From contig OZ241332.1 in NCBI GenBank assembly GCA_965200125.1, forward strand, positions 2,187,792 through 2,251,791: 64,000 nt of DNA, written 5' to 3'. Each line of letters begins with the position of its first letter. The first letter of the stretch is position 1. Source of the stretch: an uncultured Candidatus Binatia bacterium. GTDB lineage: Bacteria; Desulfobacterota; Binatia; Bin18. Shown here in pieces: positions 1-64,000 of the stretch. A program made the position numbers and the translations under genes. The notes beneath the pieces were generated by a model that worked only from the letters and a program-made list of their open reading frames with translations, was not told the origin of the DNA and made no database searches.

Positions 1-1323
1 GCAAGGAACGCCGCGACAGGTCGAGAGAAAGCGGAGCAGACTGGCAAACAAGCGGTCGTCATAGGCATGTATTTCATCGAAAACGAACGCCGCCCCGGCA
101 AACGCCGGCCAAGCGAACATCCCCCGCTTTTGATTCTGTGTCAGACCCAGGACGGTATCGACCGTGCAACTGGTAATCGATGTGGACCACGCCTCAAGCG
201 CCTCAATCGTCATAAGGCGATCAGCTTGCTCCTCTTCATCGTCCTTTTCGTCGCCCACATCGAGTAATTCCAAATCTACGGACACGCGGCTGTGCACCAA
301 TTGAGCGTTGAGTGTCGGATCTATCAAATAGTCACGGAATCCTTCAGTCGCCGTTCCCGTCGTTGGGTAGGAGAAGAAAATGCGTTTCCCAGGAGCGCGT
401 GCTGCCGCCCAGATATAAGCCCCCAGCGTTTTCCCGCTCCCACAGCCTGCTTTAGCAAGAACGACCCGCGCCGTTGTCGCCCCCAGCTTTTCCTGAAATG
501 GCCGTGGCTTCGCCCCCCGCAACCGCTGGTCGATGATTTTTTTCAACTCTCTCTGCCCAGGTTTTTTCTGTAAGGCGCGCCGAATCCATCCTGATAATTT
601 CTCTCCCGTTCTCGGTATTGCTGATCCGGCGACATCGGCTGCAATGACGCACGCCTTTGTAATGGCAAGGAACCGACGCTCTTCATCTGTACAGGATTTC
701 CAGAAGCCCTTGGCCTGTAGTTCAATCTCTTTGAGTCGCCGATATGGAGATTTCATTCCAATGAGCTTCCAACTTATATCGGAGAGAACTGGCGGCTCAC
801 CGAGTTCGAGCATTTTCGCTCCGACGGTCAGCGTCCGGTGAAAATCCTGGTGCCCGAGAAAAAGTTTCAGTCGGATTCCTGTCCCATGCCCTGCTTCCCC
901 GGGGGGAAACTTTCGGTGATGTCCCGCGGCAGCCCAAAGAAGAAAAGAAAGGTCTCTGGGCTCCTCCAGAAAATCGGATAGCCATTTCTCCAAGGGCGGC
1001 GTGTCCTGAACAATGAGCAGGGACAGGGCTTCGTGACGAATTGCCTGCGGATGCGAAAGCCTCCCTCTCAGCATCTCTTGGAACTGTGCATTCGCCTTCC
1101 CGAGATCATGACAAAATGCTGAAAGGAGAACAGTTTGGCGAAACCGGTCTTTCCACGTCTTCCCCGACAACCCTACGGCAGACAGTTGGGCGTCCTCGGT
1201 TTCTTCCAGAAGAACCTTGGCCGCGGCCATGACGTTTGCCGTGTGTCCGGGCAACGTCTCGGCTCCCCTGGGTTTCTCCGGGGTGCGACTGCTTTTCGCT
1301 AGTAGCCGATTGAAAATCGTCAT
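1..1323 (-). CDS. cas3: Cas3 HD-nuclease/DExH-helicase, N-terminal ~441 codons; the gene continues past the window start. Start codon ATG at 1323..1321
   Basis: Manual translation of minus strand 1323->1 has no stop. It reads MTIFNRLLAKSSRTPEKPRGAETLPGHTANVMAAAKVLLEE..AFCHDLGKANAQFQ..HEALS..GHHRKF (Cas3 HD motifs), then LAKAGCGSGKTLGAY (Walker A) and FVFDEIHAYDD (Cas3-type motif II). Absent from the ORF track because no stop falls inside the window. The ATG overlaps the cas6 stop (ATGA). Confidence 0.8.
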   Translation of the reverse strand, partial: MTIFNRLLAKSSRTPEKPRGAETLPGHTANVMAAAKVLLEETEDAQLSAVGLSGKTWKDRFRQTVLLSAFCHDLGKANAQFQEMLRGRLSHPQAIRHEALSLLIVQDTPPLEKWLSDFLEEPRDLSFLLWAAAGHHRKFPPGEAGHGTGIRLKLFLGHQDFHRTLTVGAKMLELGEPPVLSDISWKLIGMKSPYRRLKEIELQAKGFWKSCTDEERRFLAITKACVIAADVAGSAIPRTGEKLSGWIRRALQKKPGQRELKKIIDQRLRGAKPRPFQEKLGATTARVVLAKAGCGSGKTLGAYIWAAARAPGKRIFFSYPTTGTATEGFRDYLIDPTLNAQLVHSRVSVDLELLDVGDEKDDEEEQADRLMTIEALEAWSTSITSCTVDTVLGLTQNQKRGMFAWPAFAGAAFVFDEIHAYDDRLFASLLRFLSTCRGVPC

Positions 1324-1910
1324 GCAGACCGTTCCGTGAATGGGACGAATACCCCACAGCCCATTTTCCGTCTCCCACCAAGACCGCGCTCTTGCAGGCG
1401 GACGGAACCCTCAGCCGATAATCCCGTCAGCTTCACTTCAAACCCGACCACCTGCTTGTCCTTGACCCGAAAAGTGCGCCGCTGGCCCAACGAAACCTCG
1501 CAGGAGACGGCGAGGCTTCGCAATTGGCGATGCACGGCTTCGAGAAATCCGTCTGCTTCGAGAAATCCCTTGATCGTGACCAACCGAGCGCGAAGGCGCG
1601 CGACGGATGGAAGCATACGGACTTCCGGCACTCCGACGCTGAGGGGATGTTCGTCCACTTCCAGCCTTTTGCCAGCCAGCTTCAGGTAGGGTCGTATTTC
1701 GTCGTCCGGCAGACGGAGCACCAGACGGGACGAGTCGGCCAATTGGAGCCGTCCGTTTCCGTCGTACATGCCGCGGATCGGCTGAACGCCAATCGCCTTT
1801 GCCTCGTGGATTTCTGGAACGATCCGACTCAGAGCGGCGTACACCGCATAGCCATGATCGACGGGAATGGTGGCCCCGTTCAGACGAAAAGCCAAATCGA
1901 TATACGGCAC
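1320..1910 (-). CDS. cas6: Cas6 endoribonuclease, Cas6e/Cas6f-like (196 aa, GTG start)
   Basis: C-terminal Gly-rich loop GLGGRRKMGCGVFVPF resembles E. coli Cas6e GIGPAKSMGCGLL and Csy4 GLSKGGFVPWF. N-terminal PYIDLAFRL..DHGYAVYAALSRIVP resembles Csy4 YLDI.LRP and CasE DLYQLHQGLWHLFP, with a candidate catalytic His. RBS GGAGAG lies 6 nt upstream of the GTG. Confidence 0.65.
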   Translation of the reverse strand: MPYIDLAFRLNGATIPVDHGYAVYAALSRIVPEIHEAKAIGVQPIRGMYDGNGRLQLADSSRLVLRLPDDEIRPYLKLAGKRLEVDEHPLSVGVPEVRMLPSVARLRARLVTIKGFLEADGFLEAVHRQLRSLAVSCEVSLGQRRTFRVKDKQVVGFEVKLTGLSAEGSVRLQERGLGGRRKMGCGVFVPFTERSA

Positions 1911-2087
1911 GATACTCTCCCGGCGATTCCAGAAAATCCTTCCTACACGAATTCGTTCCTTGCGTCATTCCGTAGGGGAAAATCGCTGAATCGCTTGTCA
2001 CCTGGGGACCCGGATGATGGTGCCCGCGAACAAGGAGCGGCAAGCTCAGAGACCGGGGTGAGGGAGTCGAGACGGGAACCCCCCGCA

Positions 2088-2105
2088 CCCCCCTTATCAG
2101 GGGGG
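2088..2105 (-). terminator. GC hairpin CCCCCC-ttatca-GGGGGG downstream of hldC
   Basis: Perfect 6-bp G/C stem read from the sequence; no clear U-tract. Confidence 0.3.
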
Positions 2106-2141
2106 CAACCGCATGACCCGCAGGTCGGACCCTCACCCTGG

Positions 2142-2162
2142 CCCTCTCCCGGAGGGAGAGGG
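2142..2162 (-). terminator. GC hairpin CCCTCTCCC-gga-GGGAGAGGG immediately after the hldC stop
   Basis: Perfect 9-bp stem with a 3-nt loop, 15 nt past the stop codon. Confidence 0.4.
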
Positions 2163-2175
2163 AATCGGAGGGGGA

Positions 2176-2676
2176 TTACCCCCGTTTCTCTGCGGCGAGG
2201 ATGCGCTCGATGAGACGGCTGGTCGAGAATCCCTCCCGGTAGGGAACGGTCACGACCCGGCCGCCGTACCGTTCGACGACCGACTTGCCGACGATCGCGT
2301 CAGGCTGCCAGTCGCCGCCCTTGACGAGGACGTGCGGCCGGAGGCTGCGGATGAGCGCCAGCGGCGTGTCGTCGTCGAACACGGTGACGTAATCGACGGC
2401 CTCCAGCGCCGCGAGCAGCGTCATGCGGCCCTCCTGGTCCACGATCGGCCGTGACGCCCCCTTCAGCCGGTGAACCGACGCGTCGCCGTTGACCGCGACG
2501 ACCAGCACGTCGCCGCACGTCTTAGCCTGCGTCAGCGTATCGACGTGGCCGGCGTGCAGCAGGTCGAAACAGCCGTTGGTGAAGACGACGGTCTTCCCCC
2601 CGCGCCGGAGCCGGTCCAGCCGTTCGGTCAGCGCTTCGGGCGAGAGGATCTTTCGGAGGGAATCGGGGCGTGGCAT
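2176..2676 (-). CDS. hldC: D-glycero-beta-D-manno-heptose 1-phosphate adenylyltransferase (RfaE domain II / HldC), 166 aa
   Basis: VVFTNGCFDLLHAGHV cytidylyltransferase motif; size fits a stand-alone HldC. Confidence 0.75.
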   Translation of the reverse strand: MPRPDSLRKILSPEALTERLDRLRRGGKTVVFTNGCFDLLHAGHVDTLTQAKTCGDVLVVAVNGDASVHRLKGASRPIVDQEGRMTLLAALEAVDYVTVFDDDTPLALIRSLRPHVLVKGGDWQPDAIVGKSVVERYGGRVVTVPYREGFSTSRLIERILAAEKRG

Positions 2677-2716
2677 GGCGGAGTCGGAGAGCGGTCTTTT
2701 CCCAGGGGGAAGCGGG

Positions 2717-3150
2717 GGTTCGTTTCGCCCTTTCGATCCTTCGACAGGCTCAGGACATCGTAGGCTCGAGGCGCCGCACGCTCAACGAACTTAGGGGCGC
2801 GAAACGAACCCTGGAGAACCACTGTCTTTACAGACCGCGCCCTTCGATGTTTCGACATCCTTCCACATACTCAGCATCCCCTTTCGATAATATCAGCGGC
2901 CCGTCCACCCCCCGAGTTCGTTGAGCCTGTCGAAACGTACCCCGAGGACACCGCCGCCCCCGGCCCTTCGACAGGCTCAGGGACCTTCCACCCCACCCCT
3001 TTGAAGTTCGTTGAGTTTGCGATGTGTTGAGCTTATCGAAACATCGAAACGAACCCCGGGAGACCCTCCCTTGAGATCTCATATCTTCGCCCTTTCGATC
3101 CTTCGACATGCCCGGGACATCGTAGGCCCAAGGCGCCGCACGCTCGGGGC
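2717..3150. repeat. Nest of degenerate direct and inverted repeats in the hldC-lptD intergenic region
   Basis: Two ~58-bp direct copies (2726..2784 and 3088..3145, ~86% identical: CGCCCTTTCGATCCTTCGACA.GC.C.GGACATCGTAGGC.C.AGGCGCCGCACGCTC). Recurring motifs TTCGACAGGCTCA, GCTCAACGAAC and CGAAACGAACC occur in both orientations, e.g. 2916..2937 is the reverse complement of a compact version. Confidence 0.7.
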
Positions 3151-3173
3151 CCGCCACCCTCCACGAACCGGCC

Positions 3174-5393
3174 TCAGAAGGCCGTCTTCCCCGCGGACGC
3201 GAACCCCACCAGCGAGACGGACAGGCTGAACTCCGTCTCGTCCGGGTCGGATCGATCGACTATGCCGAAGTCCAGCGCCCAGCACTTCTGCGGCGAGAAG
3301 AGCCGGAAGAAATAGCGCGAGTTGATGAACGACCGGCTGTTGAGGTCGTACTCCGTGAAATAGGCCAGCGTCAGCGCGTCGTGCACGCGGAGCACGGCGC
3401 GTGCGTCGATCTCCTTGATGAGCCGGTCGGTGATCGTCCGGTACGAAATGCCGAGGCTGGTGCGGCGTTGCAGCGACGCCAGGAGCGGGCTCGTCGCAGG
3501 CAGCGGCCGCGGGTCGCGCAGCGCAGCGTCGAGCCGCGCGGCGATGATGTCGCCCCGGTCGACGTCGACCGTGCTGTCCGCGGCGAGCGAAAAGAACGGG
3601 AGCGGCAGCACGCGCGCGCGGATGTCCACGTCGGAGAAATGCTGGCCGGTCTCGCTCAGGCCGAAGCGTTGCCCGCTCTCTTCCCGCAGCCGGCGGTTCG
3701 TGTCGTACGCCTGGAGGACCGAGACCTGCATCAACTCGCGCACGTACGCCTCGCCTTCCCCCAGCGGGGCGAATTTGCCCAGCAGCCGGTTCGTCACGCC
3801 GTACACGAACAGGCTGCGCCGGTTGATCCGGTCCAGGGTGTCGTACAGCGGCAGGTCGTCCTGCCCGACCTGCGGGACGTACGCGAACGAGACGTGCGGG
3901 TCGAGCACGTGCTGGAGTTTGCGCAGCCGGCCCCAGCCGACGCGGAACACCCGCGACAGGCGCGTGCCCAGTTCGGCCTCGATCTGCACGATTTCCCGGG
4001 TTTGCAGCCGGTCGAGCGGCGTGCCGCCGGGACGCGCCCGTTTTCCCGGCGACCGGGAACTCATCCGATAGACGGTTTCGCGGCCGGTCGCCTTGAGCGT
4101 GCCGTACCCGTAGCCGGCCAGGGAAAACGGCAGGGAGATCCACGGCGCGATGTCGAGCCGTTGCCCGTGGTAGCCGCGGCTCCGAAAGAAATGCCCGCCC
4201 TCGGCATCCAGCCCCACGTCGATGCGGTCGTCCCAGAGCCGGTGGCGGCCCTGAAAACGTATGCGCGGCACGAACTCGAACGCGTCCTGATCCTCGCCCG
4301 GCGGACGCCGGCGGCGGTTGTTCCGCAGATCCTGATAGTAGGTCGCCTCCGCCCGCAGTTGGGCATGCTCCCACGTCTTGACCCCGCCGATCCGCGAATC
4401 GGTGAAGCGCTTCGAGCGGCGGTCGCTACGCTCCAGGGTCGGGTGGAACGCGACGTTCATATCGCGCAGAAAGAAGTCGTCGCTGACCAGGAACAGGTCG
4501 CCGTAGAGTTGGACGTCGGGGGTGAGCGCGTGCCGGTGGCTGCCGACGACGCTCCAGCGGTGGACGGGCGCCGGCGACGAGACCCGTTCCCGGAGTTGCT
4601 CGTTGAAATACGACACCCACAACTGCCCTTCCATGCTTCGGCCGGGCGCGTAACGGTACTCGCCGAGCAGCCCGGCCCGTTCCGAGGTTTCGACGTCCGT
4701 CGTGACCGTCAGATCCTGACTCTTGCTGATCGCCCAATACAGCGGCTGCTCCCACTGGAAGCCGCGCTTGTTGGAAAAGCCGTAGCGCGGCGCCAGCAAG
4801 CCGCTGTGGCGGTCGGTGCGCACCGCCATCGCCCCGTACGGCACGTAGAAGAGCGGCACGTCCCGCACGCGCAGCACGCCGTGGCGCAGCCTGCCGGTGC
4901 CGCCGACGGTGACGTCCAGCGTGTCCGCGGCAATGCTCCAGTCCGCGTCTTCCATGCGGTCGCACTCGCACGTGGTGACGACGCCGTCCGTGACGCGGTA
5001 GCTCTGGCCGTACAGCTTTTGCAGGGTGCGCCCGGCGATCGTGTACTGGCGCCGCGGCAGCCGGATCGTCCCGTTCTCGATGGTGCCGGTCTCGTCCGTC
5101 AATTCCAGACGCAGCCGGTCGGCGCGGACGTCGCCCTGCGGGTCGGCCAGCACGACGTTGCCGCGGGCGTCGAGTGCGTTGCGCGACCGGCGGACGCGGA
5201 CCGTGTCCGCGGTCAAGCGGGCGTCGCCCTTGGTGACGACGACGTTGCCGCGCGCCGAGACCACGTCGCCGTCCTCCTCGTACCCGAGCGCGTCGGCATC
5301 GACCTGCACCCGGTCGTCCTGGGCCCATCCGGCCGCGGTCCACAGCGGCCACACCGCCAGGACGGCGAGCAGAAGAGAAAGACGCGGCGGCAT
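3174..5393 (-). CDS. lptD: LPS-assembly outer-membrane protein LptD (OstA), 739 aa. The track ORF over-extends to 5510
   Basis: Signal peptide MPPRLSLLLAVLAVWPLWTAAGWAQ, then an OstA-like N-terminus and a long beta-barrel. Confidence 0.8.
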   Translation of the reverse strand: MPPRLSLLLAVLAVWPLWTAAGWAQDDRVQVDADALGYEEDGDVVSARGNVVVTKGDARLTADTVRVRRSRNALDARGNVVLADPQGDVRADRLRLELTDETGTIENGTIRLPRRQYTIAGRTLQKLYGQSYRVTDGVVTTCECDRMEDADWSIAADTLDVTVGGTGRLRHGVLRVRDVPLFYVPYGAMAVRTDRHSGLLAPRYGFSNKRGFQWEQPLYWAISKSQDLTVTTDVETSERAGLLGEYRYAPGRSMEGQLWVSYFNEQLRERVSSPAPVHRWSVVGSHRHALTPDVQLYGDLFLVSDDFFLRDMNVAFHPTLERSDRRSKRFTDSRIGGVKTWEHAQLRAEATYYQDLRNNRRRRPPGEDQDAFEFVPRIRFQGRHRLWDDRIDVGLDAEGGHFFRSRGYHGQRLDIAPWISLPFSLAGYGYGTLKATGRETVYRMSSRSPGKRARPGGTPLDRLQTREIVQIEAELGTRLSRVFRVGWGRLRKLQHVLDPHVSFAYVPQVGQDDLPLYDTLDRINRRSLFVYGVTNRLLGKFAPLGEGEAYVRELMQVSVLQAYDTNRRLREESGQRFGLSETGQHFSDVDIRARVLPLPFFSLAADSTVDVDRGDIIAARLDAALRDPRPLPATSPLLASLQRRTSLGISYRTITDRLIKEIDARAVLRVHDALTLAYFTEYDLNSRSFINSRYFFRLFSPQKCWALDFGIVDRSDPDETEFSLSVSLVGFASAGKTAF

Positions 5394-5407
5394 GGGTGGG
5401 GGCTCGG

Positions 5408-6736
5408 TCACGACCCGGCCGCGGCCTGGGCGGCGGGAAACGGTTGTCCGGGAACGGCCGCGTCGGACACGCCGGCCAACACCTCGCCGACCAGAAACAG
5501 CGAGCCGCACACGACCACGGCGTCGTCCGCCGCGGCGCGGCCCACCACGTCTCGAAAGGCGTCCGCCGCCCCGCGCACGACGCGGGCCGGAACAGTGCCG
5601 GACAACGCCGCGTACAGCGTCTCCGGGTCTTCGGCGCGCGGCTGGGCAACGGCCGTGACGACGACCTCGGCCGCGACCCGCTCCACCGCCGCCAACATGG
5701 GCCGCCAGTCCTTGTCGTGCATCGCCCCGAACAGGAACCGCAGACGCCGGCCGGCGGCCAACCGCGTCAGTTCGGACAGCAGCGTATCGACGGCCTGCGC
5801 GTTGTGCGCCCCGTCCAGGATGACCAGCGGTTGCGTGGATACGACCTGCAGCCGGCCCGGCCAGTCCACGGCCTGCACGCCGGCGCGGACCTGGGCCGGG
5901 CTGACCGGGAACGTCGTGTGGACGGTTTCCAGGCAGGCGACCGCGAGCGCGGCGTTGCGCGCCTGAAACCGGCCGGCGAGTCCCGGGCGGAGGATCAGCC
6001 GCCCGAATTGCGGGCCGCGGTAGGCAGCCGCCGCGGGGTCGCCGGTCGGCTCCTCGTCTTCGAGCCGAAAGTCACGGCCGTAGATGCACACCGGGCTGTC
6101 CGACGTGCGGGCGATCCCCGTCAGAATGGTGCGACTGTCCGGGTCCAACGGGCCGAGCACGACCGGCACACGCGGCTTGATGACCCCGCCCTTCTCCCGC
6201 GCGATGTCCGCCAAGCTGTCTCCCAGATATTGCTGGTGGTCGAGGCCGATGCCGGTGATGACGGACGCCAGCGGGGTCAGCACGTTGGTCGCATCGAGCC
6301 GGCCGCCCAGCCCGACTTCGACGACCGCCACGTCCACCTCGGCCCGGGCGAACGCGTCGAAGGCCAGAACGGTCATCATTTCGAATGGCGTGAGGCGGAT
6401 GCCCGCCGGATCGAGGTGGTCTCGGATAGCCGCCACCCCATCGACGACTTCCTGCGGCGAGATACGGCGGGTGCCGAGGCGGATGCGTTCGCAGAAGTCG
6501 ATCAGATGCGGGGACGTGAACAGACCGACCCGGTATCCCGCGGCCCCGAGCATGGCGTGCAGGAACGCCGCGGTCGAGCCCTTTCCGTTCGTGCCCGCGA
6601 TGTGGACGCTGGGGAAGCGTTGCTGGGGCGCGCCGACCGCACGCAGCGCCGCGGCCGTGCGGTCGAGCTTGAGGTCCATGCGCTCGACTTCCAGCCCGTA
6701 CAGCCACGCCAGCGTGTCGGAGTACTCGGAAGACAT
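5408..6736 (-). CDS. folC: Dihydrofolate synthase / folylpolyglutamate synthase
   Basis: HIAGTNGKGST P-loop and Mur-ligase-like architecture. Confidence 0.85.
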   Translation of the reverse strand: MSSEYSDTLAWLYGLEVERMDLKLDRTAAALRAVGAPQQRFPSVHIAGTNGKGSTAAFLHAMLGAAGYRVGLFTSPHLIDFCERIRLGTRRISPQEVVDGVAAIRDHLDPAGIRLTPFEMMTVLAFDAFARAEVDVAVVEVGLGGRLDATNVLTPLASVITGIGLDHQQYLGDSLADIAREKGGVIKPRVPVVLGPLDPDSRTILTGIARTSDSPVCIYGRDFRLEDEEPTGDPAAAAYRGPQFGRLILRPGLAGRFQARNAALAVACLETVHTTFPVSPAQVRAGVQAVDWPGRLQVVSTQPLVILDGAHNAQAVDTLLSELTRLAAGRRLRFLFGAMHDKDWRPMLAAVERVAAEVVVTAVAQPRAEDPETLYAALSGTVPARVVRGAADAFRDVVGRAAADDAVVVCGSLFLVGEVLAGVSDAAVPGQPFPAAQAAAGS

Positions 6737-6757
6737 CCGGTCGTTCGGCGGCTCGGG

Positions 6758-7639
6758 CTATCCGCGGGCGGTTTCTGCGGAGTCGACGGGCGCCGGGGTC
6801 TGCGCCTCGGCACTCGCGTCGCACAACAATCCGAGCACCCGGCTGAGCGTGGCCCGCAGATCCTTCCGTTCCACGACCATGTCCAACATGCCGTGTTCCA
6901 GCAGGAACTCGGCGCGTTGGAACCCGTCGGGGAGGCGTTCGCCGATGGTCTGCTCGATGACGCGCCGGCCGGCAAAGCCGATCAGCGCGCCCGGCTCGGC
7001 GACGTTGACGTCGCCGACCATGGCGAGCGAGGCCGCGACGCCGCCGGTGGTCGGATCGGTCAGCACCGACACGTACGGCAGGCCGGCCGCACGCAACCGG
7101 CCCAGCGCCATGTTGACCTTGGCCATCTGCATCAGGGACAGCACCCCTTCCTGCATCCGGGCGCCGCCCGATGCCGAAAAGAAGATGACCGGCAGCCGCT
7201 CCGTGGCGGCGTGTTCGACGATGCGGGCGAGTTTTTCGCCCACCGCCGTCCCCATGCTGCCGCCCAGGAACCCGAAATCGAAACAGCCCAACGCCACGGG
7301 ACGCCCGTCGAGTGTCGCAACCCCGCATACCACCGCCTCGGCGCGGCCCGACCGCGCTCGCGCAGCCTCCAGGCGGTGGCCGTAGGGTTTGCGGTCGGTG
7401 AAGACGAGCGGGTCGCCGGAGTGCAGGTCGGCGTCGTGCTCGACGAAGGAGCCGCCATCGACGACGGTGCGAATCCGCTGCTCCGCGGTCAGCCGGAGAT
7501 GGGCGCCGCATTTCGGGCAGACCAGCAGGAGGCGCTCGGCCTCCTTGCGGAACAGGATTTTCTGGCACGCGGGGCACTTCAGCCAGATCGCGTCCAGCTC
7601 CGATTGCCCGGCCTGCTCCCTCGCGTCCGCCATGCGCAC
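6758..7639 (-). CDS. accD: Acetyl-CoA carboxylase carboxyltransferase beta subunit
   Basis: N-terminal Zn ribbon CPACQ..CPKCG and a carboxyltransferase domain. Confidence 0.9.
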   Translation of the reverse strand: MRMADAREQAGQSELDAIWLKCPACQKILFRKEAERLLLVCPKCGAHLRLTAEQRIRTVVDGGSFVEHDADLHSGDPLVFTDRKPYGHRLEAARARSGRAEAVVCGVATLDGRPVALGCFDFGFLGGSMGTAVGEKLARIVEHAATERLPVIFFSASGGARMQEGVLSLMQMAKVNMALGRLRAAGLPYVSVLTDPTTGGVAASLAMVGDVNVAEPGALIGFAGRRVIEQTIGERLPDGFQRAEFLLEHGMLDMVVERKDLRATLSRVLGLLCDASAEAQTPAPVDSAETARG

Positions 7640-7654
7640 TCCCGTCCCCGAATC

Positions 7655-8464
7655 CTACGCGCGAGGCACGCCGCGCAGCGCGGTCTTGAGTTGCCCGACG
7701 AACGTGCCCACGCGCGCCACCAAGTCCGGCTGTCCCAGCGACCGTTCGACGATCTGGGCAATCGCGCTGCCCACGATGGCGGCGTCCGCCACGCCCGCTA
7801 CCTCCCGCGCCGCGGCAGCGGAGGCGATGCCGAACCCGACGCCGACCGGCACGGGCGACGCCGCCCGCACCCGGCGGACCCGCGCGCCCAGGTCGGCCGG
7901 CAGGGTGTCGCGCGCGCCCGTCACGCCGGTGACCGACACGTAATAGATGAAGCCGCGCGCCCGGCGCAGGACCGCGCGTTCGCGGTCGGGCGAACTGGTC
8001 GGCGCGAGCAGAAAGATCATGTCCAGGTCGTGGCGGTCGGTCTCGCGTTTCAGTTCGTCGGCTTCCTCGGGCGGCAGGTCCACGCACAGGACGCCGTCCA
8101 CGCCCGCCTGCCGGGCGTCCGCGGCGAAGCGCGCCGCGCCGTAGCGCCAGATCGGATTGTAGTAGCCGAACAGCAGGATCGGCACGTCGAGCACACGCCG
8201 CAGACGCTGCACCAGATCCATGATCCGGGCCAGCGACGTCCCGGCCCGCAGCGCGCGTTCGGCCGCCCGCTGCAGGGTCGGCCCGTCGGCCATCGGGTCC
8301 GAGAACGGTACTCCCAACTCGATCACGTCCGCGCCCTGACGCACCATTTCGGTGACGAGCGCCTCGCTGGTGTCGAGGTCCGGGTCGCCCGCGGTCAGGA
8401 ACGGGACGAGGCCGACCTCGCCGCGGGCGCGCAGGGCGGCAAACGTATCCGCGATCCGCGTCAT
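7655..8464 (-). CDS. trpA: Tryptophan synthase alpha
   Basis: [11 protein letters not shown] and [12 protein letters not shown] motifs. Confidence 0.9.
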
Positions 8465-9651
8465 ACCGGATCGTCTCCGAGAAAACGGGCCACGCTCTGC
8501 AGGTCCTTGTCACCCCGGCCCGACACGTTGACTACGACGATGGCGTCGGTCGGGAGTTGCGGAACCAGGCGGGCGGCGTGCGTAATCGCGTGGGCGCTCT
8601 CCAGCGCGGGGATGATGCCTTCCGTCTCGGCCAACAGTCGCATGCCTTCGACCGCCCGATCGTCCTGGACGGTGACCGACTCGATGCGCCCGCGGTCGTT
8701 CCAATAACTCAGTTCGGGGCCGACGCCGGGATAATCCAGGCCCGGGGCCAACGAGTGCGTATCCGCGATCTGGCCGGCCTCGTCCTGAAGGATGTAGGTC
8801 TTGCTGCCGTGCAGCACGCCGGCCTCGCCGTTGGCTATGGACGCGGCGTTCCGGCCGGCGCCCAGTCCGCCGGCCTCGACCGCCACCATGCGCACCCCGG
8901 CGTCGGGCAGAAACGGCGCGAACAGGCCCAGGGCGTTGCTGCCGCCGCCGACGCAGGCGATCAGGCAGTCGGGCGGGCGGCCGACGTGGCGGAGGATCTG
9001 AGCTTTGACCTCGCGGCCGATCACCGACTGGAAATCGCGCACGAGCATGGGGTACGGGTGCGGACCGGCCACGGTGCCGATGACGTAGAAGGTGTGCGCG
9101 ACGTGCGTGATCCAGTCGCGCAGCGCCTCGTTCATGGCGTCCTTGAGGGTCTGGCTGCCGGTCGTGACCTCGCACAGCGAGGCGCCCAGCAGCCGCATGC
9201 GGAAGACGTTGGGCGCTTGGCGCACGGTGTCTTCCCGGCCCATGAAGACCTCGCACGAGAAGCCGAGCAGCGCGGCGACCGTGGCCGTCGCCACGCCGTG
9301 CTGGCCGGCCCCGGTTTCGGCGATGAGCCGCGTCTTGCCCATGCGCTGCGCCAGCAGGGCTTGGCCGATGGTGTTGTTGATCTTGTGCGCGCCGGTGTGA
9401 CACAGGTCTTCGCGTTTGAGATAGACCTGCGCGCCGCCCAGCCGCTCGGTCAGCCGGGCGGCGAACGTCAGCGGCGTCGGCCGGCCGACGTACTCCCGCT
9501 GCAGGGTGCGGAGTTGCCGTTTGAAATCCGGGTCTTTCCGGCAACGGCGATAGACGTCTTCGAGTTCCAGCAGCGCCGGCATGAGGGTCTCGGCCACGTA
9601 GCGGCCGCCGTACATGCCGAAATGCCCGTGCCGGTCAGGCAGCCTTTGCAT
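8461..9651 (-). CDS. trpB: Tryptophan synthase beta
   Basis: [15 protein letters not shown] and [12 protein letters not shown] motif; 4-nt overlap with trpA. Confidence 0.95.
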
Positions 9652-10279
9652 GGCGGATGAACCTGTCGAGTTTGCCGGCGTCCTTGCGTCCGGGTGTCGA
9701 TTCGACCCCGCTGGCGACGTCGACCGCCCACGGCCGGACGGTCTGCACGGCGTCCGTCACGTTGTCGGGAGTCAGCCCGCCGGCCAGAATCGTGCGATCC
9801 AGGGCGTGTCGCGGGAGGACCGCGGCCCGCTGCCAAGCGAACGTCGCGCCGGTCCCCCCGTATCGGCCCGACTTGTGCGCGTCAAGCAGTACGTAGTCCT
9901 CGGGCGTGGACGCGAACAGGTCGGGCAACGCCGCCCGCGGGCCGACGCGCACCGCGCGGATCGTGGGCACGGACCAGCCGGACAGGGCCGCGGGCGGCTC
10001 GTCGCCGTGGAATTGGATCAGGTCGAGCGGCAAACCCGCGGCGAGGTCGGCGATCCGCTCGCGCGGAGCGTTCACGAACACGCCGACGCAGCGCACGTGC
10101 CCGGGCAGGACGTTGCGAATGGCTTCCGCGGTGACGCGCGCGACGACGCGGGGGCTGTGCGGATAGAAGTTCAGCCCGATCAGGTCGGCGCCCGCGGCCA
10201 CGGCGAGCCGCGCATCGGCCACGGTCGTGACCCCGCAGATTTTGACCTGCACGGCCATGTCGCGTTCAGCCGGACGCAT
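9635..10279 (-). CDS. trpF: Phosphoribosylanthranilate isomerase (true start possibly at 10258, MAVQVKICG)
   Basis: VKICGVTT and LIGLNFY motifs. Confidence 0.85.
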
Positions 10280-11048
10280 CCAGCAGCGACCGCAGCGCGG
10301 CCGCGGGGTCCGCGGCCGCCATGCACGTCTCGCCGATCAGAAACGCCCCGACGCCTTGCGCCTCCAGACGCGCCAACTGCGCCGCGCTCGACAGCCCGCT
10401 TTCCGACACCACGAACACGTCGTTGGGAATGCCCGGAACCAACCGCTCGGTGGTCTCAATCGTGGTGTGGAAGGTACGCAGGTCGCGGTTGTTGATGCCC
10501 AGCAGCGTGGCGCCGGCGGCCAACGCCCGGTCACGCTCCCGCTCGTCGTGCACCTCGATGAGGCAATCCATGCCGAGCGCGTCGGCGATCTGAGCCAAGT
10601 CGACAAGCTGCCGGTCGTCGAGGATCGCGACGATCAGCAGAATGGCACTCGCGCCGAAGGCCCGCGCCTCGTGGACTTGGTACTCGTCGAACAGAAAATC
10701 CTTGCGCAGCAGCGGCACGGGGACGGTGGTGCGGATGCGGCGCAGATACTCCAGGCTGCCCTGAAAGAATTTCTTGTCGGTCAGGACGGACACGGCCGCA
10801 GCGCCCGCGGTGTGATACCCGCTGGCGATGTCGAGCGGGTCGAAGTCGGCACGGATGACGCCCTTGGACGGCGAGGCTTTCTTGACCTCGGCGATGATTC
10901 TGCGTCCGTCCTTCGATCTCAACGCGTCGAGGAAGCCGGGCCGGGCGGCGCGATACAGCGCCCGGTCGGTCAGCGCCGGCAGCGGCACCGCCCGCTTCCG
11001 GGCGGCGAGTTCGTCCCGCTTGTAGGCCACGATGTCGTCGAGAATCAT
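10266..11048 (-). CDS. trpC: Indole-3-glycerol-phosphate synthase, 260 aa. The track ORF 10266..13346 is an over-extension
   Basis: MILDDIVAYKRDE..IIAEVKKASPSKG..LIEVHDE motifs. Confidence 0.9.
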   Translation of the reverse strand: MILDDIVAYKRDELAARKRAVPLPALTDRALYRAARPGFLDALRSKDGRRIIAEVKKASPSKGVIRADFDPLDIASGYHTAGAAAVSVLTDKKFFQGSLEYLRRIRTTVPVPLLRKDFLFDEYQVHEARAFGASAILLIVAILDDRQLVDLAQIADALGMDCLIEVHDERERDRALAAGATLLGINNRDLRTFHTTIETTERLVPGIPNDVFVVSESGLSSAAQLARLEAQGVGAFLIGETCMAAADPAAALRSLLDASG

Positions 11049-12064
11049 ACGTCTTCCATCCGTGAAAGCGGCAGATACCGTTCCAGCGTTTCCCGCGCCG
11101 CGCCGCTGTCGAGCGTGGTCCGGGCCAACGTCATCCCCGCTTCCAGCGAGGCCGCGGCCTCGCCCACGTACAGGGCCGCGCCGGCGTTGAGCACGACGAC
11201 GTCGCGTGGCGGTCCCTCGGCCCCGGCCAGCACCGCGTGAATGACGTCCGCGGATTCCCGAGCGCTCGACACCTGGAGCTCGGACAACGGGCGGCAGGCG
11301 AAGCCGAAGTCGGCAGGGTGCAGCGTGAACGTGCGCACCCCGCCCCGCACCCACTCCGCGGCATGCGTCGGACCGCTCAGGGAGACCTCGTCGAGACCGT
11401 CCGCGCCGTGCACGACCAGCGCGTGTCGGCAGCCCAGCCGGCCGAGCGCCGCGGCCAGCGGCTCGACCCACCGCCGGTCGAACACGCCGATGAGTTGGTG
11501 TGCCGCGCCGGCGGGATTGGTGAGCGGCCCCAGAATGTTGAAGATGGTGCGGATGCCGATCTCCCGCCGCGGGCCGACCGCGTGCTGCATGGCGCGATGA
11601 TAGGCGGGGGCGAGCAGAAAGCCGAACCCGACTTCCCGCATACACGCCTCGACGTGGCGGGGCGAGAGTTCGATACGGGCGCCCAGCGTTTCCAATACGT
11701 CCGCGCCGCCGACCGCGCCGGACATGGCCCGGTTCCCGTGTTTTGCCACGCACAGGCCGGCCGCGGCCACCACGAACGCCGCGCAGGTCGAGATGTTGAA
11801 GGTGTGGCAACCGTCGCCGCCCGTGCCGCAGGTATCGACAACCGGACGCCCGGGCCGCACTCTCGTGACCTTGTCCCGCATGGCCCGGGCCGCCCCGCAG
11901 ATTTCCGCTACGCTCTCGCCCTTGACGTGCAGCGCGGTCAGCAAGGCGCCGATCTGCGCCGGCGTCGCCTGTCCGTCCATGAGTTCGGTGACGACCGCGT
12001 GCATTTCGCCTTCGGTCAGGTCCGCGCCGGTGACGAGGCGCGGAATCGCGTCCTTGACGGTCAT
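11045..12064 (-). CDS. trpD: Anthranilate phosphoribosyltransferase
   Basis: CGTGGDG and HGNRAMSG motifs. Confidence 0.9.
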   Translation of the reverse strand: MTVKDAIPRLVTGADLTEGEMHAVVTELMDGQATPAQIGALLTALHVKGESVAEICGAARAMRDKVTRVRPGRPVVDTCGTGGDGCHTFNISTCAAFVVAAAGLCVAKHGNRAMSGAVGGADVLETLGARIELSPRHVEACMREVGFGFLLAPAYHRAMQHAVGPRREIGIRTIFNILGPLTNPAGAAHQLIGVFDRRWVEPLAAALGRLGCRHALVVHGADGLDEVSLSGPTHAAEWVRGGVRTFTLHPADFGFACRPLSELQVSSARESADVIHAVLAGAEGPPRDVVVLNAGAALYVGEAAASLEAGMTLARTTLDSGAARETLERYLPLSRMEDV

Positions 12065-12079
12065 GGGGAGCCCCGCCTC

Positions 12080-12364
12080 CTACTCTCCGGCCGGCTTCCG
12101 CACGGGAACGGTCCGAGATGGCGGTTCGTCGGGACGAGGAGGCCGGCTCGCGGGCGTCACGGTCCGGTAGGCGTCGTTTCCGGGCGGAGTCTGGGCGACC
12201 GGGAGGCGGATCGCCTGGCTGTGCCGAGCCGTTTTGTGGCTCTGAATTTCCTTGCCGAGGTACACGCCCAACCCGAAGACGAACAGAAACCCGATCAGCA
12301 GGCTTGCGACGACCGCACACGCCTGGAACGACGTGACGCGAAAGGCATACGGTCCGAAAGCCAT
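12080..12364 (-). CDS. Hypothetical small single-pass membrane protein (~94 aa) with a Pro-rich C-terminal tail
   Basis: ORF from the internal ATG (MAFGPYAF..) with RBS AAAGGA. The track start at 12439 lies inside the upstream terminator stem. One predicted TM helix (AVVASLLIGFLFVFGLGVYL). No recognisable family. Confidence 0.35.
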   Translation of the reverse strand: MAFGPYAFRVTSFQACAVVASLLIGFLFVFGLGVYLGKEIQSHKTARHSQAIRLPVAQTPPGNDAYRTVTPASRPPRPDEPPSRTVPVRKPAGE

Positions 12365-12423
12365 CGCGGTCCTTTGCGGCGCTTTTCGCGCCAGCCGGAA
12401 GAGATGGAAGATGCTCGATGGAC

Positions 12424-12448
12424 GAAAAAAGGGGAGCAACGCTCCCCC
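12424..12448 (-). terminator. Rho-independent terminator of the alpha operon (after rplQ)
   Basis: On the minus strand: GGGGAGC-guu-GCUCCCC followed by UUUUUU. Confidence 0.8.
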
Positions 12449-12502
12449 TCCTCACGTTTCCTCGCCGCGGTGGTCCATGCCTCGGCGACCGACTCCGCCT
12501 GC

Positions 12503-12901
12503 CTAGGCACCGTCCGCCTGATCCGGTTCTGCGGGCACCATGTCCGGGCGTTCGGTCCATTCGACGATGGAGACCGGCGCGGCGTCCCCGCGGCGCGGTC
12601 CGAGCTTGAGGACGCGGGTGTAGCCGCCGTTTCGGCCGGCGAACCGCGGGGCCACCTCGTCGAACAGGCGTTGGACCAGTTTTCGGCTGCCGAGATAGGC
12701 GTAGGCCAGACGCCGCGCGTGGACCGAGTCCTTCTTGCCGAGGGTCACCATACGGTCGCCCCAACGCCGCAACTCCTTGGCCTTGGCGTCGGTCGTGCGC
12801 ACCTGCTCGCGCACCAGCAACGCGGTCACCAGGTTGCGCATCAGCGCCTTGCGGTGCGCCGCGGTCCGATTGAGTTTCCGTCCGGCTTTCAGATGTCGCA
12901 T
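12503..12901 (-). CDS. rplQ: 50S ribosomal protein L17
   Basis: [20 protein letters not shown]. Confidence 0.95.
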
Positions 12902-12931
12902 CGGCTTCGTGTTCCCGTCGTTGCGGACCGC

Positions 12932-13948
12932 TTACGCCGCGGGAGTCCGCGACACGCGCATGCGGTCGAGATCTTCGCGGGGAGGAAAGGCGTCCAGATG
13001 CATGCCGAGTTCGAGCCCCATTTCGTGCAGGATGTCCTTGATCTCGCTGAGCGACTTGCGCCCGAAGTTCTTCGTCTTCAGCAGCTCGGGCTCGGTCTTG
13101 ACGACCAGTTCGCCCACGTAACGCAAGTCCGCGCTTTGCAGACAGTTGGCCGAACGGACGGACAGCGCCAACTCCTCGATAGGCCGGAAGAGGTTCTCGT
13201 TCGCCGCGGGCTGGTCGTCCAGCCCCTGCCGGTCCTCCTGCCCTTCGGCGAATTCGGCCGATCCCGAGAAAATCGCAAGCTGGTCCTGGGCGATCTTGGC
13301 AGCCGCGGCGACCGCGTCCCCCGGCTCGATACTGCCGTCGGTCCACACTTCGAGCGCCAGCCGTTCGTAGTCGGTCCGCTGGCCGACTCGGGCATTGCTG
13401 ACCGTGACGTTGACCTTGCGCACGGGCGAGAACACGGCGTCGAGCGGAATGGTACCGACCGGGTCGTCCTCGGACTTGTGATGCTCCGCAGTGACGTAGC
13501 CGCGGCCTTGGCCGATTTCGACCTCGATGTCCAGGGTGGCACCCTTCCCCAGCTTGGCGATGTGGGTATCCGGGGTGAGAACGTCCACCTGCGGACCAAT
13601 CTTCAGGTCGCCGGCAGTCACGTTCCTGGCGCCCTTGACCGTCAGGTGGGCAGTTTCCGCTTCGCAGTCGCGCAGCCGGAACCGGATTTCCTTCAGGTTG
13701 AGCAGCAGGTCGGTCACGTCCTCGGTCACGCCCGGCAGGGTCGAGAACTCGTGCACCACGTCCTGGATGCGCACCTTGGTGATCGCGGCGCCGGACAGCG
13801 ACGACAGCAGAATGCGTCGCAGGGCGTTGCCGAGCGTCGTGGCGAACCCACGCTCGAACGGCTCGCCGACGAACCGCCCGTAGGTTGAGGTCAACGTTTT
13901 TTCCTCGACGTCGAGCGCCGCGGGTTTGATGAGATCGCTCTCTTGCAT
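12932..13948 (-). CDS. rpoA: RNA polymerase alpha subunit
   Basis: [19 protein letters not shown]. Confidence 0.95.
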
Positions 13949-14014
13949 GTCGTCTCTCTCAGGTCCCCTGTCCTGTTCGCTCCCAATCTCCGACTCGTCT
14001 CCGAACGCCGCAGC

Positions 14015-14647
14015 CTATACCTTCGAGTACAACTCGACGATCAGTTGTTCGTTGATCGGCTGCGTGATCTCCTGGCGCGTGGGCAAGGCGCGCACTTTGC
14101 CGGTGAACGTGTCCGTCTGGACCTCCAGCCACTCGGGGACGCCGCGGCGCTGGGCGAGTTCGACCGACTCCTGGATGCGCGCGATCTTGCGGCTCGCCTC
14201 GCGTACCTGCACCTCGTCTCCGGCCTTGACCGTGTAGGACGGCACGTTCACCCGCCGACCGTTGACGGAGAAGTGGCCGTGGCGGATCAACTGCCGCGCC
14301 TCGGCGCGCGACGTCGCGAACCCCATCCGATAGACCATGTTGTCGAGCCGGCTCTCCAGGAGGATCAGCAGGTTTTCGCCGGTGATGCCGCGATGCCGTT
14401 CCGCGCGGGAGAACAGCCGGCGGAACGGCCCCTCCAGCGCGCCGTACATGCGTTTCAGCTTCTGCTTCTCGCGCAATTGTCCGCTGTACTCGCTCGGTTT
14501 CCGACCCCGTCCCTGGCCGTGCTGTCCCGGCGGATAGGCACGCCGTTCGATGGCGCATTTGTCCGTGTAGCAACGCTCGCCCTTGAGGAAGAGTTTGAGC
14601 CCTTCCCGACGGCACAACCGGCAGACCGGGCCTCTGTATCGAGCCAC
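14015..14647 (-). CDS. rpsD: 30S ribosomal protein S4
   Basis: [16 protein letters not shown]. Confidence 0.95.
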
Positions 14648-14677
14648 GCAAGCCTCCTGCTTCTCGTCGACGTCCGC

Positions 14678-15076
14678 TCACACCCGGCGACGCTTGGGCG
14701 GGCGGCAGCCGTTGTGGGGAATCGGCGTCACGTCGCGGATGACGCTGACCGCGAACCCGGCCGACTGCAACGCCCGCAGCGCCGACTCCCGGCCGGCGCC
14801 CGGCCCCTTGACGTGCACACGCACCGCGCGCATGCCCGCGTCCGCGGCTTTGCGCGCCGCGCTCTCGGCCGCCATCTGAGCGGCGAACGGGGTGCCCTTG
14901 CGCGAGCCCTTGAACCCGACGCTCCCGGCACTCGCCCAGGCCACCGCGTTGCCCTGCGGGTCGGCAATCGTCACGATCGTGTTGTTGAACGTCGAATGAA
15001 TGTTCACGACGCCTTCGGGAACGTGCTTCCGAATTTTGCGCTTGCGCGCGGTCGTGCGCTCCGCCGCTTTCGCCAT
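14678..15076 (-). CDS. rpsK: 30S ribosomal protein S11
   Basis: [18 protein letters not shown]-like. Confidence 0.95.
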
Positions 15077-15096
15077 GCCGTGTGCCTCGTTTCCGC

Positions 15097-15480
15097 TTAT
15101 TTCGGCGTGGGCGCGGATTTCTTTCCAGCCACCGTCCGCCTGGGACCCTTGCGGGTCCGGGTGTTGTTCTTCGTCCGCTGGCCGCGCACCGGCAGGTTCC
15201 GGCGGTGGCGCAGGCCGCGGTAGGCGCCGATGTCGATGTAGTGCTTGATGTAGGTAGTGACCTCCCGCCGCAGGTCGCCCTCGACGCGGTAGCCACGGTC
15301 GATCACGCTGCGGATCGTGGCGATCTCGTCGTCGCCCAAGGTGTCGGCGTTCGTCGCCGGATCGACGCCGGCTTCGTCCAGAATCTTCGCCGCGGTCACG
15401 CGCCCAATGCCGTAGATATACGTCAGGCCGATGCCGATGCTCTTGTTTCGGGGCAACTCGATCCCTGCGATACGTGCCAT
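15097..15480 (-). CDS. rpsM: 30S ribosomal protein S13
   Basis: [13 protein letters not shown]. Confidence 0.95.
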
Positions 15481-15507
15481 ATCACTCTCCGCGTGCCGGG
15501 TTCCGGC

Positions 15508-15621
15508 CTAGCCCTGGCGCTGCTTGTGCCGCGGGTTCTCGCAAATGACGCGGACGATGCCGCGACGTTTGACGATCTTGCACTTGCGGCACATCGGTTT
15601 GACGGATGCGCGGACTTTCAT
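15508..15621 (-). CDS. rpmJ: 50S ribosomal protein L36 (37 aa); not in the ORF track
   Basis: Manual translation [37 protein letters not shown]. Confidence 0.9.
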
Positions 15622-15646
15622 GGCTCTCTCACTCCTGAAAACGCGC

Positions 15647-16414
15647 CTAGAGTTGACTGAGGACGAACGGCCCGTCGGCCGTGACCGCGACCGAGTGCTC
15701 GAAATGCGCCGACAGGCTGCCGTCCTTGGTCACCGCGGTCCAGCCGTCGTCCAGCATTTTGACGCCCGCGGCGCCCATGTTCACCATCGGCTCGATTGCG
15801 ATGACCATCCCGTCGCGCAGCCGGACGCCCCGGTTGGGCACACCGTAATTGGGTACCGGCGGATCCTCGTGCAGCTTGCGGCCCACGCCGTGGCCGACGA
15901 ATTCCCGCACCACCGAATAGCCGTCCCGCTCGACGCGTTGCTGAACCGCGGCCGAAACGTCGCCGAGTCGGTTGCCGACGCGGGCTTGGGCGATGCCGGC
16001 TTGCAGCGAGGCGGCCGTGGTGTCGAGCAGCCGTCGGACACGGTCGTCGATGTCCCCCACGCCGAAAGACACCGCGGCGTCTCCGTAGAATCCGTCGTAC
16101 ACGACCCCGAAGTCCAGGCTGACGACGTCCCCGTCCTCGATGACGCGCTGTCGGGACGGGATGCCGTGGACGATCTCGTGATTCAGGGAGATGCAGACGT
16201 GCGCCGGAAACGGCACCGAACCGTTGCGGATCGTATAGCCCTTGAAGGCGGTCTTGGCCTTGTGTTGCGCGATCATCTCGCCGGCCAGCCGGTCGAGTTC
16301 CCCGGTGGTCACGCCGGGCCGGACGCGGCCGCGGAGTTCCGCCAGAATCTCCGCCACAATGCGGTTCGCGGTGCGCATCGTTTCGATTTCCGCTTTGGTC
16401 TTCAGAAAAATCAT
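15647..16414 (-). CDS. map: Methionine aminopeptidase
   Basis: Metal-binding residue pattern of the MetAP type I family. Confidence 0.9.
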
Positions 16415-16459
16415 CGCCCCGGGGCCGTATGGACGCCTTCGGTCCGTGACCCGCCTCGT

Positions 16460-17770
16460 TTACCCGCGCCGGCCGCGGATACGCCCGCGTTTCATGAAGC
16501 CTTCGTAGTTCCGCATGATGAGTTGGGTTTCGATCTGGGCGACGGTGTCCAGGGCCACGCCGACGACGATCAGCAGCGCGGTGCCGCCGAAGAAGAACGG
16601 CACGTTGAACGAGCCGACGAGCAGATTCGGCAGCACGCAGATGACCGACACGTAGATCGCGCCGGTGAGCGTGATGCGGCTCAGGACGCGGTCGATGTAG
16701 TCGGCGGTGCGCTGCCCGGGGCGGATGCCCGGAATGAACCCGCCGTTCTTCTTCATGTTGTCGGCAACGTCGGTCGGATTGAAGACGACCGCGGTGTAGA
16801 AATAGCAGAAGAAGATGATCATCGCGACGTAGCTGAGATTGTACACCGAGCTGCCGGGCGCCAGCAGGTTGGCCGCGGTCTGCGCCCACGGGTGGTCGGC
16901 GAACCCGGCCAGCGTCGCGGGAAAGATCAGGACCGACGACGCGAAGATCGGTGGGATCACGCCCGCGGTGTTGACCTTCAGCGGCAGGTGCGACGTCTGC
17001 CCGCCGTACACGCGCCGGCCCACGACCCGTTTCGCGTACTGGACCGGAATCCGGCGCTGGCCGCGCTCCATGAAGATCACCGCGGCCACGATCGCGACCA
17101 TGCCGGCCAGCAGCGCCAGCAGCAGCAGGATGCTCAACTCGCCTTCGCGGACGAATTCGGTCGTGGCCGTGACCGCGGACGGGATGCTGGCCACGATCCC
17201 CGCGAAGATGATGAGCGAGATGCCGTTGCCGACTCCCCGTTCGGTGACCTGCTCGCCCAGCCACATGATGAACGCGGTGCCGGCCGCCAGCGTGAGCATG
17301 GTCATCAGGCGGAAGCCCCAGCCCGGGTCGAACACGACGGAACTGCCGCCCGGCGCCTGGATCTGTTCGAGGCCGATACTGATGAACATGCCTTGCAGCA
17401 GGGCCAAGCCGACCGTGCTGTAGCGGGTATATTGCGTGATCTTCCGCCGCCCCTGCTCCCCCTCTTTGGACAGACGCTCCAGGGTCGGCACTACGACGGT
17501 CAACAGTTGGAAGATGATCGACGCGCTGATGTACGGCATGATGCCCAGCGCGAGTATCGAGAAGCGTTCCAGCGCGCCACCCGAAAAGAGGTTGACCAGA
17601 CCGAAGACGGTGCTGGCGGCCTGCTCGAAGAACGCGTTCAGCGCCTCGCCGTCGATGCCGGGCGTGGGAATGGCGACCCCCAGCCGATAGACGCCCAGCA
17701 TGGCGAACGTGAACAGCAGCCGCCGGCGCAGGTCCGCGACCTTGGTCGCGTTTTGGAAGCCTTCGAACAT
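16460..17770 (-). CDS. secY: Preprotein translocase SecY
   Basis: 10-TM profile; GIMPYISASIIFQLL. Confidence 0.95.
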   Translation of the reverse strand: MFEGFQNATKVADLRRRLLFTFAMLGVYRLGVAIPTPGIDGEALNAFFEQAASTVFGLVNLFSGGALERFSILALGIMPYISASIIFQLLTVVVPTLERLSKEGEQGRRKITQYTRYSTVGLALLQGMFISIGLEQIQAPGGSSVVFDPGWGFRLMTMLTLAAGTAFIMWLGEQVTERGVGNGISLIIFAGIVASIPSAVTATTEFVREGELSILLLLALLAGMVAIVAAVIFMERGQRRIPVQYAKRVVGRRVYGGQTSHLPLKVNTAGVIPPIFASSVLIFPATLAGFADHPWAQTAANLLAPGSSVYNLSYVAMIIFFCYFYTAVVFNPTDVADNMKKNGGFIPGIRPGQRTADYIDRVLSRITLTGAIYVSVICVLPNLLVGSFNVPFFFGGTALLIVVGVALDTVAQIETQLIMRNYEGFMKRGRIRGRRG

Positions 17771-17772
17771 GG

Positions 17773-18213
17773 TTATCCGGTCTCGGCCGTCCCGCCGCGT
17801 GCCACGATGATCTCCCGCGCCTTGGCGCTGAATGCGGCGGCGCGTACGGTCAGCGCCTTGCTGAGCTCGCCCTTGGCCAGGATTTTCACCGGCTGCTTCC
17901 GGCCCCGCACGAGCCCGCGTTCCCGTAAGGCGTCGACGTCCACGGTCGCGCCCGCGTCGAAGCGTTCCAGGCTGCCCAGGTTGACGATCTCGTATTCTTT
18001 CCGGAAGGGGTTGTGGAACCCCCGTTTGGGAAGCCGGCGGGACAGCGGCATCTGTCCGCCTTCGTAGCCGGGCGGGACGCTGCCGCCCGACCGCGCGCCG
18101 GCGCCCTTCTGCCCGCGACCCGACGTCTTGCCGAGCCCGGAGCCCGGCCCCCGCCCGACGCGCTTGCGCTTCTTCCTCGCCCCGGGGGCCGGCTTCAGAT
18201 GACTAAGATCCAT
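17773..18213 (-). CDS. rplO: 50S ribosomal protein L15
   Basis: Gly/Arg-rich N-terminus [18 protein letters not shown]. Confidence 0.9.
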
Positions 18214-18403
18214 GCTCGCGTACCTCGATCAGATGCGCCACGCGCAGCAGCATGCCTTGCAGCGACGGCGAATCGTTGCGGCAGACGGTCTTGCCGCGGC
18301 GGGTCAGGCCGAGCCCGCGCAGGGTTTCGCGCTGGCGCCGCGTACAGCCGATGCCGCTCCGCTTCAGGGTGACGGCCAGGACTTTCGGTGCTCCGCCGGC
18401 CAT
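18203..18403 (-). CDS. rpmD: 50S ribosomal protein L30
   Basis: Position in the spc operon and size. Confidence 0.8.
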
Positions 18404-18406
18404 CTC

Positions 18407-18919
18407 CTAGCCTTTCATCTCGGCGAGGTCCTTGCCCCGCCGCTCGGACACCCGGTCCGGGCTGTCCAGACTCTCCAGCGCGGCGAGCGTAGCCTTGACG
18501 GAGTTGTGCGGGTTCGTCGAGCCCAGACATTTCGTGAGCGCGTTCCGCACCCCGGCCAGTTCCATGACGATGCGTACCCCGGCGCCGGCGATCAGCCCGG
18601 TGCCGGGCGCCGCCGGCTTGAGCAGCACCTTGCCGGCGCCGTGCCGCCCGACGACCGTGTAAGGCAGCGTGTCCTCGACCAGCGGCACGCGGATCAGCGA
18701 CTTCTTGGCGTGCTCGACGCCCTTGCGGATGGCTTCGGGCACCTCGTGCGCCTTGCCCAGGCCGTAGCCGACGTGGCCGGCCCCGTCCCCCGCCACGACG
18801 ACGGCGCTGAAACTGAAGCGGCGGCCGCCCTTGACCACCTTGCTGACCCGGTTGATATGGACGACCTTCTCCTGGATGTCGAGCGCGTCGGGGTTGATCG
18901 CCCCATCGTCGGCTGCCAC
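18407..18919 (-). CDS. rpsE: 30S ribosomal protein S5 (GTG start, RBS AAGGAG). The track ORF over-extends to 19315
   Basis: [19 protein letters not shown]. Confidence 0.9.
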
Positions 18920-18936
18920 AAGTCTGCTCCTTGTTC

Positions 18937-19317
18937 TCAGAATTTCAGGCCGGCCTCGCGCGCGGCCTCGGCCACCGCCCGAACCCGGCCATGAAAAAGA
19001 AACCCGTTCCGGTCGAACACGACCGTCGAAACGCCCTGCTCCCGGCATTTTTCGGCGACCAGCCGTCCGACGTGCTGCGCCGCGGCCACCGTCGCCGTCT
19101 TTCGTCCGAGGCTGTCCTTGAGCGCGGCCGACAGGGTCGACACCGCGGCCAGCGAACGGCCGCTCTCGTCGGAGACGACCTGCGCGTACACGTGTTTGTT
19201 GCTGCGATATACGCTCAACCGCGGGCGCGCTTCGGTGCCGGTCACCTTCCGGCGTACCCGTTTGCGGCGCAGCCCGCGGCTCCGGTGTCGGACATTCGTC
19301 TCTGCCATATCGCACAC
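18937..19317 (-). CDS. rplR: 50S ribosomal protein L18
   Basis: [15 protein letters not shown]. Confidence 0.9.
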
Positions 19318-19332
19318 GTCCTTACCGCGGCG

Positions 19333-19884
19333 CTATCCGGCACTCGCGCCGGCCGCGGTCTTCCCGGCCTTCCGGCGCACCTGTTCGCCGGCGTAGCGCA
19401 CCCCTTTGCCCTTGTAGGGCTCGGGCGGCCGCAGCCGGCGGATCGACGCCGCGACTTCTCCAACCAGTTGTTTGTCGATGCCTTCGATCGTGATGTGGGT
19501 CTGGCGCTCGACCTCCGCGGTGACGCCGTCGGGGAGTTGATAGAAGATCGGGTGCGAAAAGCCCAGGTTGAGCCGCACGACGTTCCCCGCACCCTCGGCA
19601 CGGTAGCCGACCCCGTTGATTTCCAGCACCTTGGCGAACCCGACCGAAACGCCCTGGACCGCGTTGGCGACGAGCGCGCGGACCAGCCCCTGGACCGCCT
19701 TGGAACGGCGTGTGTCGTCCGGACACGTGATCGTCACGCCGTCCGCGCCGACGTCGACCGTGACCGCCGCGTCCAGCGGCACCTGCAAGCTGCCCTTCGC
19801 GCCCGTGACGTCGAGCCGGCCCGCGGCCTGCGTGATGGTCACGTTCTCCGGAATCGGAACGGGCTTGTGCCCCATGCCAGACAT
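19333..19884 (-). CDS. rplF: 50S ribosomal protein L6
   Basis: Spc-operon position; KPVPIPENVTIT. Confidence 0.9.
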   Translation of the reverse strand: MSGMGHKPVPIPENVTITQAAGRLDVTGAKGSLQVPLDAAVTVDVGADGVTITCPDDTRRSKAVQGLVRALVANAVQGVSVGFAKVLEINGVGYRAEGAGNVVRLNLGFSHPIFYQLPDGVTAEVERQTHITIEGIDKQLVGEVAASIRRLRPPEPYKGKGVRYAGEQVRRKAGKTAAGASAG

Positions 19885-19907
19885 GCGTCACCGCTCGCTA
19901 TTCTCGC

Positions 19908-20303
19908 CTACCACGCGCTGCACAGCACTTCCCCGCCCACGTGCAGCTTGCGCGCGTCCCGGTCGGCGAGCACGCCGCGCGAGGTGGACAGGACGTTGAC
20001 GCCCAGGCCGTTGCGGACGCTGGGGACGGCGTCCGCCCGCACGTAGGTGCGCAGGCTCGGTTTGCTGACGCGCGCGAGCCCGCGCAACGCGGGGCTGCCC
20101 GTCGGTTCGTACTTGAGCAGGATGTCGAGGTGGGGAAACCCGTGTTCTTCGACGACGCGATAGTCTTGCAGGAACCCCTCGGCGACGAGGATCTTGACCA
20201 CGGCTTCCTTGAGCCGCGAACGCGGAATCGAGACCGCCTCCTTCCGCGCGTGCAGCGCGTTGCGGATGCGGGTCAGCATGTCGGCCAGCGGATCGGTTTG
20301 CAT
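19908..20303 (-). CDS. rpsH: 30S ribosomal protein S8 (start MQTDPLADMLTRIRNA; the track ORF over-extends)
   Basis: DPLADMLTRIRNA motif. Confidence 0.9.
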   Translation of the reverse strand: MQTDPLADMLTRIRNALHARKEAVSIPRSRLKEAVVKILVAEGFLQDYRVVEEHGFPHLDILLKYEPTGSPALRGLARVSKPSLRTYVRADAVPSVRNGLGVNVLSTSRGVLADRDARKLHVGGEVLCSAW

Positions 20304-20314
20304 AGGCCGCTCGC

Positions 20315-20500
20315 TTACCAACTCGCCTTGGTCATGCCCGGAATCTGGCCGCGCAGGGCATAGGTGCGCAGGCATATCCGGCACATGCCGAACCGCCGGT
20401 AGAAGCCGCGCGCCCGGCCGCACAGCGGGCAGCGGTTGTACTCGCGCACGCGAAATTTGGGCTTTCGCCGCGCTTTCACTCGCAAGGATGTTCGTGCCAT
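20315..20500 (-). CDS. rpsN: 30S ribosomal protein S14, Zn-ribbon type Z (61 aa)
   Basis: [20 protein letters not shown]. Confidence 0.9.
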
Positions 20501-20505
20501 GACTG

Positions 20506-21045
20506 CTAACTCCGAAACGGCATGCCGAGGGCGCGGAGCAACGCGCGCCCCTCCCGGTCGGTTTTTGCCGAAGTGACCAGCGAGACGGTGAATCCCTTGA
20601 TCCGGTCCACTTTGTCCAGGTTGATTTCGGGAAAGATGATGTGCTCGCGGATTCCCAACGAATAATTCCCCCGCCCGTCGAACGACCGGTCGGAGATGCC
20701 GCGGAAGTCCCGCACGCGCGGCAACGCTACGTTGACCAGACGGTCGAAGAACTCGTACATCCGCTCGCCGCGCAGCGTGACCGCACAGCCGATCGTCATA
20801 CCTTCGCGGAGCTTGAAGTTCGCGATGGATTTATGGGCGCGCGTCACGACCGGCTTCTGGCCGGTGATGAGCCCGAGTTCTTCGACGCTGCTTTCGAGTA
20901 ACTTGGCGTTCGTGGCGCCCTCGCCCAATCCCATGTTGACGACGATCTTCGACAGCCGCGGCACCTGCATGGGGTTCGCGTATCCCAGCTCCTGTTCGAG
21001 CGAGGGAAGCACCTTCGAGAAGTACAGATCCTTGATGCGCGCCAT
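20506..21045 (-). CDS. rplE: 50S ribosomal protein L5
   Basis: Conserved L5 sequence. Confidence 0.95.
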
Positions 21046-21078
21046 GCCGTTCGTCCAGTCGGTTGCGCTGCGATCGCG

Positions 21079-21393
21079 TTAGTCCAGCACGTTGCCGGTC
21101 CGCCGGCTCACCCGCGCTTTGCGCCCGTCGACGACGGTGAAGCCGACCCGGGTCGGACGTCCGTCCTGCGGGTCGATCAGCATCAGGTTCGAGAGGTGGA
21201 TCGGCGCTTCCTTTTCCACGATACCGCCGGTGTCCTGTGGCCCGCGCGGCTTGCGGTGGCGCTTCACCATGTTCAGCCGCTCGACGACGGCGCGGTCTTC
21301 GGACGGGATGACGCGGATCACCTTGCCGATCTTGCCGCGTTCCTTTCCGGCCATGATCATGACCGAATCGTTCTTTCTGATACGGGCCGCCAT
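21079..21393 (-). CDS. rplX: 50S ribosomal protein L24
   Basis: KOW motif [10 protein letters not shown]. Confidence 0.9.
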
Positions 21394-21414
21394 CGTCCGC
21401 CGCTCCGCTCTGCC

Positions 21415-21783
21415 CTATAAGACTTCGGGGGCCAGCGAGATGATCTTCATGAACCGCTTGGCGCGCAGCTCCCGGGCGACCGGCCCGAAGATGCGGGTTC
21501 CGAGCGGTTCCCGCTGGTTGTCCAGCAGGACCGCGGAATTGGTGTCGAACCGGATGTACGAGCCGTCGGACCGGCCGAGTTCCTTGGCGGTGCGCACGAC
21601 GACGGCGCGGGCGACGTCCCCCTTCTTCACCTTGGCGTTCGGAATCGCTTCGCGCACCGCCACCACGATCTCGTCGCCCACCGACGCATAGCGCCGCCGC
21701 GTCCCGCCCAGCACACGGATGCAACGTACCCGGCGGGCGCCCGAGTTGTCGGCTACGTCGAGGACGGATTCGACCTGGATCAT
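21415..21783 (-). CDS. rplN: 50S ribosomal protein L14
   Basis: [17 protein letters not shown]. Confidence 0.95.
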
Positions 21784-21787
21784 CGGC

Positions 21788-22051
21788 TCATCCGTTCGGC
21801 GTGCCGGCCGCCTTGGCGATCGACCGCACCCGCCAGCGTTTGGTACGGCTCAGCGGCCGCGTTTCGACGATGGTCACCACGTCTCCGGTCCGCGCCGTGT
21901 TGTCCGGGTCGTGCGCCGCGTATTTCTTGCGCCGGCGGACGTATTTTTTGTAGATGGGGTGTCGGACGAGGCGCTCGACCTGAACCGTCACGGTCTTGTC
22001 GCGTTTGTCGCTGACGACGACCCCCTGTCTCACCTTGCGATTTCCGGCCAC
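21788..22051 (-). CDS. rpsQ: 30S ribosomal protein S17
   Basis: S17 fold sequence. Confidence 0.9.
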
Positions 22052-22053
22052 GC

Positions 22054-22263
22054 CTAACTCCGTTCCGGGTGCGCTGCGCGGGCGCGCTCGTGCTGCACCG
22101 TCTTCACCCGCGCGACGTCGCGGCGCACCTTTCGGATCCGCATCGGGTCTTCGAGTTGCCCGGTGCCCCTCCGCAGCCGCAGACGAAACAGCTCTTCGCC
22201 GAGTTCGCGGGCTTTTTCACGTATTTCTTCGTCCGTCATGTCCCGGACTTCACTCGCCCGCAT
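22054..22263 (-). CDS. rpmC: 50S ribosomal protein L29
   Basis: Position and size. Confidence 0.85.
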
Positions 22264-22678
22264 GCGCCACTCCTTGCCGCTCGCGGATATGGGTGTTGAC
22301 CGGCAGCTTGTGGGCCGCCAGGCGTAACGCTTCCCGCGCGGTGTCCCGCGGCACGCCCTGGATCTCGAACAACATGCGGCCGGGCTTGACAGGCGCGACC
22401 CAGAACTCGGGCGACGCCTTCCCTTTGCCCATGCGCGTTTCCGTCGGCTTCTTGGTCACCGGTTTGTCCGGGAAGATGCGGATCCAGATTCGGCCGCCGC
22501 GGCGGACGTGGCGCGTCAGCGCGACCCGGGCCGCTTCGATCTGCCGTGCGGTGATCCAGCCGCGGTCCAGCGTCTGCAAGCCGTAGTCGCCGAACGACAG
22601 GGCGCTCCCGCGCTCGGCGTTCCCATATACGCGGCCGCGTTGCTGCTTGCGAAACTTCGTCTTTCGTGGCGAGAGCAT
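22250..22678 (-). CDS. rplP: 50S ribosomal protein L16
   Basis: [16 protein letters not shown]. Confidence 0.95.
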
Positions 22679-22690
22679 GGCACACGTTTC

Positions 22691-23353
22691 TCAGGCGTTG
22701 ACGTTGGACCTGAGATCCTCTTCGTCTTTGGTCAGTACTTCCCCGCGGAATATCCAGGCTTTCACCCCGATGATGCCGTACGTCGTACGCGCCTCGGCCA
22801 GTCCGTAGCTGATGTCGGCGCGCAGCGTATGCAGCGGAACCCGCCCTTCGCGGTACCACTCGGTCCGCGCGATCTCGGCCCCACCCAGCCGGCCCGAACA
22901 GCGCACCTTGACCCCTTGCGCTCCCATGCGGATGGCGCGCGCGACGCTCTCTTTCATCGCGCGCCGGAAGGCCACGCGGCGTTCGAGTTGCAAGGCGACG
23001 TTCTCCGACACGAGTTGGCCGTCGAGATCGGGCCGGCGGACCTCGTGGATGTTGAGATACACTTCGCGGTCGGTCCGTTGCGCGAGATCGGTCTTGAGCT
23101 TCTCGATCTCGACCCCTTTCTTCCCGATCACGATCCCGGGCCGGGCCGTATAGATGTTGATCTTGGCCTTGTTCGCGGCGCGTTCGATTTCGATCTTGGA
23201 AATGCCTGCGTGGTAGAGCCGTTTCTTGATGAAGTCACGGATCCGCAGGTCGTCGTGTAGCAGGCTGGCGTAGTCCTTCTCCGCGAACCAGCGCGACTCC
23301 CAGCTTTCGAGCACGCCGACCCGGAATCCTTTCGGATGTACTTTCTGGCCCAT
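22691..23353 (-). CDS. rpsC: 30S ribosomal protein S3 (start [11 protein letters not shown]; the track ORF over-extends to 23440)
   Basis: KH domain and S3 C-terminus. Confidence 0.9.
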
Positions 23354-23369
23354 CGGGAGAGTCTTTCGT

Positions 23370-23702
23370 CTATCTTTCGTCGACGATGATGGTGAAGTGG
23401 CTGGTCCGTTTGCGGATCGGCGTGGCGCGCCCGTGGGCACGCGGCCGGAACCGCCGGAAGGTCGCCCCGCCGTCCACGGTCGCTTTCTTGACGTACAACG
23501 CGTCCGGGTCCACGTTCTGGAGGTCGGTCGCGTTAGCGATCGCCGCCTGCAAGGTCTTCCTGAACACGCGCGCGGCCTTCTTTTGCGAAAATCCCAACAG
23601 GGTGAGGGCGGCTTCGACCTGCTTGCCGCGGATCAGGTCGGCGACGGGCCGCGCCTTGCGCGGCGCCATGCGCACCTGCCGGGTAATCGAGCGCACCTCC
23701 AT
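23370..23702 (-). CDS. rplV: 50S ribosomal protein L22 (start [18 protein letters not shown])
   Basis: Conserved L22 sequence. Confidence 0.9.
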
Positions 23703-23722
23703 GACCGCGTCCCGCTTTCCTC

Positions 23723-24007
23723 TTATCGGCGCTTGACCTCGCCCTTTTTGTCTCCGGCGTGGCCGTAGAACGTCCGGGTGGGAGAAAATTCTCCGAGCTT
23801 GTGGCCGACCATGTTTTCGGTGACGTACACCGGAATGAACTTTCGGCCGTTGTGGACCGCGAACGTCAGGCCGATCATTTCCGGGATGATCGTCGAGCGG
23901 CGCGACCATGTTTTTATGACCTTCTTGTCGCCCTGCTCGACCGCGGCCTCGACTTTCTTGCGCAGATGGTCGTCGATGAACGGACCCTTTTTCACCGAGC
24001 GGGGCAT
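23723..24007 (-). CDS. rpsS: 30S ribosomal protein S19 (start [10 protein letters not shown])
   Basis: Conserved S19 sequence. Confidence 0.9.
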
Positions 24008-24008
24008 A

Positions 24009-24836
24009 TTATTTCTTTCTTCGCTGCACGATGTATTTGTTCGAGGACACATTCCGGCGGGTCTTGTATCCCTTCGCCAACACGCCCCACGGACTCATCG
24101 GATGGTTCCCCTTGCTGCGGCCCTCCCCGCCGCCGAGCGGGTGGTCGACGGGATTCATGGCGATCCCCCGCACGCGCGGCCGGCGTCCGAGCCAACGCTT
24201 CCGGCCGGCCTTGCCGTACGAGACGTTCTCATGGTCCAGGTTGCCGACCTGGCCGATGGTCGCCTTGCAGTTCTGATGCACCATGCGCATCTCGCCCGAG
24301 GGTAGCTTGACCGTCGCGTTGCTGCCCTCTTTCGCCATGAGCTGGGCGGAGGTGCCGGCGCTGCGGACGATCTGCGCGCCCTTACCGATCTTGAGTTCGA
24401 TGTTGTGGATGATCGTCCCGACCGGGATCCGGCGCAGCGGCAAACAATTCCCGGGACGGATCTCCGCGGTTTCTCCCGACATCACGACGTCGCCGACGGC
24501 CAAGCCGACGGGAGCGAGGATGTAGCGTTTCTCTCCGTCGATGTAGTGCAGCAGGGCGATGCGCGCCGAGCGGTTCGGATCGTATTCGATCGTAGCCACG
24601 CGCGCCGCGATGCCGTCCTTGTTGCGGCGGAAGTCGATCAGCCGATAGCGCCGCTTGTGCCCGCCGCCGCGGTGTCGGACGGTGAGGCGGCCGCGGTTGT
24701 TCCGACCGCCGTGCTTGTGCAGCGGGGCGAGCAACCGCGATTCCGGGCCCGACGTGGTGTTCGACAACTCGTCGAAGCGCGAAACGCTCTGGAAGCGCCG
24801 CCCGGTCGACGTCGGCTTGTACTGCCGCACCGCCAT
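24009..24836 (-). CDS. rplB: 50S ribosomal protein L2
   Basis: Conserved L2 sequence. Confidence 0.95.
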
Positions 24837-24840
24837 TCCC

Positions 24841-25128
24841 TTATGCCCCCTCGAAGAAGTCGATGCGGTCGCCTTCCCGCAGCGTGACGTAGGCTTTCTT
24901 CCAGGCGACCTTGTTGCCCTGCGAGCGGCCCACGCGGCGCCGTTTTCCGAGGTAGTGCAGGGTCCGCACCCGTTCGACCTTGACCTGAAAGAGCGATTCG
25001 ACCGCGTTCTTGATGCTCACCTTGTTGGCTTGCGGATGCACGCGAAAGACGACCTGATTGCCCGCCTCGCTCGCCAAGGTCGATTTCTCCGTGACGACGG
25101 GCGCCATGAGAACGGAATAGGCATCCAT
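24841..25128 (-). CDS. rplW: 50S ribosomal protein L23 (95 aa; the track ORF over-extends)
   Basis: [16 protein letters not shown]. Confidence 0.9.
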
Positions 25129-25130
25129 GC

Positions 25131-25781
25131 TCAGGCTCCCAGCCGCTCGGCGATCTGTCGGACCGCGGCCTGCGTCGCCAGCACTTTCCGGTAGCGGAGC
25201 AGGTCGTAAACGTTGAGCCCGGGACTCAACAACACTTTGACGCCTGGCAGGTTCCGCGCCGACTTCTGCACGTTGACGTCCGCCTCGCCCAGCAGCAGCA
25301 GGACGCTGTCTCCCAGTTCCAGCCTGGTCAACAGATCGACCATCTGCTTGGTCTTGGGATGATCGAAGCGGATGTCGTCGATGACCACGAGCGCCTGCGC
25401 GCGGAGTTTGTGCGCCAGCGCGGCGCGCAACGCGGTCTTTCGGGCCGAGCGGGGCAGACGGTAGGCATACGAACGCGGTTGCGGGCCGAAGACGGTGGCG
25501 CCGCCGACCCAAATGGGAGAGCGGGTACTGCCGGCGCGGGCACGGCCCGTACCTTTCTGGCGCCAGGGCTTACGCCCGCCGCCGCGCACCTGACTCCGGG
25601 TCTTCGTCGCCGCGGTCCCCGAACGACGGCTGGCCAACTGCGCCCGAACCGCCTCGTGCAAGAGATGTTCGCGCGGCGGCTGCGCGGCAATGCCGGCCGG
25701 CACCTGAATCTCGCCGACCTTTTCCCGGTCGGACGAGATCACGTCGATGGACGCGGGTTGCAGCGGAGGTATTTCTTCCAT
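25131..25781 (-). CDS. rplD: 50S ribosomal protein L4
   Basis: Conserved L4 sequence. Confidence 0.9.
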
Positions 25782-25790
25782 CGCGTTCGC

Positions 25791-26432
25791 CTACGCCGCC
25801 TTTTCGACCAGAACGATCTGTCCGCGCGCACCGGGCACCGGCCCGTGGACGAACAGCAGATGCTCGTCCGACTGCACGTCGATCACCTGCAGATGCAGCG
25901 CCTTCATCCGGTCGTTTCCGTATTGGCCGGCCATGCGTTTACCCTTGTAGATTTTTCCCGGGTAGGCACTGTTTCCGATCGACCCGCCGTGTCGAAAATA
26001 TTCGTGCGTGCCGTGGCTCTTGGGAAAGCCGCCCATGCCGTGGCGTTTCATCACCCCGGCATAACCGCGGCCTTTGGTCCGACCGACGACGTTGACCGTG
26101 TCGCCGGACCGAAAGACCTGCTCCACGGTAATTTCGCTACCGACCTCGACGTCACCCACGTCATCGACCCGGAACTCGCGCAACACGGCGAACGGGCCTT
26201 TGCCCGACTTCTGCATATGACCGAGAACGGGTTTGGATATCCGGGGCCGTTTCGGATGGCCGACTTTCCGCTGTCCGAACCCCAGCTGCAAGGCGGTGTA
26301 TCCGTCGATCCGGGGCGTCTTCTTCTGCACGACCGTGCAGGGGCCGGTCTGGATGACGGTCGCCGGCACGAGGCCGCCGTCGTCGGCGAAGACCTGCGTC
26401 ATGCCGAGTTTTCTTCCGATGAGACCTTGCAT
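25791..26432 (-). CDS. rplC: 50S ribosomal protein L3
   Basis: [15 protein letters not shown]. Confidence 0.95.
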
Positions 26433-26446
26433 GGACCGGCTCGTTC

Positions 26447-26767
26447 CTACTCCAGCTTGATCTCGACGTCGACGCCGGCAGCCAACTCCAGCTTGCCCAA
26501 CGCGTCGATCGTCTGCTGGGTGGGGTCGAGAATGTCGAGGAGGCGTTTGTGGGTGCGGATTTCGAACTGTTCGCGGGATTTCTTATCGACGTGGGGCGAG
26601 CGGTTCACCGTGAACCGCTCGATGCGCGTCGGGAGCGGGATGGGGCCGGCGACTCGTCCGCCGGTCCGGCGCACGGTTTCGACGATCTCCTTGACCGATT
26701 GATCGAGGACCCGGTGGTCATACGCCTTGAGGCGGATGCGGATCTTTTCGTTCATCGTACCGGCCAT
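26447..26767 (-). CDS. rpsJ: 30S ribosomal protein S10 (106 aa, RBS GGAG 7 nt upstream of the ATG)
   Basis: [15 protein letters not shown]. Confidence 0.9.
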
Positions 26768-26817
26768 CGATCTGCTCCACGATTCCGCATGCTTCTCTTT
26801 GCTTTCCCGTGCAGTTC

Positions 26818-28002
<1,185 letters not shown>

Positions 28003-28205
28003 CGTCCTCGCTCCCTTTCGTAGGTCTCTTTGCAATAATACCCCACACGAACGGGGCGGGTCTTCGCAACCGCCCCGTCGTCGAGGCTCGTTCCCGGTAC
28101 CGATGTCGAACGTTCGGCGTCAGCCGAATTCGGAAGGCGGGATTCTAAAGGCTATTTCAAAAGAGTCAACTGCCTCCCCGTCGCCGTCCGGCCAGATCCG
28201 CGTTC

Positions 28206-28676
28206 CTACCACCGATAATGGGCGAACGCCTTGTTGGCCTCGGCCATCCGGTGGGTGTCTTCGCGTTTCTTCACGGCGCCCCCGCGGTTTTGCGATGCCT
28301 CGAACAATTCGCCCGCCAGCTTTTCTTCCATGTTCTTTTCCGAACGTTGGCGGGAGGATTGGACCAGCCAGCGCATGGCCAACGAATTCCGCCGGACCTG
28401 CCGGACCTCGACCGGCACCTGATACGTCGCGCCGCCCACGCGGCGGGAGCGGACTTCGACGACCGGCCGGACGTTTTCCAATGCGCGTTTGAACACGTCC
28501 AGCGGGTCGTCTCCGGTGCGCTGCTGGATCAACGCCATGGCGCCGTACAGAATTTTTTCGACCTTCCCCTTCTCCCCGTCCAGCATCATCATGTTGACGA
28601 ACTTCGACACGCTCGCGTCGTGGTATTTGGGATCGGGGATAATCTGCCGGCGGGCAGCGGGTCCTTTGCGTGGCAT
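28206..28676 (-). CDS. rpsG: 30S ribosomal protein S7
   Basis: Conserved S7 sequence. Confidence 0.95.
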
Positions 28677-28820
28677 GAAACGTTCCTCTCGCCTGTTTTT
28701 CTTCTCCAGGTCCGGCCTGAATTCCGGCCGCTTATTCGGGAGATTCCATTCGGGACGACCCTCCGGTCAGGAGATCTTCGTCAGACCCGCGCACGCAGGT
28801 GTCCATGTCCGGGATTCCCT

Positions 28821-29192
28821 TTATTTGGGTTTCTTGGCACCGTACTTGGAGCGCCGCTGCCGGCGCTCCTGCACGCCGATGGAGTCCAGCGTGCCGCGGA
28901 TGATGTGATAGCGGACGCCGGGCAGATCCTTGACCCGGCCGCCCCGGATCAAGACGACCGAGTGTTCCTGCAGGTTGTGCCCGATACCCGGAATGTAGGC
29001 CGTCACTTCGATGCCGTTGGTCAGCCGGACGCGGGCGACCTTTCTGAGCGCGGAGTTCGGTTTCTTCGGCGTGGTGGTGTACACCCGCGTGCACACACCG
29101 CGGCGCTGCGGACAGGATTGCAGCGCCGGCGCCGTCAGTTTGCGGCGTTGTCGCACGCGGCCTTTGCGGACCAGTTGCTGGATGGTGGGCAT
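28821..29192 (-). CDS. rpsL: 30S ribosomal protein S12
   Basis: [22 protein letters not shown]. Confidence 0.95.
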
Positions 29193-29222
29193 CGCTCCTC
29201 CTTGACGGACGCGGCGCTCGGC

Positions 29223-33326
<4,104 letters not shown>

Positions 33327-33343
33327 GATGCCCTCACCTCGCC

Positions 33344-37468
<4,125 letters not shown>

Positions 37469-37513
37469 ACGTGCGCCCCCTCTCGTGTCGCGTCATGCTC
37501 GTGCCCCGTCCGG

Positions 37514-37909
37514 CTATTGCAACTCGACCGAGCCTCCCGCCTCTTCCAGCTTGCCCTTGATTTCCTCGGCTTCCTCTTTGGTCGCACCTTCCTTGACGGC
37601 CTTCGGGGCGCTGTCCACCAGTTCCTTGGCTTCCTTGAGCCCCAGGCCGGTCAGCTCGCGCACGACCTTGATGACCTGGATCTTCTTTTCCCCGGGGCCG
37701 GTAAGTACGACGTTGAAGTCGGTCTTTTCCTCAACCGCCGCGGCTTCGGCTTCTCCGCCCGCGGCTCCACCGCCGGCCACTACGACGGGCGCCGCGGCGC
37801 TCACGCCCCACTTGTCTTCCAGTTTCTTGACCAGTTCGGATGCTTCGAGAATGGTCAGGTCGGACAGCGCACCGACCAGTTCGTCCATTTTCTCTTCCGT
37901 CAAAGCCAT
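37514..37909 (-). CDS. rplL: 50S ribosomal protein L7/L12
   Basis: Ala/Glu-rich hinge and C-terminal domain. Confidence 0.95.
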
Positions 37910-37944
37910 GCGTTCCTCCTTCCGGCGAATCGTCCGTGTTCGGG

Positions 37945-38478
37945 TTAATCTTCGTCTGCGCGTTCGAGTTGCGCGGCGCGTTCGTTCAGCAGCCGGCCGA
38001 GCTGCGAGCCGGTCGCGGACAGGCTGCTCACGAGCCGCGTCGCCGGCTGGGCGAGGACGCCGAGCAACTGGGCGCGCAACGCATCACGGCCGGGCAGCGT
38101 GGCCAGGGCCTTGACCCCCGCGGTTTCGAGGAACTGCCCCTCGGTGACCCCGCCCTTGATGGTCAGTTTTTCGTTCTCGTCGGCATACCGGGCCAGCACC
38201 TTCGCCAGCCCGACGACGTCCTCGCCGTAGCCGAATACCAAGCCGTTCTGCCCGGACAGCAACTCTTTGAGCGAAACGTACGGCGTATCGCTGATGGCCA
38301 AGTTCAGCAGGGTGTTCTTCGCGACGCGGTATTCTCCTTCGACGTCGCTCAACTCCCGCCGCAGACTGTTCATTTCCAGGACCGTCAAGCCCTTGTACTC
38401 GGTCACGACGGCCGCGCTAGCTCTGGTAAAGCGAGTACGCAGGTCGGCCACCGTAGCTTCCTTGGTCTGTCGGTCCAT
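37945..38478 (-). CDS. rplJ: 50S ribosomal protein L10
   Basis: L10 family sequence. Confidence 0.9.
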
Positions 38479-38565
38479 GATGACGCTTCCGTGTCCTTCC
38501 CGTGTTCGTGTCGAACATGTTCTGGGGGCGCGATCCTCCCGGCGGATGGCGCGGAGTCGCCGGAC
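38479..38565 (-). promoter_or_regulatory. Untranslated rplJ leader (expected site of L10-L12 autoregulation)
   Basis: 87-nt spacer between rplA and rplJ, whereas other junctions in the array are near zero. Assignment by synteny only. Confidence 0.3.
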
Positions 38566-39264
38566 CTAACGGAGCGCGCCCGCGGCGTCGACGCGCACGC
38601 CCGGCCCCATGCTCGTGCTGACGGTGATGCTCCTGACGTACGTCCCCTTGGCCGATGCCGGTTTGGCCCGCACGAGGCTGTCGAGGAGCGACTTGGTGTT
38701 GTCCAGCAGCCGGCTGCCGTCGAACGACGCCTTGCCGACCGGTACGTGCACGTTGCCGGCCTTATCGACCCGGTATTCGACTTTGCCGCCCTTCAGGTCC
38801 TGCACGGCCTGGGCCACGTCGGCCGTCACGGTCCCGACCTTCGGGTTCGGCATCAGGCCACGCGGCCCCAGAATTCTGCCGAGCTTACCCACGACCGACA
38901 TCATGTCGGGTGTGGCGACGGCTTTGTCGAACTCCAGCCAACCCTCTTCGCTGACCCGCTTGGCAAGGTCTTCGCCACCGACGACGTCCGCGCCGGCCTG
39001 CTCGGCCTCCTGCGCCTTGTCTCCCTTGGCGAACACCGCCACGCGCACGGACTTGCCGGTCCCGTGCGGCAGGAGCACGGTGCCGCGGATGTTCTGGTCG
39101 GCTTTTCGTGGGTCGACGCCAAGCCGGACCGCGATCTCGACCGTCTCGTCGAATTTCGTCCGCTTGGTCTCGCGGGCGAGGTCCAGCGCTTCCGGCAACG
39201 AATAGTGGCGCGTCCGATCGACTTTTCCCGCGGCCGAACGATAGCCTTTGCTCTTGCGTGCCAT
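38566..39264 (-). CDS. rplA: 50S ribosomal protein L1
   Basis: Conserved L1 sequence. Confidence 0.95.
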
Positions 39265-39266
39265 CT

Positions 39267-39692
39267 TCAGTTCTCCACCGAGAGGCCCATACTGCGCGCC
39301 GTCCCTTCGATGATGCGCACCGCGCCTTCCAGGTCTTTGGCGTTCAGGTCCGGTCGTTTGAGGGCCGCGATCTCTTCGACCTGCTTCCGCGTCACCGAAC
39401 CGACGATCTGCCTGGCTGGCTCGCCGGACGCCTTTTCCAATCCGACCGCCTTTTTCAGCAACGTCGATGCCGGCGGCGTCTTGGTGACGAAGGAAAAGGA
39501 GCGGTCCACGTAAACGGTGATGACGACCGGGATCAGGAGACCCTGCTGGTCCTGCGTCTTGGCGTTGAACGCCTTGCAGAACTCCATGATGTTGACGCCG
39601 CGTTGCCCGAGGGCCGGACCGACGGGAGGGCTGGGATTCGCCTGACCTGCCGGAATCTGCAGCTTGATGGTCGTGTCGATTTTCTTTGCCAT
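39267..39692 (-). CDS. rplK: 50S ribosomal protein L11 (141 aa; the track ORF over-extends to 40439)
   Basis: [29 protein letters not shown]. Confidence 0.95.
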
Positions 39693-39709
39693 GTGGATTC
39701 TACCGCGGG

Positions 39710-40249
39710 TTAGGATTTCTCCACCTGGACGAGGTCGAGTTCCACCGGGGTGGATCGGCCGAAGATGCTGATCAGCACCCGCAGCTTGCCCTTGTCCGGT
39801 TTGACTTCTTCGACCACGCCGGTGAAGTCCTGAAACGGCCCTTCGATGACCTTGACCCCTTCTCCGGTCGCGAAAGAAATTTTCGGCTTCGGCCGCAGCG
39901 CCCCTTCCTCCACCTGCTGATGAATGGCGGCCACTTCGGCTTCCGATACCGATGGAATGGTCTGCGGGTCGTCCGTCCCGCCTACGAAGCCGGTCACTTT
40001 CGGCGTTTCCCGGACGACGTGCCACGTCTGGTCGTTCATCTCCATCTGCACGAGAATGTAGCTGGGAAAGAATTTTCGCGACGATGTCCGTTTCTTGCCC
40101 TTGACCAGTTCGACGACCTGCTCTTCCGGCACCAGGATGTCGCCGAACGCTTCCCGCTGCCCGAGCGTGCGGATGCGTTCTTCCAGTGCGAGTTTGGCTT
40201 TCCGTTCGAATCCGGAATAGGTGTGGACGATGTACCACTGCTTCGCCAT
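39710..40249 (-). CDS. nusG: Transcription antitermination factor NusG
   Basis: NGN domain WYIVHTYSG and a KOW domain. Confidence 0.95.
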
Positions 40250-40273
40250 GACGCGGTCTCTCGAGAGGATCGG

Positions 40274-40468
40274 TCAGTTGCCGAGAAACGAGCGCAGCAA
40301 CCACGACAGCAGGGCGTCCACGGAGAACAGATACATGGCGACGATGGCGACGAGGAGCAGCACGACCAACGTCGCGGATCGTACCTCCTTGCGGCTCGGC
40401 CAGTGGACCTTGCGGGTCTCGGCCCAGGCTTCCTGACAATACGCGCGGGCGGTTTCAATCGCTTTCAT
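40274..40468 (-). CDS. secE: Preprotein translocase SecE (64 aa from [10 protein letters not shown]). The track start at 40531 would overlap tRNA-Trp
   Basis: Single C-terminal TM helix; position upstream of nusG. Confidence 0.8.
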
Positions 40469-40504
40469 GGTCGAATCGATTCTCCAGTCGTGGTGCGCGG
40501 AAAA

Positions 40505-40579
40505 CGGGTCAGGCAGGACTCGAACCTGCAACCCCCGGATTTGGAGTCCGGTGCTCTAGCCAATTCGAGCTACTGACCC
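40505..40579 (-). tRNA. tRNA-Trp (CCA)
   Basis: Cloverleaf folded by hand; anticodon loop CUCCAAA. Confidence 0.9.
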
Positions 40580-40585
40580 ACGAGG

Positions 40586-40738
40586 TCATACCTTGACTTC
40601 CTTGTGGACGGCGTGCGTGCGGCAGACCGGGCAGTACTTGCGCCGCTGCAGTTTGTCGGGTGTGAGCTTCTTGTTCTTGGTCGCGGTATAGTTTTTGTGC
40701 TTGCACTTCTCGCACGAAAGCGCCACGAGGTCTCGCAT
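40586..40738 (-). CDS. rpmG: 50S ribosomal protein L33 (50 aa); not in the ORF track
   Basis: Manual translation MRDLVALSCEKCKHKNYTATKNKKLTPDKLQRRKYCPVCRTHAVHKEVKV. Confidence 0.85.
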   Translation of the reverse strand: MRDLVALSCEKCKHKNYTATKNKKLTPDKLQRRKYCPVCRTHAVHKEVKV

Positions 40739-40795
40739 GTCCGCCTCTCTCTCCGCGTGCTTCCTGAATGCTTCGGTTTCTTCCGCGTAGGCAGA

Positions 40796-41980
<1,185 letters not shown>

Positions 41981-42093
41981 CGTCCTCGCTCCCTTTCGTG
42001 CGCCGCCTTCATATTATGGCGACAAAATGTTTTCTCGACCTGAGATGACGGTCGAACCGCCCGTTCTCCGTTGCGTTCTCGAAAAGAGGGACA

Positions 42094-42166
42094 AGCCCAG
42101 GAGCGGGCTTGAACCGCCGACCTCGTCCTTACCAAGGACGTGCTCTACCTGCTGAGCTACCTGGGC
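42094..42166 (-). tRNA. tRNA-Thr (GGT)
   Basis: Manual fold; anticodon loop UUGGUAA. Confidence 0.85.
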
Positions 42167-42267
42167 GTTGCGTCCGGCTTGCTAGATCATCACGGCTGAA
42201 GAATGACCGGCCTGTCCTCCGTTGCGCCAGCACTCCGTTCGGCGTTGTTTCGAGCCTGAGAAAAGAT

Positions 42268-42343
42268 GGAGCGGGAAACGGGACTCGAACCCGCGACCCC
42301 GAGCTTGGAAGGCTCGCGCTCTAGCCAACTGAGCTATTCCCGC
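42268..42343 (-). tRNA. tRNA-Gly (TCC), CCA encoded
   Basis: Manual fold; anticodon loop CUUCCAA. Confidence 0.85.
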
Positions 42344-42369
42344 CTGAACTCCTCTCTGGACGGAGGACA

Positions 42370-42455
42370 TGGTGGAGAGGGAAGGATTCGAACCTTCGAA
42401 GGCATACGCCGGCAGATTTACAGTCTGCTCCCTTTGGCCGCTCGGGCACCTCTCC
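42370..42455 (-). tRNA. tRNA-Tyr (GTA), long variable arm, CCA encoded
   Basis: Manual fold; anticodon loop CUGUAAA. Confidence 0.85.
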
Positions 42456-42480
42456 GTACGCACGGTTTCCATCTCACGCA

Positions 42481-42552
42481 GGCTGGCGATAGGAGTTGAA
42501 CCTACAACCTACTGATTACAAATCAGTTGCTCTACCGTTGAGCTACGCCAGC
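42481..42552 (-). tRNA. tRNA-Thr (TGT)
   Basis: Manual fold; anticodon loop UUUGUAA. Confidence 0.85.
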
Positions 42553-42786
42553 GTTCCGGCGGCACGGAGTCCCGTAGCCCAATGATGTTTTAAGGAATCA
42601 GGACCTTTCCGAAAAGAACCGGCTCGTGATTGGAACGGCAGATGAGTCTAGCCTACGCAGGCCGGACCGTCAAGAGTGGACACCCCTGTGCCCCCGCACC
42701 GGAGGAGCGTACCTCTCATCGTCACGACCCGGGCGTTTCCCGCGAAAATCATGAAGTCGCAAGCGGAATTCTACCGCCGCGGCGGC

Positions 42787-43539
42787 TCACGTCCCCCGTA
42801 GCTGACGCAGACGCTCGTACAGCACGATGCCTCCGGCGACCGACACGTTGAGCGAACCCACTTGGCCGGACATCGGGATCGAAACGACGTAATCGCAGGT
42901 TCTTTCGACCAGTGGTCGCATTCCCCCGCCTTCGCCGCCCAGCACGAACGCGGTCTTCCGGCGCAGGTCGAGGTCGTAAACGGTATCTGGGGCGTATGGA
43001 GCGAGCCCGACTAGCCAGTATCCCGCAGACTTGAGGGACAGGAGGGCCTGTCGGACGTTTCCCACGAGCGCAATCGTCAGATGCGCCGTCGCGCCGGCCG
43101 CGGTCTTTTCGACGCTCGGGCTGATGTGGGCAGAGCGGTGTGTACTCAGAACGACGCCACCGACCCGAGCCGCCTCGGCCGTCCGGATCAGGGCGCCGAG
43201 ATTGCGGGGATCGACGACCTCGTCGAAGACCAGCAGACAATCGGGCGCATCGCGCAGGAGATCGGACAAGGACCGGTACGGGAACGGCTGCGCCTGGGCC
43301 ACGACGCCTTGGTGGCTTCCGCCGTCGGTCAGCGCGTCGAGAACATCCTGCGACACCCACCGAACGCGAATTCCCTTCTGCTCTGCCTGCGCCAGGAACG
43401 CCGCGGTCTTTGGCGTGCGGAGAGCGAGAATCGTGTCGATCGTCGCCGGGTTGGCGCACAGATATTCGCGGACCGGTCGAACGCCGTATATGATCCGCCG
43501 TTTACAGGGTGCCGGTTTTTTCCTAGGATTCCGAGGCAT
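42787..43539 (-). CDS. rlmB: 23S rRNA (guanosine-2'-O)-methyltransferase RlmB (SpoU/TrmH family); the start is uncertain
   Basis: SpoU_sub_bind-like N-terminus and the SpoU methylase C-terminal motifs (GNV..LGGEG..SLNVS). Confidence 0.75.
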   Translation of the reverse strand: MPRNPRKKPAPCKRRIIYGVRPVREYLCANPATIDTILALRTPKTAAFLAQAEQKGIRVRWVSQDVLDALTDGGSHQGVVAQAQPFPYRSLSDLLRDAPDCLLVFDEVVDPRNLGALIRTAEAARVGGVVLSTHRSAHISPSVEKTAAGATAHLTIALVGNVRQALLSLKSAGYWLVGLAPYAPDTVYDLDLRRKTAFVLGGEGGGMRPLVERTCDYVVSIPMSGQVGSLNVSVAGGIVLYERLRQLRGT

Positions 43540-44716
43540 GGGGATGATATTGGTCCGCTACATTTTACGCGAAGTGAGTCTGCCCTTCTGTCTGAGTCTC
43601 TTGATTTTCACCTGCATCCTGCTCGCCGCCCGTATCCTAAAACTCGTCGATCTCCTGATCAATCGAGGCGTTTCCGTCGTCCACGTCGGGAAGATGCTGT
43701 TGTTCGTGCTACCGTCTTTTCTGGAAATGACGGTGCCGATGGCATTCCTGCTCGCGGTCCTGTGGGGATGCGGGCGCCTTTCGACGGACCGGGAAGTCGT
43801 GGCCCTCAAGAGTTGCGGCATTGGTCTGCCGCAGATCGCGCTTCCGGTCGCCGCCCTGGCCGCGATCCTGATCGCAAGTTCCTTTTTCCTGACCCTGACA
43901 GTCCGACCGTGGAGTAACGCCGGACTCGACCGCGTGTTCTACGACATCTCCAGGACCCGCGTGACCGCAGGACTGAAAGAGAAAATTTTTCACGACGAAT
44001 TCGAAGGCTTGGTCATCTACGCCGAAGAGATCACGTCTCCGGGCACGCGCCTCGCCGGGGTGATGATTGCGGACAGCCGCACGTCCCATAGACGGGATAC
44101 GATTTTCGCGCAGAGCGGACTCATTCTGCCGGGCGAAGACGGCACCCTGACGCTGCGTCTCAACGAAGGGACGGTGTATAGCGCGCGGCAGACGGAGGCC
44201 GACCGTCAGATCACCCACTTTTCCGCCTACGACATCACGCTCGACACGACCGCCCTGCTCCCGAACGTCGACAAGCCGACGCACAGCCCCAAAGACATGA
44301 CGACACCCGAACTCCTGACCATCCTCGGCCGAGGCCGCGAAGACGGCGGTCGGTACGACAAGGCACGCGTCGAGTTTCACCGCCGATTGGCGCTGCCGTT
44401 TGCCTGCTTGGTGTTCGGACTCGTTGCCCTGCCGTTGAGCGTCCGCGGGGTGGCGGCTTCGCGGACCGTGGGATTCACCGTCAGCCTGGGTATCATCCTG
44501 CTGTATTACATGCTGCTCAGTGCCGGAGAGAGCTTCGGAAGGAGCGGCCAGATGCCTCCTGGCGTCGCGCTCTGGATGCCGAACGTCGTTCTGGGGGGCG
44601 TGGGGGCGTGGCTATTCGCTCGGGTGACGCAGGAAAAACCTCTGTTTCCTTTCAAAGTGGAAATATCCGGATTTCTGCCGACGAGGCCGGCGTTCTCGTG
44701 GACGTCGACACGCTGA
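43538..44716 (+). CDS. lptF: LPS export permease LptF (YjgP/YjgQ family)
   Basis: MGMILVRYILREV start; 6 TM helices plus a periplasmic domain. Confidence 0.8.
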   Translation: MGMILVRYILREVSLPFCLSLLIFTCILLAARILKLVDLLINRGVSVVHVGKMLLFVLPSFLEMTVPMAFLLAVLWGCGRLSTDREVVALKSCGIGLPQIALPVAALAAILIASSFFLTLTVRPWSNAGLDRVFYDISRTRVTAGLKEKIFHDEFEGLVIYAEEITSPGTRLAGVMIADSRTSHRRDTIFAQSGLILPGEDGTLTLRLNEGTVYSARQTEADRQITHFSAYDITLDTTALLPNVDKPTHSPKDMTTPELLTILGRGREDGGRYDKARVEFHRRLALPFACLVFGLVALPLSVRGVAASRTVGFTVSLGIILLYYMLLSAGESFGRSGQMPPGVALWMPNVVLGGVGAWLFARVTQEKPLFPFKVEISGFLPTRPAFSWTSTR

Positions 44717-44719
44717 GCG

Positions 44720-45832
44720 ATGCGGCGGCTCGGGCGTATGGAATCCACCGTTTCGTCCTTCCCTCCCCGGTTGATTGCACGGTACTTGTGCACGGAATTC
44801 CTGCGATTCTTTACGCTGTGCCTGCTGCTGTTCCTGGCGTTGTCGCTCCTGGTCGATTTTTTCGACCGCTTTCACACTTTCGTCAAACATCAGGCTCCGC
44901 CCGGGGCGGTCGTCCGGTATTTCCTGTTCAAGCTGCCGTTGTACGTCTGGCAGGCCGTTCCGGCCTCGGCGCTGGCCGGGTCGTTATTGAGCTTGGGCAT
45001 TCTTTCGCGCCACAAGGAACTCCTCGCACTCAAAGCCTGTGGCGTCGGTCCGTGGCAGATTGCCGCCCCGTTGCTCTGCGCCGCGGGGGTGTTGAGCGTC
45101 GCCGGCTGGACGTGGAACGAAAAAGTCGTTCCCTACGCCTACCAGACCTCGCGTACGATTCATGCCGTCGACATCAAGAAAAAATCCCAGACCCGATTCT
45201 TCCACACGCAGGGGTTCTGGTATCACGGCGCCAACGGCTTCTACCACATCGACCATTTCGACTCCCGGCATAACGTGCTGTCGGGCCTGACCGTGTATAG
45301 GCTCGGTGTGGACTTTCAGATTCGGTCGGTCGTCCGGGTCGCCCGCGCGACCTGGAACGACGGAAGGTGGCGATACGAAGGAGCAGAGGAAAACGAACTG
45401 CAGGCCAGTGCGAACCCCACATCCGGTTCGGCCTCGGTGCTGCTGTCCGAAACGCCGGAGGACTTCTCGCTGGCGACCCAGAAAGCCGAGGAGCTCTCTT
45501 CGGATGCACTCAGGGCGTACATCGAAAATTTGCAGCAAAAGGGCCTCGATACGACCGAGTATCAGGTCGATCTGGGGCTCAAGACCGCGGTCCCGTTCGC
45601 CGCCTTCGTCATGACCCTGATCGGGGCCGCTTTAGCCGTCCCCGGCTCTCGACAGTTGGCCCTGCCGGCCGCGGTCGGCGCAGCGCTCGTCGTCGGCTTC
45701 GGCTACTGGGTTTTTCTGGCGTTCACCGTTGCGCTCGGACACGGCGGGGTGCTGCATCCCACCATCTCGGCATGGTTGGCGAACGGGGCCGCTGGAGCGA
45801 TCGGGATGTACTTTCTGCTGGGGATCGATTGA
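44720..45832 (+). CDS. lptG: LPS export permease LptG (likely start MESTV at 44738)
   Basis: Paralogous to LptF; RYLCTEFLRFF. Confidence 0.8.
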   Translation: MRRLGRMESTVSSFPPRLIARYLCTEFLRFFTLCLLLFLALSLLVDFFDRFHTFVKHQAPPGAVVRYFLFKLPLYVWQAVPASALAGSLLSLGILSRHKELLALKACGVGPWQIAAPLLCAAGVLSVAGWTWNEKVVPYAYQTSRTIHAVDIKKKSQTRFFHTQGFWYHGANGFYHIDHFDSRHNVLSGLTVYRLGVDFQIRSVVRVARATWNDGRWRYEGAEENELQASANPTSGSASVLLSETPEDFSLATQKAEELSSDALRAYIENLQQKGLDTTEYQVDLGLKTAVPFAAFVMTLIGAALAVPGSRQLALPAAVGAALVVGFGYWVFLAFTVALGHGGVLHPTISAWLANGAAGAIGMYFLLGID

Positions 45833-45845
45833 TCGGGAGCAGGAG

Positions 45846-46244
45846 TTACCGCTTGGAGTATTGGGGCCGCTTGCGCGCCTTGTGTCGCCCGTACTTCTTC
45901 CGTTCGACTTCCCGCGAATCGCGGGTGACGTATCCTTCCTTCTTCAGCAGTGGCCGAAAGTCGGGATTGGCTTTGATGAGCGCCCGGGTGATGCCGTGAC
46001 GAATGGCCGCGGCTTGCGCGGAATTGCCACCGCCCCGAACGTTGGCTTTGACGTCGAACTGGGTTTCGGTTTTGGTCAGGATGAGAGGTTGACGAGCAAT
46101 CATCCGCACGGCTTCACGGCCGAAGTACTCGTCGAGGGACTTCTTGTTGACCGTACAATTGCCGTCCCCTGGGAACAGCCGTACACGCGCAATGGCGTTC
46201 TTCCGTTTTCCCGTTCCCCAACATTCTTCAGGTGCGTCAGCCAT
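45846..46244 (-). CDS. rpsI: 30S ribosomal protein S9
   Basis: C-terminal [11 protein letters not shown]. Confidence 0.95.
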
Positions 46245-46276
46245 GGTGTGCTCTGCCTTGATTGCTTGCGATCCGC

Positions 46277-46714
46277 CTAGTTCGAGGCGGCCTGCAACTG
46301 GGCCGCGTGCGGGTGCTCTGCGTCGGGGTACACTTTCAGCTTGTGAGCCAAGCTGCGGCCAAGTGCGTTTTTCGGCAACATGCCCGCAACCGCCTTCTTG
46401 ATGATTTCCTCGGGCGCCGACTCCAGAAGTTCCTCCGCGGAGCGGCTGCGGATGCCGCCGGGATACCCCGTGTGTCGGTGGTACTGCTTCTGTCGCAGCT
46501 TCTTCCCGGTGAACCGGACGTGGCGCGCATTCACGACCACGACGAAATCTCCGGTATCGATATGGGGTGAGAAGGCTGGATTCCGTTTCCCGCGCAGGGT
46601 GTCGGCGAGTTCGCTGGCGAGCCGGCCGACGACGCGCCCTTTCGCATCGAAAAGATGCCAGCGCCGGGCGGCGAGGGCGCGGTCGCGCGACAGGGTGAGG
46701 GTTTCCTTCTTCAT
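46277..46714 (-). CDS. rplM: 50S ribosomal protein L13
   Basis: Conserved L13 sequence. Confidence 0.95.
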
Positions 46715-46754
46715 GGTGCGCTGCCCACGCTTCGTCGCAGAGGGAGGGGGGAGG

Positions 46755-46829
46755 CGGGGCCGACGAGACTCGAACTCGCGACCTCCGGCGTGACAGGCCG
46801 GCGTTCTAAACCAGCTGAACTACGACCCC
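46755..46829 (-). tRNA. tRNA-Asp (GTC)
   Basis: Manual fold; anticodon loop CUGUCAC. Confidence 0.85.
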
Positions 46830-46838
46830 ACCACGGTA

Positions 46839-46910
46839 TGGGCGGTATCCGGTTTGAACGGATGGCCCTCGGCTTGTAAGGCCGATGCTCTTCCACTGAG
46901 CTAACCGCCC
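46839..46910 (-). tRNA. tRNA-Val (TAC)
   Basis: Manual fold; anticodon loop CUUACAA. Confidence 0.85.
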
Positions 46911-46918
46911 CTCTGTTC

Positions 46919-47000
46919 GGACGACTCGGCCCGGTGGCGAGCATGTCCTCCTCTGAACGAAGGCCAGTGCTCTACCACCGGGGTATTTCCCCGTCAATCC
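46919..47000 (-). terminator. Extended imperfect stem-loop(s) between the lon stop and tRNA-Val. It contains a GGTAGAGCACTGG segment identical to a tRNA D-arm motif
   Basis: CCCGGTGG..GAGCA..TGCTC..CCACCGGG nested pairing, plus CGGGGaaataCCCCG. It does not complete into a tRNA. Confidence 0.4.
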
Positions 47001-47010
47001 CCCGACGGTC

Positions 47011-50737
<3,727 letters not shown>

Positions 50738-50899
50738 ATCGACTCCTTAGAACCGCGAGTCACCCCTGGCGCGGAGCGGAGGCAGTTCGACCGGACGGAT
50801 GAAGGGACGGCTGGGGGGGAAGGCGTCGTTCTCGACAGCGTGTCGTTCGAGACGGATGCGCGCGTTCATGTCACACCTCACGACGGAAAGGCGGCCATC

Positions 50900-52219
50900 C
50901 TAATCGTTTTCCGGCGTATCGGCAACGTCGGCGTGGACGGTCCGGACATCGGCTTTTTCGACAACGGCACGCAACGCCTCTTCTCTGAGCAGCCGCGATT
51001 GCAACGTCCGGCGGTTATCGGCGTCGGCGTACAGCGCCTCGACCTGTTGGCGTTGCTCGGCGTTGGCTGCGGCGAATTCGGCAACTTTGGTATTGACCGC
51101 GTCCTCGGACAGCGTCAATCCCAACTGTTCGACCAGCGCGTCCAGCAACCAGGTCGTCTCGATCTGGCGTTTGGCACGTGCCGTCAGATCCTCGCGCACC
51201 GCCTGGGGAAGCGCCGGGTCGTCGAACGCCATGCCGTCGCGGGGCTGTAGTCCGGTTTCCACGAACAGGCGTTGCGCGTGTTCCCGTACCAAACCGGGCG
51301 GCACTTCGACCGGATGGCGGCGCAACATCTGGCTCACCAGATCGCTTTCCATCTGCTGTTCCGCCCGGCGTTCAGCAGACTGCTCCAGATTCTCGCGCAG
51401 CTTGGCGCGCAAGGCTTCCAGCGTGTCGCATTCCCCGTGGTCTTTCGCGAATTCGTCATCCAGACGTGGCACTTCCTTTCGGGCGATGTCGTGAATAGTC
51501 ACCTGAAAATCCGCGCTCGGCGCGTCCGGCGGTGCGTCGGTACCCGCCTGCGGTGCTTGGGGCAACGGTAGGGAAAAGCTCAGCCGGTGGCCTTTCCGCG
51601 CCCCGATGATCTTTTCCTGAAACCCGGGCAGCAGCGTCTCCCTGCCCATCTCCAACAGCCGTCCGGTCCCTTCCAGCCCGGCGATAAGCCGACCGTCCCG
51701 CTCCGCATGATAGTCGAGTCTGACCACGTCGCCCGCCTCGACGTGGTCGCGGTCTGCAATAGGGTGCAACTGGGCCAACGAGTCGGCCAACCGCGCCAAG
51801 GTGTCGTCGACCGCCTGCTCGGTCACGGGCGCGATTTTCTTATCGACCGCCAAGCCCTCGTATGCGACGTGCCGTACCTCGGGCTTGGTCTCGACGGTCG
51901 CCGAGTAACAGAACGGGCTGCCAGCCACCAACCGTTCGGTCACGACCTGGGGCTGTGTGACTATCGCAAGTCCGTGTTCCCGAATCGCTTCGGGGAGGGA
52001 TTCTTCGACGAGCGCCGAGCCGACTTCGGAGGTAATCTGTTCGCCGAAACGGCGTTCGATGACGCGGCGCGGCACTCGGCCGGCACGGAATCCCTTCAAT
52101 TGCACTTGGCTCTGATACCGCTGATAGGCGCGTTCCAAACCGGCGTGTACCCGGTCGGCGGGAATTTCGATGGAAATCTTCGTCCGGACCGGACTCAACG
52201 GTTCGATCGAAACCTTCAT
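50900..52219 (-). CDS. tig: Trigger factor
   Basis: GFRAGRVP ribosome-binding motif. Confidence 0.9.
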   Translation of the reverse strand: MKVSIEPLSPVRTKISIEIPADRVHAGLERAYQRYQSQVQLKGFRAGRVPRRVIERRFGEQITSEVGSALVEESLPEAIREHGLAIVTQPQVVTERLVAGSPFCYSATVETKPEVRHVAYEGLAVDKKIAPVTEQAVDDTLARLADSLAQLHPIADRDHVEAGDVVRLDYHAERDGRLIAGLEGTGRLLEMGRETLLPGFQEKIIGARKGHRLSFSLPLPQAPQAGTDAPPDAPSADFQVTIHDIARKEVPRLDDEFAKDHGECDTLEALRAKLRENLEQSAERRAEQQMESDLVSQMLRRHPVEVPPGLVREHAQRLFVETGLQPRDGMAFDDPALPQAVREDLTARAKRQIETTWLLDALVEQLGLTLSEDAVNTKVAEFAAANAEQRQQVEALYADADNRRTLQSRLLREEALRAVVEKADVRTVHADVADTPEND

Positions 52220-52282
52220 ACGTTACCTTGTCGCGTAACAGGGAGAGAATGGACGGCGGGGGTTCCGCTAGATGAGAGTTAC

Positions 52283-52367
52283 ATGCGAGAGGGGGGACTT
52301 GAACCCCCACCCGCTCCAAGCGGACTAGATCCTAAGTCTAGCGCGTCTACCAATTTCGCCACTCTCG
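52283..52367 (-). tRNA. tRNA-Leu (TAG), long variable arm
   Basis: Manual fold; anticodon loop CUUAGGA. Confidence 0.85.
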
Positions 52368-52385
52368 CATATCGAAAACGGGAAT

Positions 52386-52458
<73 letters not shown>

Positions 52459-52579
52459 CGCGGGCACCTTATCCAGTATCGGCGGAGGTGGCAACGGGAG
52501 CCGCGACAACGCTGGCAAAAGGACGTGCCAATTGCGGCCAAGAACACTGACGGCAGGAATGAATCGGGAAGGGAGAACG

Positions 52580-52653
52580 GGTGGGTGAAGGGACTCGAAC
52601 CCTCGACTCCTGGGACCACAACCCAGTGCTCTACCAACTGAGCTACACCCACC
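52580..52653 (-). tRNA. tRNA-His (GTG), with encoded G-1 and discriminator C
   Basis: Manual fold; anticodon loop UUGUGGU. Confidence 0.85.
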
Positions 52654-52656
52654 GTA

Positions 52657-52730
<74 letters not shown>

Positions 52731-52782
52731 GCTTAACTATTTGCTGGAGGTTCGGCGCCCTGTCGCCGGCCGTTCCGTCGAA

Positions 52783-52856
52783 TCGGGGCGAGCCGATTTG
52801 AACGGCCGACCCCCTGCTCCCAAGGCAGGTGCGCTACCAGGCTGCGCTACGCCCCG
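52783..52856 (-). tRNA. tRNA-Pro (TGG)
   Basis: Manual fold; anticodon loop CUUGGGA. Confidence 0.85.
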
Positions 52857-52910
52857 ACATTGTTAAGTCTTACTCGAAACGACTGTAACGCGGCTACCCT
52901 ACCACGCCAT

Positions 52911-52936
52911 CCGACACCGGACAATTCAGGTGTCGG
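52911..52936 (-). terminator. Hairpin CCGACACC-10 nt-GGTGTCGG downstream of the nuoN stop
   Basis: 8-bp perfect stem; the tail is not U-rich. Confidence 0.4.
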
Positions 52937-52963
52937 AGAGGAGGCGAAGACACACCCGACTCT

Positions 52964-54478
52964 CTAGCTCCCCATGAAGAAGCGCGTCGAACGGTCGGCG
53001 AAATCGAAGACCGGAGCCCAATATACGCCGAGAATGACGGTCGCCACGCTCAGGACCGCGAGGAGCGAACCGTTGTGGGGATCGAGGGTGACTTCGCCGT
53101 CCGCTTCGGTCGGCTCGTCGAGGAACATCGTCTTCACGATCTTGGCGTAGTAGTACAGCGAGACGACGCTGTTCAGAATGCCGACGACCGCCAGCCAGTA
53201 GAATTGCCCCTTCACGACCGCGGCGAACAGGTAGAATTTCCCGATGAATCCGGCCAGCGGCGGAAGGCCGGTCAGAGAGAACAGGAAAATCGCCATGGCG
53301 ACCGCGAGCGCGGCGCCGCCCCGCCACGCCAGACCGCGAAAACCGGCCAAGTCCTCGCGGCCGGTGTTGTTGGCCACGACCATCACGACGATGAACGCGC
53401 CCAGGTTCATCAAGTAATAGACCACGATGTAGAACAGCATGGCGCGGAGACCCTCGTCGCTGAGCACGACGAAGCCCATCAAAATGTAGCCGGCGTGGGC
53501 GATACTCGAATAGGCGAGCAGCCGTTTGACGTTCTGCTGGTTGAGCGCGGCCAGATTGCCCAACGTCATGGATACCATGGCGAGGATGAGCATGAGTTGC
53601 GGCCACTCGACCCCGGGCACGAATTGCCACAGCCCGGCTTCCCCGCTCTGCGACAGTCCGGGATAGAAGAACCGCATCAGCAGCGCGAATCCGGCCGCCT
53701 TCGAGCCGACCGACAGAAAGGCCGTCACCGGGATTGGCGCCCCGTGGTACACGTCCGGCGCCCACATGTGAAAGGGAACCGCGGCGATCTTGTAGCCGAA
53801 GCCGGCCAGCATCAGGACCAGCGCGATGAACAGGGTGAGTTGGTCGGGCGCGTTCTGCAGCAGCGCCGCGTTGATCTCGGCGTAGTCCAGACTCCCGGTC
53901 AATCCGAAGATCCAACTCATGCCGTAGATCATGGTGCCCGAAGCGACCCCGCCGTAGATCAGGTATTTGAGGGCGGCTTCGCCGGAACGCCGATTCCGGG
54001 TCAGGTATCCCGTCAAGACGTACGACGTCAGGCTGACGAACTCCAACGACAGGTACGCGACGAGCAGGTTGGTCGCGGACGCCATGAAGAACATGCCCAG
54101 GCCGCTGGCCAGCAGAATGCCGTAATACTCCCCTTGGTTCGGGCCGTCGATTTCCTTGGAGCCGAGCGACATCCAGACGGTGCCGACGAGCGATAGCGAG
54201 AGAATCACCTTGAAGAAGACCGAGAAATTGTCCAGCGCGATCATGCGATGGAACAGCCATCCCTGCCCGGACGCCTGCAACCCGTCAATCAGCCGCAGTC
54301 CGAAGAACGACAGGCCCGAGGTGAACACCAGGGCGAGCGTGGCCCCCACGAGGGCGAGATTCCCGATCCGTTCCTTGTCCCGGACGAACAGGTCGGCGAG
54401 AAAGATCGCCAGAATGGTGACGACCAGCATCCCCTCGGGGTAGAAGTAGGCCAGACTGTCGATGCTGCCGAGATTCAT
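52964..54478 (-). CDS. nuoN: NADH-quinone oxidoreductase subunit N
   Basis: 14-TM antiporter-like subunit; operon position. Confidence 0.9.
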   Translation of the reverse strand: MNLGSIDSLAYFYPEGMLVVTILAIFLADLFVRDKERIGNLALVGATLALVFTSGLSFFGLRLIDGLQASGQGWLFHRMIALDNFSVFFKVILSLSLVGTVWMSLGSKEIDGPNQGEYYGILLASGLGMFFMASATNLLVAYLSLEFVSLTSYVLTGYLTRNRRSGEAALKYLIYGGVASGTMIYGMSWIFGLTGSLDYAEINAALLQNAPDQLTLFIALVLMLAGFGYKIAAVPFHMWAPDVYHGAPIPVTAFLSVGSKAAGFALLMRFFYPGLSQSGEAGLWQFVPGVEWPQLMLILAMVSMTLGNLAALNQQNVKRLLAYSSIAHAGYILMGFVVLSDEGLRAMLFYIVVYYLMNLGAFIVVMVVANNTGREDLAGFRGLAWRGGAALAVAMAIFLFSLTGLPPLAGFIGKFYLFAAVVKGQFYWLAVVGILNSVVSLYYYAKIVKTMFLDEPTEADGEVTLDPHNGSLLAVLSVATVILGVYWAPVFDFADRSTRFFMGS

Positions 54479-54505
54479 GGCGGGCGTTCCGTCACGTGCG
54501 GGGAA

Positions 54506-56065
<1,560 letters not shown>

Positions 56066-56121
56066 AGCGGCTCCTTAACGACACGGCTTCGGAACGGGCG
56101 TTCGGGGGAGCAGACTTCGCA

Positions 56122-58308
56122 TCAACGGACTTCCGACACTCCCTGTCTTGCAAACATGAGGCGCCACGGGATCCGCCGGCTCGACAGCCACAGCACCAGC
56201 CCGACCAGGATCACGAGGGAGAGCACCCCCGCGGCGACCGGCAACAGGGCGTCGGCCGGGGCACGCGGCAGGAATTGCGAGACTGCGATCGCGCCCACGA
56301 TCACGTATAGATAGATGCTGAGGTTGCCGGTCTGGATCTGGCGCAGGCGGTTGCCGATGCCGAACGTCACGTCGGCCAGCGCGTTCACCAGTCCGTCGAT
56401 CACGGAGGAGTCGAAGAGTCCGACGACCCGGCCGAGCAGGCCGGTCAGTTTGGCAGCGCCGTTGACGACGAAGTCGATCACGCCGAGGTCGAAGCCGAAA
56501 CACAGCCGGCTCAGCCCCAGCGTCCCGCGCACGCCCGTCGCGTCGTACGCCTCGTCGACGTAGTACTTGTTGTACACTGCCCGATACGGCACGCCGTTGC
56601 CGATAGCGGCGAAGGTATCCGGAGACACGGCCCGCCGGTAATACATCGCGTATGCCAGCCCGATGCCGCCCGCGGCAATCGTGACCGACGCGGCCATCAG
56701 CACGTATTCGATCATCACGTCGTGGTGGCCGGCGCCGTGCCCGCCGCCGCCGTGGCCGGCGCTCAAGACGGGCGCCAGCCAGTGCTCCAATACGTTGCTT
56801 CCACCCAGGGCCGGCGGAACGCCCAGGAACCCGGCGAAGATCGCGCCCAACGCCAACACGATGAGCGGAACCGTCATCGCCGGCGGGGATTCGTGCAGAT
56901 GCGCACGGGTATGCTCGTCCGCCCGGTTTTCGCCGAAAAAGACCATGAACACCTGACGGAACATGTAGAACGCCGTCAACCCGGCCGCGGCGAAGCCGAT
57001 CGCCCACAACAGCGGATGCCCGCCGGAGAAGGTCAGCCACAGAATTTCGTCCTTCGAGAAGAACCCGGCCAGCGGCGGAATGCCCGCAATGGCGACGGTG
57101 GAGATGAGGAACGTCCAGAACGTCAGCGGCATCTTGTCCTTGAGGCCGCCCATCTTGCGCATGTCCTGCTCGTCGCCCATCGCGTGGATGACGCTCCCCG
57201 ACCCGAGGAACAGGCACGCCTTGAAGAACGCATGCGTCATCAGATGGAAGAACGCGGCGCCGTACGCCCCGACGCCCACGCCGAGCACCATGTAGCCGAG
57301 TTGGCTGACCGTGGAATAGGCCAGCACTTTCTTGATGTCGAATTGGGCGAGCCCGATCGTCGCCGCGAACACCGCGGTCAGGGCGCCGACGGTCGCCACG
57401 ACGCCCAACGCCACCGGCGACATCGAGAACAGAAAGTGCAGGCGCACCATCATGTACACGCCGGCCGTCACCATCGTCGCGGCGTGGATCAACGCGCTGA
57501 CCGGGGTCGGGCCGGCCATGGCGTCGGGCAGCCAGACGTACAGCGGAATCTGCGCGGACTTTCCGGCCGCACCCACGAACAGGCACAGCGCGGCCAGCGT
57601 GACCGCCGGCACCCCGAAGACCAGGTGGCCGTCGAGATGATGGACCAGGTGGCTCAGGTCGCGGAACACCGCGCTCGTGCCGTGTCCGGCCTCGAACAGA
57701 CTCCAGAAGAGAATGAAGATGCCGAGGGTGAATCCGGCGTCGCCGATCCGGTTGACGATGAACGCCTTGTTGCCGGCCGTGGTGTTGGCGTGCTCTTTGT
57801 ACCAGAACCCGATCAGGCCGTACGAACACAGTCCCACGCCTTCCCAGCCCACGAACATCAGCAGGAGGTTGTCGGCCAGCACGAGCGTCAGCATGGCCGC
57901 GGTGAACAGGTTCAAATACGCGAAAAAGCGCCAATACGCCTCGTCGTCGTGCATGTAGCCGGTCGAATAGAGGTGAATCAGCCCGCCGATGCCGGTCACG
58001 ACGAGCACCATCACGCACGACAGTGGATCGACGACGAACGCGATGTCCACGCGGAGCGAGCCGATGTGAATCCAGCGCAGTAGCGTGTCGAGCAGCGCCC
58101 GTTCGTTCGGCTCCAGCCCCAGGAGTTGGAACCAGGCGACGAGCGCCAGGAGAAACGACGCGCCGACCGTGCCGCAGGCGATCGCACTGACGACCGGCTT
58201 GCCGTAGCGCTTCTGGAGCGTCGCCCCAAGGATCCCGGTCACGCCCGCGCCGAGCAAGGGCAACAGGACGATCCAGCGGAGGTAGGACACGAGCAGCGGG
58301 TGGTCCAT
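56122..58308 (-). CDS. nuoL: NADH-quinone oxidoreductase subunit L (728 aa, long)
   Basis: MFVGWEGVGLCSYGLIGFWY motif. Confidence 0.9.
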   Translation of the reverse strand: MDHPLLVSYLRWIVLLPLLGAGVTGILGATLQKRYGKPVVSAIACGTVGASFLLALVAWFQLLGLEPNERALLDTLLRWIHIGSLRVDIAFVVDPLSCVMVLVVTGIGGLIHLYSTGYMHDDEAYWRFFAYLNLFTAAMLTLVLADNLLLMFVGWEGVGLCSYGLIGFWYKEHANTTAGNKAFIVNRIGDAGFTLGIFILFWSLFEAGHGTSAVFRDLSHLVHHLDGHLVFGVPAVTLAALCLFVGAAGKSAQIPLYVWLPDAMAGPTPVSALIHAATMVTAGVYMMVRLHFLFSMSPVALGVVATVGALTAVFAATIGLAQFDIKKVLAYSTVSQLGYMVLGVGVGAYGAAFFHLMTHAFFKACLFLGSGSVIHAMGDEQDMRKMGGLKDKMPLTFWTFLISTVAIAGIPPLAGFFSKDEILWLTFSGGHPLLWAIGFAAAGLTAFYMFRQVFMVFFGENRADEHTRAHLHESPPAMTVPLIVLALGAIFAGFLGVPPALGGSNVLEHWLAPVLSAGHGGGGHGAGHHDVMIEYVLMAASVTIAAGGIGLAYAMYYRRAVSPDTFAAIGNGVPYRAVYNKYYVDEAYDATGVRGTLGLSRLCFGFDLGVIDFVVNGAAKLTGLLGRVVGLFDSSVIDGLVNALADVTFGIGNRLRQIQTGNLSIYLYVIVGAIAVSQFLPRAPADALLPVAAGVLSLVILVGLVLWLSSRRIPWRLMFARQGVSEVR

Positions 58309-58311
58309 GTC

Positions 58312-58635
58312 CTATCCCTGCAGGCTGTCGACGGCTTCGACGTCAATGGAGGAGAAGTTCTGGTAAATGCCCAGCACGATGGCCAAGCCGATGACCGCTT
58401 CCGCGGCCGCCAGCATGATGACGAAGATGGCGAACACTTGGCCGTCGTAGTTCCCGGAGGAGAAGTGGGAGAAGGCGATGTAGTTGATGTTGGCGGAGTT
58501 CAGGATCAACTCGACGCCCAGCAGGATGCCGATGGCGTTCTTGCGGGTCAGCACGCAGTACAGGCCGAGCAGAAAGACGGCCAGACTCACGAACAGGAAA
58601 TGCCGGAGCCCTATTGTGAGCAGCACGTCTTCCAT
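58312..58635 (-). CDS. nuoK: NADH-quinone oxidoreductase subunit K
   Basis: 107 aa, 3 TM helices. Confidence 0.9.
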   Translation of the reverse strand: MEDVLLTIGLRHFLFVSLAVFLLGLYCVLTRKNAIGILLGVELILNSANINYIAFSHFSSGNYDGQVFAIFVIMLAAAEAVIGLAIVLGIYQNFSSIDVEAVDSLQG

Positions 58636-58710
58636 AACGGGGTATGAATCAAGGCGGGCCGGGCCGTCCTCAATACGGGCAGAGCGGAAATCGAGGGATG
58701 GCCCCGGGCG

Positions 58711-59226
58711 TTATCCGTCGGGCGTGCTGCCGCGCAGTTCCTTCCTCGACACCACTACCGCGCCGATCAGCGCCACGAGCAGCACCACCGACGCGAGCTC
58801 GAAGGGCAGGATGTACGGCCCGAGGAACGCCTCGCCGATGCCGGACGTCGTGGGCTCGACGACCGGGTCGGCATGTTCCGCCCACGGTGCCTGTCCCACG
58901 CACAACCCCATCAGCACCGCCACGACGGCAAGCATCAGGGCCGCAGGGACCCTTCCCACGGTCCGGTTGGAGACCTCCACGTCGGCAATCCGGTGCGTCA
59001 GCATGACCGCGAACAGGATCAACACGAGAATCCCGCCGATGTAGAGCATGACCTGGATGACGGCCACGAAATCCGCGGCCAGATAAGCGTACAGACCGGC
59101 CACGCCCATGAACGCGCCGAGCAGCGCAAAGGCCGAATAGACCAAGTTGCGGGACAGCGCCACGATCAGCGCCGAGCCGATCGTCAGCGCGGCGAGCAGG
59201 TAGAAAATCAGTGCCTGAACCGGCAT
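58711..59226 (-). CDS. nuoJ: NADH-quinone oxidoreductase subunit J
   Basis: Operon position; TM profile. Confidence 0.85.
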   Translation of the reverse strand: MPVQALIFYLLAALTIGSALIVALSRNLVYSAFALLGAFMGVAGLYAYLAADFVAVIQVMLYIGGILVLILFAVMLTHRIADVEVSNRTVGRVPAALMLAVVAVLMGLCVGQAPWAEHADPVVEPTTSGIGEAFLGPYILPFELASVVLLVALIGAVVVSRKELRGSTPDG

Positions 59227-59245
59227 ATCCGAATTTCAGCACGGA

Positions 59246-59830
59246 CTAGCCGGCCGCCTCTTCCTGCTCTTTCTTGTATTTTTTCAGATCGACGGGCTCG
59301 GCGAACTCGGCCAGGAATCCCATCCCGCGGTCCAGGATGGGCGCGATCAACGGATCGGTCTCCTCGCCTTTCTTGGCTTTGTAGGCCAGCACCGGGTCCT
59401 TGACGAAACGGCGGATCATGCTCTCCAACGAGTAATCCGCCCCTTCGAACTCGGTCGTGTGATGGATGGAGCCGGTCGGGCACACCTCGCTGCACAGCCC
59501 GCAATACATGCACTTGGCGATGTCGATGTCGAAGCGGCTAAGCAGCATGGCGCGCGTTGCTTTATCCTTCGGTGCGTCGATCACGATACAGTCAATGGGA
59601 CAGGCCCGCTCACACGCCAGGCAGCCGGTACAGATCTCCAGGTCGACTTCCAGGATGCCGCGGTAGCGGAGCGGCAGCGTATCCTGTACGCGGACCGGCA
59701 GCCGGTCGGGATATTGGATGGTGTACGGTTTGCGCACGAAGTGGGACATGGTGACGCTCATGCCCTCGAAAATCGTGGCGACCGCGTCTTTCGCGTGTGT
59801 GAGATACTGCCGTATTCCGGTGCCGGTCAC
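59246..59830 (-). CDS. nuoI: NADH-quinone oxidoreductase subunit I (2x[4Fe-4S]). GTG start with RBS GGTGAGGAGG. The track ORF 59246..61051 is a spurious in-frame over-extension through nuoH
   Basis: CTGCLACERACP and CMYCGLCSEVCP cysteine clusters. Confidence 0.85.
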   Translation of the reverse strand: MTGTGIRQYLTHAKDAVATIFEGMSVTMSHFVRKPYTIQYPDRLPVRVQDTLPLRYRGILEVDLEICTGCLACERACPIDCIVIDAPKDKATRAMLLSRFDIDIAKCMYCGLCSEVCPTGSIHHTTEFEGADYSLESMIRRFVKDPVLAYKAKKGEETDPLIAPILDRGMGFLAEFAEPVDLKKYKKEQEEAAG

Positions 59831-59850
59831 GGACGTATCCTCCTCACCGC

Positions 59851-61041
59851 CTACACTGCGGGATTGAAATACAACTCGGGCTTGGCGCGCTGCAAATGAT
59901 ACACCACGCGCCGCAGGAACAGCACAACGAAGACCAGTGCGCCGGCGAACATCACGAAAGAGGGGACGCGGGTGCCGTCCGGCCAGAGCACCATCCACAC
60001 CGCGACCCCGACGAGATTCACGAAGCCGAGCGGCACGAGGTACTTCCAGCACAGCGACATCATCTGATCGACACGAATGCGCGGCAACGTCGCCCGAATC
60101 CACATCGCCAGGAACACCCAGAAGTACGCTTTGAGGAAGAAGACGGTGAACTGCGCCACGTTCAGCAGCACGGCGTTGTCCGTCCAGCCCGTGGGAATCT
60201 GCCAGCCGCCCAGGAACAGGATCGCCATGAGCGCGCCCGTCACGTACAGGCTGCCCCACTCGGCCAGGAAGAACAGCGCGAAACGGAAGCCGCTGTACTC
60301 GGTCGCGAAGCCGGCCACCAACTCGGATTCGGCTTCGGGAATGTCGAACGGGGTACGGTTGGTCTCCGCGAGCGCCGAAATATAGAAGGCGAGTGCGGCC
60401 AGAAACGTGAACGGGCTGTAGAAGATGAACCAGTCCCACGGCGCCCAACCCTGCGCCTGGATGATCCCCTGCGTGCTCAGTGTTCCGGTCAGCAGGACGA
60501 TGGGCAACAACGCCAGTCCGGCAGGAATTTCGTAGCTCACGACTTGCGCGGCCGAGCGGATCCCGCCCAGTAGCGACCACTTGTTGTTCGACGCCCAGCC
60601 GGCCATCAGGACCCCGACCGCGGACAACGCGACGATGGCGACCACGTACAGGATGCCGACGTTGAGGTCGGCAATCACCAGCGCGCTGCTGAACGGGATC
60701 ACGACGAAGGTGGCGAGAAAGCCCCAGACGAGCAGATACGGCGCAAAGAGGAAAAGCGGTCGGTCCGCGGCCTCGGGAACGACATCCTCCTTCATCAGGT
60801 TCTTCACGCCGTCGGCCAGCCCTTGCAGGACGCCCTGCGGCCCGACCCGGTTCGGCCCGACCCGGGACTGGATGCGCGACCAGACCCGCCGCTCCAGCCA
60901 GATGGTGACCGTCACCAAGGGCAGCACGAAGCCGAACACGACGACCGATGCGAACAGGAACATCAGCGCGGCATACACGATTTCCGCGGGCACGCCGCCG
61001 ACGATTCCGCTGGCGATCAGGCCGTCGATGAAGCTCTGCAT
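59851..61041 (-). CDS. nuoH: NADH-quinone oxidoreductase subunit H
   Basis: ND1 family sequence. Confidence 0.9.
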   Translation of the reverse strand: MQSFIDGLIASGIVGGVPAEIVYAALMFLFASVVVFGFVLPLVTVTIWLERRVWSRIQSRVGPNRVGPQGVLQGLADGVKNLMKEDVVPEAADRPLFLFAPYLLVWGFLATFVVIPFSSALVIADLNVGILYVVAIVALSAVGVLMAGWASNNKWSLLGGIRSAAQVVSYEIPAGLALLPIVLLTGTLSTQGIIQAQGWAPWDWFIFYSPFTFLAALAFYISALAETNRTPFDIPEAESELVAGFATEYSGFRFALFFLAEWGSLYVTGALMAILFLGGWQIPTGWTDNAVLLNVAQFTVFFLKAYFWVFLAMWIRATLPRIRVDQMMSLCWKYLVPLGFVNLVGVAVWMVLWPDGTRVPSFVMFAGALVFVVLFLRRVVYHLQRAKPELYFNPAV

Positions 61042-61068
61042 GGCGGCGCACTCGTACCCGATTCGGGA

Positions 61069-62223
61069 TTAGCGGTCAACTTCGGGGGCGACCACGTCGA
61101 GGCTGGCGATGAGCGCGATCAGGTCGGCCAGCATGATCCCGCGGCTCAGCTTGTCCACGATGCTCATGGCCGAAAACGACCCGGTGCGGATCTTCGTGCG
61201 GTAAGGAAATTCGCTCCCATCGCTGACCACGTACCAGCCCATGTCGCCCCGCGATGCCTCGACGCGCACGAACGCGTCGCCGGCCGGCGGCTTGAGCTTC
61301 TTGGCGACCCTGGCCAGCACGGGGCCGTCGGGGATCGTGTCCAGACACTGGCGCACGATCTTGCACGATTCCTTCATTTCCTTGACGCGGACCATGTAGC
61401 GGTCGAAACAGTCGCCCAGCGTGCCGACTTCACCGGTGCCGACCGGCACGTCGAACTCTAGCTCGGGATAGATGGAGTACGGTTCGTCGCGCCGCACGTC
61501 GAACCGAAACCCGCAGCCGCGCAGGTTGGGGCCGACCAGGTTGTAATTGATCGCCTCGTCCTTGGGGACGACTGCCACGTTCGCCAAGCGCTCGACGTAG
61601 ATTTTGTTGTAGGAGATCAGATCGTTGTACTCGTCGATGAGCGGCTCGAACTGGGCCAGAAACGCGCGGACCTGGTCCGGGTATCCGGGCGGCAGGTCCC
61701 AGGCCACGCCGCCGATGCGCATGTAGTTGAACGTCAGCCGGGCGCCGCACAAATCTTCGAGCAGGTTGTTTACCTTCTCCCGCTCGCGGATCGCGTGCGT
61801 GAACGGCGTCATCCCGCCGATGTCCATGACCATCGTCCCGACCGAGAGCAGGTGGCTGGCGATGCGGCCCAGTTCGCAGGCGATCACGCGGCAGAACTCA
61901 CCTCGCCGCGGGACCTCGATCCCCGCGGCCCGTTCGCACACCATGGCCCAGCCCTGGTTGCACTGCATGGCCGACACGTAGTCGACGCGGTCGGTGTACG
62001 GCATGAAGCCGTGATAGCCGACCTTCTCGGAGATTTTCTCGATCGAGCGGTGCAGGTAGCCGATGTCGGGGATGGCGGTTCGCATGATTTCGCCGTCGGC
62101 CTTGATGACGAAACGCAACACCCCGTGCGTACTGGGATGCTGCGGCCCCATGTTCAGGGTCATTTCTTCGGTCGCCAGCCCGTCGCCGCGCTGCACCTCG
62201 AACTCGTAGCCTGCCAGACTCAT
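61069..62223 (-). CDS. nuoD: NADH-quinone oxidoreductase subunit D
   Basis: 49-kDa subunit sequence. Confidence 0.9.
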   Translation of the reverse strand: MSLAGYEFEVQRGDGLATEEMTLNMGPQHPSTHGVLRFVIKADGEIMRTAIPDIGYLHRSIEKISEKVGYHGFMPYTDRVDYVSAMQCNQGWAMVCERAAGIEVPRRGEFCRVIACELGRIASHLLSVGTMVMDIGGMTPFTHAIREREKVNNLLEDLCGARLTFNYMRIGGVAWDLPPGYPDQVRAFLAQFEPLIDEYNDLISYNKIYVERLANVAVVPKDEAINYNLVGPNLRGCGFRFDVRRDEPYSIYPELEFDVPVGTGEVGTLGDCFDRYMVRVKEMKESCKIVRQCLDTIPDGPVLARVAKKLKPPAGDAFVRVEASRGDMGWYVVSDGSEFPYRTKIRTGSFSAMSIVDKLSRGIMLADLIALIASLDVVAPEVDR

Positions 62224-62370
62224 GCGATCCTCCAGCCTCGGGAACGCTTCTCCCGCGGCCGCGTCGGGTTTCGGGTGTTCGCCCTGCCGGGCTCGTTCCT
62301 TCCCGCAAGGGCGAATTCAGATGTCATCGGAGCGGGAGCCAGCGGCAGGATAGGAGGAGATACTGCGGTG

Positions 62371-62865
62371 TTACTTGAGCAAGCTTTCCCGCCGCGTGCT
62401 GATACCGTGGTATTCCTCGGGCTCGATGAAATCTTTGCGCAGCGGGTGTCCCACCCAGTCTTCCGGCATGAGCAGCCGCCGCAGGTCGGAGTGCCCGGTG
62501 AATTCGATCCCCAGCAGGTCATAGACCTCGCGCTCCAGCCAGTTCGCCGCCTTCCAGATACTTTCCACCGACGGCATCCGCGGCTCCTCGCGCGGGACGT
62601 TCGCCTTGATGACCAGCAAATGCCGGTGCGTATAGGAGTAGAGATGCAGCACGACCTGCAACTGCTCCTCTTTTATCAAGTCCACGCCGGACAGATTCGA
62701 GAGACAGTCGAACGCCAGATCCGGGTCGTCGTGCAGAAAACGACACACGTCGAGAATCTGTCCGGGATCGATCACCACGAACGGGTCGAGTGCATCCGGC
62801 TCGAAGGCCAGCACGGCCTCCCCGAACCGGGCCTGTAACCGTTCGTGAATCTGGGCGGGATTCAT
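62371..62865 (-). CDS. nuoC: NADH-quinone oxidoreductase subunit C
   Basis: 30-kDa subunit sequence. Confidence 0.9.
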   Translation of the reverse strand: MNPAQIHERLQARFGEAVLAFEPDALDPFVVIDPGQILDVCRFLHDDPDLAFDCLSNLSGVDLIKEEQLQVVLHLYSYTHRHLLVIKANVPREEPRMPSVESIWKAANWLEREVYDLLGIEFTGHSDLRRLLMPEDWVGHPLRKDFIEPEEYHGISTRRESLLK

Positions 62866-62898
62866 GGGGAGCGCCGACTCGCTGTGCCGGGGTCGGGC

Positions 62899-63399
62899 TC
62901 AGGCAGCGATCTGGGCCGCGGAGCCTTTGACCAACCAGCGCTCCTGCATCATCTTCTCTTGCAGCTTGAGCAGCCCTTCGGTCAGCGCCTCGGGCCGCGG
63001 GGGACAGCCGGGAACGTACACGTCCACCGGAATCACCTTGTCGACGCCGTCACAGACCGAATAGGCGAGTTGGAACAACCCGCCGCAGTTCGAGCAACTG
63101 CCCATCGAGATGACGTATTTCGGGTCGGGCATCTGGTCGTAGAGCACCTTGGTCCGCAGCGCCATCTTGAGCGTCAGCGTGCCGGCGATGATCATCATGT
63201 CGGATTGACGCGGGGTCGCCCGCGGGGCTGCGCCGAAACGTTCGAGATCGGCCCTAGGTCCGCCGGTCTGCATCAGTTCGATCGCGCAACAGGCCAGCCC
63301 GAACAGCATGTACCACACGGACGATTTTCTGGTCCAATTCAGGACCTCGTCCAGTTTCGTCGTGAGTACCATCTCGGGCACACTGTTGATCAGAGACAT
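62899..63399 (-). CDS. nuoB: NADH-quinone oxidoreductase subunit B
   Basis: [21 protein letters not shown] cluster N2 cysteines. Confidence 0.95.
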
Positions 63400-63848
63400 G
63401 CGTCCTCCTCACGCGGCTTCGGGCAGGTCGGAATTTTCCGCGGATGGTTCGGGTTCGGCGGGAGCCGGTGCAGACGTTTGAGCCATTCGAGATCGCGCTT
63501 GGCCCAGACGTACACCAAGCCGACGACGAGAATCCCCAGGAAAATGAGGATCTCGGTGAGCGCGAACAGCCCTCGCCCGGCCAGCAGCCAGTCGCGGAAG
63601 GCCACGGCGACGGGGAAGATGAACGCGACCTCGATCTCGAAGATCACGAAGACCAGGGCGATCAGATAGAAGCGGATGTTGAAATTGATCCAGGCGCTGC
63701 CGGTCGGCGGCTCCCCGCACTCGTACGTCGTCAGTTTCTTGTGTTCCGGATTGTATGGACGGAGCAGCTTCCCGATTGCCAAGTGCACGGCACAGAACGC
63801 CAGCGCCAGAATGGAGAAGACCAGAACGTTACCGAGGTTGAACAGCAC
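63390..63848 (-). CDS. nuoA: NADH-quinone oxidoreductase subunit A (start approximate)
   Basis: ND3-like 3-TM protein; first gene of the operon. Confidence 0.8.
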
Positions 63849-64000
63849 GGTGAGAATTCTCCCTTCCCAAGCGGACCCGAGGACGGATTCGCCCGTGCAT
63901 TCTCTCTCGACCGCCGGAAAGCCTCGACCGCTTCCGTTCTACAACGGCGGCGCGCCACGGGCAGGCTCTCTATACTCCGCCTGCCCCCGATGGGCAAGTT

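Follow-up and report, generated by a model that had tools for sequence, protein, structure and literature searches.

The spacer between lptD and hldC in the window, as we call the whole 64-kb stretch of DNA that was analysed, is filled over its entire 497 bp by a nest of repeats, which we interpret as a REP/BIME-like mosaic of a widespread hairpin repeat. According to this interpretation, to which we give a probability of about 0.7, the repeat was inserted in an ancestor, was scrambled locally and is probably co-transcribed with the flanking genes. The nest was made up of one unit, in intact and in broken copies: a short stem of at least three Watson-Crick pairs, variable in sequence, that closes a fixed 13-nt loop, TGAGCYTGTCGAA. 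The nest itself is an ordinary repeat pile-up; its unit has an unusual signature that was not found described.

Location and repeat content of the nest

The nest extended from position 2677 to 3173, with no strand assigned, as judged from repeat finding, shuffle statistics and comparison of orthologous spacers. Both flanking genes are located on the minus strand. On the coding strand, lptD (3174–5393; Pfam LptD, LptD_2 and LptD_N) lies upstream and hldC (2176–2676) lies downstream; the start of lptD was chosen from homologues of 739 amino acids. The product of hldC is D-glycero-beta-D-manno-heptose 1-phosphate adenylyltransferase; it scored 201 bits for TIGR02199 (rfaE domain II), above the cut-off of 181.5. 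The Pfam and TIGR02199 matches thus confirmed the placement of the nest between lptD and hldC given in a preliminary description of this DNA. On the far side of hldC, which separates them from the nest, are the cas genes cas6/cmx6 (type I-MYXAN) and cas3 in a block of low GC content. The end of cas6/cmx6 at 1910 is 767 bp from the nest. No CRISPR array was found in the 64-kb window.

The nest contained 31 direct and 38 inverted pairs of exact 11-mers, compared with means of 0.11 and 0.51 in 1000 dinucleotide-preserving shuffles, and the dense direct and inverted repeats described earlier for 2677–3173 were thereby confirmed. When 497-nt windows were moved across the 64 kb with a step of 250 nt, those overlapping the nest had the top 11-mer-pair score. 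No further copy of the nest repeats was detected elsewhere in the window by blastn-short. Two of the recurring motifs occurred exactly three times each on two strands, as had been reported for both orientations: TTCGACAGGCTCA at 2740(+), 2967(+) and 2922(−), with a copy of two mismatches at 3028(−), and CGAAACGAACC at 2800(+), 3045(+) and 2717(−). The compact palindrome at 2916–2937 was also present, as GTTCGTTGAGCCTGTCGAAACG. The pair of direct copies was found again, with corrected dimensions: the copies are 60 nt long and 92% identical, instead of about 58 bp and about 86%. Copy A on the plus strand (2724–2783) was identified by direct-repeat families D1 and D3, and copy B on the same strand (3086–3145) by repeat finding and blastn-short.

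Three larger arrangements were recognized on the minus strand. The first, at 2909–2990 (inverted repeat I4 and fold), is an inverted doublet whose two units have complementary loops: CCC-loop-GGG is followed by a 26-nt spacer and then by CGT-reverse loop-ACG. The second, at 2713–2815 (inverted repeat I6, fold and comparison with a related genome, L002), is a composite element. It is closed by a pair of exact inverted repeats of 13 nt, at 2716–2728 and 2799–2811, 70 nt apart. These inverted repeats are half-units of the hairpin (CGAAACGAACCC), and no target-site duplication was seen around the composite element by inspection. The third, at 3000–3062 (inverted repeats I1 and I2 and fold), is a shortened copy of the composite element (GGGGTTCGTTTCG...CTCAACGAACTT).

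Identification of the hairpin unit

An alignment, A2, was made of 120 units from other organisms, 100 of which were not selected by their flanks. The covariance model R1 was built from A2, i.e. only from copies outside the genome of the window. R1 gave four matches in the 64 kb, of 31.3, 31.1, 28.4 and 18.1 bits, all of them in the nest and on alternating strands; the next-best match had E=4. The highest score (E 1.3e-5) belonged to an intact unit at 2959–2987(−) with closing pairs CCC/GGG and the loop TGAGCCTGTCGAA. The same loop was found in the second intact unit at 2914–2942(+) (31.1 bits, E 1.4e-5), whose stem GTTCGT/ACGTAC has one mismatch. This unit corresponds to what had been called the compact palindromic version, and its GTTCGT-loop-ACGAAC form was also present in metagenome contigs. 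The third intact unit at 2732–2760(−) (28.4 bits, E 7.9e-5) has closing pairs TCC/GGA and lies inside the 60-nt copy A. The fourth match at 3020–3048(+) (18.1 bits, E 0.049) is a degenerate unit whose loop, TGAGCTTATCGAA, has one mismatch.

In the 60-nt copy B, reading of the sequence revealed a decayed loop at 3100–3112(−), CGGGCATGTCGAA, with three mismatches and closing pairs TCC/GGA, which was not among the R1 matches. Half-units of the hairpin were recognized as well, CGAAACGAACC being the 3' half and GCTCAACGAAC the 5' half. The nest therefore holds four recognizable units in alternating orientation together with decayed copies and half-units, and the length of a unit is about 19–29 nt. 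This was the only cluster of units in the 64 kb of the source genome.

In Rfam, nothing in the window reached a gathering score, and relaxing the limit to E 10 brought up no more than three matches at chance level (12–18 bits against gathering scores of 38–95). Canonical copies of the unit from other genomes likewise had no credible Rfam match at gathering or permissive thresholds, and a Pfam search of the repeat translations gave nothing. The element is not known to have been named in any paper. Neither Rfam nor the searchable literature yielded a name or description of the unit; searches with the core or with peptide strings returned unrelated primer matches. The core was absent from a REP survey including its supplements (PMC3733652) and from PMC6006769.

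Fixed loop and variable stem of the unit

Three Watson-Crick closing pairs were formed in 105 of 136 unique non-seed copies that had not been selected by their flanks, whereas 1000 shuffles gave a mean of 12.5 and a maximum of 25. The closing triplets were diverse: GGC/GCC (23), TGG/CCA (18), CAC/GTG (15), TGC/GCA (14), TCC/GGA (7), GGT/ACC (6) and others. In A2, each of the three pairs was formed in 109–112 of the 120 sequences, with CG, GC, UA and AU types, and the covariation score was 0.76, compared with 0.22 in shuffles and 0.11–0.21 in slid controls. Pairing faded beyond the fourth pair, and covariation was limited to the first three to four closing pairs. Since the closing pairs covary while the loop stays fixed, the family is marked by a loop that is conserved on stems that vary. 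The closing pairs were almost purely Watson-Crick; wobble pairs on the loop strand (33) did not clearly outnumber A.C combinations (19; p 0.07), the latter corresponding to wobble if the opposite strand is the folded one. Many units had a 5' flank of the NYTCR type, such as GTTCG, TGTCA or CCTCA.

Several other structural models were considered and rejected. A long variable stem (pairs 4–10) around CCC-loop-GGG showed pairing of 3.03 against 3.00 in shuffled sequences. A model in which tandem G.A pairs prolong the stem into the loop, with a CYUGU pentaloop at the tip, was only weakly consistent with 45 variant positions. By inspection, the consensus fitted none of the hammerhead, integron attC, parS, boxA, LexA-box or Tn3 inverted-repeat likenesses.

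Two inverted units have complementary loops, so that such a pair can fold as one long hairpin. The doublet at 2909–2990 folded as RNA with −42.9 kcal/mol (z −3.28), and none of 200 shuffles was as good. The composite element at 2713–2815 reached −40.8 kcal/mol (z −2.42) and its shortened copy at 3000–3062 reached −16.2 kcal/mol (z −2.94). Single units were thermodynamically marginal (z about 0). Folding had been proposed as a check on the nest, and the result was positive for both strands: the whole nest folded better than shuffled sequences, with −225 kcal/mol and z −3.3 on the gene-sense strand and z −4.1 on the other.

Comparison of the lptD-hldC spacer in related genomes

Relatives were collected from LptD homologues, which placed the organism of the window among Binatia-like 'Deltaproteobacteria' metagenome-assembled genomes. 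The nearest, L001 (LptD 99% identical), carried the same nest at 98.5% identity. In L002, a genome of 4.18 Mb with LptD of 90% identity, the spacer was 691 bp long and contained the same motifs in another arrangement. In L003 (69%), L004 (64%) and L005 and L006 (both 63%), the spacers were in the range of 32–60 bp and had no motifs. Gene order was kept in these four genomes (a murein-ligase-like gene, lptD, hldC and rpmB/relA). None of the nest motifs occurred in the 22 kb around the locus in any of them, and R1 found nothing there better than E 0.9. Among the genomes compared, the nest was thus shown to be lineage-specific, being absent from orthologous sites at 69% LptD identity or less.

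In 22 kb of L002, R1 gave ten matches and a weak one at E=2, distributed over three separate intergenic sites: the nest, just after hldC and just before rpmB. Alignment showed the nests of L002 and the window to be partly collinear, duplicated and rearranged. Collinear blocks of about 90% identity were interrupted by insertions, deletions and duplications of the size of a unit. For example, window positions 2999–2930 aligned with L002 12453–12521 and with its duplicate 12296–12361, and window positions 2867–2780 aligned with L002 12760–12847. The element adjacent to hldC in L002 (12817–12863) reads GGTTCGTTTCG-ACAAGCTCA-ACGAACTTAGGGG-GGCGAAACGAACC, and the comparison of this element between the window and L002 revealed two extra segments in the window version, each with a short direct repeat at its borders (TTTCG...TTCG and GCTCA...GCTCA).

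Distribution and genomic context of the unit family

The unit family was spread over many bacterial phyla, mostly outside coding-like ORFs and often in inverted doublets or tandem runs. The 17-mer CTGAGCYTGTCGAAGGG was present in at least 120 contigs of a viral collection and in at least 118 stretches of a collection with one genome per species. The carriers listed included Bacteroidota, Cyanobacteria, Actinomycetota, Chloroflexota, Nitrospirota, NC10, Planctomycetota, Acidobacteriota, Armatimonadota, Myxococcota, Latescibacterota, Zixibacteria and Alpha-, Beta- and Gammaproteobacteria, as well as Staskawiczbacteria, Saccharibacteria and Peregrinibacteria of the candidate phyla radiation. The GC content of the unit loci among the matches listed ranged from 0.31 to 0.74. 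A 19-mer of the compact unit of the window had at least 120 metagenome matches; by eye, about half of those listed were chance matches in sequences coding for 'FDKLNE' and the rest were units. The same 19-mer was not found in the viral collection, nor was the canonical element found in a phage collection, and comparison of the nest with plasmids gave one trivial match of 43 nt.

As these counts are lower bounds, the enrichment rests on context and not on counts. A second core with at most one mismatch was found within 150 nt at 62 of the 118 genome loci listed, against 3 of 797 background stretches. In the genome set, 23% of units were inside coding-like ORFs, compared with 79% of random positions. 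About a third to a half of the units had a partner within 150 nt, which was often inverted. The doublet layout of the window (CCC-loop-GGG, a spacer and a reversed unit of the GTTCGT type) was seen in 32 of the 120 metagenome matches listed, and an extended arm, CCGTTCGCC-CTGAGC..., was common to many of the matches listed. In marine metagenome contigs the doublet was contained in a MITE of about 140 nt with 18-nt terminal inverted repeats AATGGYACTTACTTAAGC. Sphingobium megaplasmids carried an 82-nt palindromic version at up to 20 places per record of about 1 Mb. Two inspected Sphingobium copies, at metabolic loci, fill the short spacer between co-directional genes and begin 16–28 nt past the upstream stop codon, a placement that matches that of the nest in the window.

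The neighbourhood of about 240 copies was searched over 3 kb for recurring genes. No transposase-like ORF family recurred, although a gene in single copy would be easily missed by this search. The only ORFs that recurred belonged to phage structural and common housekeeping families. With crude ORF calls, the orientation of units relative to the nearest upstream gene end showed no significant bias (19 versus 29).

The preliminary reading of the nest as REP- or MITE-like was right in part, inasmuch as the motifs on which it was based are pieces of a unit found at other loci of L002 and in unrelated genomes. The motifs are accordingly not unique to this locus, as the unit occurs in related and in many unrelated genomes.

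Likeness to REP elements and other known repeats

The nest resembles REP/BIME arrays in several respects. REPs are short extragenic palindromic units of 20–40 nt, a size comparable to that of the nest units, which also alternate in orientation with short linkers. Both mostly follow closely after an ORF, in spacers whose neighbouring genes are co-directional or convergent, and the sites in the window, L002 and Sphingobium agree in this. Inverted dimers are frequent and could fold in read-through mRNA. The differences concern the unit more than its arrangement. In the survey of Di Nocera et al. (2013; PMC3733652), REPs have a conserved stem and a GTAG or CGTC tag, and the loops of the CGTC families measure 4–5 nt, whereas the present family has a fixed 13-nt loop and a freely varying stem. 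The units follow no GTAG rule; their NYTCR-like 5' flank has only a loose likeness to TGTC and CCTC, two variants of the CGTC tag. REP families are largely lineage-specific, whereas the core of this unit is nearly identical across many phyla. No cognate RAYT was seen within 3 kb of about 240 copies, a search that a single-copy gene could easily escape. As to dispersal, the 64 kb of the source genome showed one cluster, 22 kb of L002 three sites and Sphingobium replicons up to 20 places per record of about 1 Mb.

The doublet at 2909–2990 is similar to a REPIN in that two inverted units with a short spacer form one long hairpin. REPINs are mostly vertically inherited, are paired with a single-copy RAYT and occur in many copies per genome (Bertels and Rainey 2011, PMC3116915). 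The present family differs in crossing phyla, in forming one cluster in 64 kb and in having no RAYT in evidence.

The combination of a variable stem, an invariant loop and almost exclusively Watson-Crick closing pairs is also reminiscent of the hairpins recognized by HUH endonucleases. At rolling-circle origins and at the ends of IS200/IS605 elements, these hairpins display the nick site on a conserved loop. This is no more than an analogy, and the units differ from such hairpins in that no HUH gene is linked to them and no cleavage site is known.

Possible origin and effect of the nest

The REP/BIME-like reading suggests the following history. An ancestor shared by the lineages of the window and L002 would have acquired one or a few units between lptD and hldC. 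The cluster may then have grown and been scrambled by local duplication, and insertions and deletions between short microhomologies containing TCGAA and GCTCA would have rearranged it further.

Simple scans of the nest found neither a promoter-like site on the gene strand nor a terminator-like site; the sole promoter-like match was weak and on the strand opposite the genes. Since lptD and hldC are co-directional, nearly contiguous in relatives and separated by no promoter- or terminator-like site, the nest is most likely transcribed within one lptD-hldC mRNA, as far as can be judged from the DNA. In operons of E. coli, REP elements act as barriers to 3'-exonucleases or as partial terminators and uncouple the levels of neighbouring genes. 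By analogy with these REP/BIME elements, the hairpins of the nest would protect the 3' end of lptD and reduce or uncouple expression of hldC. Invasion by the repeats lengthened a compact operon junction 10- to 20-fold and may thereby have uncoupled lptD from hldC.

How the units spread is a matter of speculation, in which a loop-recognizing protein may have had a part. Our guess would be that the loop is recognized by a single-strand-specific protein, such as an HUH-type nuclease by which the units are spread. The preliminary description had also mentioned an array of protein-binding sites. A fixed loop on a variable stem does look like a putative binding site, and the nest may contain sites for protein binding; if its loops are such sites, they belong to the repeat family as a whole rather than to this locus in particular. 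A bolder proposal is that the TGAGCYTGTCGAA hairpin is an undescribed functional module of many phyla, in which a conserved protein that binds or cuts single strands recognizes the hairpin on DNA or RNA, thereby keeps the 13 nt fixed, and spreads the unit or is recruited by it, and that the nest is both a local graveyard and a nursery of such units. We regard this as a tentative idea that is somewhat doubtful at present.

The signature of the unit, an invariant 13-nt loop with freely covarying closing pairs, is present in many phyla and in contigs catalogued as viral. Conservation of the loop on this scale implies a shared recognition partner. Finding the partner could reveal a new mechanism of mobilization or of RNA control, and would also account for one origin of the small spurious ORFs in annotated sequences, where ORFs of this kind are common. 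The peptides PFDKLRANG, VSLSNHE and LSLSKG in annotated genomes are presumably spurious products of the unit sequences.

Alternative explanations

The nest could instead consist of nested MITEs, i.e. non-autonomous transposons with terminal inverted repeats that are moved by a transposase encoded by an IS element. Like Correia/NEMIS, ERIC, Nezha and Chunjie, the repeats are small, non-coding and hairpin-forming, are inserted between operon genes without destroying the operon, and include nested and decayed copies. The exact 13-nt inverted repeats of the composite element, the insert-like segments between short direct repeats (TGAGC and CGAA) in the comparison with L002 and the MITE of the marine contigs point in the same direction. 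But the supposed 13-nt termini are half-units of the hairpin, and no defined terminal inverted repeats with target-site duplications were visible in the nest by inspection. Near-identical copies were absent from the rest of the 64-kb window, and no transposase recurred near the copies elsewhere. This explanation would call for an IS element with ends like GGGTTCGTTTCGC or like the unit, and no parent IS is known. A conserved loop with variable ends is moreover the reverse of the logic of a MITE; conservation of the unit is centred on the internal loop, and one marine lineage carries the doublet as the cargo of a MITE. We therefore consider nested MITEs rather unlikely.

The folding of both strands would be in line with a gene for a structured non-coding RNA or with a leader of the riboswitch type. 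The good fold of the nest is, however, due to its inverted repeat units, and there was no credible Rfam match. The scans for promoters and terminators described above argue against an independent gene, and the nest was not conserved in L003–L006. Such an RNA is in our opinion very unlikely.

It may be asked whether the nest is a locus-specific cis-regulatory region, such as an operator array or a leader for hldC and LPS genes. Its position directly upstream of hldC, its repeated motifs as possible binding sites and its fixed loop, which suggests recognition by some factor, would agree with this. The empty orthologous sites of L003–L006, which have the same gene order, largely refute it. The units were also found at unrelated loci of L002 and in many unrelated genomes, and their arrangement was very different between species with LptD of 90% identity. 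Judged from the 32–60-bp spacers without motifs in relatives of the same synteny, the nest is not a conserved LPS regulatory region, and we see hardly any room for a locus-specific one. The link to the LPS neighbourhood suggested previously could not be upheld for the same relatives.

That the nest is a remnant of CRISPR, i.e. a degenerate array or a leader belonging to the type I cas genes nearby, is extremely improbable despite its distance of only 767 bp from cas6/cmx6 and the units flanking a CRISPR-Cas island in L002, as the units are irregularly spaced and occur in both orientations without repeat-spacer periodicity, hldC separates the nest from the cas genes, the CRISPR repeat of L002 is by inspection unrelated and absent from the nest, R1 finds no unit inside the L002 array, and the family occurs in many contexts without apparent link to cas, such as the metabolic loci of Sphingobium. 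The association with cas genes proposed earlier was therefore abandoned, the window itself being devoid of an array, and the proximity looks coincidental. With it, the tempting interpretation of the nest as a regulatory region of LPS or CRISPR genes is removed.

At the place of the cas genes of the window, the CRISPR-Cas island of L002 is a different one, comprising a Cas9-like protein, Cas2 and an array, and L003–L006 have none. Hairpin units are located at the borders of the island in L002. This co-occurrence was observed in what is effectively a single lineage, and we draw no functional link from it. Since the islands differ between the window and L002 and are missing from L003–L006, the hldC-rpmB junction appears to be a hot spot for insertions in this lineage.

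The hldC-rpmB junction

The interval between hldC and rpmB was occupied by CRISPR-Cas islands of differing types in the window and in L002, the locus of a relative with 90% LptD identity. The island in the window (1-2000) lies in a block of low GC (0.51-0.61) and carries cas3 together with cas6/cmx6, the latter of type I-MYXAN, and the L002 island (13400-20660) encodes an HD protein, a Cas9-like protein and Cas2 and contains an array of 4 repeats. In the more distant relatives' loci L003-L006, rpmB or relA follows hldC directly. The junction thus looks like an insertion hot spot. Hairpin units of the nest family were found at both borders of the L002 island (13539-13622 and 20527-20555), where they were matched at 19-30.5 bits by R1, the covariance model built from copies of the unit in other organisms. 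It is possible that these units mark recombination junctions.

A second palindromic motif, which is rich in GC (CCCTCACCCTGGCCCTCTCCCGGAGGGAGAGGG and its relatives), was observed between hldC and the cas genes in the window (2030-2183) and also at the borders of the L002 island (13425-13455 and 20405-20460). It is probably another interspersed repeat family. A terminator-like hairpin, GGGGGATTACCCCC, with a T-rich tail is located at 2170-2183 on the plus strand.

Promoter-like match and reading frames in the nest

The only sigma-70-like promoter match in the region 1900-3400 (TCCACA, 18 nt, GATAAT; 9/12) was located inside the nest at 2862-2891 on the plus strand, antisense to both lptD and hldC. 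Three ORFs of 76-109 aa cross the nest, at 2628-2858 and 2828-3157 on the minus strand and at 2670-2924 on the plus strand. They are very likely spurious because they are composed of repeat units, and they could wrongly enter annotation as hypothetical proteins.

The unit in other arrangements

In L084, L097, L135 and L190, the unit was observed in head-to-tail tandem runs that lack spacers and repeat about every 21-33 nt, for example as 3-4 successive copies of ggtCCCTGAGCTTGTCGAAGGGc; therefore, the unit also expands as a minisatellite. The doublet of two inverted units was also seen as the internal cargo of a MITE of about 140 nt, whose terminal inverted repeats (AATGGYACTTACTTAAGC ... GCTTAAGTAAGTGCCATT) are 18 nt long. 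This arrangement was present at L250, L279, L307 and L313 and at some 15 metagenome loci resembling them. The contigs carrying this MITE have 40-50% GC, and several come from TARA ocean samples.

Long direct repeat and tRNA genes

A 300-nt direct repeat, 100% identical between its copies, is present at 26819-27118 and 40797-41096. ORF 40796-41980 was identified by translation as an EF-Tu gene; the latter copy is located at its 3' end and adjoins a tRNA cluster. The repeat likely represents a duplicated tuf gene, its identity presumably kept via gene conversion. Twelve tRNA genes, all on the minus strand, were assigned with the Rfam tRNA model in three clusters (40505-42552, 46755-46910 and 52284-52856).
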